Shown here: positions 1-64,000 of the stretch, piece by piece
How the letters are laid out: each line of letters starts with the position of its first letter
Position numbering within the stretch: the first letter of the stretch is position 1
NCBI GenBank assembly: GCA_025201805.1
Contig: MU619273.1
Span: forward strand, 165,329 to 229,328
Reading direction: 5' to 3'
Origin: Parasitella parasitica NRRL 2501
Lineage: Eukaryota > Fungi > Mucoromycota
Length of the DNA stretch: 64,000 bases
Notes under the pieces: model-generated
The model's input: only the letters and a program-made list of their open reading frames with translations
What the model was told of the DNA's origin: nothing
Database searches by the model: none
Program-made: the position numbers and the translations under genes

Positions 1-793
1 AGCGACCCGTCTCTACCTCCTGGCACTATCAAAGGTAAGTATTTTTGTACATGGCACAATAAATATATATATATATATACACGCCCATCTAACTGCACTC
101 AATCTAGTTCTCACAAGAACGTTGTTTGTCGGTCCTATCCCTGACCACTATGACAAGAATGACGTTGCTCAATTATTCAGTAAATACGGTGAATTAGCAA
201 GTGTTATTGTAGCCAAAAAGCTCAAAGGTCGCCATAATGCCTTTCTTAAGTTTACAACCAGAGCTTCTACAGAAGCTGCCAAATATGAATCTGAGGGACT
301 AATTGTCGAAGATGTGCCAGTGAAAGTCAACTGGGCGTTCGGTTTCGGACCAAAAAAACATTTCAACTATGACCGTGGTGATTCCATCATTCCTCTGGCT
401 GAACTGAGTTCAGTCGAGAAAGACTATTTGGCGAATGCTCCTGTTGGTGGGTTCCATGGTCATCCTGTGCGAGAGTTGATGGTCATCGAAGAGCCCGAAG
501 CTCAATACCGTCCTGAATGGAAAAACTCAAACGCAGGTGGTGGCGGAGATGAGCCACGAGGTTTCAAGCGTCAGCAAGGCAGTGGTGCAAATTTTGAGGA
601 AATCAACACTGTTAGAAAAAGAGGGAGGTTTGCAGCCAACAACAATGATGATGGGTATAACGACCCAAACCTCCCGAATTTCTATGGCTCTTCTCCGATT
701 AGAAATAGTGGACGTGGCCATGGTTTTGGCTATCAACAACATCAGCAACAACACGATGGCTCATCAAGCATCACATACTCTGATCATCAATGA
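1..793 (+). CDS. NRD1: 3' part of Nrd1/Seb1-like RRM RNA-binding transcription termination factor (5' end outside window; intron 35-107)
   Basis: Spliced translation DPSLPPGTIKV|LTRTLFVGPIP...VNWAFGFGPKKHFNYDRGDSIIPL...GGFHGHP...IEEP matches the recalled Nrd1/Seb1 RRM-flanking signature; GTAAGT donor at 35, AG at 106-107. Confidence 0.8.
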   Translation, partial: ATRLYLLALSKVSIFVHGTINIYIYIHAHLTALNLVLTRTLFVGPIPDHYDKNDVAQLFSKYGELASVIVAKKLKGRHNAFLKFTTRASTEAAKYESEGLIVEDVPVKVNWAFGFGPKKHFNYDRGDSIIPLAELSSVEKDYLANAPVGGFHGHPVRELMVIEEPEAQYRPEWKNSNAGGGGDEPRGFKRQQGSGANFEEINTVRKRGRFAANNNDDGYNDPNLPNFYGSSPIRNSGRGHGFGYQQHQQQHDGSSSITYSDHQ

Positions 794-2708
794 TTTGGAT
801 TTTATTTTTTAATCCATCATTAGCGTCATGGCTGCTGCTGTTACGAATGTTGTTTGTAGATAATAAAAAGTGATCTTTTCTTCTTTTCTTTTCTTTTTTT
901 TTTTCTTTCCCTCCTTCAATTGTCGACATTAAAATGACTCGACGCCAGGGAGCAGCTTGGCTGCAATCCTCAGTTCAGCGCATAATATGAAAATAGGGTG
1001 CTGTATTTTAGAATAGCCACAATTTTTATTTTTTTGATACATGGATGACCATTTGTGTATTTATTTACTACTAATCACAAAACCAATTGCCTTTCCAGCC
1101 TTGTATCGAGTTTATATTTGTCCATGATTTTTTTGTTCTGAAATCCTTGATAATCTTTGGCACCTTCAAGCATCTTTCATTCATTTTCTTTACCACTTTA
1201 GCTCCATATATAGTATCTGAGCAGCAGATCTGGATGATCAGCTATTTCATTTTAAACCAAAAAGACAAGCTTTTGATGTGTTCCGTTTCTTTTCAATTAA
1301 ATTTGCCTGGTTCAACCCCTCTTATTGAATATTTTGTTCGGTCAACTGCTTTTCATGCGTGTTTCTTCTTAGCTGCTCGCATTGGAGACTTTGTGTTCTG
1401 TATAGATGGAGGTTAAAGTACTATGCATCCATCCCTCTCTTCCCGTTATCCATCGTGTATTGCGTTGTTTAATTAAAGATTGATGAATAAAATCATTATT
1501 TCAACATCGTCAGTTGTAGAGATCACCAAAAAAAAAAAAAAATCTTGTTTAACCAATTCCTCATGTCTCTTTCCCGATAGATTCTTTAGTATGTCATCCT
1601 TTGCTCTCATTATTAACTTGATTCCTTTCTTTCTTCTCGAGATTTAGGTTTGTATTTGTCGTGCAGCATATCTGTTGTGTTGGCTGCCCTCTGATGTCTG
1701 GAGGGTATATGGTAGTTGTGAAACAGTAATGTGACAAACCCTAGGGTAGTACCCTGGAGCCTTGTTTGCGCATAGCTTCGTTTGTGATTCAACTGACGCA
1801 TGTAACTATTGTATCAATGAACTTTATATTCACATATTATCAGTCGCTTCCCTGAAATCATTCTCGTCCATTTTGTCGTGTTGTTCTCGTTGTCTTATCT
1901 TTCCGCATAACGACATTTATTAGCTCTAAATATAAGTTTACTTCCTTGGACCTTTGATAAAACCACGACATTAAACAAAGATCTTTTTTATTCTCATCTC
2001 ACTTTTACTGAATTGTAATCTACATAAATAGCTTGCTTACATCCACAGTTCTAACATCGATATGCAAAGATTCTAAAGTTCAAAAAGATGATCACATTCG
2101 ACTAGGTTTCCTTAATCGAAACACAAGACATTGGTTATAACAGGAAGATTGCAGCATAACATCTGTCAGGCACATGAACAATCATGGCCGGCGATGAATG
2201 GACTTCAAATATGCAAGCTTCAAGATCAACTAGTCAAGGATTTCCATAATAGGCCCGTTTAACATGCAAACAGAATTATCACAGGTTTAAAGAGACCATC
2301 CCAATCCTCAGCAGTCGATTTTTTAATTCAGATAGCTATAAAAACCGTTAAAGATTCAATATATGACATTTCACCCCTTAAAAACGGCGAAAATTAGAAA
2401 TTATATATACATCGTTTGCCTGCTATGCACAAAAATGAATACCCGTTGATGGGTAAAATAGCCTTTTCAGCGTAGCGTAACTTGATATTAATTGAATGGC
2501 GATAGATATCATTGGGTAGGTTTTTGAATTGAAAGGGGGGTTGGGTTGGGTGGTGGTGATGAAAGGGTTCACTTGACCATTTATTCATGGTGTAAAACCA
2601 GGATCGACATTAGATTTTCCGTGTTCCGCTTCAACAAGGTATAAAACAGCGGCAATGCTTATTTCCTCTCTTGTTTCTTCTTTAATATAGTTTTCTTCCA
2701 TACATATT

Positions 2709-3014
2709 ATGGGTTTTGTCGAGAAAATCAAAAGCACTTACGACTATTATAAGCTGGATAAATACACAAAAAGACGAGTATCACAGTCTCAATTCGAATC
2801 GCATGATCGCCGTTATTATGAAAACATTTACAGAGACGGTGCTTACTTGAGCCCTGAAGAATCAAACTCAAATAATTCATCCTCTTCCCATGGAAGCTGC
2901 AAGCAAAAACGATGGAGCCTACACGACTTGGTGAAAAAAGCAAATAGGAAATCGCCTGCTGTTACCGCAAGTCAGACGAAAACCTCAGAGACGTACACAC
3001 TGGGCCGAGTTTGA
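2709..3014 (+). CDS. small hypothetical protein (101 aa)
   Basis: Clean ATG-stop ORF with TATAAAA about 70 bp upstream (2640) and a pyrimidine-rich leader; no recognisable domain. Confidence 0.65.
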   Translation: MGFVEKIKSTYDYYKLDKYTKRRVSQSQFESHDRRYYENIYRDGAYLSPEESNSNNSSSSHGSCKQKRWSLHDLVKKANRKSPAVTASQTKTSETYTLGRV

Positions 3015-3235
3015 GTTTACTCAATTTCTCCCCTGCTCTATCAAATGTGCTATATACCGTATATATATCTTTTAATATAAGAATCTTTATTTTTCTTAAA
3101 AAAAAAATTGCATGAAAATAATATATTTTTTCAATAAAGCATTCATTAGAAAGGCATACTATTTGTGTCAATTTGCAGTCGGGTGAATTGTTCATAGGGT
3201 TGTGATGGTGTTTTCCATAGCATGAAGTCTGCGTC

Positions 3236-3643
3236 TCATTTGGTCTGTGCCAAAGTTCTCAACCTATTTTGTACAACACAAAAAAAAAAAAAAATTAGCA
3301 TAAATTCATCGGTTCCTCCTGGTGATAATTGTATACTTGCATTACGTATGATACCAGGATTAAGATCCCAGAAAAGATCTTCTTGTTGTCTTTGTTCAGG
3401 CCGCCATAATGGATCATCATTTGGATTATACAATCTGCCAGGTGGTGTATTATTCATCTGAAGAAAATTGGTTTGCTCTCGTTTTTTTTGTTCTTTGATA
3501 CGTTGAGGAACGTTTCCATTCGTTAATCGACGAGCAAGGCCCGGATAAAGATCATATTGTGTGTGTGTCGTATAATGCGCATAATATACTCTGGGGGTTG
3601 TTTCCAGTTGTACGGTTTTCTGAGAGGATGTGTTAGCAGACAT
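3236..3643 (-). CDS. hypothetical protein (start probably MSANTSS at 3643)
   Basis: ORF with protein-like composition after a T-rich leader; 3' end runs through a homopolymer, so the stop is uncertain. Confidence 0.5.
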   Translation of the reverse strand: MSANTSSQKTVQLETTPRVYYAHYTTHTQYDLYPGLARRLTNGNVPQRIKEQKKREQTNFLQMNNTPPGRLYNPNDDPLWRPEQRQQEDLFWDLNPGIIRNASIQLSPGGTDEFMLIFFFFCVVQNRLRTLAQTK

Positions 3644-5810
3644 TCCGGTGTTGAACCAAGAATAAGTAAAGGTGAAGTTGAAAAAAGAAAAAAAAAAGAC
3701 AAAGAAGAATGTATTTATAGACAAAAAAAAAAACTGAATACATGTGGTAATATCGTATGCTTATTGTCTTTGACGTTCCTTTTTCAAATATGGGGGTTAG
3801 CAGGTGATATTACAATTTATGTAGTCCACTGCCGATGCTATATTATTTGAATTTCATACAGATCTGTGTATGCATGGCACGTCTTTTCTACATGTTTGTA
3901 TACAGAATACTCAACCCGCCATCACCTATTTACTATTTACACTTCTTAACCACCAAACGTACCTCTTAGAGGAACCCAGCGCTTTAACACGAGATATATA
4001 AGAATAAGCAAAAAAAGAGGAGTATTGTCACCCTGTTCTAGGAAAAGCATCATCATGCGGACAATCATGTGCCTTAAACTGAAAAATAGCCTAAAAGGTC
4101 TTTTTGAAAATATGTTTAATATTTATGTGATCTCCAAATCAATGAGCATATAACTAAAAATGTTTTTACGTTTACTCATATATTACAGCAACCAAACTTC
4201 ATGTGCTTTTTGTTGTTGTACATGTATATATACAATAGTGAATGTACAACGAAATCAAATAGTGTACTGAATATACCAAGAAGATTATTATTGAAATATA
4301 TAACATTTAAGAAGCACTAACTATTCCCGTGTTCTGCAGAAGATAGTTGATGGCACGTGCGTTATGAAGCATTTACCATTGAAACCTTAAAAGTACTTTA
4401 TATATATTTCATGTGACAAAAACGCATCAAAGTTAATCATACAAATGCTCAATTAGACCGTGCGTACAAAATAATGGAATAGAAGTCTAAGTTTATTATC
4501 CCTACATATAGTACATATAAAATATAAACAGGTAATGAAATACCTATGCCGTACATGTCATAAGATATGCATTCACCTAAAAATTAGACCATCTGCGATA
4601 AATTCAATAAGGACACGTTACTATTTTAAAGCGAAATATGTACAAATTGCACAATTGCAACTTATATGATACAATGATAATTAGGGATGTAATAAGCTTT
4701 GTATTGCGATAGGGTACAGTTATCTAAAACAATCTATTGTGTTAATGGAGTTTTTTAATTGCTAGCATTAACATGATCTGAACCATTACTTACTATATAA
4801 TACATGGAGATATTACTGGTTACGCAGTGATGGAGAGCAATGTATGTTATGTGAGCTATTCTATGGTAATAAACTTCTTATTATACAGTAAATCATAAAA
4901 AAAAAAAATACGGTTAATTATGATATTTTGACAAGATGAAAATAGATATAGCCAGATAGATGTTTCCACTAAGGCCCCACTAAGGGCCCAATATCTACCA
5001 CGATACGTGCTTTTTTATATCAAGTTGAATGTTTCACGTTTAAATAAGTCTTGATGGTCAGAAACATTTTTGTGCTCTCGACTTTCTAAATTGTATTTCT
5101 TTTTCCTACATACATTGAATAAAACTGGAGAATTTGCTATTATTTGAGAGGCCAGCAAGTATCGTAGGTGATCTGCCATAATTATAGACAGGAGATCATG
5201 CACATATAAACAGGATAATCGTCTAGATCATCAAATGATGACTCTTTGGTAAATTTACCTGTCCTTCTTCCTTTCGTATAGTCGTCGTTATTTGATTTAA
5301 TAGGTTTTGACATTGACTGTGTAAGATTGATTTGCAAAACATTGATTTTTATCTCCGTTAGAGCAATTATTATAATCACATCATCGTTTGTTATTGTTTT
5401 ATGGGCATCTTTATCCAGAACTATTGAATGATGGTAAACTTTTTAGCTGATGAAATTACTGCCGAACTTGATATCTTTTTTATCATTATTTTCTACTACT
5501 TCAAAATAACGTATGTATAGAACTTCGTAGCGCAATGCAAGAGACTGTGAAGTCTCCATAATGGGGAATATCAAAAGAAATTTATCAATAAGGAGTCCTA
5601 ACAAGAGCCAAGACAGCAACGAAAGTTCGTCGTTCATATAATAAGCTTCACAATAAGACTTGAGAGAGTGTATCGTACGAAAAAAATGCCATAGAAAATG
5701 GGTAGTATATGCTAAACTTACGCCAATTGAAACATTACATTACATTATTTAAAATCCAAATACAGGATATGCACGATCACTTTTTTTTTTCCCCTCTCTT
5801 TATTTTAAAT

Positions 5811-8800
5811 ATGAGCAGTAGTAAACGACGCCAAAGTTCATCCTATAGCGAAGACTTGTCAAGATATGAATTTGTTGATTATACGTCCGTGTCTCATTTC
5901 GAGAAATTTGTTACACATATCGAAGAGACGCTGTATTCTTGGGGTATCAAGGATGGTTCTTATGGTATATTTTCACAACAACAAGTAGCAAATGTTAAAG
6001 CGGCCATAGCACAACCTTCACCTGTAGAATTTACCAGAAGAGAGGAATTATCAATGAGCGACGATGTATATCAACTCACCTATTATTGCCATCCTACTAT
6101 CACTACTTCTACGACGGATACTGAAGAGGGAGCCGTCGAGCACTTTCACCAGTTCAATACAGTGCAATATCATCCTCTACATCGATGGACTGGCCAAGAG
6201 CGTTTGTTGGTTTTGAAGCCAATGCAAGATTCTCTTAAAAAGAAAATATTCAACACTAATAAATCATCCATTGATATCTCACAAACTAAGCAATTGATAT
6301 CAGCATGCGCCATTGCGTTTCAAAACACTGGTTGCAGGGTGCCTGTGTTTGTGCCTGTTGGACAGAACCGCCATGAAATGTATATGGGATACGGCGTCAC
6401 TACTCAGCAACCAGACAGCCCTTTCAACGAGACTGAAGTGCGGTACAATATGACTCTCACAATCCCACCTGCAGCAGATCTGTCCTATTTGGAAGGCTTA
6501 AAGACACTTTTTTTACAAAAGCTTAGCATGCACCGAGAAGATTACGGTATGTGAGAGAGAAAGTAGATATTGAGTTGATTTAGCTCACTGTGGCAAACAG
6601 GGAAATCCGGAGAGGCACCAGATGCATCTGTCTACATATCAGCGGTTTATACCTACAACCTTAAAAATTGGTTTGACGAAAATTGGAAGGATTGGGAAGA
6701 GATTTCGGAAAAGGAAACCAAACGTAGAGGCAGTTTTAGTGACGATTTTGAAGCATGGGGCGATGAAGATGATGGAGCGGATTTGATGGAGGCTGACGGT
6801 CAGGATACTGGCCTAAGATATAAACGAAAACTAGAGAAAATGAATCAACATCAGTTAACGTTTGGATCCTTCAATGACCCACTTCGCGCATTAACCTTAA
6901 GTGCATTGTTCCCTCTTATCCAAGAAAATGAATTTCATGAAGCTTATGATCGAAACATGGATGCATTGACAGCAAAGCAGTGGCAAATTTCGAGAGAATT
7001 CGCTCCGGTCAGCCAGCAAAGAGCCTATTTAGCTACGTTGGTAGAGCAGGTGGTTGAATCATGGATAAAGGATCCTACAAACCGAGAGTACCTGGCTCCT
7101 TACGACGACGATAACGATGAACCTATAAATGATGGCGCTGGACTAATGCACCACTTGTTTACAGCTGGAAATCGAAACAAATTTTCAGCACAAATGGGAG
7201 CGTCGACAGGTACAAGCACGACCAACAGCAGCACCAGCGGCCTTGCAGACTCGATTACTGTCACTAAATCAGACGCAGTAGATAACGTATTGACAGCGCT
7301 GTTTCACCCGATGACTTGCAAAGAAGACACCACAAGGAAGAGCACTACGCCGTGTAAATTCGACAACACCAAAAAATTAGTTTTCAAATTAAAGTGTAAC
7401 TCTACTGTGCCATACCGATCCTTTTTATGGAATTTGTTACTCTACAGTTTGGAAGAATCATCAAAAGGAAGGGAATCAGGCTCCAAAAAGAATATCACAA
7501 GCTTTTTAGGATTTCTTAAAATGGTTTGGATCGAAGTCTTGAAGCAGATCCGCTGGCATTGGGAGAATTCAGAGGCTATTCCTAGCTTAAGCCCCTATCT
7601 TTATGGCGATTCAAGTGCAGAGGTGCCTGAAAAGGATAGCAAAACACTAGGCATTGATCTTCGTTATAATATTGTAAGTTGTCACCCGAATGTGTCAAAC
7701 GCTTATGATCTGACAAGTTTGAGAATTAGCTGCACCAAAAGATAGCCATGGTGAATTGCTGTATTTTACGGCGAAAACAGAATGCTCCACAAAATGGCAA
7801 TGTTGGAAATACTGCCATCAAACCAGTTCGGCAAGCTGGGAGTCTGTTTAATCAAATGGCTGAAAAGCAAGTACCCAAATTGTCAAAGTTTCAAACATTG
7901 CTTGAGAGATTTGTTGAAGGAGGAGCTGATAACGACAACAGTGAAGCCATTGAGGTATGTTTGACAGAAGAGAGCAGACAATAGCTGAAAGATGACGGGA
8001 ATAATAGGACTCTATCACATTTGCGCTCTCCGACCTCGACGATAATCAAGTTTCTGATGAGAGCGATTTATTTGTAGACGCTGTTGACGCTAGTTCTAGC
8101 GACAGTGGTGGCAGTCAAAACAATCTTACCCAATCACAACAAGAAGACGAAGAAGTGGAAGTGGTTGTACCTAGTATGCCATTTACAGTCGAAGAGTTGG
8201 AAGCCGATGAGGTGAATGCTGTCAAAGATCCAGAAGCTATCGAAGGGGAATCAACGGTGCATGATTCATTAAAGCTCTTAAAGACAGGACAGCCAATGCA
8301 TATTCCTATTACACAAGATCCTGGATTTATGACAGAAGATATGATTACACAGCAAGCAGATCTGTTTGAAAAGTTAGGCACATCGATAAGCGCCACACAG
8401 CAAAGAGCCAAATTGCAGTCAGCACAACTCTATTCGGACATGCAAGCGTTCAAAGCTGCAAACCCACATGCCTGTTTAGAGGACTTTGTTCGATGGCACT
8501 CACCGCGTGATTGGGTAGCAGATAAGGATGGAGAAGGTGGTCGACTAAGCACTCGTATGTCAGAACCGAACAACATTTGGCAAGAATTGTGGAAATGGTC
8601 GAAAAGAATACCCTGTGTTCGACAAAAACCGCTATTCAATCTGTGCGCTGAGGCTGAGAAAGCACTGCATTTTTTAGAAACAACATCAATCCATGACTTC
8701 TTCTCTCTCATGCTGCCCACACTTGGTTTAATTGCTTACGATACGCTTTCTGTCCATCCTATCGCACAGTACAGTCAACATGTCTCAAATGGTTTAATAC

Positions 8801-9366
8801 ATCTATCAAGTGAATTGGTTGATTTCCCATGGGAGGAATTACGGTAAGTTGCTTAGCATTGTACGTGACAGTGGCTCACTTTTACTTTTGACAGCCAAGG
8901 AAAACAAACATTCGATGGGATCATTTCTGCCATACGCCACCAAGAATCGCTTATGTGTCATGCTATATCGTTACTTCGAAAGGTGGGTTATAATTGTCAA
9001 TTATTATATAGACATCTCATTCATGCTATTTTTTCAGTTACCTAGGCAGTACGATCTTGTGGATCAACTGCTGCTTAACGATCAAACAATAGTCAAAGAA
9101 GGAGATGAAAGATCAGCTGTATTCCAATTGTTTAGAAACGATCGTAAGTTTAAATATATCCTTTGCAAAGATCTATAATTAAACACATTTTAATCACTTT
9201 AGGTGGCATTATATCAGAGCCAACATCTAGCGAATACATTTTATATAGCGATTGCAAGGATTTGACCAGCCCTGGCCGCATTTTACCATCAAGGCAGTAT
9301 GCGATCGTTAAAGATAACGAAATCCGAATCATGTATACACAAACAACAGATGCATTATTTGCTTGA
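5811..9366 (+). CDS. RAB3GAP1: Rab3 GTPase-activating protein catalytic subunit (multi-exon)
   Basis: N-terminal FVDYTSVSHFEKFVTHIEE and catalytic-domain signature LYSDMQAFKAANPHACLEDFVRWHSPRDW...LSTRMSEPNNIWQELW; several ORFs joined by short GT-AG introns. Confidence 0.88.
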
Positions 9367-9524
9367 AAGATAGTGCATCAGAAAAATCATATACAAACAT
9401 GTCCAATGATATTACCAGAAAAAAATATTTTCCTTTATTTTTTTTTTCTATCTTTTACATCTATAATATATTCTTTCTTTCTCTCTTGCTTGCTAACGAA
9501 AAAGGCAGACAAACAAATAAATAC

Positions 9525-9986
9525 ATGTGGAAAAACAGAGAAAAGCACATTCTAGATATCTATAAAAATGATCAATTAGTCGTTGAACGGAATCTAACAA
9601 GACAGCCAACACAACATCCGTCAAATGAAAAAAGCAAGATGTACCAGGGAAATGAATTTGATGTTTTCGGTAAAGACTCGAAAGAAGAGCAATTTGCACC
9701 ATTATACTCGAAAGAGCAATTTACACCGAAAAACAAAGACAAGATGGACGGATCGAAACGAGAGACCTTGCTGAAAACAGAGCTGAAAACAGAGCTGAAA
9801 CGAGGACAAGTGGAGGCTCTAATGCAGCACACAATCATTATCAAGAAAAGAAAAGTGTCACCTGTGACAACACCCACTTCTAGCAACGTGTTTTTCAAAT
9901 CAACTGCAGCTATCAACTCGCCCATTGCGAATATGTTTGTTGACCCAAAGCAAGATCACCAGGATAAAGATTTGGCCTACTATTAA
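9525..9986 (+). CDS. hypothetical lysine-rich protein (start uncertain)
   Basis: Open frame with internal short repeats (KEQF x2; LKTE tandem, CTGAAAACAGAG); no domain recognised. Confidence 0.45.
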   Translation: MWKNREKHILDIYKNDQLVVERNLTRQPTQHPSNEKSKMYQGNEFDVFGKDSKEEQFAPLYSKEQFTPKNKDKMDGSKRETLLKTELKTELKRGQVEALMQHTIIIKKRKVSPVTTPTSSNVFFKSTAAINSPIANMFVDPKQDHQDKDLAYY

Positions 9987-10098
9987 TAAATAATGTAAAT
10001 AACTATACCATCCACAAATGTAAATACAAGAAAATGTCCCCTTTTAAGAAAACTAGAAATATGTGCAACGCCAATACATTTTATTGGCTGTGAGATAA

Positions 10099-11191
<1,093 letters not shown>

Positions 11192-11267
11192 GGAAAACAA
11201 CAACTCAAAAAGCATTTATTTTCATTTTATTACATTATAAAGAATTACACACAACCACAGTAGATTT

Positions 11268-12405
11268 CTAATTGATCTTTTTTGCGCTTGTTTGTATTGC
11301 TTTGCTATATTCATAGCCTGCAAAAAACAATGGCAATGTGAAGGAACTGGACATGAGAGGCGTTACGGCGATGAGAATCCATACCCAGGAAGGGACATGC
11401 TGATAGTCTCTTTGGCTGACAGTGTACATCCATGCCACAGAAATTAATTGCATGCAAACAATGTCGTAACTGACACTCGATTGGGCTGGATGACTGAAAA
11501 ATGTGGTAATTGCAGTGTCATATATCTGGTACCATGTGTGCTGATTAAATGGTGCCAATGTTGCCAAACAGGTGAACCACTGATTGGCATAGATAGAGAG
11601 ATTGGCACCTGCCGCCAACGCGTACAAGACAGCGGCATAAGTGGATGCACTCTTTGACGACAATGGTGTTGATGATTCAGTGTAAACTAGAGGAAAAATG
11701 AGCAAAATATGCATAGCCAAAAGATTCCCCATGAATGCATCTGTGTCGGCAACAAATGGGCACAAAACCACAGTAAGAATACCTCCAACAGATGACAGTG
11801 TTAAAGTTTTCAGTAACCTGGAAGACGGCTGTCTGTTTGAAAAAGGCTCAAAGGTCAACAAGACGGCAAAGAAGAGAGAAGCCGCAAAAGAAATAGCCAC
11901 AACTTGACCGAGAAGCATGTAAGTCCAAATATACGGAATACGTCGTCTTGTGCCTGTGTTTAGCCCAATCTGTTTGTTTTCAAATGCTCATGTTCAGAAT
12001 TCACCATGGCTTACCTTCAATCGCTAAAATGGGAGTCCAAACTGACACGGTCAGAGTGCATATTTGGTGGCTCCACAACCATTGCCAAGCACCAACACAA
12101 ACTTTTCTCCAGGCACTATCGAACAAAGATACGTCTTTGAGCCAATACGACATTGAATTCAGTGATAACGGCTGCTCGTATCTAGCAAGTTGCTTCCATT
12201 CTTGATAGCTATGTGCAAAGAACTTGAACATGTAGGTCCATGTAGAAAGTAATGATATCAAAGACAAGAGAGCAAACAAAATGACTCCCGGGTGATTGAA
12301 GTAATACACCATTTGAAGTTCGCGCTTCACTCTCCACACCAAAACAAAGATAAGTGCAAAATAAGACGCAAGAATTGCAACTGTAAATGGATGTTCTACG
12401 TTCAT
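11268..12405 (-). CDS. multi-pass membrane protein of unknown function (2 exons; intron about 11954-12014)
   Basis: Two hydrophobic ORFs joined by a GTAAGC...CAG intron; many transmembrane-like segments; TWTYMFKFFAHSY and LFDSAW motifs. Confidence 0.75.
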
Positions 12406-12601
12406 TGCGTGTGTGGTTGTTATATGGTGGTATATTAAACAGAAGAAAAAAGGGGAGGGGGGTGGTTGTGTGATGGCATTTTTAAAACAGCCCTTTAATA
12501 TGAATCTGCATTTTGCGCTATACATATTATTTTTATTAAATCAGGAAAACCCGCTTTTGCATTATTATTATTATTATAATCATCACCATCATCATCAACG
12601 G

Positions 12602-15212
12602 TTAAATTTCCACAAGTATAATTGTACAATCATCGTAATCTTGCAATTTAGATGCGAAGAAGCCATGAGCCCCTTCTCTGTTGGCAAAGTATCTAGCAGA
12701 ATGAACAAGCGTACGTTCTCTAATTTTGCGTGCTCGGAGATCCTCCTCGTCTAATTCTTTATGCAAGAGAGGCGCTGGTGGCAATGGCTCCTCATTTTCT
12801 GTTTGCTGCGGTGCTTTCAATTCAACGCTCATGGGAGATCCAGCTTGCTCTTCATGCATCGTTGTGAAACTATCACCGTTTACAATGTCAATATGACCAC
12901 CTTCTTCAACTACACTGGCAGCTTCCTTTCCAAGTCTTTTCTTTGCAGTGTAGTCTTGTTTCAACTTTTCTTCTTCGTCCAGTAGATAGTGACCAATCTT
13001 CTCGCCATCTTCAATCATAGGACCCAGTGTCTTGGCAATAGCTTTATTCTGTCTGTCTGCCGTTTCTTCGTACATGTAGTCAAAGGTACCGTCTGTGCTC
13101 ATAAACAAAAAGTGCCTTCGCTTCTCTTTGTTCGGGCCATTTCTGATGGTTGTGCGAGAACCTCTTCTTGTATCTGCTATGCGGATAAATGTGACATCAG
13201 GTTCACATGAAATGATTTTGCGGTCTGGATCCATCTTGAAGTCTAAATCACCACAGGAACGCGCTACGTTCAGCGAAGGTACTCGATCTCGATCCCGTTC
13301 CTCTGTTGCTCCAAACCGACTATTAGAACTGTGCCCTTCTGTTTTCGGTGAGAATATTGACGGATCAGTTCCTGTCTGATAATCCTTGGGCCTAATCCTT
13401 GCATTCTTGAGAGATATACGTTTAGCATGTCGATTTTTGTCCTCCCTCAACTTGTCCACGTCTACTTTAATGACCCTGTTTTGAACAGAATCCACAAACT
13501 CGCCACCATTCTCCAAGATGTGGCGGGCCAAGTGCTCCAAGTAGGGTTTATGGTCTTGTGAAGCGAATTCAACATCAAAATTATAGTCTTTATCGATGCC
13601 GACAGTGTATGGTGTAGTTACAGGTAGCGGGGTACTAGGTTCAGGAGCAGAAATTAATACTGAACGAGAGTCTCCAATATTCACATTAATGAGCCATTCG
13701 CCAAAGAACAAATTCAGAATAAGCGTACATCCATCATTATCTACCTTTTCGTTCAGGTTCTCTTTAGATGCCATCTGTTGTCGCTTTATATCCAGATAAC
13801 TGTCGTCCAATTGTTGAATCATGGTTTTTATATTCTTTTCTAGTTTTGCTCGTACGGTTGGATCGTTCAGTTTTGAAGGGACAAACTTTGAGCATACGGC
13901 CTGAACAGCCTGAGGCGTCTTTCTCACAAAGTATTCAGAGCAACCTGGGCCTCCATGGCCATCCGCCAACACAAACAAACGCCCTACCACTCGCTTGTTT
14001 TTGGATATATCACTGACTCTATATTTGTCTTCGCAATGTATTTTGGGAATCTTAATTTTTTCATGCGAGCGAAAACGAGGGTATGAATAGCCTTTTTGTT
14101 GGACAATGGCAAAATTGCTGGCTACGTTGTACTCTGTGAAATTGATCGGGTCGATGTAATCTAGGTCTGCTGTAGGAGGTGAGAATACTAAAGAGTAGCT
14201 TGCTATTGTATCTTCAATCACTTCTGGCTGTTGTGGTGGTTGTAGTGGCACTGCCTTTGGTCCCTGTGAAGCGCCCAAAAGTTCCTCATAGTCAGACCCT
14301 AATCCCATTGAATCAAAGCTCCTATGTTAATTTTTTTTTTTTTTTTTAAAAAAAAAGGCCATTTTATAATTGATTTAAAACGTACGCTGCATCATCGCTG
14401 CTTTCATAGTCATTTCCGCCGTCATCGTCTTTGTAAATTGGCACTTGCATTTGCTCTTCGAGAGATTGATCACCTTCCACATCGATATCAGATTGGCTTG
14501 CTGATTCAGCTGGTATTGATTCGGTTATCGTTGGTGTTGAATCTTTGACAGCGTCTTTAGCTACATTATGTTTTGGCTTTTTGGCTTGTGGTCTTTTCCT
14601 AGTCTTTGCTGATACTCGTAACTTTTCGGTTGGCTTATATACGTCTGGTGCTTTGCGCTGGCGTTTTCCTGAATATGAAATGTGGCTGTAAGGCAGTACA
14701 GGAAGTACCGTAACTGGTTCATCTGGAACTGTTTTCATTCTGGGTAGAACAGCATTGCCGACAAGTTCGTCTGAAAGCTTGTATTTAGTTTGTTTCCTTG
14801 CATCATCCCGCACGATGGAGAATGGATCTATAAGCTTTGCAGTTCTACATATTCCTCTTGAAGAAGATACAATCCCTTGAATAGTGCTTCTTGGTGTTTC
14901 GCCTCTACATACCAATATAAAATAAAAAAAATTTAAAAAAAAAAAAATAAAAAAAAAAGAAAGCCAAGCATGAAAGCACACGCGCTTTTGTATATGGACT
15001 GTAAAGTATTACCTCAACGGCAGTAATTCCAAAGCTCGTACACAATTTACTATCTCTCCGGCTGTTAATGCTTGATTCCCGTAATAGAAAATGGTAGCAG
15101 CGACTTTCATAAAAGAACTATTTGCTCTTAGCTGATCACAGATGTTTAGTCCCTTGAGCTCAGTATCGAGAGGCTCATGCTCAATTTTTCCTGATTCTGT
15201 ATCTGTTGCCAT
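12602..15212 (-). CDS. HARE-HTH (ASXL-like winged helix) + PP2C-family protein phosphatase, predicted 3 exons, 812 aa
   Basis: Exons 15013-15212, 14386-14904 and 12602-14321 splice in frame through GT-AG introns (total 2439 nt). N-terminus SFMKVAATIF...ALTAGEIVNCVRALELLPLRGETPRSTIQG is HARE-HTH-like. C-terminus has PP2C motifs LADGHGG, DGCT, NIGDSR, DHKP, LNVARSCGD, STDG, DDCTIILV. Confidence 0.8.
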
Positions 15213-16582
15213 TATCTCTATTCTTTTTGGAGAAATGATAAAAAAAAAAGGCCTGATATATACTTCTGGACATTGATTTCTTATTAGGGTGCGAGCGTGC
15301 TGTGTGTGCACCCCTTTGCAGTCACTGCAGGCGTTGTAGGTGGAGGCGTTTATCGCTTGACTCTGCTTGCCAGATCTTGCAGAAAATAATCCTAAAAGGG
15401 TCCAAATAGCAACTATGTATTTTTTCAAAGATCCATAAGTGTTGAAGAAACTGCCATAATTAAAGTTATAATCTGAAATTCAGGTTTCCTTTTCTAATCA
15501 TTTGTTGATTTGAAAACGAAAGGAACATTGGATAAGCCAGGGGAATCATTGACAAAGCAACTGAAGCCAACGATAGCTACAAATTGGCATTATTAAATAC
15601 TGTATATAGTTTGCCCGGTGCTGATTACTTGCGCAACTTTTGTTACAAGTTGTGTTCAAGTTTTTACGTATCAATTTTTGCGTATTCTGGATGAAATGCG
15701 GCTTAATGTTGCTTACAATAATGTTGGTCAGTCGATCAGTTCGCCTGTTACATTTTCTTTCAAAGCACAGAGTCTTTAGCTGGTTGTTTTTAGCGTTCAA
15801 CATATTTTTGAACACTTATGGCTGGTATACAGCATGCTGATACTTTACCTATGAAAGGTAGTGAGTATTTATACACAACAGGGAGGAAATTTGTCATTTT
15901 TACGACAAATTTAGCACCTCTGTTTTCCCACATCATACTCTTCAACTGTGTAATTATTGCCTTGTAAACTAGTTGGCCTTTGCCGTGATCTAACAAGCTT
16001 GACGGTGTCTCATATCTTTACCATCCACGCTCTTACAACATAAGCAAAGAAATAGTCGAAGACATATCAATCATTGCATGATAGTACCTGAACAGAATGC
16101 CCAAAGTCTCTCTCAAGACCGTCTTGGTATTGAAAATATCTACGTGCAAGTTGTTTAGACAAGTTCTAACCAAGGCATAACCTGTAACTGACAAATTCCG
16201 AATTAGAGCTTCATTTTGATACTCTCTGTGGTAAGATTAGTGTTAATGCTTTTCTATTCACGGCCTTTATTTTTTCACTCAAAGCTGTTTTTACTTCTGT
16301 TGGCACTAATTACCAACATACAATTTCAATATCTTCTCCTAATTATCTCATAGATCAATAATAATAGCATATTTTACACATTTCTTGAGACATTGAATAC
16401 AAAATAAAGTTTTATATTCGACAAATAAAATAAATCAGTAAATCAAGACGTTATAAAAGTTATTGCTGTCTTTACTGTTCGAATCATTATCGCCTTGAAA
16501 TATATGAAATAATCTGGCGTAGAAATCCGAGGAGAATGCGACTTGAGAAATCAAAGGTGTGTATTTCTAAACTCTTTACTCC

Positions 16583-18550
16583 ATGGTTCGAATCAAGAAA
16601 CAAGAGATTCCAGAGCACGAGAAGGAAGGTACGACTACAAACCTTTTCTGACACACTATTTTCAACATGTCATTTTGAAAAGTTGCATCTTATTCACTAA
16701 CCTGTGCCACTACAGAAAATCGAAAGATTAGTTTTGCTTCTTGTTACAAAAGCCTGAGGAGCCGGAAACATGTTACAGTTCCATCTTATGTTCAAAGCGA
16801 ACCTCAACTGGTATAAATTGACGTTGCATATTTCTTGGCGTGCATTTGTTAAAAAGTGAACTAGACCAAGCTTAGACAGTTTAAACAACAAGATGTGTAT
16901 GGCTATTATGCGGACAAGGAATACGAAGCATTCAAGATCGAGTTAGCTGGGTAAGATAAAAAAAGGGATTGCTTTTACAAGATCTTTTCTGATCTATATG
17001 CGTTTATTCAGTGATAAAATAAATACTGTGTGTAAAGATAATGCATTCAGTGAACAAGTAACACGAGCTGAGCAAGTCCTCATTGAGCAGCGAGTTGCTT
17101 TACAGCAACAGCAGTTCAAGGAATTTGAGAAAAGAGAGAGGATCGACAAGATTAGAAGAGTCAAGAGTGTATACAAGTATTTAACAAATGAGGAAATTAT
17201 AGCAATACTGGAAGAAAGCGGTAATAATGAGGTATGTGTGTGTCTGACACGACTATATGTGCATTGCATATATGCTAAGTGACCCTAGCAAGAAGCCATC
17301 GTCCGCCTGACTCAGCCCGCTTACTTGTGTACAATTCTTAAATCTATTGCCTTAAAACATGCCACTGAAGTTGAGACAAATGAAAATGCTATGAATGAGG
17401 AGCAGCAATCAATCTACGCCCAAACTTTACAGATGCATTCCAAGACACTTGAGAAAATAACTGATGGGTTAGCTAAACAGTAAGTTTATCGACACGTTGG
17501 CTCTCACCTACTGCTAACATATACACATAGACCGCATGGCACAGGCCAAGGCCGCTTTGGTTTAGATGAAGCGCTTAAACAAATGCGAAACAACAGCGAT
17601 GGTTATCTGTTTGAAGGTTGGTCATCTGCCCGTATCCGTGCCTATCAAATGGCCCAGCAGAACCCTAACAGCTATTACTATCGCTTCAACGCACCAGGAG
17701 AAGAACAGCGAAAAGGAAAATGGACTGAGGAGGAACGCACGATGTTTCATCAGCGGCTTGAACAGGTTGGATCCAACGGTCAATGGGGGATATTCTCCAT
17801 AAAGATCCCTGGAAGAGTAGGCTACCAGTGCTCCAACTTTTATCGCCTATTGGTGGAGACAAACAAAATCCAGGATCCAAACTATGTCCTAGATGAATAT
17901 GGGAAGGCGCACTATTTGTTTGAGAAAAAGAGGATGGATAGTAGCACCAAAAATATTATCCGTACGCATAGGAAACATGGATCGAGGACTCATGCTGTGT
18001 TGGCGTCAGCAACAGCTGAGAGTTGTCACGAAACCCCATCTAGTGCAAAGGAGCCCACTGCTTCCAACAGACACAGAAAAAAGCGAAAGATGTGGAGCAG
18101 CGAAGAAGGGGATTGCGAGGACAAGTCTGGCACGTTTAAACTGAGATCAAGTACACGAGTCAAAGGTTAAGAGCAAAAGATTGTAAATTCTCTGCCTGGG
18201 TTTATGGACCCTATTACGCTGGAGGAGGTGGTCAAACCAGCCATTTCTACTTACGGTCATGTTATGGGGTAAGTGGAAGCATGGGCCGCCTAATTTTTAC
18301 TAAAAAAAGCTACACGTGTATTTATGGAAACAGTTATGACAGTTGGGTGCGCTGCCTTACCAATTGGGAAGGCAAGAAGAGTGTTTGTCCTTTAACCAAG
18401 AGGCCACTGACAAGGAGAGATTTGAGTGAGTTTCTCTGGCGGAAAACAGCACTAAAAAGACAACTAAAGGTTGTTTTTTTTTTTTGTATTTCTGTAGCTA
18501 TTTTAATAGTGGAAAACATTGAAGCATATCAAGACAAAATAATCCAATAA
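16583..18550 (+). CDS. Myb/SANT-domain protein with C-terminal U-box/RING-like domain; in-frame TAA at 18168-18170 (possible pseudogene or truncated allele)
   Basis: Exons splice in frame from MVRIKKQE. Myb-like GKWTEEE...WGIFSIKIPGRVGYQCSNFYR. After the TAA the same frame reads LPGFMDPITLEEVVKPAISTYGHVMG|YDSWVRCL...CPLTKRPL (U-box-like). Confidence 0.75.
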
Positions 18551-18677
18551 ACAAAAAAGCATGTCCTGCACACATGCACACATGCACACAACAAAGTATA
18601 TAAATACCCTGCTTCCCTTTTTACTTGGCTTTTCATATTTCTTTTTTTTTTTCTTTGCCCCCCCCCCCTTTATTTTA

Positions 18678-20089
18678 ATGGATCGAAACCCAATCCTTAT
18701 ACCAGAAATAAGCCTTATTCTCTGCTCATTTGTAGACAGCAGAGATCTGCTTAACCTTGCACTCACATGTAGGGCGCTTTATCATTCGTCCTGCTTGCGA
18801 CTATGGAACACCTTGGACCCACAATCACAGCGGATATTACGTAAAGTCAAAAACACATTGAATTATACAAACATGTACAACAAGTACGTTTGGAAATTCT
18901 GCCTGTCGACCAAGCTAAACATCAACCATCTGGAGAGGTTGTTTTTTGACAACTTTATCTTTCCAAACCTTAGGGAGCTGGAGTTCTCCAATGCTGCTGC
19001 ACAAGATCACATCCTGTATCCAATGATCGCAGGCGCTAAAAAGTCGCTCTCGTCGCTCGATCTTTCTAAATGCTACTGCCTGTCTACCGCTGTAATCAAG
19101 CCACTACTCACCATGTCTCCCCATCAATTGGAGTCCTTGGTGTTGTATGGTTGCGGCAAGATGAACCTTCAAGTCTTGGCGGATATCATCAGCCGCCATT
19201 GCAATTCATTAAAACGACTGCGGCTTACAGATGTGAACGATGCTATCGTAGACGCAATCCAAAAATGTAAAAAGCTGGTCGACCTTGGGCTCGAGCATTG
19301 CAGTGATACCATGTTGTCCAGTGCGGCTTTAATCCGCCTTTTTACCAGCCTGTCAACACATCAGGTGCAGCTAACGCATCTTCGGTTGCGCGACATCAGC
19401 AGCCTCACTAGCCAGCATTTGCGCATCATTGCCAAAGCGCCTACTATTCAAACTTCACTAGTCTATTTCGACATGAGCGAGTGCAACCGGATTAGCCCCG
19501 AGGGTGTTTCTTGGCTCGCCACTGAATGCATCAATCTGGAAAACCTACTGCTGGCTTATCAAGAGGGTGTTACTAATCAAGCAGTACAGGCAAGTTTGTT
19601 GCAAAAGTCCACATATCCAAACTCTATTAGTAATCGAGATTGCCGTAGCTATTCATTCAGAACTGTCATCGATTGAAGCATGTGGATGTCTCTGGATGCC
19701 GACTTCTGACCGATCATGCGTTTTTTCCTCTTCTCGACGCTTTGGATGATAGCCTTGAAACACTCAACATCAGTGGTCTGGACATGTTATCGCTATCTTT
19801 GATACGCCAGCTGCTCAATAAAATCAGCTCGTTGCAGGAGCTGTGCTTGGGTGTAGCCTACGATCTAGATGAAGCAGACCAAATCTTGCACACAATCAAC
19901 AGCGCCAGCTCCCACATCCGATTTTATATACACATCGACAAGTTTTGCACAATATGCAGGCTACCGTCGCATACCACGCCTCCCAGTAACGCCGCTAGAA
20001 AACTGCCGTTGCTAACGGAAAGCCAAGACGACATGGGAAACTTTACGAGACTACCATCGCCATCCACTTGGAACATACCACCGCTGTAA
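18678..20089 (+). CDS. F-box/leucine-rich repeat protein (2 exons, GC-AG intron 19590-19648)
   Basis: F-box-like ILIPEISLILCSFVDSRDLLNLALTCR; repeated LxxLxLxxC LRR motifs. Confidence 0.85.
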
Positions 20090-20344
20090 CTGTACAGAAA
20101 ACTTGATCGCATGCATTCCACTGCAAAAAAAAAAAAACTCCCTCCCCTCCCCCTTCCATGTAAAATTCACATTTTGTTAATAAAAACACAGGATGTACAC
20201 AATTCATATGACTCTTGGTTCAGTAATATGGCTACCAAATGCCACAGAGCAGTCATCATCATATATTCGTGCCAAATGCCGTAAAGATAGCACACAATAC
20301 TTTGTGTATTAGGGTTGTTTATTTGTTTATAAATGCCATATTCC

Positions 20345-22254
20345 CTAGTATAATGTCACAATTTCATCGCCCATCAGATCAAACGATACGCCAGTTGGTT
20401 GCGCTTCGACCGCATAAGGCAACGAAATCGTCAACACTATAGTATCAGTGTATTCAATAAAAGTAGTTGTAGAGTGAACAGTTTTAACTTTCGTAAGAGG
20501 TATTGTTGTAGTTATGACTTCTTTGGCATGGTGAGTTCTGGTCGCTGTCCCGACGTACGTTGTCAGTGTTGTTTTGGGGCGCCCGCGCATCTTGTTCAAG
20601 TCATTCAAGAGTTCTCCCATAGGGATTTCGGGAGGAGGGGCTGGCCTGGCCCTCAAAAAAGCCTCAATTTTTGCAGGATTCGCCGGATTCGCCGGATTCA
20701 CAGCGAGCTCATCTTGTGTTGGAGGCGCCAAACCAAGAGCAAGAGAATCAGCAAAGAAGTTTTGAGGATGAATGGCTTGTGATGCAGAATTTTGTTCACC
20801 AAGTATGCTCTCTTCACTAATTAAAGATTCAGCAACCGTAGCAGCGAAAGATGCTCCACTATTACTTTCATCAACAAATACACCGTTTCCTTCGTTGCTC
20901 AAAGGAAATAACTGCCGCCCTTTGCGAATAGTCCACTCCAAGTAGTCATCATCTTCTTCTTTTGATTCTTCTGTATCACCCACATCATTTCTTCTCAGAT
21001 AAGGCCAGCATAATGCAGATGCTGCATGGCACGATGGTTCCACAGCCTCAAAATCATATAAGCTTGCACCATTAGTCTTATAATTGGCGGCAATCAGCTG
21101 GCCTGCAAACCCTCCCGCCGATCCATCAATCACATTGCCTTGAATTCCACAACAATTTAGGTCTTTTTATCCGGGCATACACTAACCATACCTACCATAA
21201 GGCATTAAAAATGTGCCGCCGATCAAGCTGTTGATGTTTCTAGTTACAGTAAACGACTGTTCGCTGCTTTCGTCTATGAAACCGTCCTCATCTACTGTAA
21301 AAAAGTTCCAGACAGTGTTGCATGCTGGCAACTTGCTAGTAAAGCCTTGAAAACCAGCGAGTTCAAACGTAGAATTCCGGACAACTGGGATCTAAAAAGC
21401 CTGTCAGCAACGCTGCTTGCCGTATTATACAGCACACTCACATTCAAGATCACTGGTTTGTCGACTGGCCATTGGACTGCATGTTGGTCTTGCGCAAATG
21501 CGCCCGGATGTGATAAATGCTGCATTTCGCTCGAAATGCTGCATTCAGCGCTGTTTTGACAAGAGGCGAAATTAAAATAATAATATTTGTCATTTTTGTG
21601 TGGACGCAACGATTTGATATTCCCATCCTTTGACAAATGGTGGGTTGCCTTTTGCAATGCGAGATACAGCGATGTTTTTTTGGCAGTATTCTCATAGTCT
21701 GACATGGACAGCGTATTATGCTGGCTGGGGTTGTTGACCAGCAATCGACAGGATTGCACTGGACGCACTAGACTATCAAGGATATTCTTGCCGTAGCCGT
21801 AGACCTGGATCGAACCTGATATAATAGAGTCTCTGATTTGGTAGTTCTGCTTTGTGTGATCCATCCTGCTCATGTAGAGACCGTACTCTGTTAACGGCAC
21901 AGTTTCGTTGTACAGCGAAGTGCAGTTCATTTTGCCCTTACTGTTAACGTAGTAGTTCTCTATGGCCAAGTCTGAGCCAACCATCAATGGCCCATCGATA
22001 CCGCTTGCAGCCAAACCCCTCTCGACATTTGCCTTGAAATCTTTAAAAACAATGGCGTTCCAATAATTCAACTAGACAATTTTTTTCATACTAGCTTAGC
22101 CGAATCTGCAGCAAGCGCGTGTGAGTATGTGTTAGTATACCTCTTTTGATTGGCAAAGGATGTCTTTTTCCAATGTTAATGGCGTCTTGCCTACAACACA
22201 GAGAATCTCATTGAGAAAACTCGTTGCAATCCCAAACAGCAAAAGTCTTTTCAT
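20345..22254 (-). CDS. putative secreted protein of unknown function (multi-exon), Thr-rich C-terminus
   Basis: Signal-peptide-like MKRLLLFGIATSFL; long ORFs 21292-22071 and 20345-21133 on the same strand; one splice junction (about 21295-21335) unresolved. Confidence 0.6.
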
Positions 22255-22791
22255 GGCACTGGTTTTCAGAGTATGGAACAAAAAACAAAAAAAACAAAAG
22301 GAAATTGTAATAATTGCGTATGTATCAATGTTATATGTAGACTGATATTGGTATGTAAAAGTGCCATTCCTTATTCCGGATAATCTTAACACCCGGTCAG
22401 ACACAGTTTCATAATTATGCGTGCATGTTTTGCAAGCGCGTCCAATTTGTTCAAAGCCGCCAGTGTGAATTTATCCAGTGTCCTATGCGCCAGGCTCAGC
22501 AATTTTATTAGACAAAGTTGCCACACTACCTAATAGTAGTCCTGGAGATGGGTGTTGGAGCAGGTTACTGATGCTTGTGCTTGACGCTACGACCGCAGCA
22601 TCAGGCACACCGTCCTCAAGCGAGGTGGTTTCATTCACCAAATGTTGTCAATTAATCATGCTGAAACTCTAAATTTAGTAACCAACAATAAGAAATGACT
22701 TTTAGGGGACTTGGGGTTGGTGGATCCTAAGCGTGAAATTTTAAATAAAGTCGATTGATTCGATTCCCTCCCTTTCTTCCTTGCTCTTTCA

Positions 22792-22837
<46 letters not shown>

Positions 22838-22991
22838 CACTATACCCGCTAAAATTGACCAACCAACTACCCAAGAAGCAAGTGCCTCAGAGTCACAGCA
22901 GCACCGTGTAAACCACCGCATCCCTTTTGTGCATCGCATTTCATCGTTTAGACACTCACGAGATAGCACAACCTCATCGTCATCATCCCAA

Positions 22992-25900
22992 ATGTCGACT
23001 AATCAAGCTGAAACAGACAAGCTGTCTGCTGATTTGATTTTGAAAGTAGATATTATTAGAGGCCGAAATCTGAATCGAGAAGATGAGGTAAGAAGCTAAT
23101 GTTTGCAGCATATCAAACTGAATTAAATTAACGCCCCCCAACAAGGCAAATATCCCGAACCCTTATGTCAATGTGAGGTTTGGCAGCATTAGACAAAGAA
23201 CAGACACAATCAAAAAGTCGTCAGATCCAGAATGGCTTTGCAGTTTCGAATTCAATTTATCAAATGATATCATTGGTCACAAAAAGAGGTTGAAAGCATT
23301 AAAAAAGCAAGGTTTGTCCATTACCGCTTTTAGCAAAGACAGATTCTCGTCCATCTTTTTGGGCCAAGCAAGTTGGCCACTGGACGAGATGTTTTCTCGC
23401 CCAGACCAGTTTGCTTTCGACGATGCCACGGTAAGCTTGTGAAATTACGCTTTGCTGAGCAAACAGTAATAGGATCGTGTAACACATACTAAAAAAAAAA
23501 AAATGCCTCGATTTTGAATAGGCTAAATGGTATCCCTTATCACGGACTAGTCGTCAACATAGACGTTTTCACCTGAGGAAAAAACGTGGAGATACCACGA
23601 GCACGAACACATCTGACGCTGATCAAGCAGAGATTTGCTGTCAGTTTGGACTATTGTACAAAACAGGCTCAGGCACTGTCATTCCTACAGACTCATCCAC
23701 ATTCGCAGAAGACTGGCAGTTCTTATTAGATGAAGAAGAGGATGACACTGACATTAATGCGCTTTCATCTTCACCTCCACCGGCCTCCACCGCTTCGGCT
23801 ATGCCTGAAATGCAAAAAAGCTCGAGTACCGCATCATTCAGCAGTCGATTTAAAAGACCCTTGAAACAGGACAACTCTACATCATCCATTAATAGTTTAT
23901 CGCCTTCCATCGAGAAGCTACAGCAGCAGCAGCAGCAGCAGCAGCAGCTTCAGAAGCCAAAGAGAACAAGACGATTGAAGAATAAGTTTAGGCGTCGTGG
24001 TAGACGTGGGAGCCGTCGCAACAAGAAGAAGAATTCAGAAGGAGGCTATGCAAAGTTCTATTCAGATGTCATGGGTATTACATTTTTGGAAATCGAGAAT
24101 GCAAAGGACCTTCCACCTGAAAGAAATGTCACCAGGACTGGTTTCGACATGGATCCCTTTGTCATTGTAAGCTACGGCACATCCACATTTAGGACAAGAG
24201 CCATCAGACACAATCTGAATCCTACCTGGAACGAAAAGTTGTTTTTTCATGTCAGGAACACCCAAGAAAATTACAAGATAAAGTTTGCCGTCTACGACAA
24301 GGACAAATTCTCGGGCAACGATTTTGTCGCTTCTCAGGAGATTTCAATTGCTGACATTATTCAAAAGATGCCTACCACCTTAGCTACTCCTACCGCACTT
24401 GAGCAAGGAGATGGCAATGCCACCACTCCCTCGCAGGAAATCGAACGCAATATGGGAAGACATTCAATCCCTTTGAGACTGGCCAAGCCCGACAAATGGA
24501 AAGACAGCTGCCACCCAACCCTGACTATCCGCGCCAAGTTTGTGCCTTATGTCCAAATCAGAAAAATGTTCTGGATTGCCTTGGCGAAAACATGTGATGC
24601 AGACAATTCAAACACAATGAGTCGCTTAGAGGTGCAGGCCATGCTGGAAGCGTTAGGCTCGAATATTTCAGAATCAACGATAGACCATTTCTGGGAGGAG
24701 CACGGCAAAGACTTTGAACAAGACTTGACCATGGATGAACTAGTCGCAAGCCTGGAATCCTTCATCTTGGCTGTTGACACAAAGCAAGACGGCTATGACC
24801 CCAACGCTATCATCGAACAAGAAAAGGATGTTCCTGTCGATGCCAAGAACAACAATACTGTGAATCCCTTCTTTTTGGCAGCGTCGGATGACGAAGACGA
24901 CGATGGTGATGATGATGACGAAGAAGAAGACGAATACGACCTGATTGACGACGATGATGAATTAGACGACTATTATAGTGAAGGTGGTTATTTCTCCAGC
25001 CATGGCGAGTACGATGAGGATGACGTTGATTTAGCTCACTCGGGCTCAACCACCACTGCGCCGCAGTCGCCAGATGAAGCAGATTATGAGGCATTGGCTG
25101 AAGCTGAAGGTATTCAGTATATCGACGGTCCATTGAAGGAGTTGAAGCTGCAGCAAGACAAGGATCTTGATAATCAGCGCACACACAAGATGGCCCAAGA
25201 AAAAGTTATTCGCTTGAATGAATGTCCTATTTGTCACAAGCCTAACCTCTCGAAGCGAGGCCAAATGGACATTGTAACGCATGTTGCCACATGCACTGCG
25301 AATGACTGGACAACTGTAGACAGATTCTTGATGGGTAATTTTGGTTCCGAAGCGCAAGCACAAAGAAAGTAAGCTGTCAGAATGCGAAGGATATGACTGT
25401 AGTCTCTAACGGCACTTTAGGTGGTTTGTAAAACTGGTCAACAAAGTCGGATACGGCAGATATTCAGCTGGAAAAAATAACGCAAATATTATTGTGCAAG
25501 ATCGCTTAACGGGCCAACTAATTGACGAACGTATGAGTGTCTATGTACGTTTGGGTATGAGATTAGTTTATAAAGGCATGCGCTCGGGTATCCAGTCAAA
25601 GACAGGTATATTATATATTAACCGTAACATTGCGTGCGCCGTGTGTTAACAAAGTATAAACCCTGTTTGTAGCCAAGCGAATCTTGGCAAACATGTCTAT
25701 AAAACAAGGCCGTCGATTCGACAACCCACTTTCCAAGAGAGAAATCAACTCATTTATAAAATTCCATCAATTAGATATGAGCGAAGTGTTGGAGCCTATG
25801 GAGAACTTCAACACGTTCAATGAATTTTTTTACAGAAAACTCAAGCCTGGATCTCGTCCCTGCGAAGCGCCTGATAATAAACGAGTAGCCGTTAGCCCTG

Positions 25901-26511
25901 CTGACTGTCGTATGATGGCATTTCCTACCATTGACAGCGCAACCAATATCTGGATCAAGGGTGTTGAATTTAGCATATCCAAACTTTTAGACGACGCAGA
26001 GGAAGCCAAAGCCTACGAAGGTGGTGCATTAGCTATTTTCAGATTGGCCCCACAAGATTACCATCGCTACCATTCGCCTGTGGATGGTGTCATCCGTAAA
26101 ATCCACAGTGTTCAAGGCCAATATTATACCGTCAACCCTATGGCTATACGAACTACTTTGGATGTATATGGTGATAATAAGCGTGATATTGTTCATATGG
26201 AGACCGAAGCCTTTGGCAAAGTCGCCATTGTGTGCATTGGCGCTATGATGGTGGGCTCAATCATCTTGACAGCCGGCGTAGGCGATCATTTAGCGAGAAC
26301 TGACGAATTGGGCTACTTTGCATTCGGTGGCAGCACGCTAGTTGTTCTGTTTGAAAAAAATGCTATGCGTTTTGATGAAGATTTGTTGGAAAACGCAAGC
26401 AACTCGCTTGAGACTTTGGTAAGGAAGTTCTAATATTGTCTGATCATCTTTTACTAACCGCTAAACATAATCCAGGTGCGTGTTGGTAATCATATTGGCG
26501 TGCATCCTTAA
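22992..26511 (+). CDS. PSD2: phosphatidylserine decarboxylase 2 (two C2 domains, EF-hand-like region, PSD domain; multi-exon)
   Basis: C2 motifs (DMDPFVIVSYG, LNPTWNEKL), FNEFFYRKLKPGSRP, SPADCR, FRLAPQDYHRYHSP and the autocleavage motif FGGST. Confidence 0.95.
23921..23947 (+). repeat. (CAG)n microsatellite encoding polyQ in PSD2
   Basis: Run of CAG codons visible directly. Confidence 0.9.
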
Positions 26512-26669
26512 TGTCACAAAAATCACATGTACCTCTAATGGATCTCGCTTCCATTGTTGTAGATTGAAGCACTGTAAAACAAAGAAATCATACTTTAATT
26601 AATTACCCTTGTCTTGATTTGCCATTAAATATTCATTTGATGTCTATGTGTAACAATAAACGAGCATCC

Positions 26670-26691
26670 CACACACACACACACACACACA
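26670..26691. repeat. (CA)n microsatellite
   Basis: Directly visible dinucleotide run. Confidence 0.9.
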
Positions 26692-29600
26692 TACCGGCGA
26701 ATGCGTGACCATATCTCCAATTCAAGCAATGATAATTGAATTGAATAAGATTGGCGAAGGTTGGTGACGATATGATTTTCTTGTTTGTTTGTGGATAGCA
26801 AACCAAATTCCCAAAGAAGAAAACTGATATTGCAACGGTGTGTTTCTTTTAATTCCATTGAATGACCTTTAGTTGATAGGCAGGCATTGAACAATATTGT
26901 TGTGTATAAAATACCAGACCTGTTGCCATTATACCCAAGATATCGATTAGCTTATCCAGTGACAAATTACTTGGTTCTGGGATACTTTCTATTTAATTTC
27001 AGATGTTTACAGAAGGAAATTCAGACTATTTCAGTGAATGTTCCTTTTGAGAGTGGATGAAAATAAAATTGGCTTTGTCCAATAAAGAATTGAAATACAG
27101 TCTGCCATTTGCAGTTTCTGAAAAAAAAAAAAAAAATTCAAGTAAACGATAAAAGTCATGGTGATTGCGATACTATATATAAGGGTTTCCGTTAATATAT
27201 TTTTTTCTGATAAAAGCAAAGAAGTTTTTGGGAGAAGAAAAATGCCTCCGTAAAAAGATTTCAAGTGGGGATTTCCATATTTAGAGAAAAAGACTAATTG
27301 CTTTGTTTTATTCATAGTGAAGATACGGAGAGAAAATTTTGTCTTTAAGTTCAAGGTAATCTTTAAAAAAGGTTGTGGTTGTCTATCGACAAACATTTGT
27401 GATTCTGGGCGTAAATGTGTTTGTTGACTTTGGATCCAAAACCTTTAATTGGATTCAGGAACGGAGAGCAAGGTTGAAGATAAACACAATTATGTCTTTG
27501 GGATTTCATAAATTTCTATACAGATAATTTTTTATGAATGGGTGTGTTATCCTGGTAGCAGATTGTTTCCTTTTTTCTGGCATTTTCTTATACCTTCAGT
27601 TGACCCGGCGTCATTCAGTGTAGAAGGTCTTGTCAGACAAGTACCGAGCTGGATTCTCTTATATCCAGTTTCACAGTAGAACAGCTAGTCAAACCTGTGC
27701 CATTTTTTCCATTATATTGGAATAGTTCAAATGTGTGTGTCTTTGCAAAGCCAGCATAGATTTTGGGCATATGATTTTCTTTTTTTTTTTTTTTTTTGGC
27801 CTGTACGAACTTCAAAATAAGGCATAGACTGTAAAAGACAATGTTTAGCACTCTCAAGCACAAAAACAAGAAATTCAAAGTAATGCATTAGACTATAAGG
27901 CACCTTTAGATTTACGTATTTGCATAGCTTAGAGCAAGTTTTCGTACTTTTCAAGTTGACAAAAGACGAAGGTAACGACTTTTCTGACTTTTTTTCGGAA
28001 AAGTATTTTTCACAATCGGAGCGTGAGATTGTCAGGCCAGGTACTGACATGCAAGCGCTACCATTAGAAAGCCAAAAAGCACATCATTCAAGTAAATTAG
28101 TTTGAATTTTTTTTCTCTTGAATTGGGTAATTTGTGGCTTCTCAAAGCTAAATGCCTTCTTCACAATAACACGATTTCTCATTGATAGCGGAGATTAAAC
28201 ACGTCCAAAATGAGAAAGGAAAAATTCTTTCAAAAACTCCATTTGGACATTTCGAAAACTAAATTACTTCTTTGAGGCAAGATATCATTCTTTGGTACTA
28301 TGCATAACACGGCTGTCAGTCTATGATAATAGCTGTATTTTTGGGCGCTCTACACGATTGTATAATTTCATGATCCCTGTATGCTTACGAAAGGAATTTT
28401 GCTGAAAAAACTTCAAAACAGTTCAAGAGGGAAAAGTCAATATTTTGCTTAATCAGAGCGCATTTTCAGTCTTTCAGATCAAGGAATGGTCTTTTACGAT
28501 CATTTTCCTCTAATATATGCTATAATAAAAAGTTGCATTTTTGGGGTCTAAATCGAGGATAATGCATAATCGATGATTTTGTATGCGTGGATACAAGGAA
28601 AAAATCAAAAAAATCCGTCATTTTACATCGAAAAAAAAATCATGCTCAAATTGCACCAAAATCATATATAATATTGTTTTTTCCCAGTGGATACTATTTC
28701 TAGTGTTTTCAGGGCATTTTTGATTATGAAATCAACCAAAAAATGGCATACAAAGCTAAAGTTCTTGCTTTAAGCTGCAAAAAAATATCTATCTGGAGAT
28801 GACACTTCTATAAAGTAAGTATTTTTGATATCACAAGTATATCTTTCTTCATGTTTATATGATAAAACATGTATGGCTTATTGAGTTGGAAGTAGAAGAG
28901 GATAATTATTGAACATTTAGCTGCAATAAGCCCTTCTTCTGTGTGAATGATTCTTAAGTTACTAATTGCTAGTGACAGGGAAGTCCTATGACCATTGTTG
29001 CTTATAATAATACTTCTTTTGCACCACTCTACAATAAATTTAACGACCATACAGTTATCCAAAGTTCTTCTTAACGCTTCGATATCACACAAGTATTGAC
29101 CTGGACCACAAGTTCATTTTATTGTACAATTTACTTGATAAACATGGCTAAATCTCTCCTGATCTCGTCATAAAAGAAAAAATACCAGATTTGTGCAACT
29201 TTGAGTATATATTACGACAGGTAATTTAAAGTTGTGCTTTATTGACACGTTTCACTAATAAGCAAATCAATTATTGACCTTGTTTGCTTGACACTGTAAA
29301 ATGGAAGAAAAAGAATGATTCCATTGATGTTTGATATCTGAACCCGACAATTAGGGATGATCTATTTTGCGAGTAGAAGATTGCTTCAAATCGAGGCATT
29401 TACTGCTTTAAAAGTAAAAAATGTCCCAGTTTTGCTAAAAGAAAAGGGGAAGAAACAAGTAAGTATAGCAATATGTTGTCTAATCGAAAAGATAAAAGCG
29501 CTTGGCGAAACCTTATGTCAGAGTATAATTTTTAGGTAGCAAGGGTCAAAATTGACCAGAACATTTAATTTTCTGCTATCAAAAAAATTTTGATAAAACA

Positions 29601-29937
29601 TTACGTCTGTAGAGGTAAAAAAGAAAAGGCTAAACTTGCTGATTCATTTTTCAATCTTATATAACGGCTTATAATTTACATATATAAGTGCTTGCATTTC
29701 AAGCAAAAACGGATGGATAAGCTTTCGAAGTTAAAAAATAAATTCTGCATTTTAAACTATTATAGATAGTAGTTGCACAAAATAAAGTAAATTTAATATA
29801 ATGAGCAGAAAAGAAAATTAAGAAAAAAATCCTCGATGTAAATTACTGAAATAGTAGATTTTATATGAATAAGTTTAGTGTGTATGTTCTGATATCAGAA
29901 AAATGTAGAGAGGCATACATGATTTATTACTAAAGGA

Positions 29938-31206
29938 CTACATGTAGTTGATAAGCTTGCAAGAACCTCCTTGATAAATATCAACAGTGGTGATCTTATG
30001 AGACTTGTCCAATTTCTCGTAGTTGTCCATAGCGTAAACGTAAAAGTCAACGTGTTTCCCATTAAAGCTCCAAGATTGATCATCAACCAGCAAACAGCCG
30101 TTATGTGCTTTGCTGGAACCAGGAACCTTCCAACCGACAAGAGCAGGGACAAAAATTTTAGTATTTTTCTTGATATCGTTGGAAGCGATAGTAACATAGG
30201 GACGAAGAGGAGTACCAAACGAAGTTAAACCGAAGGGATCAGAATCCTTGTCGACTAATTCGAAACACTTGTAGCCAGAGCAGCTGCAACCGCCAAGGTT
30301 GACAATCTTGGATCCAACAACACCAGTGCCTTCCATGACAAGAGCATCAGCATAATTTTCACCAACAGAGCCGATGGTTTTACCACTGCATGTTTTGACA
30401 CTGACACTCTTGCCACCTGTGTAATCACTGGGTTGAGCGATCCAGTAATAGGTGAAAGCAGACTTGGATTGTAACTTCTTGCGAACTTCCTTCTTGGAAG
30501 AGGATTTCTTGGAAGTCTTCTTGGTAGTAGTCTTTTTAGCGGCCAAACTGGAAATTTTGGAAGAGCCGCCCTTGACGCAATAAGACTTGCCAGTGTCGAG
30601 GTTATCACAGTTGGAGTGAACTTGTGAGTTTAACTTGTAGAAAGTACTCAAGCTAATACCATTCGCCTTGGCCAACTTTGCGCATGTATCAGAATCAGTA
30701 ACTAACAATATATAATATGGTCAGGACCTTGTTTTTTTGTGCATCATTTATTGTTAGTCACCTTTGTGAGTCTTAGAACATCCAGAGGCGCTATCAGATG
30801 AAGATGATGAAGAACTGGACTTCTTGACACAGTACTTTTTGCCATTGTTAAGATTAGGGCATCCGTTCTTGATTTGGGGGTTCCAATCGTAAATGTTTGA
30901 TAAAGTAACACCGTATTTCTTGGCGAGTTTGACACAGCTATCACTACCAGAAACTGTATGATATTTGGCACAATCAGTAGCACGCTTTGTTAAAACATGA
31001 GATTCTTCATCAAATTCTTCAGATAATTCAAAATTGATATCATCGGTATCATCAAGATCGAAAGCTGAAAGATAGGATTCAGAGAGTTTTGTAGCACCAT
31101 CATGAACAACAGCAATGTCGTTGGCAGCGTTCGCAGGTTGAACAAAACTTCCACTATTGAGTAAAATGAACCCAAGTGTGGCTAAAGAGAGAGATTTGAA
31201 ATACAT
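29938..31206 (-). CDS. secreted protein with two LysM domains and a C-terminal 3D/MltA-like double-psi beta-barrel domain (2 exons)
   Basis: Signal peptide, acidic propeptide ending in KR, two Cys-flanked LysM repeats (YHTVSGSDSCVKLAKKYGVTLSNIYDWNP; DTCAKLAKANGISLSTFYKLNS), then FTYYW...LRPYVTIASND...IFVP...GCLLVDDQSWSFNGKHVDFYV. Confidence 0.8.
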
Positions 31207-32256
31207 TTAAAATCTAATTGATTGGTTTGTCGTTTTCTGGAAGTTAGTTTATATAGAAAAAGACAATCTGAAGATTCGGAAAAGTACCGCAGAAAGGGAG
31301 AGGCAGAGGAAATCTGTTAAAGAAAGGAAGGGGGAGGAAGAGGGATGAAGTTTTTCAAACAATAATTGAAAAAAAAGAGAGAAAAAGAGCTCGCTTTATG
31401 ATAGCTTGTAAAGGTTATATACATTTTACTCTGGAAGCAACATGTAGGACAAGTTACACTTCACCAAATAATGCAATCAATTATTTGTGTTGCCATGGCG
31501 ACTTTTCCGCCAATTCTATGTGTGTGCCCAAAATTATACATCTTTGAATATCAATTGAAGGTAGTTATCTAACAAGAAAAAACTTTACAGAGAAGGCTCC
31601 TGCCACTGTTTTGCACATCTATACACATGTGTATCCTGTTTTGCGTTATCTTGATTTTGACATGTCAGAGCATAAACAAACAATGCAGTAGTATGAACCT
31701 ACAACGGAAAGGTATACACTAATGATTGGTTGATTCATCATCATATTACTTTCTTTTGGGTTTCTTAAAAAGGAGATCATCCTCACTTTACCTTTCATAG
31801 TTTAATCTTCTTTTTTTATTTCTCATGTACCACATAGTATATTTGAGAAACATCCGAGAAACAAAATAATATATGGGTACAATTTATTCTAAATGAGGGG
31901 ATTGATCAGTTTGTATCATCATGGTCATAAATTGTATTGCAACCAAACATTATTGAAACGAAAAAAAAACATGTTCAATGACTTGATCCAGCGCTGCCAC
32001 GACAACAAGAACACCCACACTGACCACGTTACCCTAGTAACCGTTTCCTTGTATCGTAGCAACTGGATGGATATCCCTGGACCAGCTCTTACCAATACTT
32101 GCGAACCCTTGGCTCATTGACACAATGTAAAATGACGATGCGCGTTCTCAAACGCGATCTTATTTTTCTGGTTTTGAGTAAGCGATCGTTTTCATATTTT
32201 TATTTTTACAATCATTTCCTTTTTACGATTAAATAATATATAAAAATACATTCAAA

Positions 32257-33166
32257 ATGAATAAAATAAACATTCCTGAAGAAAATTTGTGCTGCCACCA
32301 TATACTGTTCATCAAAGATGTTGTAAACTCGACATTTGTAACAAGCGAAAATTGCTTCAAAACAGAATCCACTCGATTAAGATACAGAAAAGCCAGGTCA
32401 GTCATTCACCCTTTTCAGAAATGCATGGGCACGCATTCACATTCAATTTGACTCATAGGTTGAATGGAATCATTGTAGTTGCACAGAGACCTTTATTGTT
32501 AAATGAAGTAAATCATATTTGGTTAGGTGAGATTGTTACAGAAAGAAATTTGCTCATTCTTAATATCCAATACTTTAATTAAATATAGACGATGGCACTG
32601 GTGTCATTAAGGTCATACTATCTCTCCCCCTTGTCTCGAGGAAAGATTCGTTTTTGATTGAGAAAGGCGCCTCTATTACTGTATTTGGCGCTGTTCAATG
32701 TTTGGATGACAGTAACGAAATTGTTTTGCATTGCAATGGATTCAAAGTCGAAGAAGATGGAGGAGGCGTTAGTGAAATTCATCATTGGCTCAAAGCCATT
32801 GCAGAAAGACCAAATAATTTATCAGCAACACAAGCCAACATGTTTTACAGCATCTCGTCTTTTCCATCGCCAACTAGATTATTAAACGACAGCTTTATGG
32901 CTTCCCCATTGCGTGATTTCAATGCTGCAAATACTGGGTATTTATGGTCCCCCGATCACGCTTTTGCGACTTCAACGCCATTGAGGGCAGTAATGAAAGA
33001 GGAAATAGACTTTGATGACGATGAGTTTGATAGTTTCGGTGAGATTGACCTTGTTGCATTAGAAAACAATGCTCTTCAGCAGCAACAGCAACAAATGCAA
33101 CAAATGCAACGACAACCAATAGTGAATAAACGTAAATTCTCATTGTCAATGGATGGTTGTGAATGA
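32257..33166 (+). CDS. OB-fold ssDNA-binding protein (Stn1/RPA2/RMI2-like; 3 exons)
   Basis: Spliced ...LNGIIV...HIWL|DDGTGVIKV...IEKGASITVFGAVQ...EIHHWLKAI fits the RPA2/Stn1-type OB-fold pattern. Confidence 0.6.
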
Positions 33167-33446
33167 TCCCCCCTATACGATAGCAATGAAACCCAATCAA
33201 TATGCTGCAGTGACTTTATTGTCATCAAAAGTAGATATAATTTGACATCCATTGGAGAAAAAGAACCTCTGCTTCTTTCAAGTTTTATATTCTTTTCGCA
33301 TACAAAATGCTAGAACTACAACATAATAAAGATAAAATATCGCCTGAAGATCTTCAGTATATTGAAAGAGTAGGTTGTTTTTTATTATTATTAATTTTCT
33401 TGAATGATGTTGGATTAAAGATTTTGAATAGAAATACCTTGACTGG

Positions 33447-33775
33447 ATGGATAAGCAGGATGATACCAAAGCAATCGAATTGAACGTCATAGAGGATTGC
33501 AAAATCACAGATCTTTATGGATGCCTGCTAGGGATCTTTTCTAAATTAGGTGTATTCGATACATTAAATACATCTGAAAGTCGGTTTTTGGATTTTCTGG
33601 TTGATGTTCGAGGCAAATATCAAGAAACACATTATCACTCGTTTTATCATGCTACTGATGTGGTCATTGTTCTGTATTATATCGTAATGGGTTTGAAAGC
33701 AAAAAAGTACTTTACAAACGAAGAGGTTGCTACTTTGTTCATTGCTGCCATTTGCCATGATGCTGNNNNNNNNNN

Positions 33776-33820
<45 letters not shown>

Positions 33821-34726
33821 GATTGCTAATGATCCATCTTCTAGTACGGCTACAATAACGATTACCATGTAAAGTTCAAGACTGAGCTTGCCCGTCATTA
33901 CAACAACACCTCGGTCCTTGAATCCTTATCAGTAGATATTGCCCTTGAATTGACAGAAAAGCATAAAATCACCACTGCCACTGATATAGATATGATGAGA
34001 AGTTTGATCTTGGCAACAGACATGTCGTCTCATTATGAATTATTGAATAAGGCAGGCGAATTAGAAGATATCGTGTCAAAAGTAAATCACTGGGATGAGC
34101 AAGACAGCTGTAGTGAGTTTGACGAAAGTTCAGCTGCTTCTGAAACATTGTCAATCAGCAGCCAGCAACGATTTCCTTCTCCATCACCACTGGATCAGTC
34201 TCAAAGACTATCATTTGCTTGTATCTTGCTGCATGCAGCTGATATCAGCAATACTGTCCGTTCTTGGAATATCTCCAAGCAATGGTCAGACTTGATTATC
34301 AAGGAATTCTTTAGACAGGGAGATGCTGAAAAGCTGGCTGGCTTACAAGTTTCTCCAGGAATGGATCGCAATTCAGCTTCTCAGGCTACTGTCAGCTTGA
34401 AATTCGGTGATTATCTCGTGAAACCCTATTTCGAAGCAGTAAAAGGTTTATTACCCAAGGCCCAAGTATTTATTGATAATCTCGAAGAGAATAAAGCCAA
34501 ATGGCTCGAATTAGAAGCAAGTTCCATGTCTACCTCAATCGGTATCTCTGAATCTGGCGCTACCACAACACCAATACGACAATTCAGTTCACCGGCAGGT
34601 ACAGTGATAATCCAACCCACTGTAAACCACTCAAAAGCCAGCGCAATACCCATCCTACGAGCTGCAACCCACCCTAGTGTATTTCATGCTTCACCAACCT
34701 CATCTAGAAAAAATAGTTTAATATAA
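33447..34726 (+). CDS. class I (HD-domain) cyclic nucleotide phosphodiesterase; assembly gap 33766-33775 inside
   Basis: YHSFYHATDV, AAICHD, ILATDMSSH, LLHAADISN, EFFRQGDAEK. Confidence 0.9.
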
Positions 34727-35051
34727 GAAAAATAGCTATGGCCACCAGAACTTCTCAATTGTATATTTTAGCGCATATCGCATATTGTTACAATTTTTTT
34801 TTTTGGCTTGCTGTATGAATCGTATTATTGTATAAATAAAATATCGCTTAAACAGGTTTTTAAGGAGTTGATTTATTATTTATTTGATGATATGTGAAAT
34901 ATTGTTGATCGGATGCCACGTTTTTCACATTGTCCTACATGACCCAAAAGTATAAAATTGAAACTTTTGTCATATAAACAAATATGGATCCAATCTTACC
35001 CTTTTCTTCTTTCTTTATTCACACACACTGAGCTATGTATATTTAAAACAA

Positions 35052-35696
35052 ATGGATGCTTCACTAGAATCAATATTAGAATCCAAAGATAACCGCTATA
35101 ATGACTTTACTATGTATATGCACCACACTTATTGTATAGAGAATTTGTATTTCTGGCAAGACGTGCAGAATTACAAACTAAGCCCGGCTTTAAAGAAGTA
35201 TCAAACCATGATCAACAACTATATTGTAACAAACGCACCGTATGAAATCAATATACCCTGGGATATGCGACAAAATGTACTAGACAACCACTCCCCGCAT
35301 TGCTTTGACGAAGCCGCTGAAGCCATATTAGAGCTCATACGGGTCAACTCATATTTGCCATGGTATCAAGACCACTGCAACACGCACTATGTTGCTCCTA
35401 GAAATTCTTTATCACCCTCCCTGTCATTTCCTGAGCGCTGGAATATCATAAAGCATAAACAATCCTCTTCATTTAGTATCAGTCGGCCAAGCTTTAGTTC
35501 TGTAAGATCATCCTCAGCGACTTCCATGTTTAACCTGGCTAGCGATAATAGGGCAAATTCAGCGTCTACAAACAAATTAGCTGGCATGTTCCAAAGAAAA
35601 CGCCAGGCCCTTATGATTCGAATGAAAAGGACGTTTATAGAGCATGATTTTAATAATAAAAATAATAATGGCTTTTCTTGGCTTGCTAAGAAGTAG
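35052..35696 (+). CDS. RGS (regulator of G-protein signalling) domain protein
   Basis: FTMYMHHTYCIENLYFWQDVQNYK...YIVTNAPYEINI...CFDEAAEAILELIRVNSYLPW. Confidence 0.88.
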   Translation: MDASLESILESKDNRYNDFTMYMHHTYCIENLYFWQDVQNYKLSPALKKYQTMINNYIVTNAPYEINIPWDMRQNVLDNHSPHCFDEAAEAILELIRVNSYLPWYQDHCNTHYVAPRNSLSPSLSFPERWNIIKHKQSSSFSISRPSFSSVRSSSATSMFNLASDNRANSASTNKLAGMFQRKRQALMIRMKRTFIEHDFNNKNNNGFSWLAKK

Positions 35697-35799
35697 TGCA
35701 AAACTATCAACAGGTCTTCTTTCGTGTTTATAGTGCTGGAGTAACACCACACAAATGGAGCAATAAACAGGATTTCAGGTATAATTTATAGTGTTGTTG

Positions 35800-36581
35800 T
35801 CATGGAAATTCACAGTAAACTTCTTGGTTTCTGTCTGGTGATTGCACAATGTCTGTAAACAGCAAATCATCTTCCTTTTCTTGCTGATAGAATTTGTTTT
35901 CTGGCGCACACATGGCTAATGTCAGGTTTTCATCCAACTGCCGTGTCAGTAACTTCACTGCGAGGTAAAAGTTTCGGATGCTTTCTTTGTTGCCAATCGA
36001 AATCCGCACGATACGTTCTGTTGAGTTGGGTAGATTTTGCGACATGATTCTGATTTCCGTGTTTGTTTGTAATGCAATCACTCCAAAAACGTTTTCTCCA
36101 TTTTGGCTTCTTCCGCCTTCTTTTAAATATTGAATCAGAAAATCTGGCAACACAAAGTCTACGCCATTTTGTGTCTGTACGAAGAGGAAGGAAGAAAAGG
36201 AGGGGAGGGGGGGGGGGGGAAGGGTATATTAATCAACCTTGTAAGGGTCCATTGTCATAATTTTCTACGTACTGGATCATTGTAGGATTCAACGAGCATT
36301 TCAAAGCAGTTCGTGCATGCCATCGCACAATCCTCGGCTCTTCCTTTTATTAAAAAAAGCCTCATAAACGGACGTAGAGATTCGTACTTTGTAAATTGCA
36401 GAAGAACATGATAAAAATTCGAGATGCTCTGGATTGTTTTGCCTTTTTGGCCGATGATTTTACCAGTGTGGATTCCCGGTAGAAGCAATCGTAAATTGAT
36501 TCTATTTTCTTTATGTGATTTCTCGTAATTAATGTAGGATTCTATTAAATCGATTCCAGAGAGATGTGATGGAGAATTCAT
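35800..36581 (-). CDS. KH-domain RNA-binding protein (2 exons)
   Basis: LRLLLP...GKIIGQKGKTIQSI (GxxG KH motif); second degenerate KH with LPNSTERIVRI. Confidence 0.75.
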
Positions 36582-37371
36582 GGTAGAATGTTGTTGTTGT
36601 TGCTGGTGTTGGAGGGGGGGTGGGGGGAAAAAAGTAAGGTCAATCACAGCACTCACTTTTTATAAATCCCGTTGTGTGCAAATTAAAAATTCTTGATTCT
36701 CATCAAAGATAGAATGAACTCGTCTAAATTTTGAAGAGAAATAGCCCATCTTAACTAGTACTATACTTGAATATGATCTCACAAGGTGGAATTCTAGAGA
36801 ATGATGCCAGTAATAAATGTTGAATCGATGTTTTGTGGTCTCCCTTCGGGCTGAAGGTAACTGGAACTACAAATCGACATGACTAACTCGATTGTAAAGA
36901 GCTGCAAGACAAAAAAAAAACTTCAAATTTTGGGGATCATTGAAAAACGTCAAGATTCAAGGGGAACATTGCCGAGTATCATAGAAGGAATTTTTTTCAT
37001 CAAGACGGATCGTTCCCCAAATCACTCCAGATGGCTTTAGATTCAAAAATTTCGTGAATACCATTCAGAGTAGAAACATAAAATAAAAAAAACTTTTTAC
37101 GGTATCATACAAGTGCTGAATACATCAAATGTTGAGATTTTGTAGTCAAAGGTCGCTGTACTCGATTATTTTCCCACACCACTACCACCATTTTCAAGTG
37201 ATATCCGTCTTCTGTGTTACTTTACCACTTTATAACTGTGGTTATGCAGGTTGTTAGGGAGATCTATTGCAAAGCTACTTTTCTGATATGTTCATTAAAC
37301 AGTGTCGCTAAGCTGACGTGAACAAGTAGGCATTTAATAACAAGTTTGGAAAAAAAAAACCAGACAGGGAC

Positions 37372-38396
37372 TTATTGAGGAACGACATTGTGAAATAAAT
37401 AAGAGACAGATTCGCCATTGTGAGTTCTGCAAGATGCAAAGGTGTCAACTGCATGCAATTAATGTATGTGGTATTATCTTACCTTCTAATGGCTTCGGCG
37501 ATTGTAGGCGAAATATCAATGATGTCAATCTTGGGGCAGAGAGCCATCTTGTCTTCAGAAGGGATAGTGTTTGTAATAACAATCTTTTCAATCACTGACT
37601 CATTAATAACCTTGATGGCCTTGCCAGACAAGATGCCATGAGCAACAATGGCATACACCTTTTTAGCGCCATGTTCCATTAGAGTCTTTGCTGCTAGCCC
37701 CAATGTACCACATGTATCAGCCATATCATCTACCAAAATTGCAATTTGCCCGCGAACATCGCCAACCAGCACCATTCGAGATACCTCGTTTGCCTTTTTG
37801 CGTTCTTTATGAATTAACGCAAAATCCAGCTCAAGATTGTCCGCAATAGATGTAGCACGCTTGGCACCGCCTGCATCAGGTGAAACGATCACGGCATTTT
37901 GCCAACTGGGGATTTTCGTTTTAATGTAATGGATAGTGGAAGGCTCGCAATACAGATTATCCACAGGGATATTGAAGAAGCCTTGGATTTGTGATGCGTG
38001 CAAGTCCATGGTGATTACATGATCTGCACCGGCCACAGTCAACATGTTTGCAGTGAGTCGTGCAGTAATAGGAGCTCTGCTTTTATCCTTTTTATCTTGG
38101 CGTGCATAAAAGAAGCAAGGGATTACAGCGGTAATGCGGCGAGCAGATGCAGTTTTACAGGCATTGATCATGATGAGCAATTCCATAAGGCTATCGTTGA
38201 TTTCGCCACAGCCTGACTGAATGATAAACACATCTTCATCACGGACAGACTCTCCAATGGTGACGGATGTCTCTTGATTGGAGAACTTGATGACGGTTGC
38301 TTTCGCCAGCTGAAGGCCCATACGCTTTGCTACCAATTGCGCAAGTGCCGGCGAAGCATTGCCAGCGAATATCTTGATGGCATTATCGGTTGACAT
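37372..38396 (-). CDS. PRS: ribose-phosphate pyrophosphokinase (PRPP synthetase)
   Basis: [54 protein letters not shown]; short last exon [11 protein letters not shown]. Confidence 0.96.
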
Positions 38397-38598
38397 GACG
38401 ATTGAAGTTATACAATGTGTCAAAACAGATGAAAAGGATTTTCGTCTGTGACCGTACACACACAGGATATCGGAAACAAATGTGAAATCACAGGCTATTG
38501 AAGGGTCTCAGAAGAGAAAAAAATAAAAAAGGCGTTTATTATTATGTACAGGCAAGAGGAAAGAAGATTGCAAAATATGTATAGGCGCAAGTGATGCT

Positions 38599-38850
38599 TT
38601 AATCATCGAAAACAGCATTTACCGAAGGAGTAAATACGGTGGTATCATTGGCAGTGGTGCCTGAAGCAGTGGCATTGGAGGAAGCGACAGATACATGTCC
38701 TTGAGGAGTATAAAGGGTGGAGTCAGTCAACGGTGCAGCTTGGTGGTGTGCCTTTTCGAACTGCATGCGCACAGAAGAGCTGGCAAAAGTACGGGCCATA
38801 GATTTGGAGAGAGCAGGACGAGCAATGCGAGAGACAACGGCAGAGTTCAT
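38599..38850 (-). CDS. small protein with mitochondrial-presequence-like N-terminus (83 aa)
   Basis: MNSAVVSRIARPALSKSMARTFASSSVR is Arg/Ser/Ala-rich with no acidic residues; TATA-like element upstream. Confidence 0.6.
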   Translation of the reverse strand: MNSAVVSRIARPALSKSMARTFASSSVRMQFEKAHHQAAPLTDSTLYTPQGHVSVASSNATASGTTANDTTVFTPSVNAVFDD

Positions 38851-39625
38851 TTTGGCGTAAAAAGAGATAATGAAGAAAGAAGACATCTGAGGCTGCTGAG
38901 GGTCCTATTTATATATGGAAGAACGACAAACAGCATTTTATCTTGCAAAGCAGGATTACTTGATTCGAACCAAACAAATATTATTCATGTGACCCTGTAA
39001 CTTTTGGCAGAGACTTATACAATGCCTTGGATCGACTCATATTCCAATCAATCGAACAACTAGTGCGCAAAATCCAATTTCATTGGCAACAGTTTTTTGT
39101 TGGGGAACTCTTCTTCTTTGAGGGAATCACTGCCTTAAAAGGGTTTCTCTCCTTTTAGAAATACTTAAAGATATGTGTGGTATAGCGGACGTTACTGCCG
39201 ATCCCCTTGGTTCGAAGATACCCTCTGTATGTTTGTTTGCTTGGCAAGTTCACACAGCAGAGCAGCGTTTCAAATGTAGGGGGTTTCTTTTATTTCTAAT
39301 CGTTTTATCCGCACATTTCATCATGTATACACAATAGCCATTCGATCCAATCACAGTCATTGTACCAGAGGCTGTTTGATGTGAAATTCCAAATAATAAT
39401 GATGAATCATTAGAAATGAAATGTCTCGTTGGAGGAAGAAGGAGTGTCCGTAAACACCCATCTTTTCATATGCTGTCAAACTCTACTGATTTACATCATA
39501 AAACACTCCCAACTACCGCACTAAACCAGAGAGAAGGACTCGGTCGAAATTTAGCGCGTGGTTTCATCATTAGTTTCATTTCATCCGCCAAATCCGCTTG
39601 AAATCACAAATTTCTATTTTATTTA

Positions 39626-41233
39626 CTAAAAATCAGGAAACTTTTCTCTATAAGGATCCTCAGCAGGAAGGCCGTATTGCTCGTTACTTTCGGGATATCT
39701 GTCGAAATGACTAGCATCACCATCGCCACGGATTTGTGGGATATAAGGCGCTCTAATCTGTTTGTTAGCGACGCGATCAAAGTCTACGCCTTGGAACCAA
39801 GGGTGATTCTTGATATCGTCAGCACCATTCTTCAGATTACCATATCGACGAGACAAATCAGATGTTAGCAAGTGCTTCAACAAATCCTTTGCATTTGGAT
39901 CGAAATAAGACGGCCAGCGAATCTTGCCCTGCAAGATCTTTTCATAGAGCTTCAAGTGGTCATCATCATAAAATGGTGGATAACCTGCCAGCATTTCAAA
40001 TATCAGAATACCCAAACTCCACCAATCGACTGCTTTGCCGTAACCTTTGGACTGAATCACCTCTGGGGCTGTGTGTGGTTTTGTTAGTTGGAATGAGTAA
40101 AATGAGGCATACAACCTCCAAGCTTACCAAGATAATCAGGTGTACCACAAAGCGTCCATGTAATGTCGGGTACATGTTTGGCAAATCCAAAATCAGTAAT
40201 TTTGATATGGCCGTTGGCATCCAACAACAAGTTTTCAGGCTTCAGATCGCGGTAAACGACATCCTTTTTGTGAAGATACTCAATTGCCAGTGTCACCTCA
40301 GAAGCGTAGAATTTCGCAACATGGTCAGGAAAACGCTACAACAAAGTCAGCCAACTGACAAGATGTGAAAGAGAGAGAGAGAGCACACTTCCTTACCTTG
40401 CTTTTTCTTAGCACACTAAATAATTCACCTCCGGGAACGTAATCCATTGTCATGTAGAGGTTGACGTCGTCTTGAAAAGTGCCCCACAGGTTGACCAGGA
40501 ATGGATTGGCTACGGATTCCAATATGTGTTTTTCATTATTGGTGTGCTCCACCTGCTTCAATCGAACCACTTCGGTCTTTTTCAAGACTTTGATAGCGTA
40601 ATACCTGCCGTTGTGTCTTGATTGAGCTAAATGAACTCGACCAAACGAACCAGTGCCCAGCGTGCGCAACAAATGAAAGTCGTCCAGTTTGAGTCTGGGT
40701 CTATTTTTGCGTTGATCCATAATAGCAGCGTCGTAGTGTTGATATTTGGATTTTAATGCAGCGCGACCTTGCAAAAATAGATTCAGCCGTGTGCGCTCAA
40801 AAATCCTAAATCATATGAAAATATTTACCTCCTTGCGGTTGCTCTGGTTGCTGGTGATTAGCTTGCTCTATTGCCAATTTGGTTAGACACATGTCTGGGG
40901 TATCCTCCAGACCAACCCAACTTTACCAGGCGTATCAATATCCATGTTTTGATGCGATTCTTGCGATTGTCTCGGTGTTACATAGCCAGTTGCATAGTGG
41001 GTACTACTATTGCCAGCTTCTTCTTGGACATTTGGTAATTGAGACTGTGGTTGTTCTTGGGTCGAGTTTGTTGCATGGGAGGACGAAGTCGAGGAGTGTG
41101 GCGTATGGATACCAAAAAATGACCTATTACTGTCGTTTTTTGATAGTTCTGGCTGTTGCTGCATTTGCGGTTCTCTTGTTTGATTGTGATTTGCGTGCTT
41201 GGCTCTGTCAATGATTTTATTGAAAAAAGACAT
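39626..41233 (-). CDS. pkaC: cAMP-dependent protein kinase catalytic subunit (multi-exon)
   Basis: [54 protein letters not shown]-terminal F-x-D-F. Confidence 0.95.
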
Positions 41234-42965
41234 GTTTCCTGTGTGTATTTAAATATGTAACAAAAAAAAGTGAATTAGAGAAAAGAAGGTTTGTGTTTTA
41301 GGAAAAAAGAAAAATCCTTCATAACAGACGCACGCACACACACGTTTGGTTACATCAAATGATAATGCATCTTGGAAAAAAAAAAAAAAAAGAAGGACTG
41401 CTTACAACCCACATTATGTAACGTTTGTTTCGGTGAATATCTTCAAAAAACGTCCTTGATGGTATAGCATTTGCATGTAATGATTTGCAACATAATTCCA
41501 CGAATTCACTCGTGCTGTGTACGCTACTTTTGAAAATGTAATTTGCCACATCTTGTTTGCGAATGACTCCAGAACGAAGGTGATAATGCAGCTCATTTGA
41601 CTCGGTTGCCATTCGACTGCAATCGCTGGCATGAAACCCAAAATAGCCCTGGTCTTAATTTTTTCAGTCTAGCAAAATAAACTTTGTAGTCTTTAAACAC
41701 ACTATTAATTGCAATCGATGCACGTTCATTACCTTTAATGCGATTTATTTACGAATATTAAGCTTGTTCTATCAGCTCATAAACCGATCTGTTTCGTTTT
41801 ATAGCATAGACATTGGTATTCTATTTAGATTTAGAGATTTGTGATTTTGGCAAATGTACTTTTTAACATCATTCATTCATTGATTAGGATTCGAAGCTGA
41901 TTTTCAAATTGCTGAGTCAATTATATGTAATTTACGACCTGCTGGAGGGATTTGTTGAAATCAGTATGATGATTAAGAGCAGGGAGAGACAGCCCTTTTA
42001 GAATAAATCAACATCTCAGTGTTTCTGTGAAAGTTTAAGGAGTAATGAGAAGCTCAGGGATGTAAATCAAGCATAACTGCTCATTTTATACACTCAGCAG
42101 TGAGTGGAACAAAACTAGTAAAAAGTGAAGAAGCTTTGTTGTGAAACCTGTTGGCAATGTGGCCTCTCTTGCTGCTGTAAAGAAGCCAATGCATGACCAC
42201 ACCAGATACTAATTCTTTTCGTTGTATATTCAAATTAGAGGCTACTTGATTAATATTTTATTATCATAAAAATTAGCATAACTTTTAAAACAACTTTTAA
42301 AATTAGACTAGTTGCAGTTAATGATTTATTGCAAGCGAATGCTTATACATTTCAAGTATAGACATAAAAACCTTCCTGTTTTCGCACAAAATTGCATAAT
42401 AAAGCTGATTCTGTCAATAGCAGACGTTGCATTATAACCCTAACTTATGTCTGTACATTAGCAGGTGAGAACAGCAACATTTAGAACTGGATTGACCTCC
42501 GTATATTTCAAGTAGATTTGTAATTTTGACAACATGGAAATTTGATATGCATTGTTGTTTATCGCTTTGTATTACGCCTAACCGATTGGTTGCGGTCGTA
42601 GCGGCCCGGGCTCCAATGAAGGGCCTAACGCTGCACAAACTACATCCATAACCAGACATTCATGCTTGTTCAAATCGTCAAGTATTCATGATATAGTTCT
42701 GTAAAAAAGAATATAAAATCAAATAGAGCAGTCAAAGCTGAATTCTAGAAATATAAGCACAAAACTTTGACTGAAAAAAATCATTCGATAACGTATTCAT
42801 GTCTGTCATTGATACCGATGGTGACACGCTGCACCTGTATCCCGTCTTGACACAGGCAGCATTGAAACGCCGGATTCGTATAAAAGGATTGAGCAAAAAG
42901 CATAACTAATAAATGCTCATATTCTCTATCCTGCTCCTATATTATTTATACCAAAAGATCTATTA

Positions 42966-44618
42966 ATGGCAATAATCTCTACTCTTCTGTCAGGATTTTC
43001 CATCGCTGACTTTATTTATAAGGCTTTCATGGCCCTTGTCTTCTATTGGGGTTTTCATCTTATATCCCAGATGGTAAGTCGCAGAGATGTTTGCGCGCAC
43101 AGACCTGATTGCCTAATATGCTGCAATAGCTCATCCCCAAGGACCCCAATGTTGTTCCTACTGTATTTTCTTGGGTCCCAATCATGGGCAATGCGGTTGA
43201 ATTTGGAAAGTGAGTGATATATAGATATATATATATGCTGTAATTCAATTAGTTTAACAAACTATCACATTAGGGATCCCATCAAATTTCTGCAAAGCTG
43301 CCAAAAAAAGTATGGCGATGTCTTTACCTTCCAGCTTTTGAACAAAAAGGTCACTGCTTGCTTGGGCCCTGATGGCAACCAGTTTGTATTCAATGCCAAC
43401 CAAAATGTTGCTTCTGCTGCTGCTGCTTATAACCATATGACCAAGTATGTCTTTGGCGACGATATTGTATTTGACGCTCCTCACAGCGTCTTTATGGAGC
43501 AAAAGAGATTCATCAAGGGCGGTTTGAATGTCGAGACTTTCCGTAAGGATGTTCCGCTTATCATTGAAGAGTGCCACATGTTTTTTGACAAGTTTGAAAA
43601 GTCTGGTATTGTGGACTCCTACAAGATGTTTGGCTCGCTCATCATCAATACGGCCTCTCGTGCTCTTCTTGGTCTGGAAATTCGTAATGCGCTCGATGAT
43701 GGCATTGCCCAACTCTACTACGACCTGGACCAAGGTTTCCGTCCTATTAATTTTATGTTTCCCAACCTGCCCCTCCCTGCTTATCGTAAACGCGATGAAG
43801 CTCGAGGAAAATTGGCTCATCTCTATGAAAAGATTATTGAAAACAGACACGCTGATACATCTGGAATTGTCCATAATGATCTTCTCCAGGCACTCATGGA
43901 TGCTCGATACAAAGACGGCTCTGCTCTTCCTAATCATCAAATTTGTGGCATCTTGACCGCTGCTCTTTTTGGGGGCCAACATACTTCGTCGACTACTTCT
44001 GCTTGGACTATTTTGGAACTTGCCTACCGTCCCGATGTTATTAAGGCTGCTCGTCAAGAGATGATTGAAAAGCTCGGTTCTCTTCAAGTCGAATTTACCT
44101 ACGATAATTTGGAAGAATTAACATTCTTGGAAGATATTGTTAGAGAAACTCTGCGACTTCATCCTCCTATTTTCAACATGATGCGTCGTGTTGTTGCTGA
44201 TAAAATGATTTATGAAAAGTCAGGTCTTGAGATCCCTAAGGGCAATTTCCTTTGCGCTGCTCCCGGTGTCACTCAAATCGATCCTGCTTACTTTCATAAT
44301 CCCATGAAATGGGAGCCCAAACGTTGGTCTGAGAAAACTGACCCTATCCATCAGCTTGAAATAGGCGACGATGCCAACATTGACTACGGTTTCGGCGCTG
44401 TTGGCATCTCCTCCCGCAGTCCTTTCCTTCCTTTCGGTGCTGGCCGTCATCGCTGTATTGGCGAAAAGTTTGGTTATTTGCAACTGAAGGCCATTATTGG
44501 TACATTTATCAAGAGATTTGATTTCGAAGGCCTGACTGAAAATGTTCCAAAGCCTGACTATACCTCTATGGTTGTTGTTCCCAAAGACAGTAGAATCCGC
44601 TTTACTCGCAGAGACTAA
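42966..44618 (+). CDS. CYP51: sterol 14-alpha-demethylase, Mucorales F5-type paralogue (3 exons)
   Basis: AYNHMTKYVFGDDIVFDAP, MEQKRF, GGQHTS, ETLR, heme motif PFGAGRHRCIGE. Confidence 0.96.
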
Positions 44619-44733
44619 ACAACCTTGGCATTCTATAATTTCATTTCAACGCATTCATTTTTCTTTCAAAACAATTTGCTCATTTTTCATTTGATATGCA
44701 TAGAAACACAATAAAGATTCTTTTATTTATTTT

Positions 44734-45168
44734 TCAACTGTATGATTTTGTTGTTTCTGTGAGTGTTGAAGTGTTATTAAAGATGTACAGGTGCGCGAAA
44801 TACAACCCAGTCCCGATCAAGATCAGAATCATACTGAACCGAACAAACCCATAAACTAGACGATAAATCCACTTGAAAATGCCCATAATCATACAATAGA
44901 AGATGTACAAGATAACTAGCGACAAGAATATGCCCGTGATATTGGATTCGATGATCATTTGTGAGATCATACCATACAGCTGTCGAACAAAAGCAGGCGA
45001 GCTTGACAAAATATACGAAACAGCTGTTCTTGCTGTCGCCATAACTTGCTCCGGGGCAGGCAGAGGAATATTCGATTTTTGAAGATTCACATAGCAAAAT
45101 GTGTAGGCCTCTGAGATGAGTTGAAATGCTTGCAATGTTACGTTGAAAGAGTTGTTGAAATTATCCAT
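44734..45168 (-). CDS. small two-TM membrane protein, Apq12-like
   Basis: Two C-terminal hydrophobic helices joined by a basic amphipathic linker (FKWIYRLVYGFVRF), recalled as the Apq12 pattern. Confidence 0.55.
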   Translation of the reverse strand: MDNFNNSFNVTLQAFQLISEAYTFCYVNLQKSNIPLPAPEQVMATARTAVSYILSSSPAFVRQLYGMISQMIIESNITGIFLSLVILYIFYCMIMGIFKWIYRLVYGFVRFSMILILIGTGLYFAHLYIFNNTSTLTETTKSYS

Positions 45169-45225
45169 TCCTGGTGTCTGGAGAACAAAAAAAAAAAAAA
45201 AAAAAAAAAAAAAAGGAAGATTAAG

Positions 45226-45420
45226 GCCTGGCTTTTTTTTTTCTTTTCACGCTTTTGCCTGGCTTTTTTTTCTTTTCACGCTTTTGCCTGGCTTTTTTCT
45301 TTTCAGGATTGAAGCATGTTTGTAATTTCAAGAGAACAAGCAATTTGCCTATTTTATGCGGTACCGTATAATAAAGAAAATGCAGAGAAGTACACCAAGA
45401 CGATTGACGAAATGGAGGAT
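45226..45420 (+). repeat. left inverted-repeat arm (about 2.7 tandem copies of GCCTGGC(T)nCTTTTCACGCTTT, then 105 nt of coding sequence)
   Basis: 45316-45420 matches the reverse complement of 49864-49968 at 98/105 nt by manual alignment. Confidence 0.92.
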
Positions 45421-45546
45421 ATTACGATTTGTTACTCAGAAAATCCTAAACAACCATTTCTTTGTTCATTAAAATCAATGATTGCCAATCCATCAGAATA
45501 CAATGCAATTTTGAAGAATAACAGTCAAGAAAAAGAAGAGAGCTAA
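45316..45546 (+). CDS. 76-aa ORF starting in the left inverted repeat (MFVISREQ family)
   Basis: 33 of the first 35 residues are identical to the ORF in the right arm; differences are mostly synonymous. Confidence 0.7.
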   Translation: MFVISREQAICLFYAVPYNKENAEKYTKTIDEMEDITICYSENPKQPFLCSLKSMIANPSEYNAILKNNSQEKEES

Positions 45547-45592
45547 TAGTAATTTTAAATCGATGATAATAATACTTTATACAAAATAAAAA

Positions 45593-46299
45593 CTAGTTTT
45601 TAGACCTATGATACAAATTTTCCCGACTATCGAATTTGAATAAGGCTTTTGGCTCTATTAATTCTTCCTGGCAATTGATAACGTGAACTTGATTATCGTG
45701 AATAATGGTATCAATAATTATTTTTTGAATATTACTATTTTCACTAAAACCAAAAGTTAATTAATTGCTTTGTTTATAGTATGTTACATACCGCAGAAAC
45801 GCCTCTAAATCAGTAAAGTTGGTGGTGAGGCCCGCTGAATCTATTATAACCAAAGCTACTTTGTTTATTTTTTGAATATCTTGAAGTAGATCTGCAAAAA
45901 AGTCAGTATTATAGTAAATGAAAATTGTATGCTATTTAAGATATTAAATACCTTGTGCATTGCCATTGATACCTGATAGCTGATCAATAATCGCATTTTT
46001 TTTTTATATCTCTTTTTTTAAATGGTGTACCAGCATTACAGCTAACAGTGACATAAACCTTCTGCGCTAAGGACCTCTCTTTCAATCCAAGAACCATAGA
46101 TTGAAGGCATTTGGTCACTTTCTCGTTATCCGCAGTCGTTTTTGACTTTCTACAATAGCCAATAATAAAATATCCTTGTATTTTAAGATCCATTATATAT
46201 TGTTGGTATTGTATTGGTAGATTAACTATGTCTTCTATAAGTGCATCTACAACGCGATAATTGATAAGAAAAATAGAATTAATAATTTGTGCGTTAAAC
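45593..46299 (-). CDS. C-terminal part of a serine recombinase/resolvase-like protein (introns 45892-45951 and 45744-45791; 1-nt frameshift in the homopolymer at 45996-46005)
   Basis: FIIGYCRKS at 46143-46169 resembles the resolvase YxRxS motif. Correcting one base and splicing two GT-AG introns gives ...KRDIKKNAIIDQLSGINGNAQ|DLLQDIQKINKVALVIIDSAGLTTNFTDLEAFLR|ENSNIQKIIIDT...FDSRENLYHRSKN*. Confidence 0.6.
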
Positions 46300-46689
46300 N
46301 NNNNNNNNNNNNNNNNNNNNNNNNNNNNNNNNNNNNNNNNNNNNNNNNNNNNNNNNNNNNNNNNNNNNNNNNNNNNNNNNNNNNNNNNNNNNNNNNNNNN
46401 NNNNNNNNNNNNNNNNNNNNNNNNNNNNNNNNNNNNNNNNNNNNNNNNNNNNNNNNNNNNNNNNNNNNNNNNNNNNNNNNNNNNNNNNNNNNNNNNNNNN
46501 NNNNNNNNNNNNNNNNNNNNNNNNNNNNNNNNNNNNNNNNNNNNNNNNNNNNNNNNNNNNNNNNNNNNNNNNNNNNNNNNNNNNNNNNNNNNNNNNNNNN
46601 NNNNNNNNNNNNNNNNNNNNNNNNNNNNNNNNNNNNNNNNNNNNNNNNNNNNNNNNNNNNNNNNNNNNNNNNNNNNNNNNNNNNNNNNN
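46300..46689. other. assembly gap (390 N)
   Basis: Run of N. Confidence 1.
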
Positions 46690-49418
46690 TCGTTTGGAGA
46701 CATAGAGATCTTTTCAATTTCTTCGGAAGAAGGTTGAGGTTTTCTTTGTATGCTTGTCATCATTCCTAAATGGAGTATATTATCCAAATTTGGCTCTTTC
46801 CTTGGCATCTTATTAAGTTTGACATCCCATTTCATCAATTTCCTTCTATCGGAAACAAGTGTTGGTTCCGCTATGATGCTAGTTGAATTTACTTCCAATT
46901 CAGATTTTGTGCGTTTTGTTGATATTTCATTATTTTTGTGTTCATCGCATGAATTTAAATTGTAGGGTGGCAACTTGTTTTTAAGCGTGGGATATCCCGA
47001 TTTTGAGTTATCTGGCTCCAAGTTAGGGGTTATTTTATTTGTTATGTCTGCCGAAAGAGAATAATCGTTTTTCTTTCTCTTTGCAAAATTTAATTCGGTC
47101 GTCTTCCCCCCCTCAAAAGCATTATTTAACAAATTGCGCTCATGTGGAAACGATGGAACGGAAGAGAGAATCGAGGATTCGGATGAAATGAGATTAGACA
47201 CATGAAGAGGAAAGGTATGAAGAACTGAGGCTGAAGTATTACTGTGAAAATAATTGAATGAGGTAGTTGGACTACGAGTTGGTCTTGAAGAGGAAGAATT
47301 AGAAGTCGTGTCACGAAGAAGACGTCGATTAGAAGTCTCGGCATTATTAGCAAAAGCCTTTGTAAATATTCGCAGAAACGAGTTCAAAGTGGAATTATCG
47401 AAAATAGGACAACAAGAAGCAAAAAGAGAACGCGACGAATAGTTATCAAGAATAGTGTTATTAATAGAATTATTATCAATAAAATTACTGTTCGAATCAA
47501 TATCTACGAAGATGTTATTCCAGCTATCAAATTCAGGATCTTCTGGAGGAGGACCACGGGCAACACTAACGAGAAAATCGAATGTTACATCTATGACAGA
47601 GTCATCATCATCGTCTTCGTAAACGGAAGCAGGAGGAATGATTGGGTTAATGACTGTTGGAGCGTTGAAATTTACAACAGTTTCGGTCGGATGTTCCAAG
47701 CCATAGAAACTCAAGGCATCTTCATTGTTCATTGCATTGAGATCTGCAGCCGATTCCTCAACTATTGGTTGTAGCCATCCACCTGTTGGCTCGTTGTTGT
47801 AGGTAGAGTGATTCCAAGCATAGAAAATGTTATTGAACAATTGCGTCTCGTCTGCTTGGGGAAAAACCATTGAATTGTAGTCTTCTAACCACCATTGATC
47901 CAGATCAGAGGAAAGAAGGAACTCCTGGTATGGTGGCAAGGGCGAGTTGCTGGTAGGCGCGACTTCGGTGATGATAGGTGTAGTAGGTTCTAGATGCGTT
48001 TCCTCAATTGAAACAGTGGTGATGTCAGAGTAGGATGAAATTTGGGAGAAATTGAGAGAGTTTCGTACTAGGCTGTTTGATTCAAACCCGCTGGGGTAGT
48101 AACGTTTCAGCAAGGCTGCGACGTCTTGCGGACATCTGCGAGACAACGTACGGTAGATCGATTCAGTAACATGGAAGTACTTTTGATGACTTGTTACGAA
48201 AGTGCAGTGTCTATTAAGGAATGGGATCTGTCTACTGTCACCGAAAAGAATGATTTTTCCGTTCGGGTTCAATCGAGCGATCGCGGCATAGAGAGCACCA
48301 GCGTGAACCATGAGAGCCTCGTCAACAAGGACGTTGTTACAACCATCTGTGAACACAGCGCGACGGTGCATAAGATATGAATCGATAGTGCGGATGTTTG
48401 ATGCTAATTGTTGCTGCAAGGCTGCGTTGTCATCATCTTTAGATGAGAGTAACTGGAAAATCTCTCTGCGCGTTTCCTCTGCCGTGCTGGACGTCTCGCA
48501 AAGTACGATATCTCCGGGCTTGTAAGTGTGCACGATCTCGTACGTTTTCCCGGCGCCGGGTACACCTTCGATAAGAGTTGCGGAGAAAGGGCGGTAGAAA
48601 AACTTCGGATGTAAGTGTGACACGGCTGACGAAATACTGCGAGCGTTGAATACTTCGAAAGAACCGCAGACAAAGACGATGTCAGAACGGGGCTGGTTCT
48701 TTGGTTCGACGAACACCAGACCTTCTGGTCCCTTCTTGTCGCGCAAGGAGACACCGCGAGGCACCCCGAGCTTGACAAATCGCCCCTGCATGTCCATAGC
48801 TATAGAGTAAGTCGCAGAAGTTTTGATGTAGGATGAAGAGACGTAAGCTAACATAGAGTCGGCCACTGTTCCATCCGGGAGAAGTCCGTCGGAATTAGGT
48901 CTAGAAACTCGAAGGAAGTTCGGGTTATCTTTGCCGTTTTGGTACAGGACTAGTTTGTCCATAGGCTTCGGTTTGCCGTTGACAGTGCAATAATCAAAAA
49001 CTTGTTTAGCTTGGTTCTCGACACATTGCGCTTCGTAGGCCTTGTACTTAGCGTACTCTACCGTAGCGGCAATCGCAGCGGCAGGCAGTTTAGCACGGAA
49101 GGCAGGGTTGAGCTGTTGGCAACGCACTTCCAACTCGCATGGTAAATCGCTCGGGATGGTATCAGCGAGTTTGAAACGGTGAACCGGTGTTCCGTCGGGT
49201 TCCGTTGGAGTACGGTTGTCAAAGGTACGCCAGTCAGCAGACTGGTTGATGAGTTGGTCTTCGGCGACCACGTCCGACGACTTCCGAACGTTGGTGGATT
49301 CGGTAGCGTCGGGAAGGGACTCGTCGTCATCATCAGTAGAGGAAGTACTCTGTCCCTGATTATCTAATAAGGCCGTAGATCCGTAAAATTGATCTTGATG
49401 TTGGGCTGGAATCCTCAT
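46690..49418 (-). CDS. intronless ORF of about 909 codons (ATG 49418, runs into the gap) containing a viral SF1 RNA helicase fragment plus low-complexity extensions
   Basis: No stop codon between 49418 and the gap, per the ORF track. Confidence 0.75.
48030..49350 (-). other. endogenous viral element: tobamo/virga-like (+)ssRNA virus replicase fragment (inter-domain linker plus helicase motifs I-IV)
   Basis: TLIEGVPGAGKTYEI (48543-48566 core), IRTIDSYLM, VLVDEALMVHAG, LFGDSRQIPFLNR, TLSRRCPQDV are collinear with tobamovirus helicase motifs; visibly higher GC/CpG than the flanks; no introns. Confidence 0.92.
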
Positions 49419-49968
49419 GTTTTCTTTTAACACTTGCAGTTGTGAAATTCAACTTTTGTGTTCTACACCAATTTGTGAATTTTGAAAAGTTATCTTCTTT
49501 AAACAACGAAGTGTATTCCCAGACCTGTGATAATATTGTATTCATTGATAAAGCTTTACATTCATACAAAACAGACTCTGGATCTTCTGAAAGATAAGCT
49601 ATATCCAGGAATTGTTTTAATTGTGGAGTAGTTTCTATAAAATGAAAAAAGTCAACCAGTGGAAGATAAAAGCATTAACTGTAACAAGTACCAATTTCTA
49701 TTTTGCGATTTCCGACTTCTTGATTGCTTTGGCCAATTTCTTCATCAGTTTTTTCTTGTCGGCTTCCAGATGGGTATAAATGAATATCAAATGAGTTGGC
49801 ATAAATTATTCTTGTACAAAGAAGTCTTGGTTTTTTCTGGTTTTTTGTATAGCAGACGTCGACATCCTCCATTTCATCAATCTTCTTTGTGTACTTTTCT
49901 GCATTTTCTTTATTATATGGTATAGCATAAAATAGGCAAATTGCTTGTTCTCTTGAAATTACAAACAT
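49360..49968 (-). CDS. 2-exon MFVISREQ-family ORF starting in the right inverted repeat (intron about 49635-49691); possibly the 5' part of the resolvase-like gene
   Basis: MFVISREQ...RKIEI|ETTPQLKQFLDIAYLSEDPESVLYECK...FTNWCRTQKLNFTTASVKRKHED...YGLIR* splices in frame through GTACTT...TTATAG. Confidence 0.7.
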
Positions 49969-50004
49969 GTTTAAAGCGTGAAAAGAAAAAAAAAGCCAGG
50001 CAAA
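49864..50004 (-). repeat. right inverted-repeat arm (one copy of the GCCTGGC...CACGCTTT motif plus 105 nt of coding sequence)
   Basis: Reverse complement of the left arm. Confidence 0.92.
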
Positions 50005-50430
50005 TTTACGCGCGTCAAGAAAAAAGCTTGTTTGTGTCAATGAATCAAAAAGGTCTGTGTGACAACCTGCACTCGAGAAAACGTATGAATTCTTGTGATT
50101 TCACTTAATTTCATGTACTCGATGACTAGAGATTAAAGAATATCTATTACTGGAAGCCAAAAAAAAAAAAAAAGGGTTGCTTCTAACGAATCTAATAATT
50201 GCTAATATCTTATCAATGGTAACTTTCGCTGCAGACAAGTAAGCAAAGTAAATCTATTCATGTTGATTTGGTACCATTTATTGACATCGAAATAATATTT
50301 TATATAATGATTTATCATCATTCAAACCTAATCAAACTTCAAATGGTCCCCTGGACCCTTTTATATACATACGTCGCTACTTTCTAAATTATAGACACTG
50401 GGCTAGGCTTGACCATAATTAGCGGTTTTT

Positions 50431-50465
<35 letters not shown>

Positions 50466-52453
50466 TTTTTTTTTTTTTTTTCATTTTTTTGCAGAATAGA
50501 CTCCTAGTCAAAAATGTCTTTTCTTCAGTCGCGAGATTTTTTCTTAATAAGGTTTATGAAGTTGGCACCATTAAATACAAAATTCCTGTAGTAAGCAAAA
50601 CATATTGGATGCATAGGGTATGCTATATTAATAAAATCTGGAGATAACGTTATGAAAAAAATACAAACAGAGTTACAGCATAGTCCAATACTCTTGAGAA
50701 AACGAGAGCAAATTTTTTCCATTAGCTTATGGTTTCAAAAGAATAGTTAGCCAATCGCGCTGGTATATCAAAACTTATAGCAATTTAATAATGAAATCAT
50801 TTCCGTTTATAATTGATTTGGCGTACTGTGTAGAGTGTAGTATCGCTTCTTTTCACAGTAGTACCAGCGCCATGTACTTTCAATATGATACCTTTTCTGG
50901 GCCCCTGAAAATGTCGAGTTCTTGGAAACAGATCTGCCGTACAATATAATTAAAGGCTCCTGCATTTTCCTATAATGCTGTCTCTCGTTTTGACACTGAT
51001 AGAGCAGATTCCTTACTCCTATTTTGTGGCGATAACCTGGTTTAGCTTAATCAGAGGGTTATTGTTGCTTGGATTCAGGGGTCAATATGTGTAGATCATG
51101 TATTAATTATGAGTGGGCATTGACCAGATAACTTTTAGGCACGTATTTTTCATGTATAGAACAACTTGTTTAGAATTTACAAAAGCCCAATCACCAGGGA
51201 AATTGAATATAGCTATTGCTATAAAATCTAAAGAGGGTGACACGGTTGAAGGAATGTCAAATTAGAAAACAACCATTATAAAACGAAAGAATATATGACA
51301 GACAGAGCTTGTATCAGAGAAAAGCCTCCTGCTTTGAATAAATCACAAAAACCTGCTTCAATACCGTTGTCTTCCTACGCCCATCTCTGTAAAACTAACA
51401 TTGCATTTATAGAAGTTAAAACCAAAAGATGTACAAGTGAAACGTGCTTTCCTTCGTAACCACTCGGAGCAAAAACCAAAGCTAACGCCTAAAAATGTAC
51501 AGTTTGCTTATTCTCACTCCTGTGTTTATCGATATTTATTTAATAAATGCATAAAGCATCAAAAAACCTGTTTGCATTCGTTCATGTTAACAAGATGATA
51601 CTGTACAGAGCAAAGATGCAAAACTCACAACATGATATGTGTCCATAATTGTTGCAGATGTAGGAAATAGATGAATGATAAAATGCAAGGTGCATAGTCA
51701 ATTATCTATACGATACAGTACATGAGATAGCTGATCTAGACTGGAATCAAGTATGCATTTTGATCACTACTCAAAAATACTTTAAAAATGCCATTGGAGT
51801 ATTCAGATATGATGTATCAATAGCATCCGATTATGAATCGAATGATTTATACAAAAAGTACTATATGGATTATAGTGAAGCAGCTATTCCGCAGAATCAA
51901 CAGTATTGGAAAATAGATGGAAGGAAATGATGCGTAGTAAGGCTTCCTCAATCTAATCATCAGATGAGTAAACCACAACAAACGCTCTCCTAGTCAGACT
52001 TTCCGAATTCATATTTTTGCACAAGAATCATTAGTTAAGCATGAATCAGATAGAGATTGTAACTTTTAAAAAAGAAATAGCAAGTAGCTTTTGTGCCCAT
52101 GGCAAAGAATCTGACGAGCATTTGTCGTTTAGCATGGTAGAGCAATTACCTTCACAGCCACTTCCTCAGCTGTAAAAGATGAGCGTTGGAGGTATCACAA
52201 ATCAATAAAATGTGTTTGTATGTACGACTTGAACCAATCTGTAAAATAAAATATGGGATTTGTGTTGCCAAAAATCAAGATTTCGGCTTGATAGATAAAG
52301 TAAACAACTTTTTTTTTTTTATTGTTTGTTCGTTTGCAAATATAAATGCATTCAAACGTTTTTTTTTTAATTGACAAAAGCGACACTTCAGGAGAAGAAG
52401 CCATTTTTATTAAATATAGACGAAAAAACTGGTTTTTTTTCTTTATACACATG

Positions 52454-53901
52454 CTAATAACTGTGCAACGGTTTTGCGCTGATTTGTGAGATCTGGGTTG
52501 ATCTGATACTACTTTCGCCGCCACTGTCTTCGTCTTCGACGTGAAGCTTGCTGTCTCTATCCAATTGAATGGACGCAAAGTCATATTTATCTTGCTTGAG
52601 GTGCTTGTCAGAGGGCTCAATCGCGTCAAAAGTAAGTTCGGCCGACATATGGTCAGTCGTGTAGATGGTCTTGGTTTTGCCATTAACATCTTTCACGACG
52701 CTTTTCTTGTTTGTTGTGACCTTAAAAACATGGAGAAAAAAAGGTTAGAAACTTGGCTTTTCGTATCATCATGTCGATGGTTACCCAATGTACCGTAACA
52801 GCGTTAATCTTATATAAGATGCACAGATGAAAGGTTAGCTAACTTAAAATGGCAGAAAACAAAAAATAAAATAAAAAACGTACAGTAACATCCACCGTAC
52901 ACATGGTGAGACAGACTAATCCTCTTTCATGCCCCTTGGTAATAACTACGACCAATACGTTGGCAAACGAGATGAGCAGCGATACAACGGAAGCCACCAA
53001 TGTACGGCGAGCTAGCTTATACAGTCTTGATCGCTTCCAATTTGCTCTGGAAGTGAGCCCAATGTTCATCAAAGGCGCCATGAAGAGCCATGTGAGATAC
53101 AAGTTGAAAATCTATATTATAACACAGCCGGAAAGATTAATACAAGTAACACCATGAACATGTCCATTGGACGGTGTTCTACATACGAAATCATAAACCT
53201 ATTTCTGGGATTAGTAAGGAGTTACATGTACATAATACAGTGAGAAATAACTTACAAGTAAAGGAATACTGGCAATCAGCTGCAAGCCAATGGTGCATTT
53301 GCCATCAGCCTCCAAGTAGATGTTTCTGTAAGTCAACTATATTGCATGTTTGACGGCATTGTTAATTCATTGGATTCATGCGATGCGCAGTGTATATACA
53401 TGTACCATTAGTGCAAAGATGATGATGTACGGACACAGCATGGCAAGATGGATTCTATATGACCATGTCTTGAGACGGGATGTCTTGACAGCGGTGACCA
53501 AGTAGACACGCTCAATCAGCCAGGCATAGACTACAATTTTACTACCAGCGTAAAAGATGTCGCAAGAGAGCATGCCCAAAGTACAGGAAGTCATGTTGTC
53601 TGTGGACTAAATGTGAGTTTATTTCGTCAAAATAAAATATATACATTTCAAATTTCTTACTGTTATTAGTGGATACAACAACCGAGGAGGTGAATGCGAA
53701 TGCCCATGATGACAGATACAGTATGATGACCATGAGCCGACCGTAATTGATGGTTTTAAATGTTTCTCCATATGTCTTTGATCCAATAGCAGTAGCCAGG
53801 ACGGTGATGCATACAAGCGAAATTAGTTCGGAAATGATTTCGAGCACATCCGGGCCAACGATGCCCAAATCAATGAAGACTGCATCTGAAGATTCAACCA
53901 T
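52454..53901 (-). CDS. multi-exon 7TM / GPCR-like membrane protein
   Basis: Successive hydrophobic exons; C...SKIVVYAWLIERVYLV, GKCTIGL, GLVCLTMCTVDVT pattern typical of fungal GPCR-like proteins. Confidence 0.65.
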
Positions 53902-54020
53902 ATAGCTTGATGAAGTTTTGGAAAGAAAGCGAGGTAGAGGGAAGGGGGAGCAGAGAGAAGAGAGGTGAAAAGATAAAGATCATTGGAAAAACATGCAATT
54001 CCACGCTTTCTTAAATACTT

Positions 54021-54067
<47 letters not shown>

Positions 54068-54204
54068 TGTCAAAAGCAAATACTCTCCTTTGAACAACAA
54101 TCAACAATTACTGTACAACGGTGCCTTTCCAAAATGCGAAAGCTGTGTAGTGAATAATTAAGGAGAAACACAACAATGAGAAGACAGAGAGAGCTAAGTT
54201 TATT

Positions 54205-54902
54205 TTACTTTTTTTTTGATGCTGGTTTCTTTTCCTCCATTTCCATCTTCAGCAGATCTTCTTGGGCCTTTTTGGCATCCTTTTCACGCTTTTCCAATGC
54301 CCTCTGTTCGTTCTCTTTAGCTTCCTTTGCATCCGCCTCTTCTTGCTTCTTTTTGCGCAAATTTTCCTGATCCAGCATGGACTTCATGTCTAGTTGCATC
54401 TGCTTTTGTTTTTCGTGTTCCAGCATTTGCGCTGCCGTGCTAAAGATGGTTTGTCCCCATCCTTCTTTGAATGTGTTGGCTTCCGTAGCAATGTCTTGCA
54501 ATTCTGCTGTGATTTCCTGCTCGGCGGCAGTGAATTCGCGCCAGAGGTCGTCGCCTATACTACCTGTCTTCATCAATTGTTGCAAGGCTGGCTTTTCTTG
54601 CTGCACTTGCACTAAGCGACGGACAGCTTCCATAGCACGGCGCAAGAGAGAGGCACGCAAATGGTGCTCAGGAACAGCTGGCTCGCAATTTAAAAGAGCA
54701 ATGTATTCCTCTTTTTGAGTGTTGATAGGAAACCACGCTTCGATGGACTGAAGCACTGTTTTGAGATGAATTTAATATACACGCTTTGTGTCTGTCTGCT
54801 GCCCATAATCTTACTTGTGGCTCTTCGATACACATATGAGAACGCACTCATGGCGGCAATGCATCCTCCAAGATAAACAGTGGGTAACAGCAAAGAGCTC
54901 AT
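54205..54902 (-). CDS. SEC66: translocation protein Sec66/Sec71 (2 exons)
   Basis: N-terminal TM then WFP, LRASLLRRA, GSIGDDLW, EANTFKEGWGQTIF. Confidence 0.88.
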
Positions 54903-55080
54903 TGTACTAGCCGTGCTTTTTTTTCTTTTTTTTGTTAAATGGGAAATACAAAAAAGAAAGAAAGGGGGGAGGGGCAATTACAAATTTTATTAAATAACTC
55001 ATCACCCACAGCAAACAGGTTGATGTATTGATTCATGATTGGCCTAAATAGGGCTATTGCAACCATGGTGACTTGTCAAA

Positions 55081-58000
55081 TCACTCACCAAGGAGCCATT
55101 CAACCATGGCCACTTCCTCTTGATCTTCCCATTCACAATCTTGCAAGAACCACTCTTCATCGCCATCTACCTCGCCATGCTCATCATCATCGTCATCATC
55201 ATTATTACCATAGCTCTTGGGCTCCTTGATTACGTCAGTTTGGACGCCTTGATCAATGCCGACGGGTCGATGCGGTTGCGCAATGGTCGGTTTCTTTGGC
55301 GATAAAATAGTAGAAGTACGCTCAATTGCGGAAGGATCTTGCTGTAGGTACAAGAATCTTTCTCTTCGAGGCATGTGAGATACTCTTTGATGGTCGTCCA
55401 GCGTAGACGCTCTCTCAAATTTGAGCACCTTGTCTAAAACCGCATTGTTGTTGTTGTTGTTTGACGATGATCCGTCTTGATGCTGTTCGTTTGCTTGATG
55501 TTGCTGCTGCTGTTTCTGCTGCTGCTGCTGTTGACGCAATTGCCTCAGCACAGATCGGCGTTGAGCAGCAGGTGGGATAGCGCTGTTGTCACTCTCTTCG
55601 GATTTCAATATGTCGTCCCATTGCTTGATGGATACGCTAACAGATCCAACCGTAGACACTCTATGTCGCAGCAAAATGTCTTCGTGCATGGACTTTCTGC
55701 GATTGTTGCTGATCATAGATGCCCGCTTTGCTACCATACTGGATGGTCTTTCGGGAGACAAGGTAGATGTCTTTTTTCGTGGTATGACTCCGTTGCTATT
55801 GGGCGTAGTTTGGGGTATTTCCGTTATTGAAGACACGTTAGGGAGCTCAAAAGCATCGGAAGAAACGTCAGTGGGGACGGGATCAATGTTTAGCGTTGAC
55901 ATGCCCAGTTGTTTGCCAGATTTGCTGTTATCAAAACGAACCTGTCGTGCTGCTGCTAATGCTGGTGATAATGTCAGAACGTCGCTCTCAGTGCCATTCA
56001 TCTGCTGAGGCTCCTCACTCAACGCTTTTGCGGGCGGTGCATTCACATCATCATTCAATGTCACTACCGTGGTCGGCATGGGTTCATCCACCACAGCAGA
56101 CGCCAAATCTTTTTGCATTTGCTCCTCTTTTAATTTCCTCAAATTTTCGCGGCTCTTTCTGCTACTCACACTGCTTCTGCGAATGACCATTCCATTGGTA
56201 TTCATTGCACTAGCGCTCACAGCATTTGTAGTACTGGACTTTGTAGGTTGAGGTATGGGCGGTTCCTGGATGGCGATGGTGGTACCGTTGACCACAGGCA
56301 AAGGCATACTAGCTACGGATGAGATGGTGGATGGAATGGAATCGTTGCTGCTGTTATTTGTGCTCGTCGTTAAGGAATCAGTATTAGCTTCGACAGCTTT
56401 GATGGAAGCTGGTATTTTAGGTGGAGAAGGCGGTAACTTTCCTAAAGGTGTGATTGCGGTAGGCTTTGGAGTAGGTGGAGGTGATTTTCTCGTGCTGCGA
56501 ATTGACGGCGGTTTACTAGAAGGGGTAGCAGCATTAAGCTTGGGTGATTTGATGCTTCCGGGCGGTTGGATTAAGGGCGAGGCAATAGGAACTGTTGCAG
56601 GTAAAAAATCTGAAGATAACAGAGGCGGGGGAGGCTTTGGAGCATTTCGAGGGTTTTCGAATCTGCTCACATCATTGACAACAAAGCTCTTTCTACCCAG
56701 TGGCGAAGTTGGTGTCTGAGGACGAGCATTGATTTTGGGCACTTCAATAGACATTTTGGGCTTGTGGGGGCCCACTTCTTGGGCATTTTGACCATCTGGG
56801 GCTTGGTTATTACCATGATTCGATAGGGAAACTGGAAGAGACATTGAATGTGGCAGCTTATTAGTCTGTAAATTTTGATATTGATGAGATATCAAAGGTG
56901 ATGATGGTCGTGAGGGAAGTCCGTTTACAGCGGACAATCTGGGCGAGTTTGAGCATGTCGAGCGGCGCTCCCAAGTTGGCTTTGGAGGCGTAAATTCGTC
57001 TTTATGTTCGATGGATCGTAGCCTGTTTGGCGTAAGCGACACTTTGACAGTGCCGCCCGACTTGATGAGATCGTCGAAATTCATGGCATGTGAAGCATTT
57101 GGGTCGTAGAGTGAATTAAGAGACGTCGCACGTGGTAGCATATCTCCATTAAAGGAATTGCGATTACTCTTGAAAAGATGGAACGTTGATTTTCTATTGC
57201 TGTTGATGCTGTAAGAACTTGCGCTAGTTGCTGTTGCGCTCGAGAAGGACATGGCGGAATGTGGCCGAGGGATCTCATGCGCCCTGGCTGCAGTTGATGC
57301 TGTGCTTTTTCGCGGATTGCTATCTTCAAAATAGTCCAAGTCGAGATCGTCAAATGTTATGTCCAGGAATGAACCTGTTTCGTCTGTGTAACGACAGCAA
57401 TTGAGTTTACCTGATATTTATACAGAAGAAAATGCGGTGAAAAACTTACTCTGTTGATCATTGGAATAGCTCTTCCTATTATTATCTGTAGCCGCAGTGG
57501 TGGTTGGTAAATAGGACGCTCTTGGGGTATTTGTATTCGAGAAACCAGCTCTTTTCTATTTTTCTTTGTATAAGTATGTCTGTATGCCGCCAGTTTGATT
57601 TCGCGCTGATTTACCTCCATCTTTTCCTTCAAATCCATTCTATAAAATACATCACCCAGCTGTATATCGTCTACCAGTGCTAAAAACACCTCCTTGACAC
57701 GAACGTAGTCTGTATCCTCATGCTCGGCTGTCATGGCAACAGCTGTCAAGAGATATTCTGCAATATGCTCCATGACAGTAGTTACATAAATAGCCACAAT
57801 AGGCGAGATGGCCACCTTTGCGTTTGCGTCGTTCCTTTTGTGCCGTAGACTCTTTTGCAAATGTATTTGATCATCTTTGTCGGCCAATGTGCAATACTCG
57901 AAGCATTTTTCTCGCAAGAGCGACACAGCTTCGTCCAGAGGAAAATCCTTTCCAGCCAAGTTCCGCATGCGCTCGTACAAATCGTAGTCAATACTTTCGG

Positions 58001-58256
58001 TTTCTGTAAAGGTCTTGATTTCCAGCTCTGCTTCCACAATAGCGTTCCTCCCTAGCGTGGAGGGCAGTAGGCTGACGACTACCGACTTGATTTGAGATAG
58101 ATCCAGCGACAGCGAACAATTCAGCAGCAGCATTATGAATTCATCCAGGAATTGGTTTATAGCCTGCAAAGCATCGGTTGACACTCGAAAAGGTCCAATC
58201 TCGGATATTATGGCATTGGCAGCTCTTTGGCAAATATAATGCTCATCTGACATCAT
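55081..58256 (-). CDS. large protein with N-terminal tandem histone-fold-like region and long Ser/Pro-rich disordered tail (multi-exon)
   Basis: RVSTDALQAINQFLDE...LPSTLGRNA (H2B-like) and SPIVAIYVTTVMEHIAEYLL...VKEVFLALVDD (H2A-like); short introns between 57350 and 57620. Confidence 0.65.
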
Positions 58257-58698
58257 GTGTGATTAGAGAGAGATAGAGAGAGAGAAAAAGAGAAAAAGAT
58301 TAGTAAAACTGTAATATTCTGCAAGCTATTTTAAGGTACCTAATGTCATTAGTTGTATATATATTAAAAGGGGGAGGCGATATTAGTAAGGGGAGGAGGG
58401 ATTCTGAGCGGGGGAATAATATGTAGCGTATTGATAATATGTATGTATAAGCCGAGAATAATTGATGCTCGATGTCTGTATACTCTTCAGAATAGCATCA
58501 AATAACGAGAGAGAGAAAGATAGTGAGGAAGAGAGGAGGGAAGAAGAGGAGAGACAAGAGCCTGTTTATCATCCCCCTTTTTCTTCACCTTGTTGCATCT
58601 TTCTCACTGAGTTATAAGTTGATAATATGATTTGTGTAACTGTTCATTTGCTAAAGTAAATCATTTATCCTTTATTCATACACTAAGCTGTGTATCCG

Positions 58699-59196
58699 TC
58701 ACCACTTGCTAAAATTATCCGTCCAAGACACATCCTGGCTGGAGCTGGTCTGATTTTGCTGATATCTTTTCAATGAATGCTGGTAGTGCTCCCATTCCAG
58801 GTTTTGTTTTAAGCTCTCCGAGAGAGGATCTGATGAGGCTGCTGCAGCTGCTGCTAGATTGGAGGAGGAAGGAGGAACTGGCATTGACAGCGATTTCTGC
58901 ACGGTTATGCGTGTTGGCATTGTAATGCTACTGCATTGCTCTGTCGGTGATACCGATGACGAGGAAAATAAGCTGGATAAAAGAGATGTCGTAGAGTATG
59001 GTTTATTAGGCCGCTTCTTTTGAAAATCGGATTGATAGGCAAATTCAAGTTCCTCATCAAACTCATCGTCGAAATCATCATCCTCTGTTGTGCATTCATT
59101 GTCTAGTAAATCCATAATATTCTGTCTATTTTCTGGCATTTTACTGTGGGTAATACCATCATTTGGCGTTTTTCTGAATTCTAATTCTGAAGGCAT
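58699..59196 (-). CDS. small Ser-rich protein with DUF3295-like C-terminal motif
   Basis: SLLSSLF and LSESLKQNLEWEH resemble the recalled fungal ELTESLRxxLLWE motif; terminal Trp. Confidence 0.55.
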   Translation of the reverse strand: MPSELEFRKTPNDGITHSKMPENRQNIMDLLDNECTTEDDDFDDEFDEELEFAYQSDFQKKRPNKPYSTTSLLSSLFSSSSVSPTEQCSSITMPTRITVQKSLSMPVPPSSSNLAAAAAASSDPLSESLKQNLEWEHYQHSLKRYQQNQTSSSQDVSWTDNFSKW

Positions 59197-59989
59197 TGCT
59201 ATTAATGCAGTTCTATAAAAAAGAATAACAATCCAAGTTTTATATGTGGTCTCGTAAAGGCGACTGGGTGAGACACTTTTTTTTCCTCGGAAAATCATTC
59301 GAGTGTCATGTCGGATTCATTTTATGCTTCTGCTCATCATATAGTAATCTGAAAGCCGATGGTCTTATGAGATGATCTTCTGATCGTGTCGATCTGCCAT
59401 AGTCTTTCGCAAATCACCAGATAAAACGTTAATTTCATAAAAAATGAGTCTTTAAAAAAAACACATATACATGAACGTTTCTGACATGCCAATAAAATGC
59501 TTTGATTTACAGATCATCACTATCATATCCATGCATTGTTTAGTCCGGGTCGTTCAGTTGCATAAGCCAAACCCCTATATTAAAAAAGAATGCAGCAGAT
59601 ACAAAGTTGCCGAAGTGAAGGATAAAATAAAAAATGTGTTACAAGCTCTCTGAGCCGCGCTTAATTTTCAATGTACCAAAAATAATGGTATTACTTATTT
59701 TCTCAGATCTTTGAAGCTAAGCAATATATTCAATTTTTTTTTTCTGGGAGGGATTTGATATAAAAACCAACTAATATGTAAAAAGATAACTCGAAAGAAC
59801 CATCTTTTAAACCAGGGTTGGGATTGTACCACTTCCTCACCCTTCGCTTCGGCAGATTTGGTATTGTTTGTTGTGCCTAACAGCCCTCGCTTCGGATTCC
59901 AAAGTGGCATGGCTGCTTGCATGAATCCTGGATGATCGGTTTATAGTAGTATTTTTCAAATGTATAGGAACCTTGATCCAGCGGCTTTC

Positions 59990-60262
59990 GCTTGTTTATT
60001 GTGTTGAACAAACGGGGGAAAGATTTGATCCTTAAAACTGCGGATTATAGATTTTTGATCCCTTCTAGACAACTTTGGAGGTCTTCCCGTGCGTTTCTCA
60101 ACGGTTCCTTTGCCAATTTTCTCAGATCTGTTGACGCAATGGCGGATGGTATATACAGGGATTTCTCATTTCTCGTTCAATCTCTACGATCTTCTGCCCT
60201 GCAATTTTCCTGCCAATGATTATACTGCAAGTGTAATCATCGAGTTGTTGGCGATACTTTGG
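59990..60262 (-). mobile_element. degenerate Tc1/mariner transposase N-terminal fragment (frameshifted)
   Basis: Manual translation: QLDDYTCSIIIGRKIAGQKIVEIEREM / EIPVYTIRHCVNRSEKIGKGTVEKRTGRPPKLSRRDQKSIIRSFK, i.e. paired-like HTH plus GRPxK linker. Confidence 0.65.
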
Positions 60263-61094
60263 TAATATCTGAGAGTGCCAAATGTTGCTTATGCTTCAAA
60301 ATATTTTTATCTGTAGTATTAGAGGAATGACAACATGCGAAGCATATCAAGTTATAATTTGAAAACACTTTGATAACAAGATAGTAAAAGGGTGGAAGCA
60401 AAACTAGAATGCAAGCTCATCAGCTTTATTGCAACCAAAACACACTAAACATTCATTCATTAGCAACAATATTTATAACACCAACATGTTTTCCGTACTC
60501 GTCGTACCATGCAGGGTAATTTTATCTCTTTAATTTTTTTTGTGATCAGAAAAATTGCACATAAGTTTGTAAATCCATAATGTCAAATATAAGCTGTTTT
60601 CGCAGAGCAGAAAAGAAGATTCTGCAGTTTTTTCGAATGCAACAAATAGTTGAAAAAAGTTAATTACAATACAAAAGAAAACCTGCCTAAAAATAATTTG
60701 AAAGACTCTCCTGATTTATTAGTCAAATATCAAGTATTTTCAATTGTATTTTACCAACAAACAAGGAGACTTTCAAGTTTCGAAGACCTTTTTTCCGCAT
60801 TGTTTCTCTTTATCTAATTGAAAAAGGGTCTAGTAACAAAAGTTGATACTTTTAAAGGACGGTATTTGATAAAATCTATCAAAGAGACGACTAGTCAATC
60901 CATTTTTGCTAAATCAAATCGCAAACCCTTTTGACAGCTTGGCTTATCTCTGGCCAAATTACATCTCTATCAATACTCAAGTCAAAAGACGCTATCGATT
61001 ATTTGGTAAAAGACATAGAAAATGCTCCAAACTTGCAACACTGTTCCATTTCAAGATTTCGCTTAGCATTCATTGATTTGGATCACTTGTATAG

Positions 61095-61360
61095 TGTATG
61101 TCAAATTCTTGGAGTACTTCATGAGTTCATCCTGTTGCCATAACCATCAGCTCCCAAAGGCGCTGATATATGAACGATAGGCGCTCTATCAGCCAGAAAA
61201 AATATCAAAAATGCAGAAATGCTTATTTTTATTGCCTCATTCGCATAGCGATGTATCTTTCAAGGGGATGTGTTCGAAAAAAATACAAGGATATTGAAAG
61301 CGAGCGTATTCAACTCATAAAAGAAGCTCATAAATCAGGTCATTTTGGTGAGAGCATTGT
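61095..61360 (+). mobile_element. degenerate LTR-retrotransposon integrase fragments
   Basis: ERIQLIKEAHKSGHFG resembles the HH half of the integrase zinc finger; CQILGVLHEF..P*P...G resembles the integrase core. Short and disrupted. Confidence 0.45.
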
Positions 61361-61500
61361 AATTACTGATGATTATGAGGCCAAGAAGTCTCCTGCCTTG
61401 ACTATTTTTTTAAAGGCTGCTTCAAATTAAAGCGACTTTAATCTCTATTTTTATACGGTACAAGAGGCACCCTCAGGACACTAGTTCGGGAGTCCCACAT

Positions 61501-63143
61501 TATAAGGACAGCCTGCTTGAGCTGTTCAATAAACTCACTTGCAATAATAATAACTCAAATGAAATTCGTGCAAAGATTAAAAAAAAGGTAAGTTTTAACT
61601 GTTAACTTTCTTTAGTTTCTACGTTATATTATTTGCTGTTACTATGGGAATCTATATCGATTTAAAAAATGGTATACAATGAGTTAATATTGAAAAGCAT
61701 ACTGATGCATTAACTCTTCTCCTTACGATCTTTTATTTAGAAATACACTTAAGCCTCGTATCCCAAAGTAAAGATCGATCTAATGTTTCGTGGAATATAT
61801 TCGTTTCCGAGATGCGATCATTAATGCTTTCGAGATATGATAACACGCCTATGAGTGACTATAAAGCCGTTTGGAAGCAAGCGTTTAAGAACGCTGCTAA
61901 TAGCTTATCTTATTCCATTGAATCGAACGAACAAGAAGATACATGGAATGAGGAAATCATTGATGCCCTCAAAGAAACAAAAACTTCAGAATCGAACTTT
62001 GATGAATCTTGTCATAAATTATGTACCTCGACTTCATCACTATTATACCAAAAAAAATTGTTACCAGTTGACTATTCGAACATGTCTGAAGTTTTTTCTA
62101 AACTTACAAAGAAGTGGAAATTAAAATCTGGGAGAATGGTAGAAGATGTTGTCTTTAAAGCTTCGAAAGAATTCATTGTAGAACAGTAAATACCTTGAAT
62201 TTTTATTTATATTACTTTATTTGTTTTTCAGTAACTAACACTGGTTTAGTCCTGCTCATTCTTTTATATTTAATACAAAAGATCCAGCTTGGAAAGAAGC
62301 CTTCTCACAATCTGAGTTTGATGAAATAGAGGCTGCAGGAAACATCTTCCAATTCAACAAGCCGTTCCCTTCTGACTTACAAAACATCATACTCAAACTG
62401 AATAAAAAGGTAAACTCAAAGCATGAGTTGTACTACACATCTACTTACCTTATGTTTTAAAAGTCTAACTTTAGGGACATCTATGATGCAGTTGCCACTG
62501 TTGAAGCTCACCCAATTGATAATCCAGACAAATTCTGGTTAAAGCAAAGCATTTTAAACTATGCAATGCTGTTTATAGATAATGAAGTTCTATTACCATC
62601 AGAGACGGAACAAGATTTACTTGACGATGTATTCGGTTTTATAAAAACAAGCTGTAGACTTAGTGGAACTAAAGCTTATGGGTAAGAACATTCTATTGTT
62701 TGTACTTTGTTTAAACAATTAATTTGACTTATATGCTTTAATAGCGCTAAACAAAGTCAATCATCAAGTGAATGTAAAAACTCAACAAGATCAATAGGTT
62801 CTTTATCAAAAGTTCAACGGAAGCAGTCGGCTGAAAATGCTGATTTAAGCTTTAAATATATTTCTCATGAACTTTTCTGTCTCGAGATTGGCCTCAAGGA
62901 TCATGGCCCAAACGATACCAAAGAATTGAATGAAAGTTCAATTAAAATACCATTAATGATGAAAAACTTCTATTTACATCTTATTTCTCAATATAAAATG
63001 AATCCAAATGGAATCAAAATAATGGGTATTATTATTAGTGGTAAGAAAAAGAAAATCAAAACTGGATAGTGTAAAATCAGGCAATGCTTTCATGGACAAC
63101 AAAAAAATCGTTTTTTTTAAAAAAAAAAAAAAAAAAAAAAGTC

Positions 63144-63199
<56 letters not shown>

Positions 63200-63528
63200 T
63201 GTTCAAATTAAAGATTTATCTCCCGTGTTTAGGCCCCAATATCAAAGCTTTGGGAATGTCGTTTAATAATGGATCCATGTCGCTTCTTTCTATCTCTGAT
63301 AGACTTCATATGCCCGAATCTATTTGTGAAATACCACGCCTTCTTCCTCCGGTATTGAATCTCATATACAATTTAAACAAAGTGCTTAAATCAACTGCTA
63401 ATGAATTGAAGGAGATGAACTCTTCTGTTTCCATCGAGCCGAAAATCAAGTTTTCTCTCCCCCCTTGCTTCGTCCCTGTTGCCGCGACAACTATCAATAA
63501 GAAGAGAAAGTCAAAAGAAAACCATTAG
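61501..63528 (+). CDS. multi-exon PD-(D/E)xK restriction-endonuclease-fold protein (Crinkler-effector-like C-terminal domain); 5' end uncertain or degenerate
   Basis: KWKLKSGRMVED...EH|PAHSFIL...W...FSQSEFDEI; later RKQSAENADLSFKYISHELFCLEIG...TKELNESSIKIPLMMKN...IMGIIISG|PNIKALGM; the downstream GT-AG introns keep frame. Confidence 0.6.
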
Positions 63529-64000
63529 TACCTCCTTCAGCTTCCATTTATTTTATTATTACCTCTATTATTGTTATCGCCTATGCTATTGTCACTTATA
63601 TTACTAGTACTCATCACTTATCATCGCTTCTATTATATCATGTGTAGCAACCCCCCAATTATTTTATATTCAATAAATTACTTCAGTACGTTTAACAGCC
63701 GTCATTTTATTCTTTTTTTATTGTAGATAGATTGAGACAATGAACTAGGCATACTTCGAGAAGATGGCCATCACAATGATTGCTAAAATTAACAAACGAA
63801 CAAATACATAAGTACAGAACAATTAAGTCTTCTTTAGTTTCAAAGCAAAAAGCTCTTACTAGCAGGAATAACCACGAGAAGGTAGAGACTATGTATTCCC
63901 AAAAATGTTGTAAATTAAGCTACGGGCTGGAGAATGAAAACCCAGTAGAGGTAAACAAGGCATCCAGTCATCACGAAATTTAGAACAAACCCCACAGATC

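Follow-up and report, generated by a model that had tools for sequence, protein, structure and literature searches.

Among the closest described counterparts of the locus analysed here are systems from insects and from other Mucoromycota. In Aedes, endogenous viral elements (EVEs) formed by template switching of LTR retrotransposons place a virus fragment between a piece of element terminus and an element ORF, as in a CFAV EVE with LTR and gag, and the recombination proceeds without sequence homology (PMC6797480; this and the other sources are cited for the parts available). The precedent in mosquito cells thus comprises virus-LTR-retrotransposon hybrids as well as this EVE with its LTR and gag flanks (PMC6797480). 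In insect R1/TRAS LINEs, a tobamo/virga-like SF1 helicase stands in frame with the ORF of a mobile element (PMC4686597), and RNA-virus sequence integrated in Mucoromycota DNA is described in the form of endogenous virus-like RdRp genes (PMC7482067). The present locus lies at positions 45226-50004 of the window, the 64,000-nt stretch of Parasitella parasitica DNA that we analysed.

This unit consists of three nested layers, an outer unit, an inner repeat and a viral piece, which differ in depth and in GC (0.50 / 0.39 / 0.31 across the layers, with 0.50 for the viral piece and 0.39 for the inner ORF). A sequence-only reading had taken it for a single element with helicase cargo; the sequence features that it listed are there, but the one-element reading gives way to the three layers. 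We consider it probable that the locus is a nested insertion: one RNA-virus piece, with half a helicase, became attached at each end to a multi-copy repeat (likely a retroelement, by a switch of the reverse transcriptase onto viral RNA), and the resulting hybrid now interrupts the gene of an inverted-repeat element that has two copies and is likely mobile. The features are:

45226-45468, plus strand: outer element, left arm, with a ~30-nt unit that starts with GCCTGGC present three times in tandem, followed by the initial ~150 nt of the short gene
45316-45546, plus strand: short MFVISREQ gene (76 aa), with close protein relatives
45593-46299, minus strand: outer long gene, 3' part (GYCRKS domain), with acceptor 46247, introns 45951-45892 and 45791-45744, and stop 45593-45595
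46300-46689, no strand: assembly gap of 390 N, covering the second inner/outer junction
46690-48024, minus strand: inner multi-copy repeat, its ORF, with 444 visible aa and no stop before the gap; 3.7-9.4x flank depth, GC 0.39
48025-49343, minus strand: endogenous viral piece, acidic linker and SF1 helicase motifs I-IV; depth 0.97-1.14x flank
49344-49382, minus strand: 39-nt piece of a very high-copy terminus (by contig depth), taken as the end of the inner element
49383-49968, minus strand: outer long gene, 5' part, with exon 49968-49692, a 57-nt intron 49691-49635 and an exon open up to the insertion
49813-50001, minus strand: outer element, right arm, with GCCAGGC as its last letters at 50001 and a degenerate further unit to ~50025

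The 1.3-kb viral piece (48025-49343) comprises a Martellivirales-type replicase linker followed by helicase motifs I-IV, has a GC of 0.50 and is stop-free, a property that none of 2000 base shuffles of the stretch reproduced in any of three frames. Pfam Viral_helicase1 matched at E 4e-21 (aa 282-469 of the frame from 49418) and the best match to a solved structure was 3vkw, a 'Replicase large subunit' chain (E 2e-13), which bears out the helicase fragment seen earlier, but only the first half of the domain remains: motifs V and VI are absent, while the same patterns find them in 121 and 108 of 150 relatives. A HMMER search yielded 579 relatives, the best at 38% identity and none of those listed above 46%. 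Viral_helicase1 is carried by all of the 35 relatives scanned, 21 of which also carry a viral methyltransferase (Vmethyltransf) or RdRP_2; the longest alignments are to proteins of 1100-1200 aa, and those scanned are methyltransferase-helicase proteins. The same Viral_helicase1 domain with an upstream linker is found in Martellivirales methyltransferase-helicase proteins, including those of virga-like and vivivirus mycoviruses (PMC12282112). Homology stops at the junction defined by the contigs (aa 465): among the 150 relatives, 123 alignments cover aa 440-459, 39 cover aa 460-479 and four cover aa 480-499, with 11 of the 150 significant alignments trailing beyond aa 475. No starred clade contained the window row in a quick tree of 60 relatives, phage and IMG/VR searches gave no relatives, and Rfam gave no match. 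A word-index protein search also found no match for the viral piece and, because HMMER exposed this blank as a sensitivity miss, the blanks that this low-sensitivity search returned at longer lengths for the inner ORF and the GYCRKS exon are weak. At 38% identity to its best relative, the piece represents an unsampled virus lineage, which likely infected this mould.

Functional helicase cargo was rejected on the missing motifs V-VI. The view that the locus centres on a translated fusion of 909 aa was rejected on the position of its sole start, which lies out of frame within the second exon of the outer gene. The insert disrupts the outer element's own gene, whose frame, continued past the junction, meets its first stop at 49362-49360, 20 nt inside the insert. 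Because of these three features (no motifs V-VI, an outer frame that stops 20 nt in, a fusion start out of frame), we infer that the viral piece is a fossil, recent but dead, and not spreading cargo.

That the helicase segment is present in DNA, as had been proposed, is supported by its single-copy depth in four of four runs (listed as 'DNA?'), in each of which one contig of 1379 nt covers 47995-49373 at 0.97-1.14x flank and without a differing letter. These four runs come from four studies and may be one strain, and one of them may be the window's source. The contig extends 30 repeat letters past each junction, where the tool's bridge rule needs 31, and none of the pieces listed spans 49382/49383 or the gap. 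An assembly chimera or contaminating viral sequence, to which the N gap within the unit, the repeats flanking the virus on both sides and the guessed DNA nature of the runs would lend themselves, is nevertheless very improbable, since four independent contig sets rebuild the same 1379-nt piece with repeat at both ends and at genome depth, and since seven of 16 listed runs, from six studies, contain 0.71-0.84 of the sequence words. The words are missing from the other nine, which is no sign of absence; two of these nine derive from samples that also gave runs with the words. No RNA run is listed among those with the words.

The 'low-complexity segment' of the sequence-only reading turned out, by contig depth, to be the ORF of a separate multi-copy repeat. 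Contigs over 46690-48024 reach 3.7-9.4x flank in four of four runs, compared with 1x for the viral piece, and other copies differ there, so the helicase is not a stable multi-copy part of the repeat. Compared with other inner copies, the ORF has 18 differences, nine synonymous, nine non-synonymous and none a stop (P 0.008; pN/pS 0.28), and on these substitutions it shows purifying selection. Protein family and profile searches gave no family match for it, and Atlas no usable match. High-depth contigs, 2.0-3.2 kb long, continue 1.7-3.0 kb past 46690, which means either that the gap has been given too small a size or that this inner copy is truncated. The visible inner part showed no reverse transcriptase, integrase or second LTR, the remainder lying beyond the gap. 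On the other side of the virus, the terminus at 49344-49382 has roughly 17-90 copies by depth, a figure that varies with contig overlap. Its other copies appear ~13 nt longer, reaching a TG start that comes from a loose-end consensus (in three runs, 3-4 contigs agree at 0.6-0.68; the fourth run has a single contig). Judging from position, the 39-nt terminus and the inner ORF would belong to one element. Other copies diverge from the window sequence at 48024, 49344/49349 and 49382.

The inner repeat shares multiple copies and a coding ORF with LTR retrotransposons, and it is likely a retroelement. The same nesting could also have arisen if the inner repeat were an inverted-end DNA transposon, Ginger-like or of another type, and an unrelated reverse transcriptase had supplied viral cDNA in trans that was end-joined into a break in one copy; we regard this as unlikely. 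Two related but different interiors lie behind the terminus; alike by eye, they fit two LTR subfamilies or the imperfect left and right arms of such a transposon, and the apparent shortness of the terminus also suits it. TG ends, common to LTR and Ginger elements, suit it too. Ginger is listed as ubiquitous in fungi (PMC5751038). On the other hand, the virus and the inner ORF have the same coding sense (and the same reading frame), and the virus replaces exactly the stretch from the terminus to the ORF start, as copy-choice predicts. Terminus depth is also more than twice interior depth under most overlap assumptions, as with solo LTRs, though non-autonomous copies would give the same.

If the inner repeat is a retroelement, the hybrid could have formed during minus-strand synthesis, when the enzyme would have left the RNA of the inner element near the ORF start; the reverse transcriptase would then have gone on along 1.3 kb of plus-strand viral RNA packaged together with that of the element, and closure of the product by a short piece of the element's terminus would have given an end-virus-ORF hybrid. 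This hybrid would have landed once in the outer element, probably by end-joining repair, or else have been trimmed later, because the terminus appears to lack ~13 nt and there is no visible duplication.

The two ends of the outer unit are, as had been seen, inverted copies that share the start of the same protein family: in a self-BLAST of the whole window, 45266-45468 aligns with 50025-49813 at 81% over 214 nt (E 1e-49), and the arms together with their terminal unit of 30 nt account for all the inverted matches. The left bound at 45226 stands, but the right one, first placed at 50004, moves 3 nt inwards to 50001, where the terminal unit stops. The sequence-only reading was also right about the convergence of the short plus-strand gene and the minus-strand GYCRKS gene, whose stop codons are 46 nt apart, and about the introns of the GYCRKS domain (GT..AG, at 45951-45892 and 45791-45744). 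It does not hold for MFVISREQ and GYCRKS as separate genes: a MFVISREQ gene distinct from the GYCRKS gene was rejected, and going by the sequence the two read as the 5' and 3' parts of one gene split by the insert. The frame of this long gene is broken within a 10-nt A run (45996-46005).

In each of the four runs, from four studies, a single contig links 46299 to 49382 across 41 intervening letters, which supports the existence of the outer unit both with its insert and in an insert-free form. The insert-free unit is 1735 nt long and filled by its two paralogous genes, and its contig lies at 1.71-1.86x flank in all four runs; at this 1.7-1.9x depth, the outer unit has about two copies. The short MFVISREQ protein is 89% identical to Mucor lusitanicus KAL0141296.1 and 88-91% identical to two Logan proteins, and close relatives of both arm-linked proteins, one of them in Mucor lusitanicus, were found elsewhere. 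The GYCRKS domain (90% cluster with five members) belongs to a family of Mucoromycota hypothetical proteins that is abundant in Mucoromycota and without a Pfam name; the sole metagenome locus was a chance match within a bacterial contig.

We consider the outer element likely to be mobile. It is improbable that the unit is a static inverted gene duplication, doubled by a small local duplication and then hit by the hybrid, even if no empty site was seen, no catalytic domain is proven, the genome has only about two copies, and arm identity drops to 53-67% beyond 90 coding nt. The doubled depth is restricted to the unit, with both flanks at 1x; the right-flank contig starts at 50001, where the shared sequence ends; and the two-gene set is found again in other samples at 85-97% identity, with the arm motif preceded in P0008 by different upstream sequence (read from its translation).

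The sequence-only reading had the outer element itself, as a serine-recombinase transposon, capture viral cDNA as cargo. This claim is not supported, and we hold it to be quite improbable: the virus adjoins only inner-repeat sequence, being joined on both sides to this different, higher-copy repeat, it is single-copy and truncated, with motifs V and VI lost, and the insert destroys the outer gene. The occurrence of the outer unit with and without the insert, the lack of a target-site duplication (a provisional result for 4-11 nt at the ends 45226/50001) and a GY-x-R-x-S motif in a predicted strand-helix-strand are what such capture has in its favour. Under the nested insertion that we favour, the outer element was likely no more than the target into which the hybrid inserted.

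The serine-resolvase label itself goes back to that one sequence motif, the GYCRKS of the outer protein, which resembles GYVRVS of PinE (motif 1, GY-x-R-x-S). To this extent 'serine-resolvase-like' may be apt, but the DRLGR motif is not kept and the searches lend no support. Weak tests in Pfam, NCBIfam and PDB gave no serine recombinase match, and 177 of 1000 shuffles scored at or above the GYCRKS read-through against a resolvase profile that is shallow (Neff 1.1; PinE with 49 peptides nearly identical to it or to each other). Models folded from single sequences had low quality (pLDDT 43 and 46); with them, Foldseek found nothing at E<=0.001, and the best Z of 5.3 from VIA, with no recombinase among 50 rows, excludes nothing. 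Plasmid tblastn for P0004 gave matches at E 0.3-2 only, without resolvase annotation. Exons of the outer unit matched none of the protein families tested, including the RNase H-fold DDE transposase, and no Pfam match in the unit pointed to TnpB/Fanzor as a second gene.

Like IS607/Fanzor2 serine-recombinase elements, the outer unit combines the absence of a target-site duplication with a GY-x-R-x-S motif (PMC3627910, PMC6188088). As far as the available parts of these sources describe them, IS607 elements are without terminal inverted repeats and carry TnpB/Fanzor (PMC3627910, PMC6188088), whereas the outer unit is bounded by inverted arms of ~200 nt, has introns and a convergent pair of paralogous genes, lacks TnpB, and has a recombinase fold that is putative; the IS607 analogy drawn earlier breaks down on the arms (214 nt, 81%). 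Terminal inverted repeats are shared with cut-and-paste DDE transposons, but the target-site duplication is absent. The outer element matched no known family in the searches made and is a lead to an undescribed Mucorales repeat family. It is possible, though doubtful, that it represents an undescribed group of Mucorales DNA transposons with an intron-bearing, serine-recombinase-derived enzyme, long inverted arms that include the starts of two convergent paralogues, near-palindromic 7-mer ends and no target duplication, which moved between Mucorales lineages, and that its insert is the first terminus-virus-ORF hybrid from a fungus, preserving a mycovirus in the act of capture by a retroelement, and could feed host RNAi. 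Mucorales have strong transposon-directed RNAi (PMC11943222). If the outer enzyme were a serine recombinase, the element would stand for a new class of DNA transposons in eukaryotes.

The viral piece, as a single broken fossil, limits the significance of the locus, and the outer element, in which an abundant protein family unnamed in Pfam is tied to defined ends and a second copy, is the larger lead. At the same time, both junctions of the virus are legible and record the likely route of a non-retroviral RNA virus into a fungal chromosome, one worked out mostly in insects. No Martellivirales insertion in Mucorales was found in the literature searched, mostly without subscription papers. In contrast to the Aedes EVEs, the host here is a fungus and the LTR class of the inner element is putative. 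The helicases of insect R1/TRAS LINEs are, in the available account, full-length, C-terminal to ORF2 and kept across lineages (PMC4686597); here, half a domain lies upstream of the ORF in one copy. The Mucoromycota RdRp genes are described as old, conserved and expressed, and of an unplaced lineage (PMC7482067), while the present piece is a recent, truncated Martellivirales helicase in nested repeats. Set beside these systems, the insert is likely a retroelement-linked endogenous viral element of a kind already known, and what may be new is the lineage of its source virus and the family of the outer repeat.

The locus is real and is a nested insertion: a viral replicase fragment (48025-49343, minus strand) and a multi-copy inner repeat sit inside an outer element bounded by inverted arms. 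Words of 46690-50300 are contained at 0.71-0.84 in 7/16 listed sequencing runs (six studies), and the contig sets of four of these, closely alike and possibly from one strain, were compared. In all four, one contig links 46299 and 49382 through 41 letters of other sequence, at 1.71-1.86x the depth of the flanking DNA (flank depth), and therefore an insert-free form of the outer unit, of ~1735 nt, exists. It is a distinct copy, since 8 listed positions differ from the window across runs and, in two runs, the short gene also has indels of 29 nt and 9 nt. None of the pieces listed for the four runs spans 49382/49383 or the assembly gap (46300-46689), so it is the window's assembly that assigns the insert to this outer copy.

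All of the features listed by the sequence-only reading are present (inverted arms, convergent genes, GYCRKS introns, helicase frame). Read from 49418, the frame runs 909 codons without a stop into the gap and matches Viral_helicase1 (Pfam, E 4e-21), confirming the helicase. The viral piece lies on one 1379-nt contig (47995-49373) at 0.97-1.14x flank depth, with zero differing letters in four runs; this contig carries 30 repeat letters at either end, one below the bridge rule, 30 letters being the overlap between neighbouring contigs throughout the contig table. An HMMER search (E<=0.001) returned 579 relatives, of which the best is 38% identical. Viral_helicase1 is present in 35/35 scanned relatives and viral methyltransferase or RdRP_2 also in 21/35, with no reverse-transcriptase family among those listed for the 35. 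With three proteins of 1100-1200 aa, alignments extend upstream as far as aa 49-115. At the other end, coverage by 150 relatives falls from 123 to 39 to 4 over aa 440-499, around the aa 465 junction, which follows independently from the contigs, with 11 alignments trailing beyond aa 475. Helicase motifs I-IV are present and motifs V and VI absent, judged with sequence patterns that found the latter two in 121/150 and 108/150 relatives. GC is 0.50, against 0.39 and 0.31. Considering the Viral_helicase1 relatives, their best identity and the lack of a supported clade in a quick tree (top 60 of 150 relatives), the piece is a fragment of a Martellivirales-type replicase from an unsampled lineage, with a mycovirus as its likely source. 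It is stop-free across 1319 nt (0/2000 shuffles were) and the adjoining inner ORF is ~1.3% from other inner copies, suggesting that the insertion is likely recent. Two database hits, P0020 (600 aa; a virga-like half helicase, then by eye a non-LTR retrotransposon endonuclease-like region with no Pfam match at 1e-4) and P0023 (a half helicase joined to an RdRP fragment), may be unrelated endogenous viral elements.

The segment at 46690-48024 (minus strand), earlier taken for low-complexity sequence, is instead a coding ORF of a multi-copy repeat: its contigs stand at 3.7-9.4x flank depth and extend 1.7-3.0 kb past 46690 (four runs), and 9 of its 18 differences from the high-depth contigs are synonymous (22% expected), with no stops and a pN/pS of 0.28 (P 0.008; 2 more difference rows, from a single-depth contig, left out). 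It matched no family in protein and profile searches. Past 48024 the other inner copies continue in different sequence, the same frame staying open over ten visible codons. The 39 nt at 49344-49382, the presumed inner terminus, show a very large excess depth (~17-90 copies, by how overlapping contigs are counted); two interiors lie behind it, each in up to two contigs, with 21/25 aligned letters equal by eye. Other copies agree for ~13 letters past 49382, as far as a TG start, after which they diverge (agreement 0.6-0.68). Such starts mark both LTR and Ginger elements, and a Phycomyces retroelement reportedly has short inverted ends, so the ends do not fix the class; we regard a retroelement as the better bet.

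Positive-strand RNA viruses do not pass through DNA, and a reverse transcriptase was therefore needed. The virus fills exactly the stretch from inner terminus to inner ORF start, in the same sense, the outcome expected of copy-choice during reverse transcription. Such hybrids, and an endogenous viral element lying between LTR and gag sequence, are reported from mosquito cells (PMC6797480). From its shortened terminus, the hybrid appears to have entered by repair or been trimmed later. The in-frame fusion of virus and ORF is explicable without selection, because the same sense makes a frame match a one-in-three chance; the fusion frame's start codon sits within the second exon of the outer gene, in a different frame. 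The helicases of insect LINEs are described as full-length (PMC4686597), whereas this one stops short of motifs V and VI. Of the proposal that an element family captured virus cDNA, the entry of virus into DNA through reverse transcription stands, but the piece is not domesticated cargo.

In the outer element, the 5' part of the long gene (minus strand; exon 49968-49692, a 57-nt GT..AG intron and an exon open as far as 49383) and the GYCRKS exons, with two more introns, are only 41 nt apart in the insert-free contig; they would therefore form one gene, not a MFVISREQ gene and a separate GYCRKS domain as first read. The insert interrupts the window copy, whose frame then ends in a stop at 49362; a second defect, a break of frame, lies in the A run 45996-46005. 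Of four database relatives of the exon with this run, P0004 and P0005 read through it and the other two do not. Another relative, P0003 (JGI/IMG), aligns to P0004 over the GYCRKS exon at 85% identity; its contig, at 1816 nt, is near the 1735 nt of the insert-free unit. The short gene (45316-45546, plus strand) converges on the long one, the stops indeed 46 nt apart, and is a family feature and no local accident, since relatives at 88-91% identity finish in the same type of left-arm sequence. It is 89% identical to Mucor lusitanicus P0007, while each of the two host proteins recovered is a singleton in clustering at 90%, a contrast that may weakly hint at horizontal transfer, or merely at a related host.

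The inverted ends hold up well: self-BLAST of the 64 kb window gives no inverted matches except the two arms, 81% identical over 214 nt (E 1e-49), and their 30-nt terminal unit. Arm identity drops inward through successive 30-nt coding blocks (100, 90, 90, 67, 63, 53%). At 45226 the element opens with GCCTGGC, the terminal unit standing there three times in tandem; it closes with GCCAGGC at 50001, and no 4-11-nt duplication lies beside these ends. The tripled ~30-nt unit of the left arm (45226-45315, plus strand) has T runs of 10, 8 and 6 and a near-palindrome as its first 7 nt; repeated end-on-end insertion or slippage could account for it.

The window is fungal by its content: intron-bearing genes lie on both sides of the locus, the nearest Atlas clusters of the GYCRKS exon are from Mucoromycota, and the left-arm gene shares a 90% cluster with a Mucor lusitanicus protein. 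The neighbours on the left are:

43275-44618, plus strand: CYP51, whose end is ~600 nt short of the left arm, the Apq12-like gene alone lying between them
44737-45168, minus strand: Apq12-like gene (Pfam E 0.002, below cut-off)

The start of the Apq12-like gene and the left arm are 58 nt apart, and this gene and the short element gene stand head to head; the insertion may have changed the promoter of the Apq12-like gene. The CYP51 has Phe at the yeast enzyme's Tyr position (B'-C loop), reported as a mark of Mucorales CYP51 F5 and tied to intrinsic short-tailed azole resistance (PMC5698289). Elsewhere, 29941-31206 (minus strand) is a multi-exon, secreted-looking gene with repeated Cys-bearing modules, LysM-like by eye, and an ORF at 61683-62189 (plus strand) reads by eye like Mucorales repeat-type hypothetical proteins, possibly another mobile-element remnant.

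In MuDR elements the long arms contain the promoters and the starts of the genes, which converge. The outer element resembles them in this layout but differs in having no visible DDE domain or duplication. GYCRKS has the same spacing as GYVRVS of PinE and falls within a predicted strand-helix-strand (structure model, pLDDT 46), with IIDSAGLTT further on, where DRLGR might be. When the protein was compared with a shallow Pin profile, its score fell among those of shuffles, and nothing came of searches in Pfam, NCBIfam, PHROGs and PDB or by fold; these are weak tests, so a serine-resolvase identity is neither supported nor excluded. The parallel drawn with IS607 fails, since IS607-type elements are described as having no inverted repeats (PMC3627910; PMC6188088), placing the outer element outside that family.

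Literature searches listed no Martellivirales insertion in Mucorales, nor did they list an element of these fungi that combines a serine recombinase with inverted arms; the words 'resolvase' and 'recombinase' appear nowhere in a survey of fungal DNA transposons (PMC5751038). Endogenous RNA-virus genes reported from Mucoromycota are old RdRp genes of another lineage (PMC7482067), whereas the piece here is a likely recent helicase fragment of Martellivirales type. In a comparison of Mucor genomes (PMC7011435), one class of repeats is called 'unknown'; the outer family may fall within it, and this family is the larger lead at the locus. The hybrid itself, a probable retroelement-linked endogenous viral element, is of a type already known in kind, of which it is a further variant.

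Follow-up and report, generated by a model that had tools for sequence, protein, structure and literature searches.

Gene organization and splicing

The window (the whole 64,000-nt stretch of Parasitella parasitica NRRL 2501 that was analysed) carries on its minus strand a gene of five exons, running from 49968 to 45593, whose 3´ half corresponds to the region picked out by the first-pass annotation as a putative serine recombinase. The encoded protein comprises about 368 amino acids, with the resolvase-like domain in its C-terminal half. Full-length homologues can be mapped end to end on the window, with residues 1–177 at 49968–49381 and the remainder at 46246–45596. The intact twin of this gene is P0159, the 368-aa product of Rhizopus microsporus RMATCC62417_07254, which is identical at 323 of 349 compared residues (93%).

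Exon 1 (49692–49968, minus strand), with its ATG at 49968, encodes an N-terminal domain of about 65 amino acids, predicted in the structural model to follow a helix–helix–hairpin–helix order; 85 of 92 residues are identical to residues 1–92 of P0159. Intron 1 (49635–49691, minus strand; 57 nt, GT–AG) is skipped in one contig of X6, a run that is RNA by guess, and is absent from P0159. The 5´ part of exon 2 (49382–49634, minus strand) encodes an RFX-type winged-helix domain, with 70 of 83 residues identical to P0159 94–176. This exon is cut at 49382 by an inserted element, its last 10 or so codons lying outside the window, and contigs end loosely at this same position in runs X2, X6 and X16.

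The 3´ part of intron 2 occupies 46247–46299 (minus strand). The first-pass annotation had treated 46299–46247 as coding; this segment is intron instead, given that the RNA contigs of X15 and X16 exit the window at 46248, and their loose letters beyond that point code for the end of the upstream exon. Exon 3 (45952–46246, minus strand) specifies a linker helix, beta1 with the Y-C-R-K-S motif (Tyr at 46157–46155, Arg at 46151–46149 and Ser at 46145–46143), helix A, beta2 and a conserved RD. It is followed by intron 3 (45892–45951, minus strand; 60 nt, GT–AG), skipped in X15, X16 and also X6, with the same proviso on the latter. Exon 4 (45792–45891, minus strand) encodes beta3, a D-x-A-G-L-T-T-N loop in the place of DRLxR and a conserved Asp of helix D, and is identical to P0159 at 32 of 32 residues. 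Intron 4 (45744–45791, minus strand; 48 nt, GT–AG) is skipped in X15 and X16, and exon 5 (45593–45743, minus strand; 47 of 49 residues identical to P0159) contains beta4, beta5, a short helix E and a terminal F-x-x-R-x5-R-S motif before the stop codon at 45595–45593.

The evidence for splicing comes from RNA contigs of X15 and X16, which belong to two studies, together with X6. Introns 3 and 4 are those proposed by the first-pass annotation, and both are real, since the X15 and X16 contigs skip them to the base. The other landmarks on which that reconstruction relied, namely the end of the open reading frame at 45984, the 10-nt homopolymer, the GT–AG borders and the exon end at 45593, are all present in the sequence.

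A copy broken twice

The minus-strand frame containing IIGYCRKS stops at 45984–45986, beside a 10-nt homopolymer (45996–46005), by a frameshift in exon 3. It had been recommended that the homopolymer length be checked against raw reads. DNA run X1 matches 45330–46299 with two differing letters and zero gaps, and P0002, a Parasitella protein, finishes in an identical out-of-frame tail. The shift is therefore a genuine feature of this copy lineage and not a sequencing slip. Relatives such as P0159 and P0004 are in frame across the equivalent place. Both A/T runs within 45996–46019 are slippage hot spots, where the proteins P0001, P0002 and P0003 and contigs of X6 differ in frame, and one broken frame version is common to different genera.

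The second lesion is an inserted element (46690–49381, minus strand) that interrupts the gene and whose left end is hidden in an N gap (46300–46689); exons 2 and 3 are thus separated by 2.7 kb of this element plus 390 N. It contains a fragment of an RNA-virus-type SF1 helicase (PF01443, E 4e-21) in an open frame of more than 900 codons. The helicase part (47995–49373) is covered by one contig in the DNA runs X1 and X2, and it is therefore an endogenous viral piece. Run X6 also shows a 52-nt GT–AG skip inside the element, on the plus strand (47213–47264). The end of the element (49344–49382) runs on into several different sequences in X1, X2 and X6, where several repeat families have it in common. 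Other copies have CTGATAG after the 49382 end, followed by variable flanks, and these seven letters are missing here.

Without this insert, the first element is present in run X1 as a single 1584-nt contig that extends from one arm to the other and contains no further gene. The frameshift and the insertion together make the copy in the window one that is broken twice, although the scaffold may instead join two copies across the N gap.

The repeat-bounded unit

The gene lies within a unit of about 1.6–1.7 kb with end repeats of about 29 bp. On the left, tandem repeats at 45226–45310 (plus strand) consist of a unit of about 29 bp starting with the near-palindrome GCCTGGC, with two exact pattern matches and a third, degenerate unit. 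On the right, a 26-nt inverted copy of the same unit matches the pattern at 49976–50001 (minus strand), and in other copies a further repeat unit lies beyond it (X1 has a loose end at 50002). These repeats are located outside both start codons, with three pattern matches compared with 0 in 100 shuffles. A target duplication is not apparent at the repeat edges, which are the candidate ends of the element. In four runs containing the element, the right flank (50054–50150) has no cover; this was left unused, as contigs show presence and not absence.

Internal to these repeats, an inverted repeat of about 200 nt (79%) flanks the gene. It is formed by exon 1 and a convergent 76-aa ORF (45316–45546, plus strand), a paralogue of the N-terminal domain alone. 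Over codons 2–35 the two sequences differ by five synonymous and two non-synonymous changes (dS 0.33, dN 0.024, Fisher p 0.002), and over codons 2–65 the values are dS 0.62 and dN 0.27. The two arms are thus a coding pair under purifying selection, and the idea of a simple terminal repeat was discarded. Relatives of the ORF at at least 90% were found in Mucor lusitanicus and two further contigs, and its product may be a regulator or the remnant of a sister gene.

In run X6, GT–AG skips are also seen on the plus strand, at 45707–45778 (72 nt) and 45902–45979 (78 nt). They suggest a spliced antisense transcript over the recombinase exons, which is perhaps a continuation of the transcript of the 76-aa ORF. 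A TnpB or Fanzor partner is absent from the 1584-nt X1 unit, which the main gene and the 76-aa ORF account for between them.

A 144-aa host gene (44734–45168, minus strand), whose match to Apq12 is weak and under the cut-off (PF12716, E 0.0055), has its ATG about 60 bp from the left end of the element, which lies upstream of it. A cytochrome P450 gene (43218–44618, plus strand) is found about 0.7 kb from the same end; from its motifs, we take it to resemble the sterol 14-alpha-demethylase CYP51.

The presence of inverted end repeats would also suit a rival explanation, in which the product is a derivative that binds DNA but is catalytically dead or does not recombine, and rides as cargo in a non-autonomous element whose movement depends on another transposase (e.g., of the DDE type). 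Mucorales are rich in DDE transposons (PMC5751038), and a frameshifted version common to the window, X1 and Parasitella implies that broken copies spread too. However, most of the longer inverted repeat consists of two paralogous coding sequences and not of a terminal repeat, and the edges lack an evident target duplication. Together with the residue conservation described below, this makes the cargo explanation an unlikely one.

Predicted fold and domain organization

The first-pass annotation had proposed that the protein follows the layout of a resolvase catalytic domain, a proposal borne out by structure comparison. An AlphaFold2 model of the homologue P0042, built with 109 sequences (pLDDT 93.4, pTM 0.79), was searched by VIA against 48,161 solved chains. 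Ranks 1–13 are serine recombinases only, with Z from 9.9 to 7.1: the top match is 3bvp (Z 9.9, rmsd 3.2, 111 aligned), gamma-delta resolvase 2rsl reaches Z 9.7 (rmsd 2.6, 102 aligned), and the IS607-type pair 3lhk and 6dgb reach Z 9.0 and 7.1. The best unrelated row for the catalytic domain has Z 5.5. Foldseek likewise places serine recombinases at the highest probabilities (0.95–0.99), with best E values of 1e-3 to 2e-2 and none at E <= 0.001; these rows include Sin and serine integrases, and the top viral models of BFVD are IS607-like COG2452 proteins and giant-virus recombinases. In an independent ESM Atlas model, six of seven rows are PF00239 clusters, with TM 0.19–0.48, each below the naming bar of the Atlas. 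A serine-recombinase fold is accordingly predicted for the product.

In the model, a winged helix (86–177) is N-terminal to the catalytic domain (206–359). Residues 86–177 match the RFX winged helix 1dp7 with Z 6.3 over 73 of 76 residues (5.8 in a second search), and also the P4 origin-binding domain; as Z values under 8 are middling, the RFX subtype is tentative. Foldseek on the N-terminal half returns weak rows, mostly of winged-helix proteins, and residues 1–65, searched within larger models, have no fold match. The predicted order, an N-terminal domain and an RFX-type winged helix followed by a resolvase-fold domain, is that of IS607 TnpA.

At the sequence level, no match to known recombinases is significant. 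With hhalign, the probabilities against known recombinases are 36% and 12%. One hhalign register, pairing DRLGRDTADM with the G[ND]TQD motif, was discarded because the VIA alignment of model residues 206–340 with Tn3 1–101 requires the register used in the first-pass annotation. A search of PDB sequences gives nothing relevant with query A1; gamma-delta resolvase appears at E 0.46–1.8 with A3 (three of four rows) and is absent with the deeper A4.

Active site

Residue equivalences were derived from strand order and VIA ranges and should be read as likely ones. The YxRKS motif at the end of beta1 is strongly conserved among sequences only about 30–40% identical: Tyr in 103 of 105, Arg in 101 of 104, Lys in 97 of 104 and Ser in 93 of 104. 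Likely counterparts of other resolvase residues are also maintained, including those of R45 (101/108), D75 (89/97), R119 (35/42) and R125 (43/47). Near-invariant residues specific to the family are the Lys of YxRKS, the Arg of LxxRS (100/107) and two Asp (102/107 and 88/102). In a global alignment, albeit one of low probability, the terminal FxCR..RS motif falls opposite FSCRLYGLRK of IS607 TnpA.

The rest of the site differs. The first-pass annotation had pointed out that the DRLxR arginines are replaced, and this is a family-wide feature: the loop reads A-G-L-[TS]-T, with Gly at the R68 position in 83 of 88 sequences, Thr at the R71 position in 77 of 88, and an Arg anywhere in the loop in 2 of 88. 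The alternative hhalign register does not provide a conserved Arg at this site either. At the inferred position of D36, at the end of beta2, the acidic residue is not kept, with Ser in 80 of 89 and Thr in 8 of 89. Tn3 resolvase needs Y6, R8, S10, D36, R68 and R71, and the loss of D36, R68 or R71 cuts its activity about 1000-fold (PMC2794168).

The absence of three of these six crucial residues weighs against a serine transposase, as do the short helix E (338–351 in the model), the replacement of the catalytic Ser in 11 of 104 sequences, and the lack of sequence-level significance to known recombinases. Moreover, the inverted repeats at the candidate ends are unlike IS607. The family-wide loss of the D36, R68 and R71 equivalents would also suit dead cargo. 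However, the Ser, Arg, Tyr and other Arg residues are kept over 19 genera at about 35% identity, beyond what mere DNA binding would call for.

An active Ser without full strand exchange should also be considered, as in a nickase, a topoisomerase-like enzyme or a homing-type nuclease whose gene spreads with the help of host repair. In favour of this, the family retains the nucleophile motif but has lost the phosphate-binding Arg pair, and helix E, the rotation interface, is short; the joint at 49382 also shows imprecise joining in the region. It is decidedly improbable, given that the R119/R125-like Arg pair and an IS607-like C-terminal motif are kept and that IS607 TnpA likewise has an unusual folded helix E (PMC6188088 and PMC4058570).

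In the preferred reading, to which we give an even chance, the region represents the catalytic half of a Mucorales gene, present here as a broken copy, whose product would be a eukaryote-adapted serine transposase with a rewired active site that serves an element of about 1.7 kb. By analogy with IS607, the winged helix would bind the 29-bp end repeats, and the Ser of YxRKS would cut DNA through a phosphoserine link. The charge of R68 and R71 could be supplied by basic residues specific to the family (Lys in YxRKS, Arg in LxxRS). The element would leave as a circle and reinsert without target duplication, as proposed for IS607 (PMC4058570 and PMC6188088).

Distribution of the family

A two-sequence profile run against 1.84 billion proteins retrieved 427 clusters at 50% identity (E <= 0.001). 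Details were obtained for the best 150 of these 427, and names were checked for 28 of them; 26 of the 28 carry an organism name, in all cases from Mucoromycotina. Among the members looked up, the named ones span 19 genera, Umbelopsis included, all from this subphylum. The Atlas clusters closest by features are 100% eukaryotic where recorded. Full-length members measure about 350–385 aa, and intact ones occur in many genera. In Apophysomyces, P0060 and P0186 have neighbouring locus tags on a 3400-nt contig and identical proteins (277/277), which may represent a doubled element.

Profile databases do not recognize the family. Pfam gives no recombinase family at E <= 1 on the exons or on 26 homologues (PF00239 matches 0 of 26); in NCBIfam, none of five family proteins matches NF033518 at E <= 1, and no other recombinase family appears; and the recombinase families of PHROGs have no match at E <= 1. 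Among plasmids, two irrelevant rows were retrieved (E 2), and phages, JGI metagenomes and IMG/VR yielded no relatives, all of these being collections with few fungal sequences. No description of the family was found in the searchable full-text literature, and Repbase/Dfam may contain an unclassified repeat entry for it. The words 'recombinase' and 'resolvase' do not appear in the available part of PMC5751038, nor do 'Mucor' and 'Rhizopus' in the main text of PMC3673617 and PMC10711439. The family is real, spliced, widespread and apparently undescribed.

Evidence for mobility

P0159, from Rhizopodaceae, has near-identical copies (86–92%) in Mucoraceae, Pilobolaceae and Mycotyphaceae, with 135 of 148 residues identical in Parasitella, 125 of 136 in Pilobolus and 72 of 84 in Mycotypha; the contigs concerned measure 0.5–2.8 Mb. 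A second subfamily is 90–97% identical across four genera (Parasitella, Pilaira, Mucor mucedo and Rhizopus stolonifer). Five paralogues of Hesseltinella are only 32–45% identical and are scattered on the tree, which does not follow host groups (25 rows, with 10 of 22 inner branches unresolved). Many family copies are broken.

Near-identical copies across four families, combined with divergent paralogues in one genome, are transposon-like. Judged by sequence comparison, the pattern is the one shown by transposons that undergo horizontal transfer. The neighbouring host gene (45168–44734) has no relative within 90%; as one small gene it is a single, weak control, which limits the support for horizontal transfer. 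The first-pass annotation had left open whether the protein was a transposase or an inactive derivative, and these mobility data favour an active role.

The four spliceosomal introns, the transcripts in RNA runs and the intact full-length members in many genera are also compatible with host genes that have been domesticated for DNA binding in the cell and are immobile today. This is very hard to reconcile with 86–97% identity across families beside 32–45% between paralogues in one genome, and equally with a tree at odds with the host groups, the frequent broken copies and the repeat-bounded units of about 1.6 kb; domestication is the most improbable of the explanations considered.

Comparison with known serine recombinases and Cryptons

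The closest system in layout is IS607 (TnpA; 3lhk, 6dgb; NF033518). Both share the order of an N-terminal DNA-binding and a C-terminal catalytic domain, end just after helix E with a terminal FxxR..R motif, and have short repeats near the element ends. However, TnpA has about 200 aa compared with about 360 aa in the family, which has an RFX-type winged helix plus an extra N-terminal domain and no profile match to the MerR-type domain of TnpA. Domain 1 has the helix–helix–hairpin–helix order that PMC4058570 describes, but hhalign finds nothing between it and five TnpA proteins. The family has also lost DRLxR and D36, bears introns and has no TnpB in its unit, and its inverted end repeats are lacking in IS607 (PMC6188088). 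An IS607 element would also be expected to use a dinucleotide crossover and to leave no target duplication. Since NF033518, DRLxR and TnpB are all missing, the family is not filed as a member of IS607 despite the layout.

Small serine resolvases and invertases (gamma-delta, Tn3, Sin; PF00239) share the catalytic fold (Z 9.1–9.7) and equivalents of Y6, R8 and S10, as well as likely ones of R45/D75 and R119/R125. In comparison with them, the family has an inverted domain order, a short helix E, no D36, R68 or R71, and PF00239 matches in 0 of 26 homologues.

The first-pass annotation considered serine recombinases to be essentially prokaryotic or viral, a statement that is too strong, as IS607-type genes already occur in a few eukaryotes, as scattered imports from bacteria. 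They have been described in Acanthamoeba, oomycetes, giant viruses and Lachancea kluyveri (PMC3673617, PMC2715888 and PMC3627910). These are also serine recombinase genes in eukaryotic genomes, some of them duplicated and under purifying selection, but with a patchy distribution and recognizable by BLAST; that of L. kluyveri is 27–31% identical to bacterial TnpA, with motifs A–C mostly kept. The Mucorales family, in contrast, is unrecognizable by sequence, bears introns and is diversified over a whole subphylum.

Cryptons are the tyrosine-recombinase transposons of fungi. Among recombinase types that move DNA, we know of no established, diversified family of the serine type in eukaryotic nuclei until now. 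Cryptons, which are named in PMC3627910, are likewise moved in eukaryotes by a site-specific recombinase of prokaryotic type with an intron-bearing gene, the role proposed here; however, the fold is unrelated and the nucleophile is Tyr, compared with Ser in the Mucorales family.

Biological meaning

It is possible, at a probability that falls a little short of even, that the family constitutes a new superfamily of eukaryotic DNA transposons, with a native intron-bearing serine transposase that lacks DRLxR and D36, carries an RFX-type domain, is active and crosses Mucorales families. On that reading the family would be to serine recombinases what Cryptons are to tyrosine recombinases, and would offer a compact enzyme that is already adapted to the eukaryotic nucleus.

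If inactive, the family would represent an ancient exaptation of the resolvase fold, one that spreads between fungal families. If active, these proteins would define a new transposon superfamily that annotation has missed in hundreds of 'hypothetical proteins', and would imply that serine-recombinase chemistry is possible without arginines held to be essential. Furthermore, a 360-aa recombinase adapted to eukaryotes may be of use in genome engineering.

Follow-up and report, generated by a model that had tools for sequence, protein, structure and literature searches.

The genome of Parasitella parasitica contains an endogenous 1.3-kb fragment of the replicase gene of a virga-like RNA virus, carried on the minus strand and joined on both sides to repeats that likely belong to an LTR retrotransposon. 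The window analysed is a 64,000-nt stretch of strain NRRL 2501 (GCA_025201805.1, contig MU619273.1, positions 165,329-229,328, forward strand), and all coordinates below refer to it.

Organization of the chimeric locus

A minus-strand frame without a stop codon runs from 49448 to an assembly gap at 46689, and encodes 909 residues from a methionine at 49418. This chimeric open reading frame of at least 909 codons (46692-49418, minus strand) comprises 25 codons of flank and terminus, 440 viral codons and 444 retroelement codons before it enters the gap. The virus-derived segment (48025-49343, minus strand), present in about one copy per genome, includes an acidic linker, an accessory domain and helicase motifs I to IV. 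It is bordered on one side by a 39-nt piece of a high-copy terminus that is likely the end of an LTR (49344-49382), and on the other by a multicopy repeat in the same open frame (46690-48024, minus strand) that likely corresponds to the spacer following the protease in a Ty3/Gypsy pol gene. The whole insertion lies between the right half (49382-50176) and the left half (45226-46299) of an outer element of about two copies, and its far end is hidden by the gap of 390 N (46300-46689). An earlier inspection of the letters without database searches, referred to here as the sequence-only reading, had placed an uninterrupted viral segment at 48030-49350. The absence of stops and frameshifts holds, and these limits fall no more than 10 nt from those given by the read contigs; the frame does not end at 48030 and continues into the retrotransposon-like repeat. 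This retrotransposon context, which the sequence-only reading missed, is the informative part of the locus.

The viral segment encodes a truncated helicase

Four helicase motifs, all in one minus-strand frame (48120-48566), had been recognized before and are confirmed: I (GVPGAGKT, 48566-48543), II (DEALM, 48323-48309), III (GDSRQIP, 48242-48222) and IV (SRRCPQDV, 48143-48120). The Pfam family Viral_helicase1 (PF01443), which the sequence-only reading had proposed as a check, matches residues 282-469 over profile positions 2-163 of 228 with an E-value of 4.3e-21 and 76.2 bits, above its curated cut-off of 21 bits. A HMMER search of 1.84 billion representatives with a 473-residue query returned 587 matches at E ≤0.001, the best being 38% identical. 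Among the 150 matches listed of these 587, none passes query residue 470. Thirty of the 150 were scanned for domains, and all 30 carry Viral_helicase1; it is accompanied by RdRP_2 or a viral methyltransferase in 18 of them, and the remaining 12 are fragments no longer than 600 residues. No relative of the viral fragment was found in IMG/VR, and a word-index search with residues 60-470 against proteins of 499-1591 residues returned nothing. In one 359-residue match, P0014, an internal piece of an RdRp (244-333) is attached directly to a truncated viral helicase (profile positions 2-156); this protein could be a further case of a viral sequence that is defective, or endogenous and rearranged.

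The segment stops short of a complete helicase. When ten viral relatives were compared with the window by tblastn, homology was restricted to 49058-48018, and no methyltransferase or RdRp was detected near the viral segment. The junction with the repeat lies 37 residues past motif IV, where relatives have motif V at 66-91 and motif VI at 97-122 residues past IV, spacings that derive from 77 matches to motif patterns among 150 relatives. Motifs V and VI of the set I-VI are thus missing. Judged by its motifs and profile match, the fragment derives from the viral SF1 helicase family (PF01443) as an incomplete member. Motif VI is the source of the arginine finger in SF1 enzymes; because it has been lost together with motif V, the truncated helicase is likely inactive.

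The accessory region noted upstream of the helicase is also present. The strings VEYAKY (49061-49044) and IVFVCGSFEVFN (48680-48645) lie in frame on the minus strand, and a structure model of residues 111-466 (pLDDT 87.6) reaches TM values of up to 0.71 in alignments of about 355 columns with virga-like replicases. This agreement of the predicted fold supports the accessory region as part of a virga-like replicase. When residues 25-245 were compared on their own with the collected relatives, there was no match (best E 0.44); their support comes from extended alignments to the relatives P0040 and P0004, and from the fold.

A cellular SF1 helicase (Upf1, Dna2, Pif1 or RecD) or a Helitron helicase was considered and rejected, since sequence and fold both match viral proteins first. 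The clusters nearest to the viral part by Atlas features are generic AAA/Pif1 helicases (0.83-0.86, lead level only), which would favour a cellular origin. Against this, every one of the 30 scanned matches carries the viral domain, and the best PDB fold match of the model is the helicase of ToMV (E 4e-14), far above Upf1 (1e-8) and Dna2 (5e-8). The four PDB sequence matches at E ≤0.1 are likewise all viral, with the helicase of ToMV (3vkw) at the top (E 2.3e-13). The outcome that the sequence-only reading had named as fatal to its proposal, best matches to cellular or Helitron helicases, was not what we observed.

Affinities of the donor virus and of the host

The PF01443 match, the viral relatives and the viral fold agree with the virga-like, Martellivirales-type replicase origin proposed earlier. 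The more specific proposal of a tobamovirus-like origin was not borne out, as the fragment falls in no supported clade of either tree. It stands in no starred clade of a quick tree of 148 rows, which omits three cluster members and three matches covering fewer than 140 residues. A careful tree of 50 of the 148 rows again placed it in no starred clade. Few rows are named, and the taxon-defining RdRp is absent. On these alignments, the fragment is virga-like and not demonstrably tobamo-like. Because no supported clade contains it, and with a best-scoring relative only 38% identical, we take the donor virus to represent an unsampled lineage, which would have infected Parasitella parasitica. The Mucorales host suggested before agrees with the Parasitella homologue of the adjoining repeat, which points to a host that is likely a member of the Mucoraceae close to Parasitella.

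The fragment is present in genomic DNA

Seven of 16 listed sequencing runs, from six studies, contain 75-83% of the words of 46700-50100. The nine others contain almost none, yet absence from these is unsupported because two of them come from the same samples as word-containing runs. Seven of the listed runs (X1, X2, X4, X5, X7, X10 and X11) were examined by contig mapping, with run types (DNA or RNA) that are automated guesses. The four DNA runs X1, X2, X4 and X5, each from a different study, share an identical 1379-nt contig (47995-49373; 0 differences), although the runs with this contig may represent a single strain and one of them may be the source of the window. In X1 and X4, it reaches 1.06-1.14 times the depth of the contig carrying the host CYP51 gene. 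The identical contig and its host-like depth establish the presence of the segment in genomic DNA that the sequence-only reading had assumed.

This viral contig stops 30 letters into each flanking repeat, one letter short of the rule used for a bridge, as contigs would at branch points of the graph. The joint at 48024 is fully bridged only by a contig of the RNA-like run X7; among the records listed, no contig bridges 49382, a joint supported by the window's own assembly alone. This joint, together with an assembly gap 1.3 kb away, would suit an explanation without any integration, in which the locus would result from mis-assembly or viral contamination, or the helicase would be an SF1 enzyme of cellular or Helitron origin. 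We consider such an explanation very improbable: the same contig was recovered from four DNA runs of four studies, each time with its ends 30 letters into the two flanking repeats, and the helicase matches are viral, as described above. Found in host DNA and joined to host sequence, the fragment is a non-retroviral endogenous viral element.

The two remaining runs add little. X11, which bears the same species label, leaves the viral segment and 49384-49600 uncovered but contains the terminus family; this hints at a lineage restriction of the insert and is not evidence for one. X10 gives no information, as its 788 C>T places point to bisulfite conversion.

The adjoining repeat resembles a Ty3/Gypsy pol gene

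Below 48024, the viral frame continues in phase for 444 codons into a repeat whose contig depth is 3.8-7.6 times that of the viral contig, or about 4-8 copies with contig depth as a rough guide. Other copies of the repeat diverge from the window exactly at 48024, a branch point of the read contigs; the similarity to viral proteins extends to 48018-48024, and that to the retroelement begins at 48014. Residues 469-772 share 60% identity with P0189, a hypothetical protein of Parasitella parasitica that was the one match among 250 candidates in a search with the tryptophan-rich acidic block of residues 490-650; this block is 70% identical in Parasitella. The first 90 residues of P0189 match RVP_2 (E 6e-5, above the curated cut-off), and its N-terminus matches Asp_protease_2, gag-asp_proteas and the Ty3 peptidase more weakly, below the cut-off. 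Its Atlas neighbours are retroviral proteases and Ty3 Gag-Pol (0.86, lead level only). Because this homologue starts with a retroviral aspartyl protease, as expected of Ty3/Gypsy elements, the repeat is likely the spacer that lies downstream of the protease in a pol gene of this type. Where P0189 has its protease, the window has the viral segment, which would occupy the position expected of gag and protease.

No reverse transcriptase, RNase H or integrase is visible in the repeat up to the gap; these would lie in or beyond 46300-46689. Pfam detected nothing in the repeat frame or in the pieces of the outer element except one match at E 0.07, a word-index search with residues 466-909 against proteins of 499-1591 residues returned nothing, and JGI metagenomes contained no relative of the repeat protein. 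The post-protease region comprises at least 444 residues without any Pfam family, which is long for a protease-to-RT spacer. Because the repeat contig extends 1726 nt past 46690 in X1 and X4, the assembly gap may be undersized or this copy of the pol repeat truncated.

A high-copy terminus and an interrupted outer element

The other neighbour of the viral segment belongs to a much larger family. In X2, a 45-nt contig carrying the terminus has a depth of 1827 versus 42.6 for the viral contig, a ratio of about 43, and other copies of the terminus are flanked by varied sequences on both sides. It is likely an LTR end. The copy at this locus is the only one in the window, and it lacks about 6 letters of the stretch common to other copies. 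Rfam gave no match in 45000-50600, the terminus found no match in JGI metagenomes, and none of the contigs listed links it to the pol repeat. Depths of the viral segment, internal repeat and terminus stand at about 1 : 4-8 : 43, ratios which, as a rough guide, fit internal copies plus many solo LTRs.

The insertion interrupts the outer element. A contig of X1 and X4 connects 46299 with 49382 across 41 intervening letters and corresponds to the empty form of this element, whose depth is 1.5-1.9 times that of the viral contig (about two copies). The outer element has a loose end at 50176 in X1, and the outer 250 nt of its left half are an inverted copy (81%) of 49813-50025. Its long inverted arms include coding-like sequence, and spliced joints on both strands were observed in X7 (45706-45779, 45901-45980, 45891-45952 and 49634-49692).

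Two other features of the window were noted. A 168-residue open frame (61683-62189, minus strand) presumably resembles a repeated Mucorales gene family. The CYP51 gene (43218-44618, plus strand) ends about 600 nt from the outer element and, when aligned to a yeast enzyme, has Phe at a conserved Tyr position and Ala in helix I. These are the two features of the Mucorales F5 isoform, which has been linked to intrinsic short-tailed azole resistance (PMC5698289).

Composition, age and transcription of the insert

The viral segment was said to be visibly richer in GC and CpG than host DNA, and a sliding-window comparison agrees. Its GC content is 0.503 and its CpG observed/expected ratio 1.27, values reached by none of 565 other 1319-nt windows (maxima 0.483 and 1.04, respectively). 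Its GC3 is 0.54, versus 0.37-0.49 in seven host open reading frames. The repeat copy differs from the collapsed copies of X1 at 17 of 1313 nt (about 1.3%), a figure that comes from collapsed contigs and dates the repeat family rather than the capture. Considering substitutions only, a neutral frame of 438 codons would remain free of stops with a probability of 0.50-0.61 at 1.3% divergence, and of at most 0.02 at 10%. Across the four DNA runs, no variation was found in the viral contig (1379 nt). The open frame therefore suggests a young insert and is no evidence of selection. Of the two causes offered before for the intact frame, a recent integration is thus favoured by the unameliorated composition, the 0 differences and the repeat divergence of about 1.3%, and the insertion is likely recent; selection is not, as an open frame is expected about half of the time and the helicase is truncated.

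None of the word-containing runs is on record as RNA. X7, which is RNA by guess, shows GT..AG joints at the introns of the host CYP51 gene. It contains a 1680-nt contig (47488-49166) that crosses the virus-pol junction with 0 differences and 0 gaps; contigs carry no strand, start or level. The claim that the segment is intronless holds over 48025-49166, where this contig aligns without gaps. X7 has no cover at 49167-49343, and the DNA runs also lack cover at 50574-51674. Translation of the full chimera is doubtful because the methionine at 49418 sits out of frame inside the outer element's own open reading frame (49360-49674). A plus-strand GT..AG joint at 47212-47265, antisense to the pol-like frame, was also observed in X7; the contig that carries it is likely from another copy of the repeat because it has 4 differences from the window.

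These data bear on the possibility that the chimera has been kept by selection, either as a source of small RNAs for the RNAi that targets Gypsy elements or because a truncated helicase disturbs viral replication or silencing. The window copy's own sequence occurs unbroken across the junction in an RNA-like run, the antisense joint suggests antisense RNA in the repeat family, Gypsy elements of Mucor lusitanicus yield small RNAs (PMC9963178), and the frame is open for 909 codons. We nevertheless find this explanation improbable. The RNA comes from one run without strand or level, translation is doubtful, there is no variation on which selection could be tested, and the helicase has lost its motifs V and VI, in contrast to insect retrotransposon helicases considered to be under selection, in which all six motifs are present (PMC5563155). 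The viral segment is likely a non-functional passenger now.

Origin of the chimera

An RNA virus of this type has no DNA stage, and some reverse transcriptase is therefore required. The viral piece has a repeat on either side, and its frame runs in the same direction as pol. We think it probable that a Gypsy reverse transcriptase switched template onto viral RNA and that the chimeric cDNA integrated as a passenger. The enzyme would have copied pol back to the post-protease spacer, and then jumped onto a co-packaged viral RNA for 1.3 kb. The product would have been joined to a short LTR end, so that the viral piece replaces most of the LTR, gag and protease, and the chimeric cDNA would have entered the two-copy host element. 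Since the terminus is shortened, a joint made by repair seems more likely at that end than a clean integrase product. The frame would be open because the event is young, an in-frame joint having a chance of one in three. Chimeric cDNAs between viruses and LTR retrotransposons are known in insects (PMC6338049).

Alternatively, viral cDNA made by any cellular reverse transcriptase could have been end-joined into a break in a resident Gypsy copy whose 5' part was deleted, the retroelement then being the landing site and not the mechanism. A terminus that falls short of the shared end, unlike a clean integrase product, joints that are both blunt as far as visible, and a locus that is a nest of repeats would all suit such a patch. 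It would, however, take two events, a Gypsy insertion followed by a viral patch with a large deletion, and would leave to chance (one in six) that the viral frame shares the polarity and phase of pol. No intact Gypsy copy was seen at the site in the examined runs, whose contig tables would show one poorly. We regard this alternative as unlikely, though deserving more weight than selection, and retain template switching by a Gypsy reverse transcriptase as the preferred explanation.

Relation to known endogenous viral sequences

Like virga-like viral replicases, the fragment has the accessory domain followed by motifs I-IV, with 30-39% identity over the helicase and the same predicted fold; unlike them, the window lacks the methyltransferase, the RdRp and motifs V-VI. 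Within the Mucorales, Rhizopus arrhizus proteins similar to the RdRP of RmVV1 have been proposed to result from endogenization (PMC11351042), which involves the same virus group and host order. In the accessible text of that report, these are annotated RdRp-like proteins given without flanks or mechanism, whereas the present locus is a helicase with retroelement junctions; the mechanism of endogenization is called not well understood there (PMC11351042). Endogenous Durnavirales-like RdRp genes of Mortierellaceae and Phycomyces (PMC7482067, PMC12548735) are also expressed non-retroviral RNA-virus sequences in Mucoromycota genomes. As described in those sources, they are old and conserved and derive from the RdRp of dsRNA-type viruses, whereas the fragment looks recent and derives from the helicase of a plus-strand virus.

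Further parallels come from insects, in which viral SF1 helicases occur in TRAS and Jockey LINEs, and viral SF1 helicase fusions of Aedes and Leptopilina lie upstream of Ty1/Copia RNase H or integrase (PMC5563155). The chimera shares with these fusions a virga-like helicase in frame with a retrotransposon open reading frame, transcription and, in the LTR cases, a position upstream of pol domains. It differs from them in its fungal host, its likely Gypsy partner, its single copy and its truncation, the LINE-borne helicases keeping all six motifs and persisting across lineages. We found no report of a fungal virus-retrotransposon junction in the literature covered, where subscription journals were mostly outside the scope and supplements may list such loci. 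What is new is the junction of a viral sequence with a likely LTR retrotransposon in a fungus, each half being known separately.

At this locus, the two joints formed in a young capture event with an LTR retrotransposon, a route described in insects, have likely survived, and the locus records a virga-like lineage whose best-scoring match among 1.84 billion representatives is 38% identical. If the insert is a passenger only, its value is that of a clear fossil. More speculatively, and in our opinion with small probability, the locus could be a fungal counterpart of insect EVE immunity at its start, in which the transcript of a Gypsy-made chimera is diced with its family and gives rise to heritable antiviral small RNAs against an unsampled virga-like virus. 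Small RNAs and H3K9 methylation have been reported on Mucor Gypsy elements (PMC9963178). In a fungal group with tractable RNAi genetics, both an endogenization route through Gypsy reverse transcriptase and antiviral small RNAs become testable in the Mucorales.
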